Under the pieces are notes generated by a model that saw nothing but the letters and a program-made list of their open reading frames with translations, did no database searches and had not been told where the DNA came from. This document shows positions 1-64,000 of a DNA stretch of 64,000 nt, one piece after another; positions within the stretch are counted from its first letter, which is position 1, and every line of letters starts with the position of its first letter. Source of the DNA: Pseudomonas phage WP1; the sequence record PP596839.1; one strand, written 5' to 3'. A program made the position numbers and the translations under genes.

Positions 1-1
1 A

Positions 2-145
2 AGGAACAGGGCCATCGTCCTGTCGGTCGAACTCTGGCGTGGTGAAGTAACTCTGGAGTTGACCTGCCCGGTCGGCGACTACTGGGAAGACTGGCGCGGG
101 AAATATGTCGAGTACACCAAAGTCGTCCTGATGAAGCGCGACTAA
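2..145 (+). CDS. hypothetical protein, C-terminal fragment (gene starts left of window)
   Basis: frame 2 open from window edge to TAA at 143-145; coding-like composition. Confidence 0.3.
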   Translation, partial: RNRAIVLSVELWRGEVTLELTCPVGDYWEDWRGKYVEYTKVVLMKRD

Positions 146-150
146 CGACT

Positions 151-174
151 AGCCTCTGCCATTCGGTAGAGGCT
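151..174 (+). terminator. stem-loop after truncated ORF (AGCCTCT / AGAGGCT 7-bp stem), weak terminator candidate without U-tract
   Basis: perfect 7-bp inverted repeat with 10-nt loop directly after stop codon. Confidence 0.2.
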
Positions 175-233
175 TCACCATGGGAGATCATTGATCCCCT
201 GACAAAGAACAAACAGCAAATGCTCATTACTGG

Positions 234-512
234 GTGACGGTCAGTCCGACCGACCTGTCAAGCGCGTCGGCCGCGCAGCGACTCTGCGAAACGATCAACC
301 TGAACATGACGCGAGGCGTCGCAGCCTACATCAAGTTCTACGGCTCGAAAGGCGAAGCATTGGTGACGCGAGTCATTCCGCACCAGTGCGAACTCTTCGT
401 GAATGACGAGTCCGGAACGAATCGTCGCCGGACTGCGATGATGATCGAGTACATGCGCTTCAAAGTTCCGGCCGGAATGTCCCTGGTCGAGCATACCAAG
501 CAACCTTACTGA
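234..512 (+). CDS. hypothetical protein (GTG start; in-frame ATG at 306)
   Basis: 92-aa ORF, protein-like composition, same strand as neighbouring early genes. Confidence 0.3.
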   Translation: MTVSPTDLSSASAAQRLCETINLNMTRGVAAYIKFYGSKGEALVTRVIPHQCELFVNDESGTNRRRTAMMIEYMRFKVPAGMSLVEHTKQPY

Positions 513-774
513 GGGCGCATAATGCTATACACCTGGGAAGATCAAGATATCCATAATGGCACTGAAACTGTCGCCTTCGTCGGCGAGGCCAGGTCCAGCT
601 GATCTGATCATCGGATTCAAACTCGGTGATTTGTTCGCCGTTGCCGAAGAGGCCACTGGCCAGGTCGTGGTAAGCCAGCCTGTCTCGGCAAGGGGCGGCG
701 GAGATGGCTGAACCTCAACGGCCAGATCCCTGCCGAGATCATCAGCCACGGCCCTGGTAATCACAAGAACCCGC

Positions 775-1134
775 ATGTCATGGGCAGATTCCATCGCCCT
801 GAAAAGGCTGCCGAACCATCCGACCATGCGCTGCGTCACAACCCCGTTCATGGGCGTCGATCCCGCAGAACCGGGCAACGACACGACGGTTCACTACGAG
901 CCGAAAGAACCGAGCCTTCCCGACCTCCCAGAAGGGCCGATGTCTCCACCAGCTCCGCCCGCGCCTCCAGTGCCGAAAGCGCCAAAAGCACCGCCCGCGC
1001 CTCCGGCACCGCAGGTAAGCAGGCGGCCTGAACCGCTGGGGCTTCGGTCCGGGGCCATCCCGTCCAGTCCGTCGCCCGCGTCGGACAACGATAAGCCCGG
1101 CGACCTGCCTGTCGAGCCGATCCCGACTTTCTGA
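775..1134 (+). CDS. hypothetical Pro/Ala-rich protein (PAPPAPPVPKAPKAPPAPPAP tract)
   Basis: 119-aa ORF; overlaps several alternative-frame ORFs in GC-rich DNA so weak. Confidence 0.25.
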   Translation: MSWADSIALKRLPNHPTMRCVTTPFMGVDPAEPGNDTTVHYEPKEPSLPDLPEGPMSPPAPPAPPVPKAPKAPPAPPAPQVSRRPEPLGLRSGAIPSSPSPASDNDKPGDLPVEPIPTF

Positions 1135-1234
1135 CCATCGCAGCATCGTCCAGAAAACACCGCAGGATAGGCTGCGGTGTTTTCACATCCGACAACCGTT
1201 CGTCGGGTTCGTCATCATTATGCTGAAATAAATG

Positions 1235-1263
1235 TAGACACGCAGCATCGACCTAGGCATAAT
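1235..1263 (+). promoter_or_regulatory. sigma70-like promoter TAGACA-17-CATAAT upstream of 1326 gene
   Basis: -35/-10 hexamers with 17-bp spacer; downstream UTR CCAAAACAGAGGATCGCAAAATGACC nearly identical to UTR at 61596-61626. Confidence 0.35.
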
Positions 1264-1325
1264 CTCTTTCAACGGGGCGACAAACTGAAGCCCGAACGAA
1301 ATCTTCCAAAACAGAGGATCGCAAA

Positions 1326-1679
1326 ATGACCAACTCCATCAAGACCTTCGGCGACATCCAGAACGCAGAAATGAAAGAACTGGTCGCCTTCTACAACGCT
1401 CACAACGCCGATGCGACTGTCAAGCGCTTCTCTGATCGCAAGACCGCCGAGCGTCGCTGCCTCGCCATCCTGAACGCTCTGCCGGCCGAGGAAGAAGCTT
1501 TCCAGGAAGAGGAAGCCCCGGCCAAGGTTTACAAAACCCGCACTTCCAAGAAGAAGGAAGAAGAGAAGGCCGAAGAAGAAAATCTGAAGCCGGAGGAAGA
1601 GGTCACCGAAGAGGAAGCGCTGGAAGAAATCCGGAAGATGCGCGAAGAGGCGAAGAAAGCTCCAGGGAAGGTCAAGTAG
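1326..1679 (+). CDS. hypothetical small protein with Glu/Lys-rich C-terminal tail
   Basis: ATG with AGGA RBS; 117 aa; globular N-half then KKKEEEKAEEE tail. Confidence 0.55.
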   Translation: MTNSIKTFGDIQNAEMKELVAFYNAHNADATVKRFSDRKTAERRCLAILNALPAEEEAFQEEEAPAKVYKTRTSKKKEEEKAEEENLKPEEEVTEEEALEEIRKMREEAKKAPGKVK

Positions 1680-1757
1680 TCCAGAGACCTGTCCGCAGCC
1701 ATCGCCAACTCCTGGAAAGACCCGGAAGTCTCCAAGAAGCGCACCCAGCGTAATGGC

Positions 1758-1941
1758 GTGGCGGTGACCGTCAAAGGGAAGCGCGGTGAGTTCCGGTCCA
1801 CCAGCGCAGCATTCATCGAGTTCGGCCTGCCCTCTTCGAAGCACATCCGCTTCCGCATGGCAGCTGAAGGAGGCCGGCAAGTTGACTTTCGAGCACGAAG
1901 GCGTCAAATACAACTTCGAAATCATCGAAGCTGGAGAATAA
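1758..1941 (+). CDS. hypothetical protein; frame stays open from 1680 after an in-frame TAG and needs a +1 shift near 1855 to reach ...KLTFEHEGVKYNFEIIEAGE*
   Basis: two protein-like segments in frames 3 and 1 joined by single-nt slip at CGCATGGCAGCTG; followed by strong terminator. Confidence 0.35.
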
Positions 1942-1954
1942 GAAGCCCCAGAAG

Positions 1955-1995
1955 AAAGCCCCGGATTCTGAACTAGAGTCCGGGGCTTTGTCGCT
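1955..1995 (+). terminator. rho-independent terminator (AAAGCCCCGGA ... TCCGGGGCTTT then T-rich)
   Basis: perfect 11-bp stem, 13-nt loop, followed by GTCGCTTCTGATCGTTATT. Confidence 0.6.
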
Positions 1996-2110
1996 TCTGA
2001 TCGTTATTGGTCGGCTTCCTAGAACAGCCCTAGAATCGTTTTTCGCCCCCTACCCGCTACCGTCGCCTTAGATCGGTCCGATTCAGGCCTAGAACGATGT
2101 TATTTTATGT

Positions 2111-2440
2111 CTAAATGGGGTTGGCGCGGTCTTCCTCGGTCGGTTCCGGCGTCGGGGACGGGAAATCGCCCTCTTTACCGTCCTGTACATGGCCATTGGC
2201 TTCGGCCGCAGCAGCGACGGTGGCGGTCTGAGCCTCGGCTTCCGATGCGTAGAAGCCTGCCAGTCCGCGACCGACCCTGGTTCTGCCAGGCTCGTCAACG
2301 AACGTGATTTCGGCCAGAACGTTCAGTTCCTTGATGGCAGGTAGACGGCTAGAGTCCTTGACAGTGGGATCGCGAACCACCTGGAGAAGTTCGATGAAGC
2401 GCCGTCTTTGGATTCCACAGATCGGACGTTCTGGTCGCAT
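2111..2440 (-). CDS. hypothetical protein (109 aa)
   Basis: ATG overlaps stop of upstream minus-strand gene (TGAATG); protein-like sequence. Confidence 0.5.
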   Translation of the reverse strand: MRPERPICGIQRRRFIELLQVVRDPTVKDSSRLPAIKELNVLAEITFVDEPGRTRVGRGLAGFYASEAEAQTATVAAAAEANGHVQDGKEGDFPSPTPEPTEEDRANPI

Positions 2441-2650
2441 TCAGCTGGCTTTGAACTGCTTGCGATAGTACGGGTTGGACTCCATCGCGAAGATGCGAGC
2501 CTGGGCCGGCCCGTCCATTGTGCTCTTCGCCCCAGGTCGCCCGGAAGACCCGCCAGGAGCTGTAGCCTTGAACGCGCAGGTCGATGTACAGGTCGAAACG
2601 CTTCTGGTTGATCGCCGCGAACTGCGGATCAGCGAATTCGTGGCGTGACT
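2441..2650 (-). CDS. hypothetical protein, frame-disrupted (…HEFADPQFAAINQKRFDLYIDLRVQGYSSW… then …MDGPAQARIFAMESNPYYRKQFKAS*)
   Basis: two adjacent protein-like segments in different frames on minus strand; no ATG in first segment. Confidence 0.3.
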   Translation of the reverse strand, partial: SHATNSLIRSSRRSTRSVSTCTSTCAFKATAPGGSSGRPGAKSTMDGPAQARIFAMESNPYYRKQFKAS

Positions 2651-2789
2651 AAATCGTCGGGTCTGTAGGATCTGGCGGTCATTTGTTGCTGCGTCCCTGG
2701 AGTTCGATTCTTGGACCGTCGCGGTTGCCTGGCTGTTGATGGGACCTAGTGCTTTGCCGCGACATCTGAGTATGGCGCGATTGTACCAT

Positions 2790-2990
2790 GGGGCCAGGGA
2801 GCATGCTCGATGGGCTGCTGGTGGGTGGCCTGTAGGTATGGGTGGGTTGGATGGTGAATGAGTGTTAGGTGGTGTTATAGGATGTTATATGGGCGGCCTG
2901 CTGGCGGGTGAGGATCGGATTGGTGGGTGGCGGATGAGCGTTTGGATAAAATGTTAAATCGAATGTTAGGAATGTGTCCAGGTGAGCGAT
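2790..2990. repeat. G/T-rich degenerate direct-repeat tract (TGGTGGGTGGC x2 about 95 bp apart, GTTAGG x3, AATGTTA x2); candidate iterons/origin
   Basis: strong strand compositional asymmetry, no ORF, repeated short motifs, lies beside primase-helicase genes. Confidence 0.4.
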
Positions 2991-3590
2991 TCTGCCTTGT
3001 GGCTTAATTCCTGGTTCCGCTCGTCGAGTTTTGGTCCCTGCCGCTTAGTCCGCCGTGGTGTTGCCGCTGCCCATGGTTTGGAAGGACGGAAGTTTCCGGC
3101 GACCCTGCCGCGAGTTGAGCGGAATCGGAAACTTGCCGGGTAATGTACAAGCTTAGCGCCGCGAGGCTTTCAAAGACTAAACTATTCCAAATTCCCAAAT
3201 TCCCATTAATTTTATTAATTTTAAAGATAGGTAACGTCCGTGATAGATTTTTTCTATTAGGATTGTGCAGTCGATTTTCGCTGTAGAATAGTTTTAACCC
3301 ATGCTCGGAAAACCGGGAATTCGGGAAAACGGCCGCAGGCCCGCGCGGCAGTAGGCCTCCCATCTTCCCAGTCAGAATCGCAGTCCAGGAATTTGCGGCT
3401 ATTTCCACACAAAAATCCACCTCAAGCCCACAATTTCTCAGCATTTCACGGAGGATCCAGTCACCATCCATGCCATACCAACGCCGAAAATCTATCAGCT
3501 TCCCATAATACGCCATCGCCACGCCACCCTAATTCCCACATGGCTTTCAAGCCTCACCCGTTCACAAGCTAAATTAATGTTCTCCGCACC

Positions 3591-3615
3591 AGAAAAAGAC
3601 CGCCCGAAGGCGGCC
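3591..3615 (-). terminator. minus-strand rho-independent terminator (GGCCGCC TTCG GGCGGTC TTTTTCT) after gene 3642..5365
   Basis: 7-bp GC stem with tetraloop followed by T-run on minus strand, 25 nt after stop. Confidence 0.45.
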
Positions 3616-3641
3616 TAATCCAGTCCATCTGCATCAGTACA

Positions 3642-5365
3642 CTAAAAATCCTCGCCCAGTATCTTGGCTCGCTCTGCCCGTACTGCTCGAATTTTTGCCA
3701 TGGCAGCCTCATCGGTCATGTCCGGATCGCCCTTTCTCAGCAGGTACACCAGCGCATCATTGAATGGCGGCAGCGTCGTCTGCATGCTTCTTCGACCAGT
3801 CAGGCGCGACCTTATCCACGGCGGCAGGCACCATCCATTCAGGCCGTTCTTATTCGGAATGAATCCCAGCGCTTTCAGGTGTGGAGTTAAATGGCGAGAA
3901 ATCGGCTTCTTCCTGGCGAGAATATCGAACCACTTCAGAATGGAAACGGTGTCTGCCCTCCACCCAGGAAGTCTTGGAATTCTTGCCAGGCTTAACCTCT
4001 TCGAACTCACGACTGATCAGGACATTGATCAGGTACATGTCAGTCGTATCGTCGCGAACCATGCCATCGCGCATTCTCCATTTCCGAAATAGAGAAGTTC
4101 TGGACTTCGCGGTTTGCTTCCGACACCATATTCCAGGTAGCCGTCGACGCCATGCTCTTCGATCCACGGCGCGGCATCTCGGCCATCGCTTGCCAGGATT
4201 TGCGACCGAAGTCGGTGAAGTCCACCTTGAACGGTTCATTGCCATCGCCCGGCTTGACCCAGTCTGGTTTTCCATCCTCATCGGGCAGTTGAGCAGCGAA
4301 CATCGGGTAGAAACGTCGGTTCCCAGAGTCGTCCCGCTGGAGTCCATCGTAGCCGTTGCCGTCCATTATGGTGATCCATTGTCGCTTGATCGTCTCGCCC
4401 GGTTCAGGCTTCCTGGTCGAATGTATCAGAAGACCGCACCAGAGAACTCCTTGATGCGTTCCATGTCGCCCTTTTTGAATCCTGACATTTCCCCGACGTT
4501 CGCAGTAACCGAGTTGCCGGTGATGTTGCGCAGGAATGGCGTCTGGTCATGCCGGCTCAGGTCGAGCTGGACTGGAGCCAGGTCGCGACCGCCCGACAGT
4601 TCCTTGCATGTCAGCAAGCCGAAATAGGATTTACCCGCATCTTGCCCACCAGTCAAAGCCAGAGTAAATCGGGGCCGAAATTCCCGGATAATTGATGCGA
4701 CAGTACAGGCTCAGCCAGAAATACTTGCTCACCATCCGGTTCAGTTCGGTGTCGAATGGCTTAAAAAGATCGATCAGGCAGCGTGCCAGTTCGCTCTTCG
4801 CCGTCCCACTCCGGAATCTTCTTCTCAAACGTCTCGATCAGCGAGTTGCGGCGATATCGACGCGCCCAAACGCAGCAAGTCTCAGTCGTCTTCTTGATCG
4901 AGGGATCGTCCAGGGCCGCAGCCGCGAGGGCGCCCATCAGGTCAGTCGGATCGAGGGTCTTGTTGTTGAACGCCACGCCGCGATGGTCCACCAGCCGGCC
5001 GCGAAACTCATCGAAGTGCGGATGCGGGACGGTTCCATCACCCTTGCAGAACAGGTGTCGTACACCGCTAGATAGTTGCTGTCGGAAGTCGAGCTGTATT
5101 TCGTGATGAAGTCGTCGAACGGCCCTTTCACCACCCGGCTGACCGGAAGATCGAACGCCTGGTCGAGCATCAGCAATCGCGCTCGCTTTCTCAGGCCTGG
5201 TTCCGCATGCGCCTCGGCGTATCTTGCCGCCTTTTGCGCGCGATGCGTTTCGTTCCTCGCAATCGCATCATCGGCCGCCTTGCTCGCGGCGGTCATCAAA
5301 GGGTCCATTCCAGCATCTTCTATCTGCGTGAGATCAAGCTCATCTGGACCCTGATTCGCCATCAT
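3642..5365 (-). CDS. P4-alpha/D5-like primase C-terminal region plus SF3 helicase (Walker A GGQDAGKS), reading frame broken at least 5 times
   Basis: chain of minus-strand ORF fragments (142, 76, 65, 76, 108, 122 aa) that read as one protein when frames are switched; Walker A motif; C-terminal domain typical of phage/plasmid primase family. Confidence 0.5.
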
Positions 5366-5551
5366 CAGAAATATTATCTTCGTCGATAATCATGTTAGGT
5401 TTGCCGCCTTCTGCTTTACATGATCGGATTCAGCATTGCCTCTACATGCTCGAGGCGAAAGGGACGGCTATTATCTCCTACCTAAACCGGCATGGCTAAT
5501 AAGTTCCGCCCCCATCCGAAAATTTCTGTACCGTTCGTCGATTAAAATACG

Positions 5552-5728
5552 TCAGACGCCACGACGAACCAGAACGTCAAAGCAGGAAAGGCCGAAGAAG
5601 AAGCACAGAAGCGACGCGAGGAAGTTTGCGACTTGTATTTTCCATCCCTTTAGGCCTTCGAAGAAGATGATAAGGCCGAGGAACAGCAGGCCGATGGCGG
5701 TAATCAGGATTCCAGGATCGTTTTGCAT
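5552..5728 (-). CDS. small membrane protein (58 aa, two hydrophobic helices)
   Basis: ATG with GAGGAG RBS 7 nt upstream; MQNDPGILITAIGLLFLGLIIFF...; sits between primase modules. Confidence 0.4.
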   Translation of the reverse strand: MQNDPGILITAIGLLFLGLIIFFEGLKGWKIQVANFLASLLCFFFGLSCFDVLVRRGV

Positions 5729-5733
5729 GTTGT

Positions 5734-5976
5734 CTACTCCTCACCGATATGACGGCGGTTGATTCTTTCCAGTTGTTCGACGATATAGGGTAGCACGACT
5801 TCATCCGTGAAGGCCGCCCAAGTCCGGCGATGCTCTTTGCGGCAGGTATCGTGGCCGCAGCCGAACACGTGTTCGTGCTCGGCTCCAGGGATCGGTCCGC
5901 GAAAGTAGGCGCCGAATGGATCGCCATTTGCGTGCTCGTCTCCCCACGGGCAGCGGATGCGGTATTTGCCGGACAT
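5734..5976 (-). CDS. zinc-finger protein (CPWGDEH…FGCGHDTC), probable primase zinc-binding module
   Basis: 80-aa ORF with two Cys/His clusters, located between PrimPol domain and helicase. Confidence 0.5.
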   Translation of the reverse strand: MSGKYRIRCPWGDEHANGDPFGAYFRGPIPGAEHEHVFGCGHDTCRKEHRRTWAAFTDEVVLPYIVEQLERINRRHIGEE

Positions 5977-6044
5977 GGTCCTGTTGGACCTGGCCGCCTG
6001 CTGCTTCGCCCATCTGTATTTCGTGCAGGTGTGCTCGGCATACT

Positions 6045-6809
6045 TCAGCCATCCTGGTCATACACCCAGTCGTCTCGGTTTATCTCCACCTTCTTCATCT
6101 GTGGCATTATGATGCGGACGCCAAAGGCCTGGGCAATCTCTTCCGGCGAGTAGCGCTTGGAATAGTCGGCGCTGTACAGGCGCACGAGTTCGGGCTTGCC
6201 GTTTTCGTCGGCATGTTTGAACTTGCCGTCTTTCCCGCGCTTGTTGTTGAAGCCGAAGGGCATCCGGCCGTAACGGCTGACGTCCTTGACTGTGTTGTCG
6301 CCGCCTTTCTTTAGCACCTGGTCCACAAACGAATAGAGCAGCGCCTTGAACTGGAGCATGTGGGACATCGGCTCTTTGAAGAAATACCAGAACTGGTAGT
6401 TGTTCGGCGAAGTCTCTACAATCGCGGTCGGCTCTAGTCGCTCGCGGAACTCGTCGCGGTCGAAGTCGCCCTTGGACCCTTTGCCTGAGCCGATGTCATC
6501 GACCATCAACGCCAGGCCGTGGCCGAAAGAGGCTTCGCCGCGCCAGTATCGCATCTGGCCGGTCTTCGGGTTGGGCGTCTTGATGGATGACGAGATGCAG
6601 GCGTAGGCGTTGGATCGGGAGTTTATGTATTTCCCTTCCTTCCAGGGCACAGGCCACCAGCCGGCGTTGAGCTTGCGGCCGTTCTCGTCGGTTTGGACTG
6701 TGGCCTCTTCAGCGTAGCCGACCATCACCCGTTCGTCGTCTGGAATCCCTCGGCCGAGTTCGCGCAGGAACTCTTCGGCCTGGGCCAGTCTTATTTCGTG
6801 AGGCTTCAT
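6045..6809 (-). CDS. DNA primase, PrimPol/AEP-like N-terminal domain
   Basis: 254-aa ORF with acidic hhhDhD-like motif LALMVDDIGSG and aromatic-rich NYQFWYFF segment typical of bifunctional primase-polymerase domains of phage/plasmid primases. Confidence 0.55.
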   Translation of the reverse strand: MKPHEIRLAQAEEFLRELGRGIPDDERVMVGYAEEATVQTDENGRKLNAGWWPVPWKEGKYINSRSNAYACISSSIKTPNPKTGQMRYWRGEASFGHGLALMVDDIGSGKGSKGDFDRDEFRERLEPTAIVETSPNNYQFWYFFKEPMSHMLQFKALLYSFVDQVLKKGGDNTVKDVSRYGRMPFGFNNKRGKDGKFKHADENGKPELVRLYSADYSKRYSPEEIAQAFGVRIIMPQMKKVEINRDDWVYDQDG

Positions 6810-7258
6810 GCAAGTCGCTCCGGGCGCCCCTTGCGTCGAGGCACTTCCACAGACTGTCGCGCAGCACTCGCCTTTCTGGCGGAGTTTAGGCCATCTTCGT
6901 GGACCCGGCTCCAGGCTTCCATTATCTTGTGCTGCCGCGCCTTTTCGAGCGCCGGGGGAATCTTCGCATCATCGATGCCGCGCACCCACAATCGAGCATC
7001 AGGAACGTCGCCAGGTCCAGGAGGTTGTTCTCATTTCCCTTCAGCGCATGTTCGGCGAATCCGTTGATCAGAACATCTTCGTCGCAGTCGATCCAGCCGC
7101 CTCGGCCCTTATCGCGGGATCGCTGCAGCTTCTGGCGGATCGCCGTTGCGAACATTGGACAGGGCATACTCGTCCTGAGCTTCGGGTTTTGCCTTCCTGA
7201 GAACGTCGAGGCTGGTCATGACGACTCCATCTACTGGTGAAGGTTTCTTCGGTTCCAT
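6806..7258 (-). CDS. hypothetical protein, frame-disrupted
   Basis: segments MEPKKPS…, MPCPMFATAIRQKLQRSRDKGRGGWIDCDEDVLINGF… and …IDDAKIPPALEKARQHKIMEAW… in three frames; stop overlaps ATG of 6045..6809 (ATGA). Confidence 0.35.
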
Positions 7259-8431
7259 TACACAGGCTCCTTGCTAGTCGCGGCGTTGATGTACGCATCC
7301 AGCAGCTTCTGCGTATCAGCTCGGGCGACGCCATTGTACAGTAGCGCCATTACGGCATAATGCATCGCTTCCGTCTCGCGAACCGGGATCAGGGCATAAC
7401 CCTCTGGCGCGCCGTACCGAGACTTGGCGACCGCCAGCGCTTCGTTGAGCCGGAATCCTTCGCGTACCCAGTCCGTCAGCTTCCCTTCCAGCTCAGCGAC
7501 CCTGGCCAGAGCAGCATCGCGCTCCAGGACGATCTTCTGGGCGGCCTTGATGCTGGCATTGTCGCCGATGAACTAACAGCTTGCCGTCGCCGTCGCCTAC
7601 GCCCATGGTACATTCGTAGGTCGGCCGCTCCGCCTCTGCCTGCGCCGGTGAGGGTTGCGCCAGGGCATCGCGTTCCGCCTTATAACGGCAATAAGCATGG
7701 CCGTATTCATCGCCGACCACGCCGTCACAATAGCTCGCGGCCAGTTCGCTCCCGCGCTTTTCTGATTCGCCGAGTTTTTTCTCCAGCTCGATCGACCCTG
7801 GCCAGAGCAGCATCGCGCTCTTTGCGCATTCCATCCCAGGCCGCGAGGTGCTGCCGGGCCTGCTCTGCCAAGTAATCGCGATCAGCCCGCAGCTCCCCGA
7901 CGATGCTGTCGCACTCGGCGACCGTTGTAAGAGCTTCGGGGTCTTTCAATCCATGGTCCTGCTCATAGACCATTCCCGACTCCCCCGCTGCGATACCCAG
8001 CCACTGCCGGCCTCTTCACAGTCTGCCTTCGCAAGGTCTGGTCGCTTCAGCAGCTCGTTAACGCAGGCGTCGCGCTCTTCCTTGCTGCTGCACCCAGGCG
8101 GGTTGTTCTGCCCGTCTTCATGGCCCCATTCGTAAGCTTCGCTCAGCCTCTTCTTCTCTGCATTCTCGGCCTGCGACGCTTCCGGTTCGCTCCAGCGCTT
8201 TTCCGATTCTTCAAGTTCCTTTTCAAGCCGGATGCTGGTTTCAGTAACTTCGGCGAGCCGATTCACATCGGTCTTTTCGAACTTGGGAGCGCATTGAGGG
8301 CAGTCCTCAAGGTGTCGCTGCGGCTCGTCGCTGATCCACACCTGGCCGCTACCATTACAAATGGTGCATTTTCCATCGAAGTAAAGTTTGACCGATGCCA
8401 GTGCAGGCGGCGCACTTCCGAAGAATCTCAT
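7258..8431 (-). CDS. coiled-coil / zinc-ribbon protein(s) (CTICNGSGQ…CPQC), frame-disrupted; carries 27-bp internal direct repeat
   Basis: N-terminal Cys4 ribbon, long Glu/Arg/Ala-rich helical region, C-terminal …LLDAYINAATSKEPV*; TAATG overlap with next gene. Confidence 0.4.
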
Positions 8432-8587
8432 TTTCAGCGAAATCGATTCCCGCCTTGGTTAGCATCCATTCAGCCCTGATGCGGCCGGTCCCTGCCCAGT
8501 TTTCGAACTCTTGCGCCTTTACATGGCCCACTGTCGAAGTTCATTTAGCGCCTTATTATTGGGACCGGTGAATGGCGGTTGGTTGGG

Positions 8588-8609
8588 ATTGTTGTACAAA
8601 TACAACAAT
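8588..8609. promoter_or_regulatory. perfect inverted repeat ATTGTTGTA-CAAA-TACAACAAT (operator candidate) upstream of minus-strand gene starting at 8431
   Basis: 9-bp arms, 4-bp spacer, in 230-bp intergenic region. Confidence 0.3.
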
Positions 8610-8660
8610 GCAGTTTTATGGTGGTGATTCAGAGTCGGTTTATTGTTCATGCCAATCACC

Positions 8661-9447
8661 TCAGTTACAAATGGCGATATTGATCACTTTATCATGGCCG
8701 GCCGCGAACCTCTCCAGGAAGTCCACCAGGTCATTCAAGATGGTGCCAGCTCGGCCTAGTTTGTGATCGATCAGGAGTTGCGCAGCCCGGTGGCCGACGA
8801 ATGTTCCTGCAGGAACCTGCGGCCACGCTTCGCCGATGCTTTTGAGCACCGCATCAGTATAGATTTTGTCTGCACCGACTTTGTGGTGGTCGAGGATCGT
8901 GCGGTCGCGAACATATCGATTGATGATCCGCCGCAGGAACTCGTCTTCAGTCCCGGCCAGGGCGCCGCATTCATGAAGCTGACGCAGGAGGCGCCACCCC
9001 AGGTTACGCTTCCATTTCTCGGCGAATTCTTCGGCCTCTGCGAATGACGCACGCATAACGCTCTCGACCGGGATGGTGATCGCGCCGCCTTCTTTCGTCC
9101 CAGTTTCCAGGACTGCCCATTCACCGTGCTTGCGGTGCTCGATGAAGCCGATGAGCATTCCGACGTTCGTTTCAGATTCCGCCATCCCAGTCACGCGAAC
9201 GACGGAATGGCGCGGGAACGCTTTCGATCCATGGAGGCTGGACTGGGAGTTGACCCACCCAGCGATGGCCAGGTCGGAGGCTTCGAGCATGGATCAGCTC
9301 GCGACGAATGCGAACGGCCAGAGCCGGGTCCAGCTCGCGACTGCGACGCAGGTAGCCGGGCTTTAGGTTCGGGTCGCGAGTCTTATCGACATTGGGATTC
9401 GGATTGCCGACCGGGAGTTGGTCGCGGTAAATCTTGCATTCTTGCAT
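8661..9447 (-). CDS. hypothetical protein (about 260 aa; one frame break near 9290)
   Basis: 209-aa ORF plus upstream 91-aa ORF that join as MQECKIYRDQLPVGNPNPNVDK…RRELI/MLEASDLAIAGW…. Confidence 0.5.
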
Positions 9448-9540
9448 TTAATGTATCCTCTGTTCTGGAGGGCAGTACAGGCGGCGGCGCTAGTATCGGC
9501 CACTTTCCTGCCGAAGTAAAGTTGGATTAAATTCGCTCGC

Positions 9541-9570
9541 TTTGACGAGTCAGCTGATAGTATACTCTTC
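9541..9570 (+). promoter_or_regulatory. promoter-like element TTTGAC…TATACT with conserved AGTATACTCTTC box, divergent-region promoter for 9616 gene
   Basis: box AGTATACTCTTC recurs at 16770-16781; TATACT also at 11163-11168; all upstream of plus-strand genes. Confidence 0.3.
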
Positions 9571-9615
9571 TTGCGCAGAGGTAAAGCAGGAACTGTACGT
9601 TATAAGGAACATTCA

Positions 9616-10038
9616 ATGGCGGAACATATTTTTACTCACGAAGGTACTGTGGTGTTTGAGGGCCGATCCCGGACGGTGAAGCTTCGGCGCGGCAACCACC
9701 ACTGGGTGGACCCCGATAGACATCGCTATAGCCCACAGGACGGCCGCGCCGCTTCCCAGGCTATTAAGGGTGCGGTCTTGGTCCTTTCGACCGTCCGCTG
9801 GCTCCCTGGTGCGAAGAAGGCCGCAGGCCAGGTGAAGGCCTTCCCTTATAAAGGAAGGGTCCACGCACTCGGCGCCGCTTGGCATTATGTTCTGTTGCGG
9901 CGCACGAAAAACTTCCATGTCGATCCGCACGGCCGCAGGTATCGTCGTGATACTGGTTGGTCTGTGGACGGCTTGCTTAAACTGAGCCTCAGTTCAATTA
10001 AACCTAGCGTTGGAGAACGCAAATATGTCAGCATCTAA
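9616..10038 (+). CDS. hypothetical protein (140 aa)
   Basis: ATG at 9616 with AAGGAA RBS; first gene of plus-strand replication operon. Confidence 0.5.
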   Translation: MAEHIFTHEGTVVFEGRSRTVKLRRGNHHWVDPDRHRYSPQDGRAASQAIKGAVLVLSTVRWLPGAKKAAGQVKAFPYKGRVHALGAAWHYVLLRRTKNFHVDPHGRRYRRDTGWSVDGLLKLSLSSIKPSVGERKYVSI

Positions 10039-11152
10039 CTTCACCGTCGATCAGGTCGAAGAGCGATTCGGATTCCGACCCAATGGCCAGCAGGTCGACG
10101 CTATTAATTCCGTCGTTAACTGGTATCGTGGTTGGTGTGATCGAGCGCACCGCCGCCAGGTCTATCGACTCGCCGGTTTTGCCGGAACTGGTAAGACTTC
10201 CATTGCGAAGATCATCGCTGAGCTTTGCTGCTCGATGGACTGGACAGTCTTCATCGCACCGACCGGAAAAGCAGCAGCGCGTCTTCGTGAGAAAGGCTGC
10301 ACCAGTGCCCGGACTCTTCACAGCTTTATCTATCGACCCATCGGTGAAGATGAAGACGGCGAAATCATGCCTGCCAACAAAGACTCGCTCGACGAGAAAC
10401 CGAAGTTGGTAGTGCTCGACGAGTCGTCTATGATCGGCGAGTGGGATGAAGAGCGCCTGTTGTCGCATCGAATTCCGGTTCTGGAGATTGGTGACTTTGG
10501 CCAAGTTCCTCCTGTGCGCGGCGTCCAGATCTTCCATCGAGAACAGTTGTGATACCATCATGACCGAAATCGAGCGCAACGCCGGCAACATCGTTCGGGC
10601 GTCGATGCTTGTTCGCCAGGGCAAGCGCTTGCCATGCCGCGAGTATGATGACATGTTGGTCCGGGCCGGCTTCGATATGTCGGATGATGAAATGCGGACG
10701 TTCCTGGACAACGATGGTGTGATTCTTTGCGCTTACAACAATACTCGCCGCCGCTTGAACGCACGGCGCTCGGCGAATCCTCGGCTACAGAGGTGCGCAG
10801 CCGGGAATCGGCGAGAAGCTGGTCTGCATCTGGGAACCAGGACGAACATGGAATCATGAATGGCGAACAGGCCATTCTGCTAGACTTCAAGCCAGTTCCT
10901 GAAGGGCAAGAGGATGACGACGAGCCTGATGAAATGTTGTTCGCCAAAGTTCGCATTATCGGCACGAACTATGAACGCTGGGTGAAGTTCAATCCCCTGA
11001 GTTTTTCGGCCGAGGAAGACGTGCGGCTGGAGGCGCAGAAGGCTATTGGCGGATTCGACTTCGGATGGGCGATGACGTTCCACAAGTCGCAGGGATCAGG
11101 AATGGAAACGGGTTGCTATGTTAGAAGAAAACTTGCCGTCCATCCCTTATAG
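10025..11152 (+). CDS. SF1 DNA helicase, RecD/Dda-like (Walker A GFAGTGKT, Walker B VVLDESSM, motif FHKSQGS); two frame breaks
   Basis: three consecutive ORFs (180, 137, 141 aa) that together carry the ordered helicase motifs; GGAG RBS before ATG 10025. Confidence 0.65.
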
Positions 11153-11168
11153 TCAGTTGATGTATACT
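11150..11168 (+). promoter_or_regulatory. promoter-like CAGTTGATGTATACT upstream of K/A/E-repeat gene
   Basis: shares TGATrGTATACT core with 9551-9566. Confidence 0.25.
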
Positions 11169-11378
11169 GGAATCACTCGCGCAACTGAATACTTACTGTT
11201 CTTGCGTAAAAGCTAGGAAATTCTCGAACATAAATAAGTTCCCTAGAGTCTGGACTTTCCCGAAAGAAAATATTTAGGAAAGTTCAGGCTAAGGGTATTC
11301 CCTTCTTCAATTAGTTTAGAGATAATTCCCCTCACAGGCCAATAAGCCATCCCTTTAAACATTCCCGGAGTAAGAACC

Positions 11379-12272
11379 ATGGAACAGAAGGACCAGAACG
11401 AACAGACCCAAGGCGAAGAGCTGACCAAGGAACAGGCCGCTGCCCTGCGCAAGGCCGAGAAGGCCGCTGAGCGCCAACGTAAAGAGCGCGAGCGCGCCGA
11501 GAAGGCCGAAGCCAAGGCCAAGGAAGCCGAGCAGAAGAAAGCCGAGCGCGAAGAGAAGCGCAAGGCCGAGCGCGAGAAGAAGGAAGCCGAGCGCGCCGAG
11601 AAGGCGAAGGAAAAGGCCGCCGCCAAGGAAGCCGAGCGCGCTGAAAAGGCCAAGGCGAAGGAAGCCGAGCAGGCCGAGAAGGCGAAGGCCAAAGAAGCCG
11701 AGCGCGAGCAGAAGAAGGCCGAGAAGGAAGCCGAGCGCGCCAAGAAGGCCGAAGAGAAGAAGGCCGCGCAGGAAGCCCAGAAAGTCGCTCGCGAAGAAGA
11801 GCGCAAGCGCCTGGCCGAAGAGAAGAAGGCAGAGCGCGAAGCCGAGAAGAAGCGTCGCAAGGAAGAGCAGGAAGAGCGCCGCGCGAAGGCCGAAGCCCGC
11901 CGCGAAGACCTGAAGTCCAGTGGTTCGCGCCGTCCGCGTGCCACCCACTTCATCCCGACCGGCGACGGCCACGGTACTCCGCAGGCCTTCTCGACTCGCG
12001 GCAGGGTGTCTGCTTACATCAACGAGCACTGCACCGTTGGTGAGCCGGTCGAAATCGAATCCTTCGGCGAGCAGGTGGCCCACCTGCTGTACGGCACCTC
12101 GGTTCGCAGCTACCTGAGCAGGCTGGAAATAATGGGCTGGGTCGATCTGGTTGCCATCGCTTCGAAGGAAGACGAAGCTGGCCAGGGCGATGACGAGAAG
12201 GCCGGTGACGAAGGCCAGGAGCACGACGGTGATGATCAGGGCGCCGACGGTTCCGATGGTGAAGAAGAGTAA
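11379..12272 (+). CDS. Lys/Ala/Glu-rich repeat protein with globular C-terminal domain and acidic tail
   Basis: 297-aa uninterrupted ORF; residues 15-185 almost exclusively K/A/E/R in degenerate KAEAE repeats; ends DDQGADGSDGEEE; both antisense ORFs are shadows. Confidence 0.65.
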   Translation: MEQKDQNEQTQGEELTKEQAAALRKAEKAAERQRKERERAEKAEAKAKEAEQKKAEREEKRKAEREKKEAERAEKAKEKAAAKEAERAEKAKAKEAEQAEKAKAKEAEREQKKAEKEAERAKKAEEKKAAQEAQKVAREEERKRLAEEKKAEREAEKKRRKEEQEERRAKAEARREDLKSSGSRRPRATHFIPTGDGHGTPQAFSTRGRVSAYINEHCTVGEPVEIESFGEQVAHLLYGTSVRSYLSRLEIMGWVDLVAIASKEDEAGQGDDEKAGDEGQEHDGDDQGADGSDGEEE

Positions 12273-12311
12273 GCCGCCGCTCTTCTGAGACTGAATCGTC
12301 TAGCTCTTCAA

Positions 12312-12340
12312 GGGACTAATGAAATGGGTCCCTTTTTTAT
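12312..12340 (+). terminator. rho-independent terminator GGGAC…GTCCC TTTTTT
   Basis: 5-bp stem, 11-nt loop, 6 T. Confidence 0.5.
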
Positions 12341-12375
12341 CCTCTCAAGTTCTGTACACTCATAAGGAACAGATC

Positions 12376-13378
12376 ATGATTCCTGATCATAAAGTCATCA
12401 TTGTAGGCGCCGGACTCGCCGGACTTATCGCCGCGCATCGCTTCCCTCAAGCTCAAATCATCGACGCGGCGACGCCGGAGAACAAAGAGCGTCACAACGC
12501 GCTCTTGCGATTCCGCTCACCAGTCATCGGCCAGCTCACCGGCATCCCATTCCGCGAAGTCACCGTACACAAGGCCATCTACATTGACGGCGGGTTCGCT
12601 CCCCAGCCGCGCATCGACTACTGCAGCATGTACTCCAGGAAAGTAACGGGCGGCCTGTCGGATCGGTCCACCTGGAATATGGCGACCGAAAAGCGTTGGA
12701 TCGCTCCGGCCGACTACCATGAGCAGCTGGTCGCTAAGCTGGCGAATCGCATCAGCTGGGGAAGGCCTTTCGACGCCTCTTTCTTCCAGTTCCTTCGCCG
12801 GCAAGATGATCACGTTAATATCATCAGCACAGCACCATTCCGCGCCAACCTGGCTGCGGCAGGACTGGACCTGGGTATCGACCCGTCATTCGGCGAAGGC
12901 ACTGCCATCGTCGTGAGTCGGTACAGGCTTTCCATTCCTTGTGATGTCTTCCAGGCGGTGTATTTCCCTGGTCCCGAAGTGGGAACGTTTCGAGCGTCCA
13001 TCACCGGAGACACCCTTATCGTCGAATCCGTTACTAAGGGCGTCGTGGAGACTGCCGATGGTGAAATCGAAACCATCGAATGGGACAGCAACTGGGACCT
13101 GGATGAAGTTTGCTCGGCCTTCGGCATCAGGAAGAAGAATCTCATTCCGGACGGCGAGCCGACCGTCCAGACCAAGGGTAAAATCATTCCGCTCGGTCGC
13201 GACGAGCGCGAATCCGATGACCTGGAATCTCACCCATGAAGCCGGCATCTTCTCGCTCGGTCGGTTCGCGACTTGGCGAAACGTCCTCCTGGACGATCTG
13301 GTTTCGGACATGGACGTCATCGAGCGCCTGATGACTTCTTCGTCTTATCAGAAGGCCAAGAAGATGTTCGTGAAATAA
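12376..13378 (+). CDS. FAD/NAD(P)-binding oxidoreductase, UDP-galactopyranose-mutase/amine-oxidase-like fold; one frame break near 13230
   Basis: N-terminal Rossmann dinucleotide motif VIIVGAGLAGL; C-terminal LGRFATWRN…DMDVIERL resembles C-terminus of Glf-family flavoenzymes; AAGGAA RBS. Confidence 0.5.
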
Positions 13379-13390
13379 TTTACACAAAGT

Positions 13391-13442
13391 GCTTTACTTC
13401 TTAGCCAGGTGAGAGTAGTATTCCCTCATCGAAACGCGAAAC
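13391..13442 (+). promoter_or_regulatory. promoter TGCTTTACTTC-17-TAGTAT plus conserved leader CATCGAAACGCGAAAC (copy A)
   Basis: -35 TTTACT 13393-13398, -10 TAGTAT 13416-13421, leader 13427-13442, ATG at 13468. Confidence 0.5.
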
Positions 13443-13467
13443 CCTTCAACCAAAAGGAATCGACAAA

Positions 13468-13698
13468 ATGGCCCGCGAAGTAACCTTCTCCACCGACAAA
13501 AACACCACCAAGACCTACGCCACCAAGGCCAATCTCGAACGCGCCATCGCCAAGGCCGAATGGCTCGGTGAAAGTGCACGCTACTTCATCCACCTGACCG
13601 AGGATGGCCGCCTGACGCCCGTGTTCCTTCTTAACAGTCTTCCTGCGGGAACTGGCGCGGTGTGGTGCGCCCAGCACGGCTGGAATGTGATAGGTTAA
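13468..13698 (+). CDS. hypothetical protein (76 aa)
   Basis: AAAAGGAA RBS, clean ORF, TAATG overlap with next gene. Confidence 0.55.
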   Translation: MAREVTFSTDKNTTKTYATKANLERAIAKAEWLGESARYFIHLTEDGRLTPVFLLNSLPAGTGAVWCAQHGWNVIG

Positions 13699-13916
13699 TG
13701 GCAGTCGATCCTCGCGAGGCAGCGCTCAAGCGGGCGCTGCTGGCTTTCTTCCGTGACACGCAGGCCCTTGGCGGCGGGAGTCTCACAATAACGGCCCGGA
13801 TCGTCGGGCCAGAAGGCGACAGGAAGCTTCGCGCCAGTTATTTCCTGAATGGCGCGAAGCTGAGCCTGTCCGATATCATCGCTAAAGTGGAGGCCGAAGA
13901 TGGGCCGGATCGTTAA
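13698..13916 (+). CDS. hypothetical protein (72 aa)
   Basis: translationally coupled start; protein-like. Confidence 0.5.
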   Translation: MAVDPREAALKRALLAFFRDTQALGGGSLTITARIVGPEGDRKLRASYFLNGAKLSLSDIIAKVEAEDGPDR

Positions 13917-14119
13917 CATCAAAGTAGTCATTTCTCGCACGACCGAGCGCGACTCCATGGGTTCGCCGTACATCCATTGAGTCTTATCGCACTTTCACCT
14001 TCGGCGCCGCCACAACGCTGGTTGCGGCCCTCGACTGGGTGAAAAGCCAGTGCCCGGAAATCGTTGATATGATCATCTACGAACCGGAAACAGTGGCCGC
14101 TCAGCAGGAGCGCTATTAA
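13900..14119 (+). CDS. hypothetical protein, frame-disrupted
   Basis: MGRIVNIKVVISRTTER… then …SYRTFTFGAATTLVAALDWVKSQCPEIVDMIIYEPETVAAQQERY* in another frame; TAATG overlap with 14119. Confidence 0.3.
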
Positions 14120-14385
14120 TGTACTCGCCAGACCATCCTGAAGAGGTTCCCATGTCTTTCCTCGAAATGCAAGTCGACCCGCCGCAAACGCGACAGACAG
14201 CGCCGTCTTTCGTTCTGGTAGGCATCCTGTACCTGATTGGCGATGGGCGCCTGGACGATAAGCCTTTCACTTCGTTCAACCTGTCGTTCGGCAGTCGCGA
14301 AGAGGCCGAGCGCGCCCGCGACAAGATTACTGAGCATTACCTGGACCGCCGCGATATTCGCGCCGAAATCATCCGCTGCTACTGA
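14119..14385 (+). CDS. hypothetical protein (88 aa)
   Basis: clean ORF in operon. Confidence 0.5.
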   Translation: MYSPDHPEEVPMSFLEMQVDPPQTRQTAPSFVLVGILYLIGDGRLDDKPFTSFNLSFGSREEAERARDKITEHYLDRRDIRAEIIRCY

Positions 14386-14396
14386 GGATTGCAGTA

Positions 14397-14606
14397 ATGT
14401 CCATTGAACTGGTGTACCGGACCTCTGATGGCACTATCTTCTCGTCCATTGTGCCACGCCGAAGAGCCATGAAGACCGACCTGGAGGCGTGCAGGTTGCT
14501 GGCCGAAGAGATCGACAGATACGGTCTACACAAGGAAGATGCACAAGCGCTGGCCATTGCGCTGACGGAGAAATTCACTTTCACGCCAATTCCGGAAGAT
14601 TTCTGA
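14397..14606 (+). CDS. hypothetical protein (69 aa)
   Basis: clean ORF; TGATG overlap with thyX. Confidence 0.5.
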   Translation: MSIELVYRTSDGTIFSSIVPRRRAMKTDLEACRLLAEEIDRYGLHKEDAQALAIALTEKFTFTPIPEDF

Positions 14607-15321
14607 TGAAAATTTCTCTGATCAGTTACACCCAGAACGCCTGGGAACTTCTCCTGGGTACGAAATCAGCCCGCCATGCGCGGCCAAGACCCGGCGACCA
14701 TGACCGAAGCCGAAAAGCTCGACCACTGGAAGTACATGGCCTGGATACCATCCGCTCGCCATTCGAATTCGTGGACTTCATTTTCCAGGTCGAGGGCGTG
14801 AGCAAGTAACTTCACCCATCAACTCGTTCGGACGCGGACCGGGGCTTACCAGCAGGAAACAGGTCGCGCCCTGGAGGTTAGCGCCGTTGTTCAGCCGGAA
14901 GCATTCCGCTGGGATTTCGATGAGCAGGCTACGGCCAATGGCGAGCCGGACCCGACCTATCACGCCCGCGAAGAGCTGAACCGCCTGTGGCATTATGCCA
15001 TCGCCGACGCGCAGACCAGTTACCAGAAGCTCTCTGGAGGCAGGCGCATCGCTCCAGGATGCTCGTGCCATCATCCCTTCCAGCATGGAAACGAAGATTG
15101 CGGCCAAGTTCAACCTGCGGACTCTCAGCGACATGGCGAAAGTTCGCCTGTGCGTTCGTACGCAAGGGGAGTATCAGGAAGCCTTCCGCGAAATGCGCCG
15201 ACTGGTTCTGGAAGTCTATCCGATGTTCGATAGCATGCTCCAGCCGCACTGCGTCGCTACTGGCTCCTGTGCCTTCCCGCGCTATGGATCGAAGGTTCTG
15301 AATGAAGATGAGATTCATTGA
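14606..15321 (+). CDS. thyX: flavin-dependent thymidylate synthase ThyX; at least 4 frame changes
   Basis: segments FEFVDFIFQVEGVS, …TMTEAEKLDHWKYMAW…, …VRTRTGAYQQE…, ARAIIPSSMETKIAAKFNLRTLSDMAKVRLCVRTQGEYQEAFREM match ThyX conserved blocks in order. Confidence 0.7.
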
Positions 15322-15559
15322 GCAATCCCATGACCGCTTCATGTCCGCTCTGGAGACGAAGCCCGGCCAGGTTCCTGTGGTTGAGTTGCCGGTGAAACCG
15401 ATCTATCAGTGCAAGTTCTATCGTCCATGGATGGATCGCTCGGCCGAGCAGGAAGAGCTGCGCCGCGAGTTCTGGGGATCGGAGAAACAAGAGGCCAATC
15501 CTGTAGCGGTCAGTGGGAAGTCAGTGCAGCATGAAGATCATCATCGAGAAGGTTGGTGA
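15302..15559 (+). CDS. hypothetical protein (85 aa)
   Basis: ORF overlapping thyX 3' end. Confidence 0.4.
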   Translation: MKMRFIEQSHDRFMSALETKPGQVPVVELPVKPIYQCKFYRPWMDRSAEQEELRREFWGSEKQEANPVAVSGKSVQHEDHHREGW

Positions 15560-15722
15560 TGTCGCACAAGTAGAAGTCACCAACGGCGGCGAATCAATTC
15601 GCATCACGATGAACGTGAAATCGTTCGACCTGGTACAGAACGGTGAGCTGTTCCGCCTGACCTCCGATGGCGCGTTCATCGAGAAAACCATCACCCAGAA
15701 AGCAGAAAGCGAGGAAATCTGA
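15531..15722 (+). CDS. hypothetical protein (63 aa)
   Basis: MKIIIEKVGDVAQVEVTNGG…, protein-like. Confidence 0.45.
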   Translation: MKIIIEKVGDVAQVEVTNGGESIRITMNVKSFDLVQNGELFRLTSDGAFIEKTITQKAESEEI

Positions 15723-15752
15723 ATATGGCATCGAAAACCAAGGAATGGCATC

Positions 15753-16679
15753 ATGATCTTCGATCTTGACGGATGCGTCTTCGACGATAGCCACCGTAAA
15801 AGCTTCGCACTGGAAAAGCAATGGGACGAGTACCACTCCCGCCTCGACAAGGACAAGCTCAATCCGCATGCAGTAGCACGAATCCGTAACGCCATCGACG
15901 CCGACCTGATGATTTTCTTCATCACCGGCCGAACCGACAACAACTATTTCCAGACCAGGGCGAAAATCCATCGCGACCTGGGTATCGCCGAACATCGCGA
16001 ATATGAGCTCATCATGCGGGAGTATGGAAACACCCAGCCGGCGCCGGAGTTCAAGCGCTCAGTCGCGCTAGATATTCTGAAGAAGATCGACGGCGTGACA
16101 AAGATCGTCGCGGCATTCGATGACCGACAGGATATCATCGACGCCTACAAGGGCCTGGGAATCGATGCCTATATCCTGAACCTGGAAGGCTGCGATGCGC
16201 CGTTCTTCGCCGTCGCGGCCGATAGCGATCCCGGTAGCGCGCCCAACAACATGGCAGGCGAGCCGTTCTCGGTCGCCCCGGACTCCGCCCCTACCCTCGA
16301 CGAGGCGTTTGCGCAGGCCCCTTCTCCGCTCTACGAAGAGCCGAACGAAGACGCAGCCGAAGACGCGGCCGAAGAGGCAACGGCGCCGTTCGCCATGGCA
16401 TCCAGCTGGCCCGGTGACGGCGCTGCCGATCCCGATGATTTCGTGGAGGACGTTCTCAGCAACCTGTCCGCCGCAGCAGGCATTTTCCGCGACCGCCAGG
16501 GCGCTTATGGCCGAAATGACCTGATGTATGGCAGGATCATGGAAATCCTCTTCCCGAATGGCATGGTGGTGAAGACCGCTGATGATCATCGACTCGCCCT
16601 GTTCGTGATGCATATCGTTGGCAAACTCACTCGCCTGGCGAACAGTGGGTTTGAGGATGATGATTCGGTCTTGGACTGA
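15753..16679 (+). CDS. HAD-superfamily phosphatase (motifs DLDG, ITGR, K, FDDRQD) with Ala/Asp/Glu/Pro-rich linker and conserved C-terminal domain
   Basis: 308-aa uninterrupted ORF; ordered HAD motifs I-IV in first 150 aa. Confidence 0.6.
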   Translation: MIFDLDGCVFDDSHRKSFALEKQWDEYHSRLDKDKLNPHAVARIRNAIDADLMIFFITGRTDNNYFQTRAKIHRDLGIAEHREYELIMREYGNTQPAPEFKRSVALDILKKIDGVTKIVAAFDDRQDIIDAYKGLGIDAYILNLEGCDAPFFAVAADSDPGSAPNNMAGEPFSVAPDSAPTLDEAFAQAPSPLYEEPNEDAAEDAAEEATAPFAMASSWPGDGAADPDDFVEDVLSNLSAAAGIFRDRQGAYGRNDLMYGRIMEILFPNGMVVKTADDHRLALFVMHIVGKLTRLANSGFEDDDSVLD

Positions 16680-16769
16680 TCAGCTATTCAGCGTTTGTCC
16701 AATGCCACCATGTATTCCGGCCGCATCACGCCGAAAGACGGACAGGAGGCATAAACCCTGCGCCGTTGC

Positions 16770-16810
16770 AGTATACTCTTCAGGCCGGTCGCGAAAGCAG
16801 CCGGCCTTTC
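16770..16810 (+). promoter_or_regulatory. AGTATACTCTTC box followed by GGCCGG…CCGGCC hairpin in 5' region of exonuclease gene
   Basis: second copy of box seen at 9559-9570; 6-bp GC stem immediately downstream. Confidence 0.3.
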
Positions 16811-16830
16811 GACATAAGAGGGAACAGGAC

Positions 16831-17387
16831 ATGAGATTCGCCGTATGGGATACTGAGACCACAGGACTCCCGTTCCACCAGAGGGTAAGTCTGCGGAAGC
16901 AGCCAGAATCACTGAATTCGCCGGAGTCATCACCGATGGCGAGACGATTCTGGATGAAGTCGAGTTCACCTGCAACCCTGGGATTGTGATCGAAGAAATC
17001 ATTACAAAGATCACAGGCCTGAAGAATGAAGACTTAATCAAACACCCATCGTTCCTCGATCAACGCCAGAAAGTTCGCGATTTCTTTTCGAAGGCCGACG
17101 CAGGTATTGCCCACAACCTTCCGTTCGATAAATTCATGCTTACCTGCGATCTGGCTCGCGGAAAGCTCGGCCTGGAAGAAGTCAACTTCCCATCGCTCGA
17201 TATCTGTACTGTAGAAGAGTCGGCGCCATTGTTCGGCCACCGCATGCGGCTGCAGGCATCCTGCATGAGCATTACTGCGGACCTTATGTCCAGAAGCACC
17301 GGGCATTGGACGACGTGCGGCTGCTCCATCGAAGCCTGCAAGCACATGGGAGTGTATCGGGCGTATCAAGCAATGGAGGCCGCATAA
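16831..17387 (+). CDS. DnaQ-like 3'-5' proofreading exonuclease (Exo I DTETTG, Exo II AHNLPFD, Exo III HRALDDV); two frame breaks
   Basis: motifs found in order across three frames; GGGAACAGGAC RBS region. Confidence 0.65.
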
Positions 17388-20050
17388 TGTCTTTTCCTCA
17401 ACTACGCGTTCGTTCCGGCTACTCACATGGCGCCGCATGGCGGCAGGTTCCCGGAAATCATTGAGCGTGCCAGAGAAATCGAATCGCCCTTTGTCGCCAT
17501 CGTCGATGATGGGACCTGGGGCCACGTCCGCTGGGAGCAGGCAGCTACCAGAGCAGGAATTGCCTCGCGGATTCGGCATGGAAATCCCGATCAAATGCGC
17601 CGATGATGGCGAAAAAGAACTGAAGCTGAAGGCCTGGGCGCTAGCCAAAGATACCAGAAGATTCTATCGCCTTACTTCGAAGACTGTCCAGAATCAAGGC
17701 TTGTCGCCCAAAGAATTCCAGGACGCTGACGGCATCATCAAGTTCGCCGGCGAGGCCTATGCCTACTTGGACTTGGCCGGGATCGACTACACTGACATCA
17801 ATCCTGCGTCGATGGTAGCCGCGCACGGCGCTATGGAGACGGCCAGGGCGTTCGGCAGGCCTGTGGTGATTACCTCTTACAACGACATGCCGTCCATCGG
17901 CCATGTAGATTTTGCTTCGGCCTGGAAGGTTCGGGAATCGGTCGGACTTCGCCACATCGCGACTGAGGAAGAGTTGTGGACCCGTCTTCGCCATGTCATG
18001 ACCCGCGAAGAGTTCGACGAGGCCATGGCCAGTACGCAATGCGGTGGCTGAGCAGCTGGCCGATGTAAAACTGGCAAAAGCGCCAATGATCCACCTAGAT
18101 GGTGATATCGTCGCCCTGGCTCGCGAGGGCCAAGCCTACCGTCTCAGTCGCGGCCACATCAAGGAATGGACCCAGGTTTACGAAGATCGGTTCCAGGAAG
18201 AAATCAAGCAAATTCAGCTGAAAGACTTCGACAGCTACTTCCTGGTGGTAGCCGATCTGGTTGCGTTCGCCAAGAAGCACATGTTGGTCGGCCCGGCTCG
18301 CGGCTCTTCGGCCGGCTCTTTGGCCTGCTACCTGCTGGGTATTACCGAGGCTGATCCGCTCCCGCATCGCCTTCTCTTCCAGCGCTTTATCGACATTTCC
18401 CGTTCCGATCTTCCCGATATAGATATCGACTTCGCCGATACCCATCGCTATCTAGTGTTCGAATATCTCCAGCAGAAATACGGCACTTGGAACGTGGTGA
18501 AGCTCGGGAACATCAACGCGCTGAAGGCCGCGTCGGTTATCGCTCACGTCGGGAAGCGCTTCGGCATTCCATTCCATGATACCGACAACATCAAAAACTC
18601 GATCACTGAATATACTTCGGCGGACGAACGACATGGAAAAGGATTGGAGGACACTTTCGAAAAAACTCAACCCGGCCGCGACTTCCGAGAAAAGTATGAG
18701 ATTGCGTCCGCCTGCATGGGCGACCTCGAAATTCACCCATCCCACTCCGGCGTCCACGCGGCAGGAATCCTGGCGTGCAACGATGAAGTAACCGATTTCT
18801 GTACGGTTACTCCTGAAGGCATCGCGCAGCTCGACAGCCTGATTCGGAATATTTGAATCTTCTCAAGATTGACGCGCTAGGCCTTCGAACGCTGGGCGTA
18901 ATCCAAGATGCGAATTGCGTGACGGCGCAGGAGCTGCATGACTTACCGCTGAACGACAAGGCGGTTTTGGACGTTCTCAATGAAGACAGATGTCAGGCAT
19001 CTTCCAGTTCGAAGGTCAGGCCGTCCGCTCGGTCGCCAGTGCGATCAACATCACCGCGTTCGAAAACATCGACCACATCACTGGCGCTCGCTCGTCCGGG
19101 TCCGTCTGTCTTCGGGCATGGCCACGAAATACATCGAGCGCGTAGCCGGTCGCGAGCCTGTGACCTATACCATTCCGCAGGTCGAGCAGTATCTTGTCGG
19201 GGACGTATGGTGTGTTCCTGTACCAGAACAGGTCATGTCAGTTGTTAAGGACATTGGTCAGTTCGACTGGGAACAAACGTCGGCGATCCGGAAAGCGATG
19301 TCGGCGCGGAAGGGCGAAGAGTTCTTCAACAAGCGCCGAGAATTGTTCATCGAGGGCGCCAGGACCATAGGCGTCGCCCCGGAAGACGCTCACCGAGTTT
19401 GGCAGGAAATGGTGACATTCGGAGCCTGGGGATTCAGCCGCTCCCACTCGGTAAGCTATGCCGTGGTGACGTACTGGACTTGCTACATGAAGCGGTATCA
19501 TCGCCTGGAATACGCGGCCGCGTGCCTTCGGGCGGCGAAGGACGACCAGCAGACTGTGTCTATCCTTCGCGAATTGGCCAAAGAAGGCGTAGAATATACG
19601 GCCCTGGACCCGGAGCATTCCGAACTCAACTGGGTGGTAGCGGACGGACGCCTGATCGGCGGCATAATGAACGCCAAGGGCTTCGGCCCGGCGAAGGCCG
19701 AGCGGTTCCTGCGTCTTCGCGAGGAAGTCAGGGCCGCGAGGATTGCCCTGGCAAATTGCCCGATTTCGGCGCAGGATGTAGAGGATAAGGCCGATGACGT
19801 TGCCGCGCTGGAAGCCCAGATTCTTCCTGCGAAAGTCAGTCGAGACAAAGAACTGGAGAAGCTACTCAAAGCTGATCTAAAGGAGTTGAAGGCTGAGCTG
19901 AAGGAGTTGAAGGCGCAATATAAAGAGCTGGCCGGCTCCCACCTTAAAACACTTCAGGATTGGGAGAAAGTTGCCGCGAGTTTGTCAAATTCCGAGGTTC
20001 AGTTCGCGGATCTGAACGAATCTCATGCGCTCTGGGGCCATGCGCCATGA
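17387..20050 (+). CDS. dnaE: DnaE-type (Pol III alpha-like) DNA polymerase, about 890 aa, at least 6 frame changes
   Basis: PHP start MSFPQLRVRSGYS, GSSAGSLACYLLGITEADPL, PDIDIDF, HSGVHAAGIL, GIFQFEG, FGAWGFSRSHSVSYAVVTYWTCYMKRYH all in canonical order; TAATG coupling to exonuclease gene. Confidence 0.75.
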
Positions 20051-20498
20051 CAATCCGAGGCTGGTTGGAGTAACTTCCGGAAATCCAATTCAGAACATTC
20101 GTGATATCCGCGATGGCGACGATGGGCTGGTTATCGTCAAGCTGGTGAAGAAAGTTCTGTCGGATGAGAATGAACCGATCCGCCAGAAGAAGAGGGCTGA
20201 CCAAGGGAAGAATCCAGTGTACAAAGGCCAGTCGCAGTTCCTCGACTTGATGTGCGCTGATGACTCGGTTGACCAGCCGATTCGTTTCAGGATTCGCCCT
20301 GAAAAATATCTTCAGTACGGGAAGAATATCGCCGAAGGTACGCCGACCGGCTCTTGGTTCCTCATCAAAGGATGGAAGCTCAGCGGAATCGATATGTTCA
20401 TCGTGAAGGCCGTCAAGCGGATATTGACCGAACGCGAGAAGGCGAAGCTGGCAGCGCAAGCAGAGAAAGATTCCGAAGAGGGGAATGGTGATGAATGA
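20040..20498 (+). CDS. hypothetical protein, possibly detached C-terminal OB-fold region of the polymerase
   Basis: in-frame ATG at 20040 overlapping dnaE end; beta-rich composition. Confidence 0.35.
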   Translation: MRHDNPRLVGVTSGNPIQNIRDIRDGDDGLVIVKLVKKVLSDENEPIRQKKRADQGKNPVYKGQSQFLDLMCADDSVDQPIRFRIRPEKYLQYGKNIAEGTPTGSWFLIKGWKLSGIDMFIVKAVKRILTEREKAKLAAQAEKDSEEGNGDE

Positions 20499-20901
20499 TC
20501 GCGAAACGAAAGCAGCGAATGCGTTTAAGCAACGCTCCCTCGGCCGAATCCTGATCGACTTCCTGGAGACGCGCCGGTCCGGCATGTCCGATTCGATCTG
20601 TCTTAATCGTCGCGGCGTCCAGTTCTGGGTTGAGTTCAAGGCCCTGGAAGCTTGGCCGAAACGCACCTCGACCTGCCCAGTGGCTCGTTGTTTCGAGCCT
20701 GGACAGGTCCCTTTCCTTCGGGAGCGGATCGGCTGGGGTGGTCGAGGCTTCGTCCTGGCAAAAATCGGGACCGATTGGCTGCTTTTGAATCCCATGCTCG
20801 ATCTGTTCGATCTCAACAGCCGCGACCTGGTGGAAGTCGCGAGTAATGCAGAAGGACTGGACAACATCATCCAATTCCTCGCCGATCTGGAGAATAAATG
20901 A
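20485..20901 (+). CDS. VRR-NUC / PD-(D/E)xK nuclease-like protein
   Basis: D…EFK catalytic-type spacing (SDSICLNRRGVQFWVEFKA); commonly paired with SNF2 helicases in phages. Confidence 0.4.
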   Translation: MVMNDRETKAANAFKQRSLGRILIDFLETRRSGMSDSICLNRRGVQFWVEFKALEAWPKRTSTCPVARCFEPGQVPFLRERIGWGGRGFVLAKIGTDWLLLNPMLDLFDLNSRDLVEVASNAEGLDNIIQFLADLENK

Positions 20902-22460
20902 AAGCCAAAACGTTTCCGGTCAAGGGCATGAAGACCGAGGCCATGCAGCACCAGTTCAATGCCCTGGCAGCTTCCCTAAACAAAAGAAATTTCGCCTACC
21001 TGATGGAACAGGGCACCGGGAAGACATGGACTACTTTGGCAGGCTCAGTTAGACTCTTCCTGCAAGGAAGGGTTGACGCTCTGCTCATCGTCGCCCCCAA
21101 TGGCGTGCATACGAACTGGATTCTGCGCGAAATTCCTACTCACGTCGCAGTCGAGACTCTGTGCGTGGACTGGCGCGGCAGGCCGACTACCAAAAAGGCC
21201 AGGGCGCGTTTGGATCGCCTGCATGCCGAGACGTTCGCCGACGAAAAAGTGCTTCGGGTATTTTCCATTAACGTCGATGCCATCAACTATCAGGCCGGCT
21301 ATGACGAAGTCGAGCGATTCCTTAAGACGTTCAAAGCCTGCGCAGTTGTGGATGAATCAGCGAGGATCAAGAACCCTCAGGCCAAACGAGCGAAAAAGAT
21401 CGTAAAGCTGGGCGAGAAGGCCGTGGCGCGCCGCATACTTTCCTGGTACGCCTCTGACGCGAGCGCCTACGGATTTGTTTATGCAGTTTCAATTCCTGCG
21501 TGATGGAATTCTGGGGACGAAATCCTATCGCGCGTTCGTAGCTGAATTTTCCGTTCTGGTTCCAGGTGACGACCCGCGAATGGTCGCCATAATGCGCAGG
21601 CTGGATGGGAAGAGTACTGTTCCACCTCAGCTCGTCGAAAAAGACGATTCTGGGCGACCAGTATTCCGAAATCTTGACAGACTGCGGTCCCTGATCGAGC
21701 CGCACAGCTTCCGAGTCACGAAGAAAGAGGCATTGCCATTCCTGCCAGAAAAGGTTTACAAGCGCATATATTTCGAAATGTCTCCGGAGCAAAGGAAGGT
21801 TTATCAGCGCGTTGAAGAAGACTACCACTTCGTGCTCAAGAACGAAGATTTCATGGTTGATGTATCGTTCGACGCGGCAGCGGCTCGTTCGAAACTCAAG
21901 CAGGTGGCGTCTGGCTATATCAGCGTTTATGGGGAGCCGATAATCCTGCCGCCCGAAGATAACCCGCGATTCGCAGTGTTCACCGACCTTCTGGAGGGTC
22001 TGTTGGAGGAAGACCCGGAACGGTCCATCATCATCTGGGCCATGGCGGATTCATTAAATCGGCCAGGTCGCTGCGTATCTTGAGACCCAGGGAATTTCGT
22101 TTGGAGCCTATTATGGCGAGACCAAAGAGGCCGAACGAGAAAAACTGATCGATGATTTCCAGGCTAAGCGCGTCCAAGTCTTCCTGGGCAACCCGGCCGC
22201 AGCTGGGATCGGGATCACGCTCACTGCCGCAGGCGTGGCAATTTACTACACGACCGACGAAGACAGCGAGTTGCGGATGCAGTCCGAAGACAGGAACCAT
22301 CGCATCGGAACCGTCAGCTCTGTTCTGTACTTCGACCTCGACCTGCCTGGACTCCATCGACGAGAAAATCCAGGCTAGCTTGGAGTGGAAGCGCAGTCTT
22401 GCGAGTTATGTCGTCGATGGAGTGTTCGAGGCTGACGTTAGCACTCGCGACGAAATTTAA
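20898..22460 (+). CDS. SNF2-family helicase (EQGTGKT, VVDESARIKN, QSEDRNHRIG); about 3 frame breaks
   Basis: ordered SNF2 N- and C-terminal helicase motifs across ORFs 20898-21503, 21475-22083, 22152-22460. Confidence 0.7.
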
Positions 22461-22554
22461 TATGTAAATCAGTAGCCGTATCAAGGAAGATGCGGCATAA
22501 TATCTACTCAATACTTAGTTCAAGTAAGGGAACATCACTAAGTTGGAGGCTTAC

Positions 22555-23175
22555 ATGAGCGAGCAAGAACTGGAAGTTCCGGAGTATCTGAAGGACAATG
22601 CGCCGGGCGAAATTGACTATTTCGGCGTAATGGATGAAATGGCAGTCGAAGCTACCGACATCGGCCATCGACTGCTGAACTTGGTGAACAGGGCTTCGCA
22701 GCTGGACGGCGAAATCCTCGATTTACAAAAGGCGCTGGCCGAAAAAGAGGAAGAGCTGAAGACCCTCAAGCGCAGCACCATTCCTGAGCTTCTGGAGGAA
22801 CTCGGCCAGAAGACCACGACCTGGCTGATGGCCGCACGGTAAAAGTCGAGCCGAAAGCCATCATTTCCGTCAAGGAAGAAAACAAGTCGAAGCTCTGGAA
22901 GTGGCTGGAAGACACCGACAACGATGGCATCATCAAGACCAGAAGTTCTGGCGGAATTCGGTCGCGGCGAAATGGAAGATGCGAAGAAGGCGGCCGAAGC
23001 AATCATCGAAGCCGGCTATGACGCCACCATCAACCGCGATGTTCACTACCAGGCCCTCCAGGCGTTCGGTCGCGAGTACCTGGAGAAGGGCGAAGAGCTG
23101 CCAGATTTCATCGGTGTCCACGAATATAAAGAGGCCAAGATCACGAAGCCGAAGGTGAAAAAGAGCAAATCTTAA
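22555..23175 (+). CDS. hypothetical protein (about 205 aa), two frame breaks
   Basis: GGAGG RBS 6 nt before ATG 22555; three protein-like segments. Confidence 0.5.
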
Positions 23176-23187
23176 CATGTAATTTGC

Positions 23188-23216
23188 TTTACTTCAGTTG
23201 CAACTTGCGTTATTAT
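23188..23216 (+). promoter_or_regulatory. promoter TGCTTTACTTC-17-TATTAT (family copy without the conserved leader)
   Basis: -35 TTTACT 23188-23193, -10 TATTAT 23211-23216, AAGGAG RBS then ATG 23265. Confidence 0.45.
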
Positions 23217-23264
23217 AAACCCACAGTTAGAAATAACTGAAATTCGACAAACAAGGAGCCTAAC

Positions 23265-24147
23265 ATGGCTGGCAAGAAAACCGAGACTTCCGAAGCAACT
23301 GAAGAAACCAGGGCCGTTGCAGATGGCCAACGGCGGCGCCGTAGCGACTACTGACGTTCCCGACTTAATGGACCTGGGCGCGTATGACGGCGCCGGTTTC
23401 GAAGGGGCTGACGCAGGTTCCTATGCCATTCCCTTCATCCAGGTGCTGCAGAAGATGTCGCCGCAGGTCGATGAAGACGACCCGAAGTACATCGAGGGTG
23501 CGAAGCCCGGCATGTTCCTGAATACCGTCACCGGCAAGATTTACGACGGCAGAACCGGTCTACTGATCATCCCGGCCGCGTATCGTCGCGAGTTCATTCG
23601 CTGGGCTGGCCGCGACGCCGAGGGCGGTTTCAAAGGGTCCATCAGCGTCGAAGACTTCAAGGAAATGATGAAAGACCCTACCAAGGTCAAGGAAGTCGAA
23701 GGGCGTCTGTACGCGCCGAATGAAGACGGCTCGGTCAGCGACAAGAAATCCGATTACTTCGCCGACACCCGTGGTCATTACGTCATCGTCATCGATCCGG
23801 AAACCGGCGACTTCGGCCAGGCCCTGATCTCCCTGTCGTCTTCGCAGGTCAGGGCCTCGAAGAAGCTAATGACCGCTCTGTCCCAGGAGAAGTTCAGGCT
23901 CCGCAGGGCCTGCGCACGCCGCCGACTTTCGCCAGCCTGGTCCGTATGACCACTGTCGGCATGGTCGAACGACAAGGGTAGCTGGTCCGGCGTCCAGTTC
24001 GAACTGGAAGGCCTGGTGAAAAACCCGGATCACTTCAAGGCGGCCGCCGACCTGTACAGGTCGTTCGTCGGCGGTGAGGTGAAGGTGGACTACAGCAAGC
24101 AGGAACAGCCTCGCGGCGACGCCGGTGGCGTGGGCGATGCCATCTGA
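23265..24147 (+). CDS. hypothetical protein (possible ssDNA-binding/annealing protein), 3 frame breaks
   Basis: AAGGAG RBS; about 290 aa with acidic C-terminal end …PRGDAGGVGDAI*. Confidence 0.45.
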
Positions 24148-24175
24148 AGCCGAAGAGTTCTAACGTCAACGGCCA

Positions 24176-24207
24176 GAGAAAGGCGCTGTAATGGCGCCTT
24201 TCTTTTG
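24176..24207 (+). terminator. rho-independent terminator (GAGAAAGGCGC…GCGCCTTTCTTTT)
   Basis: 11-bp stem, 7-nt loop, T-run. Confidence 0.55.
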
Positions 24208-24219
24208 AGGAATCGAAAC

Positions 24220-24824
24220 ATGGACTGGAAGGACATGGTAGTAAGATCGGCGCGGCTGCCCCGGCCCTGGGGTCGCTCCTGGGTGGGCCTGCAGGCGCCG
24301 CCGTTGGCGCTATCGTCGCGACGGCGCTAGGGTCGAAGGCCGACCCAGCCTCGGTCGCGAGCGCTCTAGACGCGAATCCGGAGGCTCTAGCGCGCCTCGC
24401 AGGACTCCAGGGCGCCGAGCGCGTTCGCCTCCAGGAGCTGGCCATCCAGGCCGAACAGAACCGTCTTCAGCCTGAGCAGAACCAGCTCCAAGCCGAACTC
24501 AGCCAGTTCGCCGCCGAGGCGGCAGACAGGGATTCGGCGAGAAGGCTTGCCGCGCAACAAAATGACTTCGTTCGCCCGGCGATAACTTTTGCTCTTCTGA
24601 CCGGTTCCATTCTCATCATCATCGCGATTTTCACATTCGGCCGCGAGGCGCTGATGGACCCGACTTCTTCCGTCGCCATCGGCACCATCATCGGCTATTG
24701 GTTTGCTGAACTGAAGTCTGTTATGGCCTTTTACTTCGGCACCACTAAGGACGGATCGCGCCAGAGCACGGCGTCCATCATCAGCGCAGTCAAATCCCAA
24801 ATACAGAAGGAATCGAAAGAATGA
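24220..24824 (+). CDS. glycine-zipper membrane protein with two C-terminal TM helices; one frame break near 24237
   Basis: GSKIGAAAPALGSLLGGPAGAAVGAIVATALGS then coiled region then ITFALLTGSILIIIAIF / AIGTIIGYWFAEL. Confidence 0.5.
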
Positions 24825-25228
24825 TCATCGAACGAATCATTAATAGCGAACTCCATGACCTGGTGGTAAAATGGGGTTCAGGCCGCAGCCTGATCAAAGG
24901 CTCTTCGGCCAGAAGATCAGTTCCTCAGCTGGTAGAAGAATTCGCAGGAGTTTGCGAAGCCTACATCCAGGACAACACCGCCGAAGTGAAAGACGGCATC
25001 GGCGATGTCATGGTCGTGGCCACCATCATGGCCGCGCAGCTCGGCGAAAATCTGTTCGACCATGTGTCAGCCTTCGTCTTGGCGGTCGAGCGCCGCCCGT
25101 CCTACGGCGAAGATCTGAAATTACTCGGCGACCTGGCCGGCTCGCTGGCTCGCGGAAATCGGTGGCTTGCCATCAAGAGTTTGGTCATGGCAGTCGCATC
25201 CCTGTTCGACGCGGCAGGAGAGCATTGA
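24821..25228 (+). CDS. MazG-like nucleotide pyrophosphohydrolase
   Basis: EExxE…GDV(M/L) helix pattern (QLVEEFAGVCEA…KDGIGDVMVVATIMAAQLG); ATGA coupling. Confidence 0.5.
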   Translation: MIIERIINSELHDLVVKWGSGRSLIKGSSARRSVPQLVEEFAGVCEAYIQDNTAEVKDGIGDVMVVATIMAAQLGENLFDHVSAFVLAVERRPSYGEDLKLLGDLAGSLARGNRWLAIKSLVMAVASLFDAAGEH

Positions 25229-25235
25229 CACCAGC

Positions 25236-26369
25236 ATGCTCGAATGCTACCAGGCGGCCTACGACACCATCAAGGATCGCAAAGGCGTGATGTACAACGG
25301 CGTGTTCATCAAGGAGTCGGATGAGCGCTATGCATCGATCATGGCCGAGCTGAATCACGCCAACGAAACCATCCTGATCCGGCTTACCGCCATTCAGCCC
25401 GGTTCGCCGGGCTTCTTTCTGGAGTACTGTATGAAACCCATGCTCGCATTGAACTATGACCCGGAACTTCTGGACGGCCAGTTGCCGATGTACTTTTCTC
25501 CGAAGATCGATGGTTTTCGCTGTTTCATGTTGAAGGCGAAGCCTTGACGCGAAGCCTAAAGCCGCAGGCCAGCCAGTCCATCCGTGAATATCTCAGCGAT
25601 GCAATGTTCGATGGCCTGGATGGCGAACTGGTCTGCGGCGACATCAGAGACCCGAAAGTATTCCAGAAGTCGTCCGGCGACCTTCGCCGTCGCGACGGTG
25701 AACCGGATTGGTCTTTCCACGTGTTTGACGATTTCACCGATCCGCGCGCGCCGACCGAAGAGCGACTGGCCAGGCTGCCGAGCGCGTCAGCTTTCTGAAG
25801 AACTGCATTGGCTATGAGAGGATTCACCTAGTCGAGCAGGAACTGGTCACCTCCATCGAACAGTTCAGCGAAGTCGAACGTCGCCACACAGGACCTGGAT
25901 TCGAAGGCTCCATTGGAAAGCGCGTCGATGGAACTTACAGGTTCGGGCGCTCGACGGCCAAGGAAGGGTACTGCGTCAGAAGTCAGGAGATATGACTATG
26001 ATGAAGCAGGTATTGTTGACGTCGAAGAGCTGATGCATTATAACAGTGAAGCATTCACGAATGAGCTAGGTCGAACGGCCCGCTCAAGCCATTCGGAAAA
26101 TCTGGCTCCATCAGGCGATGGTTGGCGCGTTCGTCTGCCGCAACGAGGGCCTGTGGCCTGGAGTGACTTTCAGTGTTTCCGCATCCAGCCTCACTCACGA
26201 CGAAAAGCAGCGCCGTTGGAACGACAGGGAATTTCTCGCCGGCCAGGTAATCCGATTCAAGCACTTCTCCCATGGTGCCAAGGATAAGCCGCGCCATGCC
26301 GTCTTCGACTGCTGGCTGGACGGATGGGGCGCGAGCCATCTGATTCTAGCGGACACTAGATCGAAATAA
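25236..26369 (+). CDS. ATP-dependent DNA ligase (motif I KIDGFR, motif IV EGSIGK, motif VI region GAKDKPRHAVF), many frame breaks; first about 65 aa may be a separate small ORF
   Basis: nucleotidyltransferase motifs in order across 5 ORF fragments. Confidence 0.6.
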
Positions 26370-26370
26370 A

Positions 26371-26414
26371 CCCGGACGCCTTATCTTAAAGGCGATCCGG
26401 GTTTTCTCGTTTTA
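26371..26414 (+). terminator. rho-independent terminator after ligase (CCCGGACGCC…GGCGATCCGGG TTTTCTCGTTTT)
   Basis: 10-bp stem with 1-nt bulge, long T-rich tail. Confidence 0.55.
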
Positions 26415-26852
26415 ATGTCGACAGGTTAAGCCTTAGACCGGACTCGGGCGCCAGAGTTCCTTGGCCAGAAAGAAGGCGATTTAATATCGCGGTGCGTATC
26501 GTTAAACAGTTAAGCGCGAGCATTTTCGTCGAGTTATAATAACGCCCGACCCTTCCGATTAACACAGCGCATCCCCAAGCCATTATCGGGGTGAGGAGAA
26601 GACCGCAGGCAGAGGACTAAACATTAAACGCAGAGAGCATCGCAAGCGCTTTCGGCCAGGAATCAGCCCCAGGCTCCGGGAAGAGTTAATATCCGTTCTG
26701 ACCAAGATCATGGGCGAGACAGTCAGGACAGGTGGTAAGAGCGCTGTTAATCGGCGTTCTGAGTTCATCTAGGGAACTATGTGGATTCGGTCACTCAGGA
26801 AGAGTCCGCCGCGCCGGTTGAAGTCAGGATGGTTGAAGAGGCAAAGCCGGAA

Positions 26853-26890
26853 AGCAAAAAGGCCGCTGAATAAGCGGCCTTTTCTTTTGG
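26853..26890. terminator. bidirectional terminator (A-run, AGGCCGC TGAATAA GCGGCCT, T-run) at 3' end of minus-strand late operon
   Basis: perfect 7-bp stem flanked by AAAAA and TTTTCTTTT. Confidence 0.6.
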
Positions 26891-26897
26891 GCGAATA

Positions 26898-27567
26898 TCA
26901 GGAGCCTTGATTGATCGCGGCGATGGTCTTCATATAACGGTTGATCCGGAGCTGGCCATGGTTCGCATCGTTCGGCGCGGCGCCGTTGATGGTTTTCATC
27001 GACCATTGGAGAAGTTGTTGGATTCCGCCATTGGGGATGCAGCGATTGCGCCAGGAGAACCAGGCCGAAGACATCGACGCGCCGGCCGGAGTTTCCAGGA
27101 GCTCCGGCTTCTCCAGGACGTCCATGGCGGAGTCTTCGGCGAACAGAGAATAGTTCGACTTCCCGGTCAGCTGGATTAAGCCGCGCCCGCGATACTTCCA
27201 GCCATCGCCATCCTGCTCGCATCCATTGCCCATGGCGATCCGCGTACACGTTGTTGGCGATGGCAGCCGGGTTTCGGGCCAGGCGATTCGCCAGGGCATT
27301 CGGGACATACGGGCGGACTCGCGGGTCTACTGCGTACCGGCGCGGCCATGTGCTGGCCAGTCCTTGGGCGCTGTAGTTGAGATTCTCCACTAGACTCACC
27401 AGTCCATCGGACTCGACGCCGATGTTGGCTAGGTAGGCCGCAGTGGCTCGCGGCGACTCGATGTGGAACTTGTCCATGGCCGCCTGGACATCATCCAGCC
27501 ATCTGATCGCCCGATCCGTGGTGCAGCCGGTTCCGGTGATCAGAATATCCTTCGTGATTTTCATCAA
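26898..27567 (-). CDS. endolysin, glycoside hydrolase family 19-like; one frame break near 27240
   Basis: ATAAYLANIGVESDGLVSLVENLNYSAQGL and DGWKYRGRGLIQLTGKSNY blocks characteristic of GH19-type phage lysozymes. Confidence 0.65.
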
Positions 27568-27993
27568 TACTCCTGATTTTTAAACATCGTTTTCAGGGCC
27601 ATTGGAAGTCGCGGCCGATCCCCGCTATTCCAGTCGCGAATCTGCTGCCTCCAGGAAACAGGAGCTGCTATCAGCCCAGGTCCGTCCGTGGTTTCGATAC
27701 CCAGCCGCCTCTGCTCGTCGTGACGATCCATGGGCCAGCGGGTATCGCGAAGGATAGCCCGCTTTTCCCTTGCTCGTATAGCGTCCTGCAGGGCCTTCTC
27801 CCGCGTCGAATCTACCGGGGCGATAGGTCCGTGCTCCCCGGACAGGATCGCAGCGTGGATGGCCCTTCCGTGGGCCTCCACGGTCGTGCGGATTGGCAGT
27901 GAAAGGAACTTCCCCGATCCCCTCGAAAGTCACCATGGCGTGGATGTTTGTTTCATCCAGCGAACGAGGGTTTCTGATCCGCGTCCATTTCAT
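27564..27993 (-). CDS. hypothetical lysis-cassette protein(s), frame-disrupted
   Basis: ATGA overlap with endolysin start; no TM segments evident. Confidence 0.3.
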
Positions 27994-28049
27994 TTACGTC
28001 ACTCGCTGGAAAAGGGTCGCGGAGTCAGGAGTGTTGGCATCCCGGTTGA

Positions 28050-30896
28050 CTACATGGCCCATGGACAGCGCCAAGTTCCGGCAGGCCTTTGGCCGCTATT
28101 GTAGTTTGCGGCGCAGGACGAGTAGATGAGAATGGAACCGTCCACGGCCACTCCCGGTTGAACGGTCGCGGTTGGAGCGGCATTGTCCAGGACCGCAAAG
28201 ATGCCATGGAACCGACTCCGCCAAGTACCCACCTGAACCAGCGCCTGGTTGATGTAGTTATTGTAGTTCCCGGCGTGGATGACCGGATAGGCATTTGCCC
28301 CCAGGTTTCCGCCACCTACTTTGAGAACGTTGTCGGTATCCAAGCCGAAGTTGACGAAGATACTGCCGCCCCGCTCGAAAGTGACTGCTGCCGCTTGCCC
28401 CGAATGCGCCCCATTCTGCAGGTCGATGGCGCCAGCTCGACCTGACGAAGCTATGCCGCTACCAGTTCCAGGAATGCGGTTGAAGATCATGTTGCCGTTG
28501 GTAGCGTTCGCGGCGTTCAGGTCCACTTTCGTTGCCGGATCAGAAGTTCCCGGATCGCCAGGTCGGTTTGACCGTTCCAGGACGGCGCGGTCGGGTTGGC
28601 CGCCCAGAGATTCATTATGTTGCTGGAATCGGCGATTTCCCTGGAACTGTTGCCGAGCGATCCGCCGCCCCATTTCAGCTTGTTGTCGGTATCGATGCCG
28701 AAGAACGCGCCCCAGTTGCCAGGACGAATGAACGCGATGACGGCCGGTTTTGCAGGCGGACCGGTTGGCGCGTTGTAAACCGTCAGTAGGGGCCTGAGAA
28801 TAATCGGACAGCGATGCGATTGGAGCGAATGGCATGGTTCCGCTGAATATCGCAGTGCTGCTAGTTTCCTGGGTGCCGGCTTTGATGGTCAGCTGGTGTT
28901 CGGATTAAAGTTCCACGGCCCCCAGGAATCGTTTCCGCCCCAAGCAGGAGTGCCAGCCATGGAATTCACGGTGGAAACGAATGTTGGATTCGTCGGTAAT
29001 CATGTAGGCGTTATTGCCGAGCGACCAGCCGGCCCGCTTGAGCTGTCCATCCTTGTCCATCCCCAGGTACCATCCTGTCTGGGAGTTGTCGAAATAAAGC
29101 GCGGCAGGCTCGCCACCACCTTTCCCGAAGATTTGAAGAGCAGCGTTTCCGTATGAAGCCGTCGTGGAACTGGAGCCCCATGGTGTTCATGTGCCGGTGT
29201 TGCCGTTTGTATTCCGAATCCCGGTCGGGCCGGCGATTTGGTTCGTGGCATTCACAGTCAGCTTGGTGGAGGGATCAGAAGTTTCCAGGATCCCAGGAGT
29301 GTATTGACCGGCAAAGAGCGGACGATTGTTGAATATGACGTTCGTGGACGCCCAGTCCCATCGCATGATCTGTGAGCGATAGGAGCCGTCCGGATTGGTG
29401 GTATTGACTGCGATAACCGCGTTGTTGTTGGCGTCCACACCTTGTGCGAAAGTGAACTTCCAGCCGGGCTGATCGGCGGTGGTGTTCTGCCAGAGGGGAC
29501 CAGAGTTCGCGATGTACGCGAGGTTTTTCGCAGCATCCAGTCGCGGCTGGAGGAATGTAACATTCGACCTGCTGAACAGGATATCCTGGGTAGGACCAGC
29601 TGACCCCTGGCGAGAGTAGAACGCCATTGACCCATCAGCTTCAGGATAAAGCGATAGTCGAAGTCTTTGGCGCGGTTGTTGTTGAAGTGGAAATCGATGA
29701 AAGGCCGAGCGTCAGGCAGCTCCAGGTTGGCGAACCATCGGCGTAGTGTCTTGGATAGCGACGTTCGGCTTGTTGACGACGTCAGCCCAGTCCATTTCAG
29801 TCAGCTTTTGGGACGCGACGTAATCCTTCACCTGTTTCCAGCTGGGGGCCTGGTAATCTTGATCGGCGTTGCCAGCTTGGATGCGTGGCGCGCCTGCGAG
29901 GATTCTCCAGCGGTCGCCTGCTGCGTCGAATACAGGCTCAGCGATGAGTCCTTGGCCAGGTTCGCCGCCGGTGAGAGGGAAGTTGGCCGCGCCGACGATG
30001 GCTTTGGCGCCGAGTCCGGAGACGTTGATGGTGGAGGCGCCGGTGTTCATGGTGTTGAACTTGACCCGAAGAATCATGCCATCCACCAGGCCGCCTTGGA
30101 GCTGCGGAACTAGCGTCAACGTGTAAGCGTTCGCCGATCCGGCCGCGACTCCATGGTGACCCGACCTTGTTGAAGGGCCATTACGTTTACCGCATGGATC
30201 CAGTTGGTTGACGGCTCCGGCATCAAGCCCGCGCATGGCGACGTTCCCGACGCGATCAGTGTAGCGTTGGACGCAGAACGTATTGGCTCCGGACACCCAG
30301 GATTTCGCCTCCAACATGCCAGCAGCGGCACCAGCGGAAGCCGGATATACGGGGGCATTCTGAGAAGCGATAACCACTGAATCAGGCAAGAACTCCCACG
30401 TCCCATTTAACAGGTCGTTGAAGTTGCGGCCGGTCGTGATGACTTCTCCGCCAGGAAGATAGGCCTGGGCCTCCGGCCGGCATCGGGATGTTGGAGCGCA
30501 TCGCCGACCATGGCGGGTTGTTCTTCCCAGGTCGTGCTGCTGAGAGGGTCGCTCGCATTGGCATTCACCATGGAACGATAACGCCGCATTATGCCGTCAT
30601 TTCCGACGCGCATGACTTCTGCATTCTGTTCGTAGCCGCCAGGCATGGCCTGAAACCATCGGCGGCGCCATTTGTCGCTGCCACGCCTGTGCGTTCTGGG
30701 TCGCGATGAAGAAGAGTTGGTTTTGAATTTTCCGCTCGACCGCTTTGGCCTGCGGGTTGTTCGACGCCAGGCCGATTTCATGGTCCGGCGTGTAGCCGTC
30801 GCGAAGGTTGGCAGGGCCAGTGGAAGAGGTCTGCGGGATTGGGTCTTTGTCGCCCTGCGCAGCAAGCGGACTGGGTATCAGTTCGGGTGTGATCAT
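28050..30896 (-). CDS. tail fiber protein (about 950 aa), multiple frame breaks
   Basis: N-terminus MITPELIPSPLAAQGDKDPIPQTSS…, Gly/Asn/Thr-rich beta-repeat body, C-terminal LGANAYPVIHAGNYNNYINQALVQ. Confidence 0.6.
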
Positions 30897-30900
30897 GCCA

Positions 30901-31970
30901 TTACTCCTGAATGACTTTTACATCGCAGCCGGCGCAGGTCGGCATTATACCGACCGCCCGGTCATTCATTAGGTTGATCAGTTGCGGCGACAGGTTAAGC
31001 GCCGGACCAGCTCTGTATTCTAGCTTGAACGCCCCATTAGTGGGTAGGCCGATGTATGCAGGGCTGGACAGGTTGAATGTATCTTGAGTCCCATCCCCTA
31101 CTGCGAATCTGGCCGGCTCGGTCGCAGGCCCGCCTTTCCAGCTCCAGTCCAGTACGCTTCTACTCCGGTCGGAAGGGGCTGTGTGAACTTGACTGTTCCG
31201 GTCTGGGCGTTCTGCAAGGCATCGTCAGTGATGGTTACGGGCGCCCCGGTAGTCTCCAGTATCCAGTTGGAGTATCACCCAGTTCGATCTGAGCGCCCCA
31301 GGTAAGCACGTCAGTCGCCGCGCTGGAATTCGAATCAGTCCAGCCGAAGTTGGTTTCTGCCGGAGCGACGTAAGCAGCGCGGAACGAAGAGCTGACGGTC
31401 TTGGTCGTGAGAACGCAGCGCCACCATCCATTTTCCAGGCGAATCATTCGGGCGCTTACCACGCTGCTGTCCAGCATCTGATCGCTGATCATGTTCCCGG
31501 AATCCAGGTCGAAAACGGCATCGGCTCGACTGGGGAAATCGGCAGCCGACTGAATTGCAGTGAAACGGGTGGAGCCGGCTTTCGCGAAGAACGAGAACGT
31601 TACAGTGCTACCGGACCCCAGCGGCCCATTTATCGGCGCGGAGACGTAAGCAGTACTCCCGGCCGGCTTAGTAAGCTTGCACACCGTAGCGGAGCCGTCC
31701 GGGGCCGTAGCGGACGCCGTTTCGACCGTTACCGGAATACCGCTCGCGGCCGGATCGACTCCCGGCCAGTCGGCGTCGCTGGCAGGGGTCGATGTCTAGC
31801 AGGCTGGTTCGTTCTGGGCGAACTGGACAACAGGACCATGCCTTCCCAGTCTTTCCGATATATCGCCAGGTTCTCCACAGGCCATTCTCGCCGGTTGAGT
31901 CTATGAGATAGAAGTACAGGCCGGTCGCCTCGTCCCATGGCTCATCATCATTGAATATGTAACGAAGCAT
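30901..31970 (-). CDS. tail fiber-associated / adhesin-like structural protein, frame-disrupted
   Basis: Ser/Thr/Gly-rich beta-type sequence; stop 4 nt before tail fiber ATG. Confidence 0.4.
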
Positions 31971-31996
31971 GCGATTGACATGTGCCAGTTGAGCCG

Positions 31997-32313
31997 TTAG
32001 AAATCAGCGCTACATATCTTCAGCTGAAGCATTTTCCTGATTTCGTCCAGGTTGAGAATTTCGGCATTGCCGCCACCGTAGAAGTTGCCGCCAGGCGATG
32101 CGTCTGCCGGTGGCGGAACTTGTGTACCGCTATAGATGAAGTTCTGGCGTAGCCGACCGAATGCCCAGAACTGTTTTTTGGATAAAGGCCGAACCCTTTC
32201 GAAGGCGTGCCGAGGATGATGCACCAGGCCATGAGGCCGAACGGGTTGGCAGTTTTCAGTTGGAAAACGTCGCGCTCCCAGTTGGCCCAGGAATTGGCGG
32301 CTGAATCTGTCAT
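31997..32313 (-). CDS. hypothetical tail protein (about 105 aa), one frame break
   Basis: two overlapping minus-strand ORFs 31997-32224 and 32020-32313. Confidence 0.3.
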
Positions 32314-32389
32314 GCCATTGCGCCTTTCTCTGGATCAGGCCGGTGATTCCAGGGCGCCTGGTTATGGAGCCATTTCAGGGCTTGTTGGA

Positions 32390-33671
32390 TGTCCGAATTG
32401 TACGCAGGCAGGGTCATGCGAAAGTCACCCGAACGTTACCAGCGGAAATGGTAGCCTGGCCGAATGCGCTCATTACGTATTCCGAAGTGAAATCGCCCGG
32501 AGCCGGAGCCGGCGAGCCAGCCGCGATGCACGGCGACCTGGCAGGCGTTTGATGTAGATGCCGGGAATTTCGCGAGCGATGGCGCCGGCGACTTCGAATG
32601 CCGACAGGCTCGCGCCCACCACCAGCCCCTCTTCCCCTTCCATTTTCCCCTGGGCGTAATTGACCATCGCGTTCTGAATGGCTTCCGGAGCTACAGGAGG
32701 AACCTTGCTGGACTGTTACGTTAACATTGCCCATTGTACATGAATTGGAGTGGTCCATCTTCATCGACATCTTTCGACCGGACGCCGGATCGCGCACGGT
32801 GAACGCCATTCGGACCGTCCATCGGGACGCCGTTGTTCGTCGCACCATGGTCCCATGGAGTTCCGCCGTTATGGGCGGCCCACAGCGCATCGGCGACTGC
32901 TTGTTTATCCGGGTTTCCGGCGACGCAGGCCCAGGCAGCATGCGGAAGGGTAAACGAGACTCCATTCACCACTTGAACGGCGCCGGTGTTGTTCTCGATT
33001 ACGTTCACCGACGTGACGTTTGGAACGGCGCTCAGAACCTCGCCTTGATGGCCATGGTCCAGTTGCGGCCTTGGATGGCCAGTCGATTAACGCGGGCATT
33101 CTTCAGCTCTGCATTGCTCATTTGGCGGCTGCCCGGATCGACGCGAGTGGAGGCGATGACTTTTGCTCCGGACCATCCAGTTGTTCCGTCGATGATGATG
33201 AGATTCCCGACCGGCAGGCGAATGTTGCCATGCCCTGCGATTTGATATCGATGGTCGCGACACCACCAGGAGGGATCGTGACATCGCTGATCACTGTGAA
33301 GATCGCGCCGGCCGGAGTCTGGACCCTAGACCCGGTGGAAATGCGGGTTTGGCTGCGGCCGGTGACTTGAACTCCATGGCCGAAGGTTGACAGGTCAGGA
33401 CCGTGCTCGATCCCCATCAGGCGCAGGTCGCGTCCAGGAACGTTCCGAATGAAACGTTCGGGTTTATGGTATTGGCAGTTCGCGCTTCATTCCGCATTAC
33501 ATTGGAACGGGCGATGGCCTCGGCCGCGACAGGCGATCCCTGCGGAGTGCTCGCGGCCAGGTTGATATTGGCACCGAGGGCGGCGCGGAACTCGGCCTCA
33601 GCGTCGCTCAGAACGTCGGCGGTATCTGCGACTATCACGCCAGTATCGACGATGTAGTCATGACTAGCCAT
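32390..33671 (-). CDS. baseplate J-like (gpJ/gp47 family) protein, possibly two ORFs, frame-disrupted
   Basis: N-terminus MASHDYIVDTGVIVADTADVLSDAEAEFRAALGANINLAASTPQGSP… typical of baseplate wedge J proteins. Confidence 0.4.
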
Positions 33672-33762
33672 TACAGCCCCTCCCCCCGCTGTTAAATCAG
33701 GAAAAATCAGAAATTAGCCATTAAATTCTCCTTAAGCAGTCATGGCGCCTTTCGTCCTGGCA

Positions 33763-34402
33763 TCAGGCGGGTTGTTTTCGAGGTGGCCGTGGTTGTTCAC
33801 TGTTGACGCCGTTTACAACCAGGGTGTTGGCGATAGTCAGAGCTTCCAGTGAAATTCGCCTGCGGAGTATCTACTGTGACATTCGACGGCGCAGTGATCT
33901 TGATGTTGTCGCCGCGAATGGAAATCCGGGTCGCTCCATTAGTCGATTGGATGACCATCGCGGCCGAGTCTTCAGGAATCGATGGTGTATCGGCGGAATA
34001 CATCCGGGATGAACATTCCATGGTCCAGTTTGTGGATGCGGCCGGTGTTCGGCTTCGACATCGATAGCGACTCTAAGAACTGGGAAGTGTCGCGGTCGGC
34101 CGCGTAAATCCAGCCGATATCCCCCTGCTGGATCGGGAAACTTATGTGGAAGCCGCCAGCGCCCATGGAAATCATCCGGAATGTCAGCCAGCCGATGTCG
34201 CTGGACGGCATTGTGTTCAGTACTTAGCCCAGGTGATGAGAGGTTGGATTGTGGCTATATTTTCGGCCCGATCATGTTGAACAGCCTGGGCGGGAATCAT
34301 TACTTCAGAGTCGAGCGCGTCCCGCCGCGACCGAGCGTCAGGAGCGGCGATCAGTCGCGTTCTGTCGGTAGATTTTGCTGATGTTAAAGGAATATTGGAC
34401 AT
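33763..34402 (-). CDS. baseplate spike/hub protein, gpV-like
   Basis: OB-fold-like GAGGFHISFPIQQGDIGWIYAADRD and C-terminal ITAPSNVTVDTPQANFTG beta-repeat. Confidence 0.45.
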
Positions 34403-34535
34403 GGGAAAGCCTCTGATTTGGCCGGTCTAGTATAGCCTTCCCAGGCTCGCTTAGGAATTATCCCTTTTTGATTCTGTTCTGTGATGCTTCGGACGCTAGA
34501 GCCTCATTCACGGCTCTTCGCCGTCATTATGTCAG

Positions 34536-34990
34536 TCATTTAAAGGCATCTTGAGTCGAATAATACTCTTCCAGCTCGCGCATGAAGCTGACCCATTCGC
34601 CACCAGGCTTGCGACCAGAGAAGGTGAATGGGCTGTCTTCACAGCTTTTGATATCTTCGACAGGTCTGGCTGGAATTTTGACCCCGTCCAGTCTTTGAGG
34701 AAGCCAGAAATTCCAGTCTATGACCAGTTCAGGCAGAAGTGTAGGCACTTGTACGGGGGCTATTACGTTCGCCCGGTCAGTGACATGAAGATTTATGTTC
34801 GCAGCGGTCAGGGAAGCCAGGCGCCTTCCGGTTGTTCCTCTGTATGGGCCAGGACGTCGGTCCCTTTGAGCAGTTCTTCCGGCGGAACATCATGAATTCC
34901 AGGCATCACCCTGAGTCCATCGACCGCAGGTAACTGCCGCGAGTTGTAGTGCACGGCGAACATGTTGAACGATTTGATTTCCCTGGCCAT
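34536..34990 (-). CDS. hypothetical baseplate/tail protein
   Basis: ORFs 34808-34990 and 34536-34748 joined by frame shift. Confidence 0.3.
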
Positions 34991-35856
34991 TACGCTGCTG
35001 GGCTCCCCATTACTTTGATATAGAAAGGCCGATCCCGACTGGCCAGATCATGGCTCTAGAGCGGTGATTACATGGTTGCCGTTGACGCTTGGATTCATTA
35101 GAGATTCGACCGCGACATCGCCAGCCACGGCGAATCGACGGTTCAGCAGGCATTTGAATTTCATGGCCCATTCCGACCATTAAGGGATTCCGACGAATGA
35201 GCTAATGTTGGCGACTTCATCCGGACGAATGACTTTGTCCCGATCCTTCACGACCAGAATGTCATCATCGACGAACGCGGCCATAGTCCGGCATGGACAC
35301 TGCCTGAATTGACGCCAGGATTGCCGACGCGACAGTGATCGAACGGCCCGGATTCTTCAGCAACTTGATCATTGTAGCTGGTATCGCAGGTGAAGTTCAG
35401 CCCCATTTCATTTGCGCCCCATTCGACGAACTTCAGGGCGTCGTGTTGGCTGGCGGCATGTTTCGAATTGTCTTCGTCCTATCGATTTGCCTTGTGTAGC
35501 ATCGGATGCGAATTCCAGTATCCGGTGGCGGCGAAATGATATCAGCAATGGCTATTTCGCCGACAGGTACTCTGGAAACTTGTTCTCGGCCCTGATCGGA
35601 ATAGCCGGCCTCAGCCGATACTCTGATCATCAGTTCGTCTTCCATGGCGACTTGACGCTGCCGGTGCTTCCACGCTGTGAACTGCGACAGGAGAGACTCG
35701 CGCAGTTGCGTCGTGAGTCCAGAGATTTCCAGGGTAGCTCGGTTTTGAATTCGCAGTGCAGCCCTTCATGATCCGGACCCGAACATCCAGGTCTTCATGA
35801 ATGATTTCGGGTCCGATGGCACTGTCGAATGTGACTCGCAAGATTCCTCTTTTTCA

Positions 35857-38427
35857 TCAGTAGAGTATCTTAGTTGCGGAATCGTTTTGGGCATCTTGGA
35901 TTGCCGTAGTCAGCTGGTCTGCAGTCTGCTTGCTGAATATCTCGCGAGCCTCTTCCGGAGAATTCGCGCCGGTAACGTTGACCAGCATGTCGATTCGACC
36001 GATGGTCAGCTCCTGGCCGCGCTCTGGAGCGCTCTTCAGGAGTTGCTCGCCGTACGTCCTGAGAATATCCATTTCTCGCGATGCGGCGTTCACCTTGGCA
36101 GTGGCTTCGGCGAGCTTGGCTGGAGACAGGAATACGTTGTTGGCTTCGGTCGCGGCGGCCTTGATCTCCTGCTGCTTGCCCAGGACGGCTTGGTTGTATC
36201 CGAATAGCAGGTCAGAACGGCTGATTTCGCGGCGCATTATCTGGTTGGGGTTAACGCCGATCATTTGCGCGATGGCTCCGGCAGTGAGTTGGGCCTGGAT
36301 GTTCTGCTTGGTCTCGCCGCGAACCTGATTCGGGAACTTCCGGAATCCAGGGGTCCGCCCGGTCGGCCTCTTGACGCCTAGACATCTTGAGGATTTCGCC
36401 GTCGCTGCGGTCTGGCATGCGGTCGATGATGCGAATTTCCGGTCGCACAGCCCTGTTGTCATCGTCCACGGGCTTCGCGGCGCTCATCTTCCTTCTTGCC
36501 CTGGTCTGGGGTTTCCAGTCGCCCGCCATCATGGGACGAATGTCCATGTCGCCGCCTTCCGGGGCGAACGTCTCGTTGGCGACGGTCATTGCCGCAGCCT
36601 TCTGCTTGCGCTGAGCCTCTTCCATCAGCTCGATTGGAGCGCTCATTACCAGGCCCGGATATGCGCGAGTCCTTGGGCCCCAGTTCTTCGGATCGAGTCC
36701 GCCATTATAGTATGTCAGGGCCAGCCGCATGGCGCCATTTGCTCGATCTAGGTTTTCACGCAGTAGGCGCGTTCCGCCGAGGATGTTCTGGCGAGGGTCA
36801 TGTACGCCAGTGATACCATTGCGCCTTGGCGATTTCCGGCATCAGTCGGATCAGGCCTTTCGCTCCGGCTTCGCTGGTGGCCCTGGCGTTGAATCGGCTT
36901 TCGGTGTATATGAGTTTCTTGATGTCCAGCGAGGAATGTTGTACATCTTCGAAGCATCTTTGATGATATCGTTGATGTACGATGGAACGGTGACCGGCTC
37001 TGCCTTGCGCTGCGGCGAGAAATATGCGATTGCGAAGAGACTGGGCGCCGATTGGCTCGCCGAAGACTTGTCCGGCCGCGCCATCTTTCGACTGATCATG
37101 GATCGCGTGCGGATAGACGCCGGTGGCCCGCGAAGTCGGCGCGGTGCTTCCCATGGCCGACCGCCCGACCAGTTTCCCCCGCCCAGGCCTGCCCAGGCTT
37201 GGCGCTCGTCAACGGCATTCGCGAACGACGATACCGCGCCATCGAACATGTTGATCGCCACCGCAGGAATCATTGGTAGACTTCGTGGTCTGGTCAGCCA
37301 GCTTCTCTAGCTCTTTCATGGACTTAGTAGCCTTGTCCTGGTCTTCTTGTTTCTTGGCCAGGTCTTCGCTGGTTTGAGCGCCGGGAACCTTGTCCTTGTC
37401 GATGAGCCCTGATTCTTCCATGGCGCGACGAGTCCCCCACGGCTGCCAGGCGACTGAGCAGGGCGCCGGGGCTGAGGAGGGATAGGATATCATCGCCAGC
37501 GGTCGCCTTCCCGAGCACTCCATCTTCCCAGCGGGATTTGGTGTCCTTCGCGAAGCTTTCCACTTCATTGGGAATAGCCTGGACTATCTTGTCGATGATT
37601 TCGATCAGCTTGGTGAACGCAGGCGCGAGCTTTTCGCCGACTCGGTTTTCCAGGGTAGTGAACGTCTGGTTGAGATTCGCCAGGGCATCGTTGAATTTCT
37701 GGATGTTGGACTCGCCCTGGACCCTGGACTGGAGTTCCGCAGTCGTCATCTCAGCGACTTTTCCCATGGCCGGGCCGATCTTCGCCAGGGCGTCAGGTAA
37801 TCTCGCGAGACGCCAGTGGCATCAGCGTAGGCAGGAAATTTCGTCCGGCTTCAGCTTGGCCATTTTCGTGGCCAGGTCCGGTGATGATGTCGTTGAGCGG
37901 CCGCATGCCCTTTTGGAAGCTCCCGACATCGACGCCGGCCATGGCAGGAATTCGCGCTTCCGGGCCGACTCGCCCGATATCGCGATAAGCACGCCGGAAA
38001 GTGTCTGCCAGGTTTTTTGGTCATCTCCGCGCCCTGCTCGCGGCTGATGGTTCCACCGGACTGGCGAACGAATTTTCTCTGGTACTCTTCCAGGCGTGCC
38101 GGGGCGATGCCGATGTCCATCGCCTGGATGCGCTGCTGATTGTACTGGTCCCTGGTGTTCATTAACGCCTTGACGCCGGCCGCGACCAGGGCCACGCCAG
38201 TGGCGCCTGATCGCCAGTTGCGCGTTCATTCCGCGAATTGCGCTCGTCAGAGATCAGTCTGCGGAACGACTCTGCCGAGTTCGGTGGCCGCGCCGTCTGC
38301 GAAGTGGCGCAGGTCCTGAAGGCCATCTGTCGATGCGCTGTTCACGGCGCCTGATCTGGTTCTGGAGGCGCTCCAGGTTGCGCTCGGCTCTGGCAGTATC
38401 AGCCTCATGGCCGAAGTATGAATTCAT
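35857..38427 (-). CDS. tape measure protein with lytic transglycosylase (SLT) domain
   Basis: long helical A/Q/E-rich region; SLT motifs ESRFNARATSEAGAKGLIRLMPEIA and ALTYYNGG; frame broken repeatedly. Confidence 0.55.
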
Positions 38428-38447
38428 CCAGGTTCATTAGACATTAA

Positions 38448-38877
38448 TCACTCCGGCTTGTTGGCGAGTCCTTCGGCGATCTTCATTGCTGGACCAGTGA
38501 GCTTGGACGCCTCGGCCAGGAATGCGATGGCCATCTGCGATCCGACTTGTTCCCAGTAGTCCGGCCGGTCGGCGTGCGTGGCCGGGTCGATGCCATTGTG
38601 CTTGAGAACAGGTCGAAAACCAGTTCCATGCGTTCTTCCAGTGGCCGAGGTGGTTGTTGATGACTGCCGCGGTGGTCAGCGGAATGCCGGCGTCATTGTC
38701 GCCAGCAGGATCTTTCGCATGGCCCAGGATTTCCATGGTGAAAGAGCGGCGGAAGTCTGAATCTTGGCTGACAGCGAATTCGACGAAACGGCGCTGGAGG
38801 TCCCAGCCATCCAGTGCCGACCATGCCTCGATTTGTACGCGAGTTTGACGGCCATCGGGAAGATTGATTTCAGGCAA
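38448..38877 (-). CDS. tail assembly chaperone-like protein
   Basis: position immediately upstream of tape measure; about 143 aa across 3 frames. Confidence 0.35.
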
Positions 38878-39075
38878 TTACACATCCCTTAGGTAGCTGG
38901 TCACGCGATTATATAGCGATTTTGCGGCCGAAGATATCGAATCGCCGATGGCGCCCAGAACCCAGGAAATCAGCATCAGGAAGAGATTGAATCTGTACCC
39001 CATGGTCGGACTATCTTGAGGGAACGCAGGATCGAATTCATTCAGTACTGGAGGCTCAGCCTGCTCGAATTCCAT
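38878..39075 (-). CDS. small hydrophobic protein (65 aa)
   Basis: clean ORF abutting chaperone start. Confidence 0.3.
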   Translation of the reverse strand: MEFEQAEPPVLNEFDPAFPQDSPTMGYRFNLFLMLISWVLGAIGDSISSAAKSLYNRVTSYLRDV

Positions 39076-39434
39076 GGTCGATCTCAGCCGCGTTCAGCAT
39101 TGCTGGAGACTGATCTACATCGAGCGCCATTATGGCCATTTGATCGGCCAGTATCGACTTAGAAGTGATAGCGAAAGTCGAGGTGTTATCATTGAAAGCG
39201 TTCATTATACTTTCAGCGGTGGACAGGTCCGGACAGGTAGCATTGATGCGGAGTCGCACCGGTTGGATGATCTTTCCATTCTTCAGGACCAATGTCCAGG
39301 AGCTTCGGTGTACATTTGAGCTTCCGTCTGGTCTTTCGTCGCCAGGCGTTTCGACATCTACGGAAGCCGGCGAGTAAATTTCCACTTTCTTGACTTGAAG
39401 ACTCTTCCAGGACAGTGAAGTTTGGTAACATCAT
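39056..39434 (-). CDS. hypothetical tail protein
   Basis: MLPNFTVLEESSSQ… then VKKVEIYSPASVDVETPG… after frame shift. Confidence 0.3.
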
Positions 39435-39559
39435 TGCGTATGGTGAGAGTAGGCGTGTTGAGAATAGACTTGAGGAAAGAGTTCAGTTGGGCACCTCAGG
39501 GCAGGCCTGCGGCGTTCTGGACGCCGTTTACTGCGTAGTCGAACAGGTCGCCGGCCGAG

Positions 39560-40536
39560 CCAGCCATTGTCTTCAGTGAGGGCCAGCCCCTCGGTCGATC
39601 ATGGAAGAGTCCCCTGCATTTCTGAACATTATAGGCTTGGGATTCTGGACGAGAACTTGGGAGAATGTCAGCCGCGCAGGAGTCGCCGATATCATGTCCG
39701 GAGTCTGATTGAGCGCTTCGCTGGTAACAGAGTCATCCGTTCGAATACCATGCCGCGAGTGATGACTTTGTACAGTGTGTCGCGATCCAGGAGCAGTTGA
39801 TTGATCTGATCGACGACATCAGTTGAAGGGCAGGTACTTCGACGATGATTTCCATGGGGTGGATCGTTCTGGAATCCATCTGGTCGTACCATCTTCCAGG
39901 ATCTGGCGTTGCCCTACAGGAAGAAAACCGGGTGTTGACCCGGCTTATCCTCAGGTCCGTAGCAGCTCAGCTGGTTTGTGTTTTGGTCCACAGTCGAAAA
40001 AGATCGCGAACTTAGGAGGCTGGTGAAAATCCCCAGCATCAGGTCATCTCCAGCACCGATTGGATAACGTTAGAAATGGCTTGACGCGCAGTTGGGTGCC
40101 AGGATAGCTACCGAAAACAGAAGTGTACGTGTTGCCTTTGCGTCGTCCGGTGTTCTGTATGGTGTCGATGGCCGGACCCTTGATGATAGTCCCATTGGAC
40201 AGGACGGTGCGGCCGCCATCAGGAAGAGTGGCCATGAGAGTCGTCATGTCCGGGATGCTGCCCGGAAGAAATCTGAATGATCCCTTTTTGGAATTGAGAA
40301 GGATGCGAAGGTTAATATCATCCTCGCTCCCTGCGATGACGGATACAGGTACTTCCAGGAGCAGCCTTGTCAGAGGCGAATAGGCCGCCGTCATGAGCAT
40401 CCATGGCCGAACGGCTCAGGCTCTTTTGAGGATATCGGACTCTCATCATCAGCAAGCTTCGACAGGAAAACCCCATCGGGAACGACGAGGTTGAAACTAT
40501 CACAGTTCCAGTGCCGAAGCCGCTGACGTTGATCAT
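39560..40536 (-). CDS. tail structural protein(s), heavily frame-disrupted
   Basis: MINVSGFGTGTVIVSTSSFPMG… and MLMTAAYSPLTRLLLEVPVSVIAGSEDDINLRILL… segments. Confidence 0.3.
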
Positions 40537-40544
40537 GTGTCGAG

Positions 40545-40975
40545 TCCTTACTTGCTGGTGGTTTTGCGAACCGTGGGCTTGGTAGTGGCGGAAGCCTCTT
40601 TAGCGGCCGTAGAGGCCTCTGCCTCGGTCTTTTCTTCCTTGGCAGTAGTCGGGGGCGTCTCGGCCCCTTTCTCGTCGCCTTGGCCCGCTGCAGGGCTTCC
40701 TGGGCGCTTTCCGGGGTCGATCCGGCCGCAGGGTTGCCGGTCGATTCCGGAGCGGGGTTGGAAGCCCCGTTGTCGACATTCGGATCGACGTTTACCGGGG
40801 GAACGGGAATACCGGCCGACGAAGAGTCGCCCTTGCCAGTGTTCTTTTCGCGGTCCAGCCCTTCCAGGTCTTCGACCGACGGGTTGAAAGAAGGAAGCGG
40901 GTCCAGGAGCGGCGGGTTTCTGCCGTCCAGGAACAGTTGGGTGCCGTTGGCGTATTGGATGCGAATGGTACTCAT
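40545..40975 (-). CDS. hypothetical Pro/Ala/Thr-rich tail protein
   Basis: MSTIRIQYANGTQLFLDGRNPPLLDPLPSF…, one frame break. Confidence 0.4.
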
Positions 40976-40976
40976 T

Positions 40977-41334
40977 TCAGACTCCTGCAGTTACAGGTCC
41001 GTGGATAGTGATGACTTTCGCATCGACGCCGAAGACTTCACCGGTGATGTCGATGTCAGGTTGCTCGATGCCGGTCATGTCCGGCGATGACAGTAATCGC
41101 ATCAGCGATGGATTTTCGAGCGTCATCATGGGCCTCTTCTGCGGCGAGAAGATGTATTCAGCAGTATCCCACGGCCGGCGTTCACGGTCCAAAATGTTTT
41201 CGCCGGTGCGCATGAGCATTGCCGCCCGAACGTCCTGGGCAGGCGGCTTTTACATCCCTGAGAATGACCATGTTTCCATTGTCGTCCAGAAGGATATCAT
41301 TGTTCGCCCCGGTTCTGATCGTTGATGTGCTCAT
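40977..41334 (-). CDS. hypothetical tail protein
   Basis: MSTSTIRTGANNDILLDDNGNMVILRDVKAA… then …GIEQPDIDITGEVFGVDAKVITIHGPVTAGV*. Confidence 0.35.
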
Positions 41335-41563
41335 TCTTTCCTCGTGGCCAGCGCTTGATATTCTGCGAACTCGACACCGTCCAGGTAAACAGGTTTATGC
41401 CGTCGCCGAACAGCGTCCAGTCGGCGTCATGATCGAAAACGAAATTGCCATGGTCGGGTCGATACTGGTGACTATACTGGAGAAGCGGAATTCCGCCGAA
41501 GCAGTGGACCCGATGGCAGGCTGATTATACCGTCGCGGCTGATATCGGCATTCATCATGTCCA
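41331..41563 (-). CDS. hypothetical protein
   Basis: ATGA overlaps on both sides; unresolved internal frame. Confidence 0.25.
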
Positions 41564-41960
41564 GGTCTGGTACAGGCGAATTTTCCAGTAGCTGCTGCCG
41601 GCGTTAAATGAGATCGCCTGATTCGGGACTGCTGTCAGCGGAATCTTCTTCATCAGCTGAGTACCGGCTTTGACCATTTTCTCGAAACGGAATCGATACG
41701 GCTTCGTCTTCAGGCGGCTAGCGCTCGCCACCGCATTGATCAGAACGCTGTCGATGGGAGTGCCGTTGGTACAGGTGATTTTGCTGCCGTCTGGCATCGC
41801 CATCGACCAGGCCGATGACATCGCGAGCACCCGACTTGTCTTTTCCGGTGCGGTTGGCATCCAGGAGGACGGCCAGGTTGCGCTTACCCTCGGTGTTCGG
41901 GATGACGTTGACGACGACTTCCAGGATGTTGGCCCGGTTCCAGGCTGACCATGTCGCCAT
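41555..41960 (-). CDS. tail tube-like protein (about 135 aa), one frame break
   Basis: size and position immediately downstream of sheath gene. Confidence 0.4.
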
Positions 41961-42166
41961 TCAGGCCGACGCCGGTATCGGCCGCAGTGAACGGCGGGCT
42001 GTCGATGGGGTCCGCATCATCAGCGAACTCGGTCATGGTGAATCCGTTCGGGAAGGTTCTGCTTGCCGTGAATTGGGCAGTCGAGCCGAACGCAGGAAAT
42101 GTTGATCATTGCTTATTCCTCACTCCATTCATTGAAGGTTGCGGCGGTCGAGTCCGCCGCAGGCCG

Positions 42167-43685
42167 TTAGATCATTACATCCGATCCTTCGACGAAGCGG
42201 ATTGCGTCGCCCTTCGAATAGATCAGGGTGTAGTTGGCCTTCCATCTGGTCAGGCCGGTGTTGCTGTTGGTATAACTGGAGAAGGTGATGTTGATCCAGT
42301 AACCCAAGGTTTGGACTTGACGCCAGGCGCGACGATCACCGGTGATTTGGGTGATGTACTGCTGTTGAACGGCGCTGATGTCCTTGCCATTGGTGAAAGT
42401 GCCGTTGGAAGTCGCCTTGTCCAGGACCGGCTGGAGGACGGCCAGGGCCATTGCTTCGCCTACCATGGTGGCCGGAACGGCATTCAGGTTCAGGAAAAGA
42501 TCCAGGTAGAGCCTGGGCGATGGCGGACTTCAGCCAGGTTTCGTTGGCGTAGACGTTCATGTCCACCGCATTGGTCGGACCGCCACAGAAATGCCGCGCT
42601 GGTAGAACGCGAGCTGTTGGCCGTTGGCCTGGGTGACGCCGATGTAGTTGCCATCGGCTCTTGTCGACGGTGTTCGCAACGGTATCGTCGGACATGGTGA
42701 TGTTGCGGCCAGGGAACTGATAGTACATGGTAGTTCTGCGAAGCGCCCGGCTCGTCATGGTCGGTAGTAGCCAGGATTTCGCTGGGGCATCGCTCAGCGA
42801 AGTCGTTGGAGGCAGTAGCAGGCAGGACGTTCAGCGCGGTTCCGGAGTTACCCTTCACCAGGTCGAAAAGAGCGCCGAGATTCGCCAGGTAGGTCGCAGC
42901 CGTATAGATGAACTGGTTGTTCTGAGCCGCGTTCCAGGTCGACATTGCCTTGATCTGATCGTTGTCGAGGGTCGCCCCGGCGAACAGGAACGAGCCGAAG
43001 TTGTTGCTGACATTGGTGCTCTTGGCCATTGCCGCGTCGGGGAGGTCGGCCGCCTGGCCGGCGACGTTCACTACGTTGGAGGTGGACCAGCCGAGGGCGG
43101 TGGACATTGCCTGCGGATCGGCCGATTTCGCCATGGCCAGGACGCCGGTGCCGATGGTAGCGCCGACCAGGTGAACTGGTTGGTGTTCGGATTCCAGGTG
43201 ACGGTGGCTTGGGCCAGCTGCGGATCGGTGTTCTTGCGGATTTCGGTCTGGATGATCGACGCCATGTTGTCCATCTGGAAGTCGCGGCGGACGTATCGAT
43301 GGCGGCGATGTTTTTCTCAGCCGCGCCGACCATTATGGTCAGAACGCCTGCGGAAAAGCCGGCGAAATCGGCAGTGGTTTTCGGCAGGTTGTCGCCAGTG
43401 ACCATCGGCGCGATGGCGGTGTTTACCCAGCGAGCGAAGCTGATGCTGGACGGGGAATTGACGCTCTTGCTGATGAATTTGAAATAGGCCGCAGCGCGCT
43501 GGTATTCTTCAGGCTGGGTGCCGAAAGTAAGACAGTACCGCGTTGGCATTGTCGAACTCGATGACGATTCCAGGCGGAATGACGTTGTTGGTGGTCATTA
43601 CGCGCAGAATCAGCTTTCGGCCTGCGACCGGAGCGCCTGCGCCTACGCCGGAAATGATCCGGATATAACGGCTCTGACTGATCAT
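42167..43685 (-). CDS. tail sheath protein (about 505 aa), 3-4 frame breaks
   Basis: N-terminus [55 protein letters not shown]…, AGGAG RBS, C-terminus …[45 protein letters not shown]. Confidence 0.7.
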
Positions 43686-43719
43686 CTGGATGATCTCCTG
43701 GTTTATGTTACTCTGCTGC

Positions 43720-44365
43720 TAATCGACTGAAGCATTGTGAGCCGTATCGACCAGTGGTCTGTTGAAACCCTTTCTCCTGACCGTAGATGCTGAGTTAGCC
43801 ACCCATTGCCCGGTCCTTATGCTTCTGGCTATGTATCCTTCCAGCGCCAGGCCGATCTGGGCAGCGCTTGATCCGGCGTGATTTGTCCTCTGGCCAGCCT
43901 CGATGGCTATTCGATTCTGGATTGCTGCGCGATCTGCGGAAAATAAGTTCCAGGGATGTCGCATGGAACGGTCGAGCCGGGATTGTAATCCTGTGAGGTT
44001 TTGTTACCTCGGTTTCTCCCGGAAAATCGTTTCTGACGAACCGAACGCCAGCAGGCCGACCCCGAACAATGGCGTCCCTAATATACCTGGTCCCGCCCGG
44101 ATGGTCGATAGTTCCGCCGTACTCATTGAGGCGCGCGATTCTCGCGACTTGTATTCCGACCGATCCGCCCGCCTTATCAGGATATCGAGCGGTTGAATAC
44201 CATCCGGCAGGAACGGACCTGCCGCGCATTGCTCTTAACATCTGCAGGTGCGCGGCGATCAGTTCTGAATCGCGTCTCAGGCTCGACTGCGCCTATCAGC
44301 GCCCCATCGGCCGAATATGCTGCGTTTTCGTGCAGGCGAATATACTGATTGTAAGTTACAGCCAT
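43720..44365 (-). CDS. hypothetical neck/tail-completion protein
   Basis: ORFs 44177-44365, 43795-44241, 43719-43964 chain. Confidence 0.3.
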
Positions 44366-44611
44366 TGCCAGAACTTGGGTGGAATTCGAATTGATGATTG
44401 TCGTTTTCGAATGCCTCGTTGGATATATGAGACACGGCGAAGGATGAGGAAGTCCAGTTCCTTGACTCGCTGAATGGTGGACCGAGCCTGGAAATAAGCT
44501 CTCACGGTGAATTGGCGATATCGGCTGCCGTTACGACATGATCCAGCTGAGGATTTTGCCAGTGAAGGGAACTTATCTGAAAGTCGTCTCGACATGGCTG
44601 TCGAGTAATTT

Positions 44612-44839
44612 CTACATCTTTCTGGCGGCGTTGTCCAGGTACCAGTCGGTTGCCGGCCAGCCGCGAGGGATGTCAGGCAGCTTCTGGAAGAAGATTGCAG
44701 GCTTGGTTGACGTGCCCTGTTGGGTCGGCTGGGCTTTCTGCATGACCTCAGGAATCAGGAAATTGCAGGTTTCTTTGGCTGACGTCATTGCGGAAGTAAG
44801 CTCGACCACCAGTTTTTCTATCAGTTCGCTGTTGAACAT
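44612..44839 (-). CDS. hypothetical protein (75 aa)
   Basis: clean ORF MFNSELIEKLVVELTSAMTSAKE…. Confidence 0.35.
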   Translation of the reverse strand: MFNSELIEKLVVELTSAMTSAKETCNFLIPEVMQKAQPTQQGTSTKPAIFFQKLPDIPRGWPATDWYLDNAARKM

Positions 44840-44949
44840 GAGCCACCTAGAAAGTCAGGGCTTCCGTCTTCAGTGAGTTTTGCTGTACCGATATCCATGG
44901 CTAAGCAGGCTCCCCAGCCGTCCTGATAAAACCAGAGCCTTGAGACTCT

Positions 44950-45713
44950 AGTTGAAAAACTCTTCCGGTCCAGGTAAACTGGTCGCCGGCCAGGTCTCGA
45001 TCCAGGTCAGCCATCTCAGAAGTTGGCGAAGATCATTACGTAATTTCGTTGAAACTCCAGGTTGAACTGGACATGGCTGATCGCGACGAACCCTTTGGAT
45101 GGAAGCGGCCAGTTGGAATGGCTCGCCAGGCAGGTAAACGTACTGCGCCTGGCTATTCTTCGTCCTCTGCTCGAATTTGCGATACTGAACGAGCTGCGTT
45201 CCTATGACGCTAAATGCCATGGCGCAGGAGGTTCGCTCCAGGGATCACCAGGAACGTCCCTCCAGCCTTCCGGAACCCTCGGCGTTCTGGAAGGCCGCCG
45301 ATGTAGAATCCGCCAGCGGCCTTGACATCCAGGAGCGCCCACAGTTCCTGACCGTAAGGCGTCCCGGAAAGCCACCATTGCCAGCCATTCTGGCAGGGGG
45401 CGCGAGCTTGGCAGCGCTAACCTCGCCGACCGTAGCGCTAGTGATGAAACCGCCTTGGGTCCCACCTGCTGTGACCCCGCCACCGGCCGCGCCCTGAACT
45501 TGCATCGTCGACAGCGAAAGGAGGTGGGCCGTCAGGGAATACAGGCAGGCCCTCCAGAGCTTTGCCATTGAGAATTCGGTATGGAGAATCTCGATCAGGA
45601 ATGAATTCGCACGGAATGTCGAAATAAAGCTGCAGGCGCATAGCCGGATAGGACTCTGGGTCAGCAAGCTCCGGAAACAGCGTGCGAAACTTTTGCTCGT
45701 CGAAAATTACCAT
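44950..45713 (-). CDS. hypothetical head-tail joining protein, frame-disrupted
   Basis: MVIFDEQKFRTLFPELADPESYPAMRLQLYFDIPCEFIPDRDSPYRILNGKALEGL…. Confidence 0.3.
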
Positions 45714-46256
45714 GCCGAAACCCTCGGTTAAACCCGGAACTCTTGTTCCTGGGAAGCGCTGGCAGTAGTTATTTTAATCTTCTGCTTCAGGCGAGCAGGG
45801 TCCCAGGCTGAAAACCATCGCGCTCCATGGTGCGAGTCTCTTTCGCAGTCCGCTGGTGGTCATTGGTGATGTCGGTTTTCATGACTCGCAGGTAACCTTT
45901 CTCCATTGTGCCGCATTAAGATTTTGTTGGTCTGGAGCAGTTCGAAATCGGAATCGCTCATCGCCGTGCAGTCGCCCTGCGGCGTCCAGGTCGGGCGCCC
46001 GGATGCGTCGGAAATCATGGCGCCGAAGCCGGATGTTTCGGATGCAGTGCCAGCGCGGCCGCGAATCAGGACCTTTCTCTGGAGACGAGGGTTGGACGGA
46101 TCAGGTGTCATGGCGCATTGCAAGACATGGATTGAGTCATTGCGGAAACGATGTAAACAGTCATTGGCGTAGTCCTATTAATTATGCCCTAACCGGCCCC
46201 TACAGCCGAGTCGAGGCCAGGTGAACAGAGTGCCGGAAGCCCGGCCTTTGGTGAAG

Positions 46257-47417
46257 TCAGGCATCGGTTAGATGCCGAGGTAGCGCACCACAGCCCAGTG
46301 GGCGTTTGCAGGTAGCGCCGGCAGTGCCGTTGGAGAAATCCTCCACAGTGCGACTTCGCCCGCTTTTCGACGCCAGGGGTGATGAACTTGCTCTGAACCA
46401 GCTGGCTGAACACGGTGCCGCCATTGGTGCTGCCATTGACGGACGCGTCCATCTCTTCGACGAAGAGGACCAGGGCGTCTTCCGGCGTTTGGCCCTGCAT
46501 CTGGACGCCGGACAGCTCCGGAGCCGACATGATCCGCATCTTCGGATAGGTCTGTTCGATCCAGTCAGGAACCGAAATGCCGTAAGGCGTGGTCACCGAC
46601 AGGTAGTTCCATCCTGCTGGTGGCCAGGGCCATTGGCGATCTTCTCGGCCTTCGGGTCGATCTGGTCTTGGCTCTGGATGCGCAGCGGGCGGACGGCCTC
46701 ACGGATATCCCCGATGATACCCGCCCAGTCGGCAGTGGCCCAGCCCTGGCTCGGCGGAGTCTGGAACGGCGGCAGGTTGGGTCATTCAGGAAACCATGGT
46801 GCGGTTGCCCAGGCCGCTCTGCCAGCCGTAAAAACCGATGGCGTTGCGGAAGATTTCCAGGCCGATGGCCGCCTGCTGACGCTTGGTCTCTGCGCTGTTC
46901 AGTCGAATGGCCGAAGCGCGGCCCTCTTCCAGGGTACCGATGAGCAGGCCCAGCTCATCATGAACGATGGTGCGGCGCTCGAAGTTGGCGTTCCAGCTGG
47001 TCAGCGGGATGTTGGTGTGGTCACCGTATTCCATCGCAGTGCCGGCCGGCTCAGCGATACCCTGAACGATTTCCTGGTCTTCCCAGGAGCCAGCGGTGTC
47101 GATGCCGATGATCTCATCGATTTTCCGCGCGGCGGTCATTACCTTCATCAACCCAGGCAGCCAGGCCGAAGGAACTGGATGGGGGTCGGGATGGACGGCG
47201 TGGTCACCGGGGCGGTGAAGTTGCTGTCCATGGCCGAGCCGGAACGGAATGCGCCGGCCTTCGCCAGGGCCTTGATCTGGTCCTGGACGACGGCGTGATC
47301 GAATACCAGGCCGATGCGACCCAGGGCGGCCATGGCTTCGTGGGTGACGTTCTTCAGGTCGAATGGCTTTGCGTGACGGCCTGCGAGGCGCGAATGGGTC
47401 TTACTGATATGGCTCAT
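46257..47417 (-). CDS. major capsid protein (about 385 aa), 3 frame breaks
   Basis: AAGGAGG RBS then ATG; segments [29 protein letters not shown]…, …[35 protein letters not shown]…, …[27 protein letters not shown]…; position after scaffold. Confidence 0.6.
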
Positions 47418-47423
47418 TACGCC

Positions 47424-48067
47424 TCCTTACTGCGTGAGCTGGACGATGGTAACGCCAGTTACCAGGTTCCCTGCCGACTGGGCAGGGCAGGCCGATGGCA
47501 TTGACGATACGCGCGTTGGGGATTTGAACCAGGCCGGTTGGCATCAAGCCAGCCTTGAAACCGACCAGGGCGCCGGCCGGCAGGCCCAGGGCATTGTCGG
47601 CGGTAGGCAGGTCGTTCGGTACATGCGCCATCCGGATCGCCGTAACTCAGGTCCAGGGCGGTGGCGGCGCCGTTGAAGATTTCGACGACCAGGCCGGTGG
47701 CCATTGTCGAAGAACTCGCCTTCGGAGCCATCGGGCAGGCCATGGCCGGGGGCGAGGGAATTGCCGGCCGACCCGTACAGGGCATGACGCTTCGGGTGGC
47801 CGAGGATGCCGAAGAAGGTTGCGCCGCCGACCATCAACTTCAGGAAGCGCGCGCGGCAGCGGTCTTCGGCTGGCCTTCACCGAGGGAGCCGACATCACCT
47901 GCGTAACCGAACGCGCGACTGATGCGGTTGGGGCCGGTGGCAGTCGCGGCCGGAGTGACCGATGCCAGCGCCATGATCCGACCCGGCCGCGCACGCTTCG
48001 GGCCGTCCTCGATCAGGTCACCAGGAAAACCAGGAGTGTACTGGCGATAGACTTGTTTCTGGAACAT
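47424..48067 (-). CDS. head decoration/accessory protein, frame-disrupted
   Basis: GGGGGAG RBS; [49 protein letters not shown]…. Confidence 0.35.
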
Positions 48068-48070
48068 GGG

Positions 48071-48926
48071 TTACTCCCCCTTCAGGTAACTGTCCAGCTC
48101 GGCGCATTGCGGAGCAGGAACTGGCCGAATCCTGGGCTTTCGATTGACGGCTGGCCGCGCCATCAGCAGCTTCGACGCCTTTCAGGTACATTGTCGAGCG
48201 CCAGGGCTTCCTGGCCCTTCTCACAGCTGATTGCCAGCTTCTTCACGCCGTAAACAGCGACTTTAGCCGAGTCCATGGCTCGGTGATCGAACGCACCAGC
48301 CATTGGAACTAAGACGCTTGTAGAGGCGATCTTTAGCAGCAGTGTCGCGATAGAGACCATGAATTGCAGGATCTTGCGCGTTCTTCTGTGCCATTTCAGG
48401 AAGTTCCTCGCTGTTATCCTTGCCCTCACCACCATTGTCGCTGGCGGTTTGCGCGCCGCTGAGGATGCTCTGTTCTTCCAGGCCCTCGACGACATCTTGA
48501 CCTTTGTCATGCTCTTCGTCCGCCTCTTCGGCTACCGTGCCCTCCAGTCGAGCCAGGACGGCCTTGACCTGGGAGATCAGTTCGGCGACTTCGCCTTCAC
48601 CGGACATTTCGGATGCGGCACCTTCTTGATGCTCCGGATCGACGGCGGCCATGGCCGGATCGACAGCGGACGGCGCTTCTTCGTGCTCTTCGTCGTCTTC
48701 CTGAGCGCCTTCCAGGTCGGATGCTCGGTCATGTGCTCGCTGTCGGTCGGTTCGGCCGGAGCAGCTGCGCCTTCCTGGTGCTCCGGCTCCTGCGCCTCTT
48801 CGCCCAGGAACTTCTGGACAGGTCGCAGGAGCTTCGGCCAGGGCGCGCAGCTCTTCGACCGCCGAATCAGGCAGCTTGTCCTGCGCGCTGGACAGGAGTC
48901 TTCTGCTTGGCTTTCTTGAGACCCAT
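48071..48926 (-). CDS. acidic scaffold protein
   Basis: GAGGG RBS; long D/E-rich helical region …AELISQVKAVLARLEGTVAEEADEEHDKGQD…; sits directly upstream of decoration and capsid genes. Confidence 0.5.
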
Positions 48927-49019
48927 TTCATTACCCTCATCGGATGGTCTGAAATCAGAACTGAGATGGTCAGGGACCGGCCATCCAGTACTCTGGCCCC
49001 CGGCATAGTCACCCTCTTT

Positions 49020-49440
49020 TACCAGGGCGATGCGGTTGCCGCGCATCTTGTCCTGGACGACTTCATGGCTGTTCCATTCCAGGTGCCGGGTTGCTCAGTG
49101 TAGTGGCAGCGATAGCCTAGGGACAGGTCTTCCTTGCCCCTTTCCAGCCGATGCTGGACTGTCGCGGGAATAGATACGGATATCGCCGCGAGCCCATTGG
49201 AGCTTCGTAGTAGGCGTTGGCTGTGATGATGCCTTCCACACCTTTGTCTTCGGGAGCCATGCCGTCGTCATCGCCGTCGAATCCCGACAGCATTTCGTGC
49301 TCGTCGATCAGCGGGAGATTCTTCAGGGATTCGATATACTCAGGATCATGAACAGCAGGCTCCGGACGATACACGTTGACAGTCCGCATTGGATCGCCCG
49401 GAAGACCGAGTTGACCGGCAGGTAGATTGGAAAATGCCAT
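49020..49440 (-). CDS. hypothetical head protein, first gene after AT-rich regulatory region
   Basis: 107-aa [54 protein letters not shown]… with frame change near 3' end. Confidence 0.4.
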
Positions 49441-50050
49441 TAGCTGATTGGACAGCCCTCGATGGTCATTTATCCATTTTCGTCAGTTTTTCTTTTCGAC
49501 TTTGCCATCGTTAATTCGAAGAGTCGTGGACTATGGCTGTATTATATACGCAGGACATCCAGGGTAAATAAGCGGAACAGTAATTAGATGTAGCCGCGAC
49601 TGTTAATTTACATTAGAATCTGTATTGTGATCTAATTACCGGATTTCCTCAGCCGCGAAAACTGGTAACTTGGTTTCGGAAATTTGACGGGATTTGTCTA
49701 AGCCTACTGCCGCAGGGCTTTCAGTCTTTAAACTAATCCAGGTTACCAGCTTACCAGTTAAAAATTGAATTTCAGTACGTATAGAGCATGGTCGATTCAC
49801 GTTATATTATAACGTTACTTATATATGAATTCTATTAGAACGTTATTCCTAATTTCCCATGCTATATACTTTTGCAGGATGCGGCGAAATTGGAAATTAG
49901 GAATTTAGCATGTTAAAGCCTTGCGGCAGTAGGCTTTCCAGGTAACCGCTATTTCCCAGGAAACGGTAATTTGCGGCTATCCGGACCCGAATTTTTGTTC
50001 AGGATCCGGATTTTCGCGGCATCATCAGCCGAAAGTAGTCAGGATCGAGA
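49441..50050. promoter_or_regulatory. AT-rich, ORF-free structured region with nested inverted repeats inside the head gene cluster (late promoter / packaging or replication signal / small inserted element)
   Basis: outer IR GCCTACTGCCGC (49702-49713) vs GCGGCAGTAGGC (49923-49934); inner IR ATTCCTAATTTCC (49845-49857) vs GGAAATTAGGAAT (49892-49904); palindrome CGTTATATTATAACG (49800-49814). Confidence 0.5.
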
Positions 50051-50084
50051 CGCCGATGATGGCCAGGTCCAGCTGCGGCAGGCT

Positions 50085-50375
50085 TCAGGCGAAGAATCCG
50101 CCGTTAATATTGGACTTGATCATGTCGGTCGCGAGTCGGCGTATGCATGTCTTTCGGTTCATTTCATCGAGCCTCGACAGCGAGTTTACCAGGGCGCGAA
50201 GATCGGCGACGAGTTCAGGCGAACAGTCTTTCGCCTTCTTCCCTTTCTCGCTGCGCTGGACGGAATAGGCTATGGCGGCTGCCTGTTTCGGGTCTTTCCC
50301 TGCTTCAGTTCTCCCGCTTGATGTTTTCAGGACGGGCTTCATTGGAAGTTCCATTGGACTAACGGCATGTCGCAT
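50085..50375 (-). CDS. hypothetical protein (96 aa), Mu G-like position between MuF-family gene and scaffold
   Basis: clean ORF 12 nt after MuF stop. Confidence 0.45.
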   Translation of the reverse strand: MRHAVSPMELPMKPVLKTSSGRTEAGKDPKQAAAIAYSVQRSEKGKKAKDCSPELVADLRALVNSLSRLDEMNRKTCIRRLATDMIKSNINGGFFA

Positions 50376-50387
50376 TCCTATCGACGA

Positions 50388-51890
50388 CTAAATGATTGGG
50401 ATTTTTCTGCACCGGCAGTTAATTGCCCAGCCTGGCGGTCCTTGGTCGGCCTTTGGACCTTCCCAAAGTCTAGGGTCATTCAGTTTGAATCTTTTCCCGT
50501 CCTTTTCCAGGTGGGTATGGCGAGGCGTCTTTCCTGCCGAAGAGTGCATCCATTCAAGCTCTTCGACTCCATTCTCTGCCATTCTCTCATCACTCAGCGA
50601 ACTGTAAAGTTTACTGGTTTGATCTCTTGCGATGAGTTCGATTCGGTTTTCAGGAAACTTTCCGACTTCTCTAAGTGCATTTGTTATCCCGGAAGTTCCT
50701 TGTTCCTCTGGGTTTGGAGAAGTCAGGTACAGTATTAGGGTGTGTAAATTTTCTCGTGGACTTCCTCTTGAATGTTGGTGATGAGGGTATGGTTGTAAGT
50801 AGTCGCGGCTTCCAGGGCGTTCCTGACGCTTTCGTTGTATGAAGCTCGCGGCTGATCGACACCGGCCATCGACAGGCGATGTAGAGTCGCAGCGGTCGCG
50901 GCTTCGTCGGCCCGATTGACGAACTCCGGGGCGATCTTTGCCGCGAAACCTTCAGAGATGCGATTCCACCGCTGCTGAAGGCTTCGCAGGGTCATCTTGA
51001 ACAGGACGTTCATCGATTCATTCTTTCGCGAAAAACCGTTCGGCCGCAGGCTGGGATATGGCCTTCTCTATTTCATTTCGATAATCGGCGATCATTAGCC
51101 TGGCCATGTCCTTCATTTGCTTTCGATACGAGGCCTTCGATTCCAGGAGGAGGAATTATGGGCTTGCCTCTTCCGACTGGAAGAGGCGCCCGGCGTTCGC
51201 GTTTCTTGGAGGCTTTGAACGCCATCACTTGCCTCCAGGTCGGCTTCGTCGTGTCGCCATTTGCCAGCCAGATGACGGAAGGCGGGCAGGTCAGCTTCAT
51301 GGATGGAGCCGAGTCCATCCCAGCCCGGGACGGAAGCAATAACAGGTATCCAGGCTTGGCGTCGTTAATGTTGTTGAAGCCGAGCATGGACTTGTGCTCG
51401 TCGAATTGCCCATCTTGTTCATCTGGTTGACGACGAAGACCCGTTTCGAACCAAGGTTCGGGCCGACGAAGCAGTCTACCTGATCACCATCAGCCCCCTT
51501 CGTACCTTTGATGAATCCATGGCGGTGCTTCATCTGTACTCGCCAGCTCCCATCCTTCCCTTGACGGATGCTACCGCGCGGATTCTCAGTCAGGGTGGTG
51601 ATTCCATTAACCTTGATTCTTTGGAGTTCCGAATGGTCGCGAGGGCCGACGATGCGGTTGGACGAAAACACCGAAGGTTCGATGCCCGATACGCTCGGCT
51701 TGGACGTTCGCTTCAGGCCTGGCGCATCATCATGCTCTATATCCACGCCGTTCGGAGCCTGCGCGTCGTCCAGGGCTTCGAGTTTCGACAGTAGGTCGGA
51801 CAGCAAGTTCCGAAGCTCGGCCCTGGGGTCCGGCCGCGACGGCGGTACGGCGGCCTCGGCGGCCCCTTCCTCGGCCGCTTTCGCGAGGGG
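50388..51890 (-). CDS. MuF / SPP1 gp7-family head morphogenesis protein, frame-disrupted
   Basis: C-terminal signature …GPPGWAINCRCRKIPII* (HxNCRC-type) and VEELEWMHSSAGKTPRHTHLEKDGKRF block. Confidence 0.55.
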
Positions 51891-51891
51891 C

Positions 51892-53532
51892 TTAGTACCG
51901 CGTGGCGCGGCCGGAACTGGGTCGCCTGCGCCTTCTACGGCGCCCGCTTGGGCTTCGGCTCGTTCGGCCTCGCCTTTCGCCTTCGCCGACTGCGCACCGG
52001 CCTTTTCGAGTTCGGCCAGGTTTTCCGGAGATATTGCCCGGCTCGGTTTCGGCCTGATCGTCGGTGAGTCGATTGTAGCCGGAGCGCGGATCGTCACGCA
52101 GGCGCTCGCGGACTTCATCCGGAGAGACGACGCCTGAGTTGATGTAAATTTCATCAGTAGCGGCTTTCTTGTTATTAAGCTCGGCTTGTTGCTGGCTGGT
52201 TGTGGAATCCACAGGGTTCCAGGTGATTTCCAGCTGTACATTGATTGCTTCCGATTTTGCCAGGCAGCAAGTAATGACGCTCAGCAGCGGGTCGAATATA
52301 TGCTCTTGAATCGATTCCAGCTCTTCGTGATAAGAAATCGTTTCGTGCTCACCAGTCGCGTTGAATCCTTTGGGAGAAGTGCCGAGTAGCTTCGTCGCAG
52401 GAGTCTTGGCGATGGCCGCAACCAGCCGATATTGGTTCATTATGACGCTGTCGAAATCGGACAGGTTCGTATCGAACTGCTCCATGGTTTCATCAGAACC
52501 AGTAACTTTCACGCGATTGGTTGTCTCGATTGGCGATCCAGGACGCCAGCCGGGCGTTGAAGGCATCCTCATTCGCGATGGCCTTTTCCACGGTCAACGT
52601 GAATGGTGCTGGTTCGCTTCGACATCGCCAGGAACGGCGCTTCGTTCGCAGTTCGCTCGGCAGCATGCAGGCGCTCGTAAATGCGCTGGGTGAGCGGGAT
52701 GCCTCCGAAAATGTATGTCGGCTTCAGGATATCTGGAGGCTGCGGCCCATCGAACGACCACCAGGTTGGCTGCGATGATACTTCTTCCCGCTGATGATCC
52801 AGAAATTGGGCTCATGGCAAGTGTTCGGCAGGCGGGTCTGCTGTGGACTCTGCAGTCAGCGAGGCATTGCCCAGTATGGATCGATCTGGGAAATTCCCTT
52901 GTACGAGCCGGGAGCTATTCCGTCTGGGTTGAATGGCTTCTCATGGTAGTCCGGATCGTCAGGCTCAGTGATGAACAGGGCGATTCGAACGCCGAAGACG
53001 TTTTTGAATCGGTTCAGTTCGACGAGGTTGTCTTTGACGCGAAACTCCATGTCGCGCCGAGCGATTAGCGCGCTTTGCTCATCAGGCAGCTTCCGGCCAT
53101 CCGACTTGAGTTCCCATCCGTTCCGCGCTGCGTCTTCGCCTGACATCTGGAGTAGGCTTTGTCGACCAGCCAGTGTTGAGAAATGATGGCGCAGGCTTGG
53201 TATCCGATGAATCCTTGGGAGTTATACCAGCTGCAGGACTGCTCGGTACTGACATGGGGATTCTGGCCGCCAGCGGCAGCTTTCGCGGCTGGGGTGGGTC
53301 CGTCACCATGCGCATTGTCCATTGCGACGGATAGGCCCGGCTCCAGGGAATCCTTCACGCTACGGATGACCGGGGCTTTCTCCGGCTTGACATTCCAGCC
53401 GCGAATCTTCCCCAGCTGAATCATGGGGTCGAGCGGATCGTGTTGAGGGATTCGTGCGACTTTCTCCGGCGCCGATTCAGAACAGGCAGGATTATCCTTT
53501 TTGCGCCCGAATATCCAGGAAAGTTTAAACAT
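51892..53532 (-). CDS. portal protein, Mu gp29 (DUF935)-like, frame-disrupted; alternative ATG at 53543
   Basis: N-terminal …[24 protein letters not shown]… and C-terminal …[17 protein letters not shown]… blocks. Confidence 0.55.
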
Positions 53533-53903
53533 TTTAATTCCATGCGGTTGCTGGTTGTGTGCACTTATTATAGGGGAAACATCAGACGTTCAAGAGAGAT
53601 TCAGGCAGGTACATCAGATTAACAGTCGCAGCTAATCAGTTATGAGAAAATAATTCTTTACGGGAACTTTTCGGCAGGTTAGACTCTAATTATCAGCCAG
53701 TGGAGATTAACATCAATCCTCTTCTTCCTATCGTACATGTCGTGTTGAAGGACGGCGAAGTTCTGGGCGTGTTCGACTGCGACAGGTCTGCGAAGTGGTA
53801 CAGGAATGTGAAAGACGCAGTTGTGGATTCCTGGGTAGTGGAATAGCCGAACAGCTCGCGCTCGCGCCTTGTCAGGAAAGAGTGCTATGAAGTCGGAGAT
53901 CAC

Positions 53904-54113
53904 GTGATGTATCGCGATGAGCATGGCGAAGGGCATGGCCGCATGTCGGCTGTCGAACCTCGCGGTGAATCGGCGCGTGACGAGAAAGAATTGTACCACC
54001 TGTATCAGGTCAGTAGCGACGATCCGTCCGTGGACATTTGGATGCTCGACGCAGGCATTATTGGCATTTATCCCGACGAAAAGCGCTTTACTTCTGAAGA
54101 GCAGGTGGAATAA
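53904..54113 (+). CDS. hypothetical small protein (69 aa)
   Basis: only protein-like ORF in the 53.6-55.2 kb gap; weak. Confidence 0.25.
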   Translation: MMYRDEHGEGHGRMSAVEPRGESARDEKELYHLYQVSSDDPSVDIWMLDAGIIGIYPDEKRFTSEEQVE

Positions 54114-55230
54114 AATCTGCTCATCTACCAGTAGGGTGACGAAATGGCAAGCATCAGGTATGGATCGCCATCGCTTTCCTTTGTACTGGCGATGGCTGTG
54201 TCCAGATGCCGGATCATGCCAGTAGGTCGGTTCGACAGGCAGGGCCAGTGCGAAGACGTCATGTGAAGAGCGATTGATAAGATGTGGGAGCGACATCAGC
54301 TGGTTGTTCGGGCCGTTTGTACGCCTTATTTCCTCAGCAGTACAGAAGTTCCCGGCTTTTACAGTCCGCCGCCCCAGCCGCTGATTGGTCTGAACCACTG
54401 CGCTGGGATATTTGGATTCGCGGCGGCAGCATCCCGTCTTATGAGCCGGGAAGGGGTTGGAGCGAATGAAGCCGCGCCGACCGGAAGTGCGGGTCAGTCT
54501 GGAAACTGCCCTGTGGATGTCGACATCCGCTGCGCTGCTCGCGGCGATAATCTCTAGCGCGGTTTTCCCGCCCTCGACGATTCAGTGTCCGGAAGAAAGA
54601 CCGCCTGCGGCCGAGCGTTTCCACCATCCGGAAAATAGTAGGTTCTTTCCTCACACAGAAAGGATAGTGAGTATGAAATATGTAGTGATGAAGATGACGG
54701 TCCGGGGAATGTCTCATTAAGTTCCCGTAATCTTCCCCGACTTAATCAGTCACGTCAGCATGGCCGCGAGTGCGTTGGTGGCCCTCGACGCCGAATGCGA
54801 AGGCTTCAGAAGGCTGGCGATAAAGTTGACATCAGGTGGTGTCGGCAGGCTTTCTGTCTTCCATGGATATTAATGGAAATTGCAACGGCCAGTCGGATTC
54901 GTTGAACGGTTTGAAGTCGAGAGAATCGGTGGATGACGAACTCATTCGCATTATCGACTACACTCATGGTTACGTCGGTTAAGGCTCGCTGCCTTTCCTG
55001 CGACAGGCGAGCTGTCCTGGACGAACGAAAACTGAAGTCGAAGCGCCCACCAGGATTGTAGGTGGTGTGGAGGATCGACATGGCGAATCGTCAGGTAAGT
55101 TACTTGTTACGGTTCGTGCAGGCATTATCCCCATGGGCAGGATCGGTCGGATGCATGCTCGACCGCTCAGGCTGAGCAGTAGTCGTTGAGCTTCCTGGAG
55201 CCTCAGGCCATTTCCCTTTCTGAGGTGAAT

Positions 55231-55577
55231 ATGGCTACTAAGGCCGATTTGGAATTGGAAGTTCAGCAGCTTCGACGAGTAGTCAGTCTCGCGAATTCGA
55301 AATTGAAGAGTTGCAGGGCCGACTGAGGCGCCATTGTGATATTATTCGCCGGGTCCGACTCTATCTTTGGAGCCGTTTGTTGATCCATCGCCGGACCGCC
55401 GAAACCCTGGAAGTCGGCGACAGGATCGCCAGGACCATCGCGACGAAGCGTCACAGGGTCGCTAACGACGTTCTTGGAATCATCCAGGATCTTAATGACT
55501 ACTGCGACAGTGATGCTGAGTACGACTACAACGACGGCGCTGAGCATGGATTCAAGATCAGCAGTGACATTTATTGA
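55231..55577 (+). CDS. small coiled-coil protein, one frame break
   Basis: GAGGTG RBS; MATKADLELEVQQLRRVVS… then …EFEIEELQGRLRRHCDIIRRV…. Confidence 0.4.
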
Positions 55578-55679
55578 TCGTCAGGAACCCGACGAACGGT
55601 AGTGCGAAAGTGCTACCGCGTTTCCATTTATGGAGTATAGTCAGCCCATTGAAACGAACTTTCCAGCAGGAGAATCGAT

Positions 55680-56347
55680 ATGAACGCAGTAGCCACCTTC
55701 AGCGGTTTCGACGATCTGGAATCCGAAATTGGATCCATCGAAATCTCGTCCGAAAAGCCCGCCACCTGGAAGATGCGTCCATGGGTGCCAGTAGAATCCA
55801 TTCAGAGCGGTCAGGATGTACCGCGAAAAATGCATTAAGTGCGCAGGGACTGGAATATATCGCGGACCTTCCTCCTATGGGTACCAGTGCTTTGCCTGCG
55901 GCGGCGTCGGCTACAAAGAGTACAGGGCCAGCCCCGAAGCATGTGCCAGGAGCCGGTCGAAGGCGGCTGAGAAGCGCCAGGAGGAACGCATGTCGGCCTT
56001 TGAGGCAGAACAGGCCAGGATCGCCAGGTTCGAGCAGGATCACCCGGACATCATTGAATGGTGGAGCGACAGCAGTTTCAGTTTCGCCTGCAGCCTTTGC
56101 GATTCGCTGTATCAGTGGGGTTGCCTGTCCGATAACCAGGTTGCCGCCGCGAAACGCGCCATTGAGAGTCTGGCTCAGTATCGCGAAGAGCAGGAAGGTG
56201 AAAGTCGAGGCTCTTCCGACCCTGGACATTTCCGGCATCGAAGAGGCTTTCGATAAGGCCAGAAATTCCGGCATCAGTAGCCTGAAGCTGCGCCTGGCCG
56301 GCGAAGGCGAAGACCCGTTGCTTGTGGTGATCAGTAAGCTAGCGTAA
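55680..56347 (+). CDS. DnaJ-type CxxCxGxG zinc-finger protein (about 222 aa), two frame breaks
   Basis: GGAG RBS; CIKCAGTG and CFACGGVG repeats. Confidence 0.45.
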
Positions 56348-56367
56348 ACAGCCGCAGTTACGGAAGC

Positions 56368-56609
56368 TTGTACGTCATCGGCGATGTGTACCTGGGCAGG
56401 ATCACTGGCGGCAGGTTCATCAGTAGCCGCGACTGCACCGACACTGAGAACGAAGAGATTCTGAAGATGTTCGAAAGGCCAGTGGAATCGGCAGTCGCCT
56501 ACGGTCGGAAGACTGGTCAGTGCTCCTGCTGCGGTCGCGAGTTGACCAGCCAATGGCATCCATTGAAATGGGAATCGGCCCTATCTGCGCCGGAAAGTTC
56601 TTCGGATGA
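56368..56609 (+). CDS. Cys-rich small protein (CSCCGRELT…GIGPICAGKFFG), one frame break
   Basis: motif becomes contiguous with one-nt shift at 56560. Confidence 0.4.
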
Positions 56610-57319
56610 TCCATCTTACAGTCAAAGTCATGGCCTGGTTCGCCCTTCTATGGGCGACCGGCTTGGCCCTCATGGCCTCTGCCATCCACTTCTGCTACTG
56701 AGGATTATCCATGGATACCGTCGCTGATCCGATGAAGGACAGAATCACGCTGCATTGGCCTGGGCTTCATCCAGGTCCAGCTTCCGGCAGGCCCGCCTCC
56801 GATGCATGGCATTCCGGAGCTGCCGCGCCGGATTTGCTTCCATCACTCTTCCATCCATGATCATCGATTCGATTTCGAGTCCTTGGTTCTGGTTGGGTCT
56901 ATGGAGAACATGAACTATTACGTTGACCGTTCGGCGCGCCTCTGTGAATTGACTCATTAAGGGTATGAGCACTCTTCGGCTCGCCAGGCCTGTGGCGGTC
57001 GCGGTTGGGAGCCTGTAGGCTCTGTATGCCTGCGCCAGAGGCAAGAATTCATCATCGGCGCCGGACAGCAGTACTCGATGTCGGCTTATGTCCCTCACAG
57101 GACGAATCCGCTCGGTGACGGTCGCGTGGCCACTCTCATTCGAAAGGGCGCCGTTCACAAATGGCCGGCCATTTCCTATGTGACCCTGGGAGTCGATCCT
57201 GAAACCGACTTCGACCGTTATCAATTGGTCGGCTCCGACGCTCTGGGAAGTCGTCACTGATGTCCTCGGCGGCGCCGAGTTCCAGGTCCCATCCATTCCT
57301 TGACCGAAGGAACCAAAAA

Positions 57320-57755
57320 ATGAAGAAATTCTGCATCGACATCACCAGTGGTCTGGCCGGCTTCATCACCTGGGGCGGCGCCATTGTCCTGGCGGCTTCC
57401 GTCTTAATCATTGGTCCGCTGGCCATCCTTCTGACCGGAGCCTGGGTCGTCTGCATGGCCGTAGTGTTCGCGCTCTGGTTCGCCGTCGCCGGCATCCATG
57501 AAGAGTCGCAGGCAGGCCGAATATTTGAAATCCATGGCGTCCCTCCAGGCTCGCGAGCGCGGCACCGGCTTTCACCCAGGAGACGCCGGGCCAAGCGCCA
57601 GCACTCCGGCGAATCCGGTAGAGCCAGGACTCAGCCACCCCGAGCTGAAGCCTGGCGCAGGGTTGGCCTCTGCAGTTGTGTTCTTCGCAGTGATCGTCGT
57701 TGTCCTGGCCGCGGGCGACTGGATCTGGAACTATTTCCAGGCTCTTCCGAAATAA
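57320..57755 (+). CDS. membrane protein with three TM helices (holin-like architecture), one frame break
   Basis: MKKFCIDITSGLAGFITWGGAIVLAASVLIIGPLAILLTGAWVVCMAVVFALWFAVAGI… and C-terminal GLASAVVFFAVIVVVLAAG. Confidence 0.45.
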
Positions 57756-57765
57756 TGGAAGAAAA

Positions 57766-57818
57766 TGCTTTACTTCCACTCTGGATGAAGGCAGGATAGC
57801 TCCATCGAAACGCGAAAC
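57766..57818 (+). promoter_or_regulatory. promoter TGCTTTACTTC… plus conserved leader CATCGAAACGCGAAAC (copy B; -10 poorly conserved)
   Basis: -35 TTTACT 57769-57774; leader 57803-57818. Confidence 0.4.
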
Positions 57819-57840
57819 CTTCAAGCAAAAGGAACCGACC

Positions 57841-58527
57841 ATTACCGACCAGGACGAATTCACTCCTGAAGCCATTGAGAAGGCGAAAGATCGCATTCGC
57901 AAGCTGACCGCAGTGGCGGCCGACTCGTCCAGTCCGCATGAAGCGGCCATCGCGGCCGAGCGGGTGAAGAAGTTAAAGGACAGGTATGATCTTCATGACT
58001 TCGAAGCGACCGGCGAGATTCGCGAAGAATTCGACGAGCAGGTTGCTACTCGTTACTATTCCGCAGTCCCGAACTGGATGAAGTTCTTCTCGGTGGCCGT
58101 GGCGACGTACAGTGATTGCATCATGGATTTCGTCGGCGGCATCAGCAATTATCGAGCATTGGCTAAGGCGTCCAGGAGCGCTCGCGACGGCAGCACCACC
58201 AAGCGCTGGGGTTATGCCGTTTGATTTAAAGGCTACAGGTCTGACGTTGAGCTGGCGGTAAACATGTTCAGCTCCCTGGTCGATGCAGTAGACCGTCTGT
58301 GCCGGGAATATCAGGAGGCTCAAGGTTTCGAGCGGTTCAGCGTCAAGGTCGCCGCGCAGTTTAAGCTCGCTGCGACCCAGGAAATCAGCGATCGCCTCCA
58401 GTCCATTACCCGGAAACGTATGGAGCTGGTTTCTTCGGCCGGAACGTCTCTGGTGGTGGTTAAGGAAGCTGCGGTCCACGGCATTTCGGCGATCCGGGTT
58501 ACAAGAAGTCGAATGTTACCAAGCTGA
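57841..58527 (+). CDS. DUF2786-like protein (…SSPHEAAIAAERVKKLKDRYDL…), uncertain start (ATT at 57841), frame break near 58224
   Basis: ORFs 57700-58224 and 58264-58527 in adjacent frames; N-terminal helix motif typical of DUF2786 family. Confidence 0.4.
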
Positions 58528-58643
58528 TTGCGTCTGGACGACAGTGACGGTCGGCGCGCCTACACTGCCGGGACCAGTGCTGGTCGCAGCATGGAAATCG
58601 TTCGGTCGGTGGAGGATTAACCATTGGTCTTCCTAGCGACAAG

Positions 58644-59039
58644 GTGATGCTGCGAATCGTCCAGTCCATCCTCGCGATCCTCATCGGGATCGCTTGGGCC
58701 TGCGCCGACTATGGAGTCGTGGCCGCCGAACTTCCGCCATCGTTGCAGGCCCATCCCGCGAGGCGAGGGCACAGCGAAGTCTCGGCCCGCGACCCTAGGT
58801 TGGTCGAGGCCGAAAAAGCGCGGGAAGAGGCCTTAGAATATGTCCTTTCGCTGCGCCCGGAAGTTATCGAGGCGAAAGCCCGCTTCGCGGCCGAGGCGGC
58901 GCAGCAAGGAATGTCCACTAAGAAGTATGCTGAGGTGCAGGGCCAGGCCAGGATTCTCACAGGAATGCTATTGGCGTTTGCAGCATTTCTGTTCATTTTC
59001 AGGACCATGCTACCCAGGCCTTTGAATAGGCCTGGGTAG
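58644..59039 (+). CDS. membrane protein (N- and C-terminal TM helices)
   Basis: 131-aa clean ORF. Confidence 0.45.
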   Translation: MMLRIVQSILAILIGIAWACADYGVVAAELPPSLQAHPARRGHSEVSARDPRLVEAEKAREEALEYVLSLRPEVIEAKARFAAEAAQQGMSTKKYAEVQGQARILTGMLLAFAAFLFIFRTMLPRPLNRPG

Positions 59040-59100
59040 ACCACAAACCCCAGCCAGAGGTAGAATCACCATTAAGAAAGAACCGATTCACCTCAGCTCG

Positions 59101-59421
59101 ATGGCCTCGGCCCGCGCTATCGATGCGGAATTCGCATTCCGGATGGACGAGTTCATGGCGCGTGTAGCGAAAGAGCACGAAGCGCTCGCCGCTCGCCTGA
59201 ATGCCGAGAATGAAGCGCTCTGGGGCGAAATCCGCGCTGTCGCCGGCCTGAGCGCCATCGACTTCCCGAACATCGCCATGGCGCATGACAATTCCGATGG
59301 GAAGCTCTATGTCATGGACGCCGACGAGTTGGAGCGCGTCCGCCAGTCCTGCCCGTGCCCGGACTGCGCATCCGCTCGCGCAGGAAGAATGCCGTCGCAG
59401 GCCAGTGGAGGGATTCATTAA
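59101..59421 (+). CDS. hypothetical protein (106 aa, CPCPDC motif)
   Basis: clean ORF; TAATG coupling. Confidence 0.45.
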   Translation: MASARAIDAEFAFRMDEFMARVAKEHEALAARLNAENEALWGEIRAVAGLSAIDFPNIAMAHDNSDGKLYVMDADELERVRQSCPCPDCASARAGRMPSQASGGIH

Positions 59422-59639
59422 TGGCTCTGAAGCTATCTTCCGTTCACGTTCGAATCGACGGACCTGACGGAAAAGTTCTGTCGGAAGGCCGCGCAGAGTT
59501 CTCCGGGACGGCCTTCTGGATCGCCGCGCAACGCGAAATGCAGCTCAGGCACCTCGTCGGAACTTCATTTGAAGGTGCCCTTACCTATTTGGCCGACAAC
59601 GGCTATAACGTAACATTCAGGAAAGGTGAAAAGCGATGA
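59421..59639 (+). CDS. hypothetical protein (72 aa)
   Basis: coupled start. Confidence 0.45.
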   Translation: MALKLSSVHVRIDGPDGKVLSEGRAEFSGTAFWIAAQREMQLRHLVGTSFEGALTYLADNGYNVTFRKGEKR

Positions 59640-60020
59640 TCGAAAGACACATCGTGGATGCGGAAGTCGTCGAGCGGATTCGTTCTCTTCGCCATGCGAC
59701 TCAGCGTCCTGGACGAAACCCTGCAACGGGCCGTCGACATGGCGATGCTCAGTCACCAGAAATCTCTGCAAGACCTTCGAACCTATGAAGCTCAACCCTG
59801 GGATGCGCTCAACGCCCGTTACGGCCTGTCCGTCGAGAAGACTTATGACCTGCGTTTCGAGGGCGAAGAAGCCGTGCTGGTCGAGGTGCCGCCCGGCGAC
59901 GGACAGGGCGATGACTTCATCGTCGAGTCGGAAACCGAAGCGCTCGCAGCAGGCCAGAAAGACCTGGAAGTCGGCGAGGCCGTTGCGTCGACACTCAGCG
60001 CCAGGAACCGCAACGAGTAA
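59636..60020 (+). CDS. hypothetical acidic protein, one frame break
   Basis: ATGA coupling; ends 7 nt before terminator. Confidence 0.4.
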
Positions 60021-60026
60021 TACCAG

Positions 60027-60058
60027 GAGCCCGGATCGCTCCGGGCTTTTCTGTGTTT
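60027..60058. terminator. terminator hairpin GAGCCCGGA TCGC TCCGGGCTT + T-run between convergent genes
   Basis: 9-bp stem, tetraloop, TTTTCTGTGTTT; terL stop immediately follows on the other strand. Confidence 0.55.
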
Positions 60059-61507
60059 AGAAGTCGAAGAAACCTTTGGGCTTCCTGATCGGCAGGAATG
60101 GCCGACATGATCACCGAATCAGCGATGTTCGGCGACTTGATCTTGCGCTTCTCGCGCATATCCTTCTTGGACTCGACTTTGAATCGGCCGTTCATGTCCA
60201 AGTCTTTGCGCGGCGAGGAAAGTTCGATACACTAGCTGATTTAGTTTGTCCGGGTGAATCGTTTCAGAGCTGATCGAAATCAATTCGTCGAATGGATAGA
60301 CCTTTCCATGGACAACCGCCTCGTAAGTCTTCCGGAACCTTGTCGCGACTTCTTCCCACTTTTGCGCCTTGATGTTGCTAAAGTGATCTTTGTTCTTGAT
60401 CGTGAGTGTGCGGCAGCTTCATGTAAATATCATCAGGCTTATCTACAGCGCCGCCTGCGTTGAATGGATCATAGGTCAGTCTGAAGCCTGGGCTGGAGTC
60501 ATTCAGTTCCTGCGAACTTCGACCCGACGTGAGCGCCGACGCCGATTGAGTCATAAGTGACCGAGGCGCCTTTCACCTTCGCCAGGTTGTAAACGCGACT
60601 GGACGACTTGAGCAACTCATCTTCCAGACCATCCCATTCGTCGACTTCCATGATGACGTTGCCGTGCATTAGAGTCGTGGCGTTCGCATCCTCGCCGTCA
60701 TCCGCAACGTCGAAGCCGATGCGCTTCGACCCGGCCGGCTCCCAGCCGAGTTTTTTGTGGGCATCAATGGCAGCGAGGATGAACTTGAGGTTGATGACGG
60801 ACCTGTCGCCGCCCGTCTTCGGAATCCCTCCATGGACGTGCTCAGCCTGGTCCTTGTCGCGCTCATAAGCTTCGATGGATGACCTTGAGCATCGTCTCAC
60901 TGAGAAACGGATTTTCGTTCCAGCTGATCATCCTGACGAAGGCGTCTTTTGGTGGCTTCACCACGAAGTTCTGATAAACGAAGCCTGTTACTTCGTTCGG
61001 GTTGAAGATGATCCAGATTCCTGAGTTCTCTTTCCGAATGGTCGGCTCAATGACTTCCCACTGTTCCTGGGTAAGGTAGTGCGCTTCCTCAAGCCAGAGA
61101 ATGTCAATGCCTTCGGTGGACTTGATTTCCGACAGGTTACGGGCGATCCCATAGAATAAGAATTCTGATCCTGTCCTCTTGTGCTTGATCGAGTTCTTCG
61201 TGAAAATGAACTCGCCGTTGTACTCAGAATTCTCAATCCTGTCCTTGATCAACGTGTAGACCGATTCGCTGATGCGGTTCTGAAACTGGCGAGCACAGAG
61301 GAACTGAGTCTATCAGCTGGCCGCGAGGTAAACGGCGATACCGCCTGCGTCGTGTGACTTCGAAGACGCCCGGCCGCCATGAATGACCCTGTAACGGGCG
61401 CGAGTTCGCCAGACCGCTCGCAATCGCAGGCTGAGCCTGTACATTCTAATCAATCCGGTGTCAGCAATAGGTCGAGTATATCGACGCCGCAACAGACGGT
61501 CGAGCAC
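60057..61507 (-). CDS. terL: terminase large subunit (Walker A GGRASSKS, Walker B ILWLEE, C-terminal nuclease [21 protein letters not shown]), about 3 frame breaks
   Basis: motifs in canonical order over ORFs 61313-61507, 60863-61252, 60499-60900. Confidence 0.7.
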
Positions 61508-61545
61508 AACCGTTCGTCGGTGAACATAATTTTACTGTTAATACA

Positions 61546-61596
61546 CTTTACTTCCATTCTGAATAGCGTCATAATCTCTTCATCGAAACGCGAAAC
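61546..61596 (+). promoter_or_regulatory. promoter CACTTTACTTC-17-CATAAT plus conserved leader CATCGAAACGCGAAAC (copy C)
   Basis: -35 61547-61552, -10 61570-61575, leader 61581-61596, ATG 61621. Confidence 0.5.
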
Positions 61597-61620
61597 ACTC
61601 CAAAACAGAGGAACGCAGAA

Positions 61621-61767
61621 ATGACCAAATCCCAGATCAACGATCAAATCCGCTCCGCCAAGATCGCCATCAGCGAGGCAGAAATGGAAGGCCTGCGCGG
61701 CCAGGCCATGATCGCCCTGAAAGCTAAGCTGACCACCCTCAAAGCTCAGTACAAACTCGCCAAATAA
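61621..61767 (+). CDS. small helical protein (48 aa)
   Basis: GAGGAA RBS; MTKSQINDQIRSAKIAISEAEMEGLRGQAMIALKAKLTTLKAQYKLAK. Confidence 0.4.
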   Translation: MTKSQINDQIRSAKIAISEAEMEGLRGQAMIALKAKLTTLKAQYKLAK

Positions 61768-61777
61768 GGGGCCAGAA

Positions 61778-62080
61778 ATGACTAAGCAGATCAATATCGG
61801 CGTCAGCAACTTCGACGAAGTTTTCATCCAGCACATAATCGGCGGCGGTTTCCTCTTCGATGTCGACGACCATGAAGTCACAGACCGCATCCTCCTGAAC
61901 GTGGATGGCGAACCGGCTATCCAGTTCGAACTGAATGCCGAACTGTGGAACGAAGAGACTCTGGGCATTCCGATGGACATCGACAGTGACGAGTTCGCCG
62001 ATGAGCTTCAAGACTGGGTCGAGTCTAAGGTTAATTTCGCCTTCGAAGAGTGGCTGAGCGCGGACGAAGGCGAAGAGTAA
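61778..62080 (+). CDS. highly acidic 100-aa protein (DNA-mimic / anti-restriction-like composition)
   Basis: clean ORF; about 30 percent D/E, ends ADEGEE. Confidence 0.5.
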   Translation: MTKQINIGVSNFDEVFIQHIIGGGFLFDVDDHEVTDRILLNVDGEPAIQFELNAELWNEETLGIPMDIDSDEFADELQDWVESKVNFAFEEWLSADEGEE

Positions 62081-62127
62081 TCATCAGGCGCGGCCGGCTG
62101 GTCGCGCCATTCACAGGAGAATTGTCG

Positions 62128-62340
62128 ATGTCCAAGCTAATCCCTTTCAACAGCATCGACGGTGAAGTCAAATTCGAACTGGAAGTCGCTGACGGGACGA
62201 AAATCGTCCTCATTGACGTAAGCGTCAGCGCCTCCCAGTTTCGGAAGTTCTGGCCTCTAGCAGACAGCCTCTGCTGGCACGAAGAGAATGCAGAGTTCGT
62301 TCCTCGATACAAGTCTTCTTACTTGCAGGGCGCCGACTGA
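62128..62340 (+). CDS. hypothetical protein (70 aa)
   Basis: internal ATG of ORF 62050-62340 with upstream GGAG. Confidence 0.45.
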   Translation: MSKLIPFNSIDGEVKFELEVADGTKIVLIDVSVSASQFRKFWPLADSLCWHEENAEFVPRYKSSYLQGAD

Positions 62341-63046
62341 GCTGTCCAACAGGGCAATCTTAGCGTTCGCCGCTGGGCAGTATTACCTGCGGGCCGATCA
62401 GGGACGTAAAGACGAATCCGAAGGTGTGACTTCTGACGAAAGCCTGATGGCCATGGAGCTTGATCGGGAGAACTCGCGCCTGGACGAATGCCTGCAAAAC
62501 TCCATCGCTCGCGAAGACAAGACGGCCGAGGTGAATCGCCAGCTTCAACTCAGAATCAGAGATCTGGAGGCTGAAGTCGAAACGAAGAACTCTGCCATAA
62601 AGGGTCACCAAAGAAGAATCGACGAACTGCTGAAGCACTCGCAGAACCTGTCCGCGCAGAACGTCGAATTTTCGCTGGAGCTGGAGTCCAAGAAGACTCT
62701 CCTGGAAGCACTCGACAAGAGCCTGGAAACCCTAATGGCCGACAAAGACAGGCTCGAAACAGCAGCGAAATCGGCCATCGACCTGGAAAACAAAGCTGTC
62801 GAAACGAATAGCCAGCTCGCCCTTCGAATCCGCGACCTGGAGGCCGAGCTGGCGTCCCAAAAGGCGCTCCGGGAAGAGCCTGACAGAAGCCTGGACGGAA
62901 GCATCGCCAATGCCAACAACCAGTACAAGCTCGCTTGCGAAGCGCGCGAAGCACTGTCGCAGGCGCGCGAGGATGCCGAGTTCTATCGCATCGGCATGCA
63001 AAGGATCGCGGAAATTGCGAACCGCAAACCTTTCGAGGACTGCTGA
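62288..63046 (+). CDS. coiled-coil protein with internal repeat (NRQLQLRIRDLEAEVE / NSQLALRIRDLEAELA); alternative start 62447
   Basis: 252-aa ORF, heptad-rich. Confidence 0.45.
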   Translation: MQSSFLDTSLLTCRAPTELSNRAILAFAAGQYYLRADQGRKDESEGVTSDESLMAMELDRENSRLDECLQNSIAREDKTAEVNRQLQLRIRDLEAEVETKNSAIKGHQRRIDELLKHSQNLSAQNVEFSLELESKKTLLEALDKSLETLMADKDRLETAAKSAIDLENKAVETNSQLALRIRDLEAELASQKALREEPDRSLDGSIANANNQYKLACEAREALSQAREDAEFYRIGMQRIAEIANRKPFEDC

Positions 63047-63251
63047 TCGTGCAGGAATATTGCCTGTACCATATCCCTCGGCCCGGAACGCTCCAGTTCG
63101 AATTCGAACGGACTGCCAGTTCCAAACTCGGCATCAATGACGGCTGCCTGTCCTGTCATCCGATGGCGAGCGCTACCTGAACGATCACGCTGACTGGCCC
63201 TGGCGACAGTTCCTGGCTTCCAGAAATTTCAGATAATTCTCTCAAAATTGC

Positions 63252-63301
63252 TTTACTCGATGAGGTGGCTGAGGTATAGTCACCTCATCGAAACGCGAAA
63301 C
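63252..63301 (+). promoter_or_regulatory. promoter TGCTTTACTCG-17-TATAGT plus conserved leader (copy D) embedded in 10-bp inverted repeat CGATGAGGTG / CACCTCATCG
   Basis: -35 63252-63257, -10 63275-63280, leader 63286-63301, ATG 63323. Confidence 0.5.
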
Positions 63302-63322
63302 GCTCAAAAAGAGGATTGCGAA

Positions 63323-63771
63323 ATGACCAGCTCCAAATGGAACATCGGCAGAAACGACACCATTGCAGTCGAGGCCGTAAACAGCCGCGAAGATTTCCGC
63401 TGGAATGGCAAGATTCGCGTTATTCACTACAGCGCCGGCCAAATCGTCAACATCATCGAGTTCTATCACCACGACCTGGACTGGGCGATCAAGAATTTCG
63501 GCATCAAGCTGAAGGCTATCTCCAAAGGCCTGGAAATACTCCACACCTGCTACTTCGGGAAGGTATGTCAAGTGATCGTCCAACTCGATTCCCAAGAAGA
63601 GAAAATCATCAGCCTGAGAACTCTGTCCAAGTATCGTCGCGCCGGTGGCAAGTTCGCGCCGATGGACGGGACTCAGACCGGTCCTGGGGTCCAGTCGACA
63701 ACGCGCTCTGGGCGAAGTTCGAAGCCGAAGCCAGGGCAGAATACATCCGCAAACAGGAGCGTAAAGCATGA
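63323..63771 (+). CDS. hypothetical protein (about 150 aa), one frame break near 63690
   Basis: MTSSKWNIGRNDTIAVEAVNSREDFRWNGKIRVIHYSAGQIV… then …NALWAKFEAEARAEYIRKQERKA*. Confidence 0.5.
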
Positions 63772-64000
63772 TCAAGCAAGACCTGTACAAGCAGATCGCC
63801 TTCGAGGCGATTGGCTCCGGCATCAGATGTTCGTCAAGCTTTACTGCAACGACACCATCCTGGAAGTCATCGGCGTCGAGGAGGCCCATGCTGATGGGAC
63901 GACTCGGCTGCGTTACACCGGCCACGCCGATGGTGTCGATATCCATTTCTTCATCAATGAAATCGACATTGGTGATGGTATGAGTGGCCATTCGATGTTC
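63768..64000 (+). CDS. hypothetical protein, N-terminal fragment running off window, frame break near 63830
   Basis: ATGA coupling; MIKQDLYKQIAFEAIGSGI then …MFVKLYCNDTILEVIGVEEAHADG…. Confidence 0.35.

What the first reader, a model, noticed from the sequence alone, without database searches (positions are those of the whole stretch)
53540..60056. Large terminase is isolated and inverted: a 6.5-kb plus-strand island separates terL from the portal gene
terL (60057-61507, minus strand) converges on plus-strand genes ending at 60020, with a shared terminator at 60027-60058. Its 5' end abuts the early promoter at 61546. The portal (51892-53532, minus strand) lies 6.5 kb away, whereas in Mu-like head modules the large terminase normally sits right upstream of the portal. 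Between them are 1.7 kb with no convincing ORFs (53540-55230) and then ten plus-strand genes (55231-60020). These have their own promoter with the conserved leader (57766-57818) and their own terminator. They encode two membrane proteins, a DnaJ-type zinc-finger protein, a Cys-rich CSCCGRELT…GIGPICAGK protein and a DUF2786-like protein. No small terminase is recognisable anywhere in the window. This looks like an accessory (moron-type) insertion or a rearrangement. It is a prime place for anti-defence, exclusion or other host-interaction functions.
Basis: partly seen in the sequence, partly recalled or inferred. Interest (0 to 1): 0.7.

Follow-up and report, generated by a model that had tools for sequence, protein, structure and literature searches.

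The report
Conserved early-gene block of PB1-like phage
The "island" between the large terminase and portal genes is the normal, already described early host-takeover gene block found in essentially every PB1-like (Pbunavirus) Pseudomonas phage, so it is not an insertion or rearrangement; its apparently gene-free stretch comes from sequencing-type errors in this window.

Summary
The window is a near-complete genome of a PB1-like lytic Pseudomonas aeruginosa myovirus (genus Pbunavirus), not a Mu-like phage. The layout is real. terL (60057-61444, minus strand) and the portal gene (51225-53532, minus strand) point the same way, with a 6.3-kb plus-strand block between them. The same layout is colinear in 280 of 302 matching phage records. 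It also occurs in more distant relatives (tabernarius, Bas100, BCSR52, one metagenome contig), where the block is 0.4-3 kb. The block corresponds to 14-1 gp04-gp17, published as part of the "early genome region". It includes gp12, an RNA-polymerase alpha-subunit-binding transcription inhibitor, and gp11/YIP, a peptide that binds the diguanylate cyclase YfiN. The "1.7 kb without ORFs" holds four conserved genes that are broken in this window. The window carries 2.5-11 indels per kb and a strand-switching CA(N)A-to-G miscall pattern, and no ORF exceeds 356 aa. The "DnaJ zinc-finger" and "CSCCGRELT" proteins are one protein (gp12). A small terminase gene is present at about 2114-2673 (E217 type, PDB 7UXE), and its separation from terL is published. 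The known Pbunavirus anti-defence island (14-1 gp80-88) lies elsewhere. Verdict: ordinary and already known.

The parts
51225..53532 (-). Portal gene (14-1 gp18 / E217 and Pa193 gp19). It is 765 aa in intact relatives, with Phage_portal_3 plus a C-terminal InPase domain. Here it is broken by 18 indel events.
   Evidence: (PDB 9B41, 8FVH)
53533..53711 (.). Divergent intergenic region between the portal gene and gp17. It has a CTTTAC -35-like box at about 53656 facing gp17. The 14-1 record annotates a sigma70 promoter here facing the portal gene.
53712..54113 (+). gp17 homologue (133 aa, phrog_5124, function unknown). In the window the start reads ATC and there is one in-frame stop.
54085..54116 (+). 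Sigma70-like promoter candidate (GCTTTACTTC ... TAAAAT) upstream of gp16.
54144..54469 (+). gp16 homologue (107 aa, phrog_5244), frameshifted in the window.
54466..54667 (+). 67-aa ORF annotated in PAC8 (phrog_6668). A hydrophobic stretch suggests one membrane helix (read from the sequence only).
54673..54982 (+). gp15 homologue (103 aa, phrog_28487), frameshifted.
55231..55577 (+). gp14 homologue (115 aa, phrog_5213), frameshifted.
55680..56609 (+). gp12 homologue (309 aa) with an N-terminal CxxCxGxG x2 zinc finger, a helical middle and a C-terminal DUF6011. 14-1 gp12 is a published RNAP alpha-subunit binder and transcription inhibitor. Five indels split it here.
56606..56701 (+). gp11 / YIP homologue, a 31-aa membrane peptide. 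14-1 gp11 binds the diguanylate cyclase YfiN. The ORF is intact in the window and 21/31 residues match 14-1 gp11.
56711..57303 (+). gp10 homologue (195 aa, phrog_4784, function unknown), frameshifted (5 indels).
57320..57755 (+). gp09 homologue (145 aa), a multi-pass membrane protein, frameshifted.
57767..57818 (+). Internal sigma70-like promoter with the conserved leader (GCTTTACTTCCA...GGATAG...CATCGAAACGCGAAAC), upstream of gp08. It is conserved in 14-1 and zikora.
57841..58620 (+). gp08 homologue (259 aa) with DUF2786 and DUF7168. In the window the start reads ATT and there are in-frame stops and frameshifts.
58623..59025 (+). gp07 homologue (133 aa), a membrane protein with N- and C-terminal hydrophobic helices.
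59071..59421 (+). gp06 homologue (116 aa, phrog_5465). No indels, but the start reads ATT.
59421..59639 (+). gp05 homologue (72 aa, phrog_5013), intact.
59636..60020 (+). gp04 homologue (127 aa, phrog_5237), frameshifted.
60025..60058 (+). Intrinsic terminator hairpin with a T-tract, between the convergent gp04 and terL genes. It is conserved in zikora, PAC8 and 14-1. The U-tract is good on the plus strand only.
60057..61444 (-). terL (460 aa in relatives, Terminase_3). In the window it is broken into at least six frame pieces and has a double stop.
61545..61596 (+). Early sigma70-like promoter with the conserved leader. It fires away from terL and drives gp02 and gp01.
2114..2673 (-). Small terminase (TerS) homologue of E217 / PBanzai_081, frameshifted. 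It lies roughly 7 kb upstream of terL on the circular map.
   Evidence: (PDB 7UXE)

Best explanation
The region is the conserved opposite-strand gene block of the genus Pbunavirus (14-1 gp04-gp17). It sits between terL and the portal gene, which are co-oriented with each other.

Shown here:
- The block has its own sigma70-type promoters, which share the -35 box GCTTTACTT. One of them carries the same leader as promoters in the early region beside terL.
- The block ends at a conserved terminator that faces the terL stop codon.
- Across related genera, the terL-portal slot always holds oppositely oriented small genes. The slot grows from 0.4 kb to 6.3 kb, with a gp12-like gene, and in one relative a gp08-like gene, as the recurrent core.

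From the literature:
- The block belongs to the early genome region.
- gp12 binds the RNAP alpha subunit and inhibits host transcription. It may also redirect RNAP to phage-specific promoters.
- gp11/YIP binds YfiN and raises c-di-GMP.

Inferred:
- The host RNA polymerase transcribes the block early in infection, and its products take over host functions.
- The remaining members (two membrane proteins, the DUF2786/DUF7168 protein and small ORFans) have no assigned function. I take them to be further early host-takeover or exclusion factors.

The broken ORFs and the apparent gene desert in this window are sequencing or consensus errors, not biology.
For: - Identity and colinearity with Pbunavirus.
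- Annotated synteny in zikora, PAC8 and 14-1.
- Gene-by-gene mapping into the window.
- Synteny beyond the genus: tabernarius, Bas100, BCSR52 and metagenome contig L010. Only gp12 and gp08 are shared.
- Promoter/leader repeat. Terminator.
- Composition is not atypical.
- Literature: conserved architecture with TerL and TerS genes separated (PMC12390725; PMC9611059). gp12 binds RNAP alpha (PMC10914365; PMC8085984; PMC6748951). gp11 is YIP and the block is 'early genome region' (PMC8085984).
- Error signature of the window.
Against: - I could not obtain time-resolved expression data for gp04-gp17. The supplementary TSS/TTS tables of the 14-1 ONT-cappable-seq study are not held, so 'early' rests on promoter type and on the wording of published screens.
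- Twelve of about fourteen proteins have no assigned function.
- The gp12 model (pLDDT 88) has no convincing structural relative, so I cannot show how it binds RNAP.
- The cause of the window's error signature is inferred rather than proven. Without reads I cannot exclude noise added in silico or a DNA-modification effect.
Confidence: 0.88

Rival explanations
1. One reading: a recent accessory (moron-type) insertion, or a rearrangement specific to this genome, that split terL from the portal gene.
For: - The block has its own promoters and terminator.
- Block size varies between genera.
- One internal slot is accessory: the 14-1 gp13 methyltransferase-like gene occurs in only about 58 Pbunavirus records.
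Against: - The same block in the same place is colinear in 280 of 302 records.
- No indel longer than 2 bp separates the window from zikora inside the block.
- GC is identical to the genome average.
- An opposite-strand slot between terL and the portal gene exists in every relative examined.
Confidence: 0.03
2. An assembly artefact: an inversion or chimeric join at about 53.5 kb and 60.06 kb.
For: The window is clearly a low-accuracy sequence.
Against: - Both junctions are reproduced in hundreds of independently sequenced genomes.
- The whole window is colinear with zikora.
- The junction sequences, terminator and divergent promoter region all align base for base.
Confidence: 0.01
3. The block is, wholly or partly, an anti-defence or superinfection-exclusion locus. 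On this view the membrane proteins gp07 and gp09 and the small ORFans counter host immunity or exclude other phages.
For: - It consists of small, early-type, promoter-driven ORFans that include membrane proteins.
- Pbunaviruses are known to carry many anti-defence genes.
- gp12 exists as two diverged allele classes, about 72% identical in a genus that is over 85% identical overall. This is compatible with arms-race pressure.
Against: - The mapped anti-defence island is 14-1 gp80-88, and its deletion accounts for the host-range losses that were tested (PMC13307970).
- The named inhibitors Bdi1, ZadI-1, TadIII and DadIII-1 lie outside the block.
- The two characterised block proteins act on RNAP and YfiN, not on defence systems.
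- The block's gene content is nearly invariant, unlike the plastic anti-defence island.
Confidence: 0.12
4. The block encodes non-structural packaging or head-assembly helpers, which would explain why it is embedded between terL and the portal gene.
For: - It sits inside the packaging/head module.
- The position is conserved across genera.
Against: - It is on the opposite strand to the structural operon and has sigma70 early-type promoters that share a leader with the early region.
- Only gp12 and gp08 are conserved outside the genus, and Bas100 and BCSR52 share none of the genes.
- gp12 and gp11 have published host targets unrelated to assembly.
- TerS is encoded elsewhere.
Confidence: 0.05

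Closest known systems
Pseudomonas phage 14-1 / PB1 (genus Pbunavirus): genes gp03 (terL), gp04-gp17 and gp18 (portal)
   Same: - Same gene order, orientation, promoter/leader element and terminator.
- 80-95% nucleotide identity over the whole 8.6 kb.
- gp12 (DUF6011) and gp11 (YIP) homologues are present.
   Different: - The window lacks the accessory 14-1 gp13 methyltransferase-like gene.
- It carries the minority zikora-type gp12 allele, about 72% identical to 14-1 gp12.
- Most ORFs are broken by sequence errors.
Pseudomonas phage zikora (MW557846), the nearest database relative
   Same: - 95% identity and colinear over the whole window.
- Identical block gene content.
   Different: - Zikora has an extra promoter-plus-62-aa-gene cassette next to the terL 5' end, which the window lacks (a 331-bp gap at 61545).
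- Zikora's ORFs are intact.
Related genera: Tabernariusvirus tabernarius, Escherichia phage Bas100, Burkholderia phage BCSR52 (Bcepfunavirus), and metagenome contig ERZ27252442 k141_5270930
   Same: - All have terL and a portal (+InPase) gene co-oriented, with a short opposite-strand gene cassette between them.
- A MuF-type gene lies downstream of the portal gene.
   Different: - The cassette is 0.4-3.1 kb with 2-6 genes.
- Only gp12 (tabernarius, metagenome contig) and gp08 (metagenome contig) are shared with Pbunavirus.
Pbunavirus anti-defence island (adi, 14-1 gp80-88; Bdi1, Bdi2, gp82, anti-END/ZadI-1)
   Same: Both are clusters of small early ORFans in the same genomes, driven by host-type promoters.
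   Different: - The location differs: the anti-defence island lies in the early region on the other side of terL, near TerS.
- The island's gene content is highly plastic, whereas this block is nearly invariant.
- No block gene is among the published inhibitors.
Mu-like head module
   Same: A Mu F / SPP1 gp7-type minor head protein lies directly downstream of the portal gene.
   Different: - The portal is of the Phage_portal_3 type.
- terL is not adjacent to the portal gene.
- The phage is a strictly lytic, 66-kb, headful-packaging myovirus with its own replication module.

Membership tests
Pbunavirus (PB1-like) genome architecture | High nucleotide identity and colinearity with Pbunavirus genomes | tested here: met
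   302 phage records match window 53000-61600, and 280 cover at least 80% of it. The whole window is colinear with zikora at 92-95% identity.
Pbunavirus (PB1-like) genome architecture | Gene order terL (Terminase_3), opposite-strand gp04-gp17, portal (Phage_portal_3 + InPase), MuF | tested here: met
   Annotations of zikora, PAC8 and 14-1, Pfam results and mapping into the window.
Pbunavirus (PB1-like) genome architecture | E217-type small terminase encoded far from terL | tested here: met
   tblastn with PBanzai_081 hits window 2114-2673 on the minus strand in two frames. The protein matches PDB 7UXE. The separation is published.
Mu-like phage head module | terL immediately upstream of the portal gene | tested here: not met
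   A 6.5-kb opposite-strand block lies between them here and in all relatives.
Mu-like phage head module | Mu-type portal family | tested here: not met
   The Pfam scan returns only Phage_portal_3 (PF06381) and InPase (PF18823) for the intact orthologue. The closest solved portals are Pa193, E217 and Pam3.
Mu-like phage head module | Mu F-like minor head protein after the portal gene | tested here: met
   PF04233 scores E = 4.5e-11 on the gp19 orthologue. The domain is shared with SPP1-like phages, so it is not diagnostic.
Mu-like phage head module | Transposase-based replication and lysogeny genes | not tested
   Literature only: Banzai has no integrase or repressor and encodes a Pol III-like replication module.
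Moron / accessory insertion | Own promoter and terminator | tested here: met
   Promoter candidates at 54085 and 57767, and a terminator at 60025-60058.
Moron / accessory insertion | Sporadic presence among close relatives | tested here: not met
   The block is present and colinear in 280 of 302 records. Only the gp13 slot is sporadic, and gp13 is absent from the window.
Moron / accessory insertion | Atypical base composition | tested here: not met
   GC is 0.565 in the block and 0.563 in the window.
Pbunavirus anti-defence island (adi) | Corresponds to 14-1 gp80-88 or contains Bdi1, Bdi2, gp82 or ZadI-1 | tested here: not met
   The block corresponds to 14-1 gp04-gp17. The island and the named inhibitors map elsewhere.
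14-1 gp12 family (DUF6011 RNAP alpha-binding transcription inhibitor) | Full-length homology, including both zinc-binding Cys clusters and DUF6011 | tested here: met
   DUF6011 scores E = 9e-15. The zikora-type protein matches 14-1 gp12 at 222 of 310 residues. The invariant cysteines are C52, C55, C71, C74, C282, C285 and C303 across 42 homologues.
14-1 gp12 family (DUF6011 RNAP alpha-binding transcription inhibitor) | Intact reading frame in this window | tested here: not met
   Five indel events split it into three frame pieces. I attribute this to sequence error.
14-1 gp12 family (DUF6011 RNAP alpha-binding transcription inhibitor) | Binding to the RNAP alpha subunit and transcription inhibition | not testable with these tools
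   Known only from the literature, for 14-1 gp12.
YIP (YfiN-interacting peptide, 14-1 gp11) | 31-aa hydrophobic peptide gene overlapping the gp12 stop codon | tested here: met
   Window 56606-56701 is an intact ORF with 21 of 31 residues identical to 14-1 gp11. It belongs to phrog_11554.

The most novel reading that the evidence does not exclude
The slot between terL and the portal gene may be a lineage-wide accretion site for oppositely oriented early genes in PB1/BcepF1-like myoviruses, growing from 0.4 kb to 6.3 kb. Early transcription converging on terL could then serve as a timing device. Through transcriptional interference or antisense read-through across the gp04/terL terminator, it would hold back terminase expression until gp12 shuts off the sigma70-type early promoters. 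In Bas100 and BCSR52 the convergent genes abut or overlap terL with no terminator between them, so overlapping transcripts seem unavoidable there.
Probability: 0.1. Interest if true: 0.45.

Novelty: already known. Interest (0 to 1): 0.1.

Why it matters
It matters little as a discovery. [quoted passage not shown]

The practical value is cautionary. This window is an error-laden copy of a well-known genome, so ORF-based anomalies in it (gene deserts, split proteins, missing genes) should not be trusted.

The one open point of some interest is that about twelve conserved proteins of the block still have no assigned function. In addition, the terL-portal slot holds opposite-strand genes in all four related lineages examined.

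Tried and rejected
- Function prediction for the block proteins. Pfam gave only DUF6011, DUF2786 and DUF7168. PHROGs placed every protein in an 'unknown function' family. PADLOC gave no hits. PDB sequence searches of gp12, gp10 and gp08 found nothing credible.
- Genomic context of a P. aeruginosa chromosomal or plasmid gp12 homologue (P0015) was uninformative, with only ORFans nearby.
- Rfam found no family anywhere in the window, so the conserved leader is not a known RNA.
- The supplementary TSS/TTS tables of the 14-1 ONT-cappable-seq paper are not held. Ceyssens 2009 and Lokareddy 2022 are not held either.
- Stop-codon reassignment was rejected as the reason for the short ORFs. The gene pieces change frame, so this is not in-frame readthrough.
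- A degraded prophage was rejected. The phage family is strictly lytic. The indels hit every gene evenly. The substitutions show a context- and strand-specific pattern that switches strand along the window.
- The indels are not homopolymer-biased, so classic homopolymer error does not explain them.

Full report
**What the window is.**
A megablast of window 53000-61600 against 50,697 phage records finds 302 matches. Of these, 293 are Pseudomonas phages of the genus Pbunavirus (PB1-like). In 280 records a single colinear place covers at least 80% of the query at 80-95% identity. The best match is phage zikora at 95%. The whole 64-kb window is colinear with the reverse complement of the circularly permuted zikora genome at 92-95% identity.

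**Sequence quality.**
- No ORF in the whole window exceeds 356 aa.
- terL falls into at least six frame pieces and has a double stop. The portal gene has 18 indel events.
- Against zikora, the last 14 kb contain 61 one-base indels and 829 substitutions. The indels are not homopolymer-biased, and insertions outnumber deletions.
- About half of the window-private substitutions lie one or two bases 3' of a CA dinucleotide. CAA>CAG occurs at 75 of 122 sites and CANA>CANG at 66 of 113, against a background rate of 2.1%.
- This pattern is strand-specific and independent of gene orientation. It affects 58-87% of plus-strand sites between 28 and 60 kb, is mixed at 8-28 kb, and flips to the minus strand at 60-64 kb.
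- It also explains why three CCATG start codons read ATT.
- Such a mosaic, context-specific pattern points to a technical artefact, most plausibly a low-coverage single-molecule consensus, rather than biology. I cannot prove the cause without reads.
- Third codon positions still carry 54% of the substitutions, so real divergence is present as well.

**The observation.**
- terL runs from 61444 to 60057 on the minus strand.
- The portal gene runs from 53532 to 51225 on the minus strand. It is 765 aa in intact relatives, with Phage_portal_3 plus a C-terminal InPase domain, and matches the solved portals 9B41 and 8FVH.
- The two genes are therefore co-oriented, and it is the block between them that is inverted.
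- Mapping the annotated genes of zikora, PAC8 and 14-1 into the window gives 14-15 plus-strand genes from 53712 to 60020.
All are conserved PHROG families, and all are broken here by indels, stops or a mis-read start codon.
- The 'DnaJ-type zinc-finger' and 'CSCCGRELT' proteins are the two ends of the single 309-aa gp12.
- The promoter-plus-leader at 57767-57818 is real. Its leader is one of four exact plus-strand copies of ATCGAAACGCGAAAC (13428, 57804, 61582, 63287). Three of the four follow a GCTTTACT -35 box; the 61545 copy reads ACTTTACT.
- The element is conserved upstream of gp08 in 14-1 and zikora.
- The gp04/terL hairpin at 60025-60050 is stable and conserved, but only the plus strand has a good U-tract.
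- A small-terminase homologue does exist in the window at about 2114-2673 on the minus strand, frameshifted. It is the E217-type TerS with solved structure 7UXE. Its separation from terL is published (PMC9611059; PMC12390725).

**Is the block an insertion or a rearrangement? No.**
- The block is present and colinear in essentially all Pbunavirus genomes.
- No indel longer than 2 bp separates the window from zikora inside it.
- Its GC content equals that of the genome.
- The same plan extends beyond the genus:

| Relative | Genes between portal and terL | Size | Genes shared with Pbunavirus |
|---|---|---|---|
| Tabernariusvirus tabernarius | 5 plus-strand genes | 2 kb | gp12 homologue, 42% identical |
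| 70.7-kb metagenome contig (L010) | 6 genes | about 3.1 kb | gp12-like and DUF2786/DUF7168 (gp08-like) |
| E. coli phage Bas100 | 2 small opposite-strand genes | about 0.65 kb | none |
| Burkholderia phage BCSR52 | 2 small opposite-strand genes | about 0.4 kb | none |

- The opposite-strand slot is therefore ancestral to this phage lineage, and it has expanded in Pbunavirus.
- Within Pbunavirus, the only accessory element I found inside the block is the 14-1 gp13 methyltransferase-like gene. It occurs in about 58 records and is absent here.

**What the block does.**
- The literature treats these genes as part of the early genome region. In a screen of 38 early ORFans, 14-1 gp12 had previously been identified as a transcription inhibitor, and 14-1 gp11 (31 aa) was identified as YIP. 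YIP binds the diguanylate cyclase YfiN and raises c-di-GMP (PMC8085984).
- gp12 interacts with the RNAP alpha subunit and may redirect RNAP to phage-specific promoters (PMC10914365; PMC6748951).
- The window encodes both proteins. gp12 is broken. The gp11 ORF is intact, with 21 of 31 residues identical to 14-1 gp11.
- The remaining proteins match only PHROG families of unknown function.
- I obtained a confident AlphaFold2 model of gp12 (pLDDT 88), but it has no meaningful structural neighbour.
- gp12 belongs to a large family, with 210 homologues at E below 1e-5 and invariant cysteine clusters.
- Within Pbunavirus, gp12 occurs as two allele classes about 72% identical to each other. The window has the minority zikora type.

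**The anti-defence idea.**
- The experimentally defined Pbunavirus anti-defence island is 14-1 gp80-88 (PMC13307970).
- The inhibitors named for Banzai (genes 087, 097, 105, 071rev) also lie outside the block.
- An anti-defence or exclusion role for some unassigned block genes is not excluded, but nothing here supports it.

**Verdict.**
The layout is real but ordinary. It is the conserved, published architecture of a well-studied phage genus, so the insertion/rearrangement reading is refuted. The host-interaction guess is right but already known. The gene desert, the split proteins and the 'missing' TerS come from a poor-quality sequence.

Noticed in passing
whole window (quantified at 50000-64000 and in 4-kb bins over 1-64000): Relative to zikora and PAC8, the window carries a context- and strand-specific substitution pattern on top of 2.5-11 indels per kb. 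CAA>CAG and CANA>CANG occur at 58-87% of plus-strand sites between 28 and 60 kb. The pattern is mixed at 8-28 kb and flips to the minus strand at 60-64 kb. It looks like a basecalling or consensus artefact, possibly linked to DNA modification, but the cause is unproven.
   Followed up: partly
window 61545 (gap relative to L001 11538-11870): Zikora has a 331-bp cassette carrying a copy of the early promoter/leader and a 62-aa gene, flanked by two copies of that promoter. The window and 14-1 lack it. Banzai carries TadIII (gene 105) as its last annotated gene, just upstream of terL.
   Followed up: partly
window 51225-51650 (3' part of the portal gene, minus strand): The portal protein carries a C-terminal InPase (PF18823) domain. 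This domain also occurs in large phage proteins of PHROG families annotated as DarB-like antirestriction and endolysin. The fusion is conserved in tabernarius, Bas100, BCSR52 and a metagenome relative.
   Followed up: partly
window 55680-56609; L003 5672-6604: gp12 exists as two allele classes in Pbunavirus. Eighteen records are at least 95% identical to the zikora/window type, and 279 records are only about 72% identical. This is far more diverged than the flanking genes, which suggests recombination or diversifying selection on the RNAP-binding protein.
   Followed up: partly
L003 6707-7207 (between gp14 and gp12; absent at window ~55578-55679): A 166-aa methyltransferase-like gene (14-1 gp13) is present in about 58 Pbunavirus records only. 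Homologues occur in a Salmonella phage and in Mycobacterium and Gordonia phages.
   Followed up: partly
window 13391-13442, 57767-57818, 61545-61596, 63250-63301: There are four plus-strand copies of a promoter with a conserved transcribed leader (GCTTTACT...N17...-10...CATCGAAACGCGAAAC...RBS). The invariant 15-nt leader suggests a shared post-transcriptional or RNAP-related signal. No Rfam family matches it.
   Followed up: partly
window 7432-8658: This stretch of about 1.2 kb has no blastn match to zikora, although both flanks align. It is probably a variable gene near the replication and early regions.
   Followed up: no
L006 1428-1432 and L007 4500-4503: In Bas100 and BCSR52 the opposite-strand genes abut or overlap the terL stop codon with no room for a terminator, so convergent transcripts must overlap terL there.
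   Followed up: no
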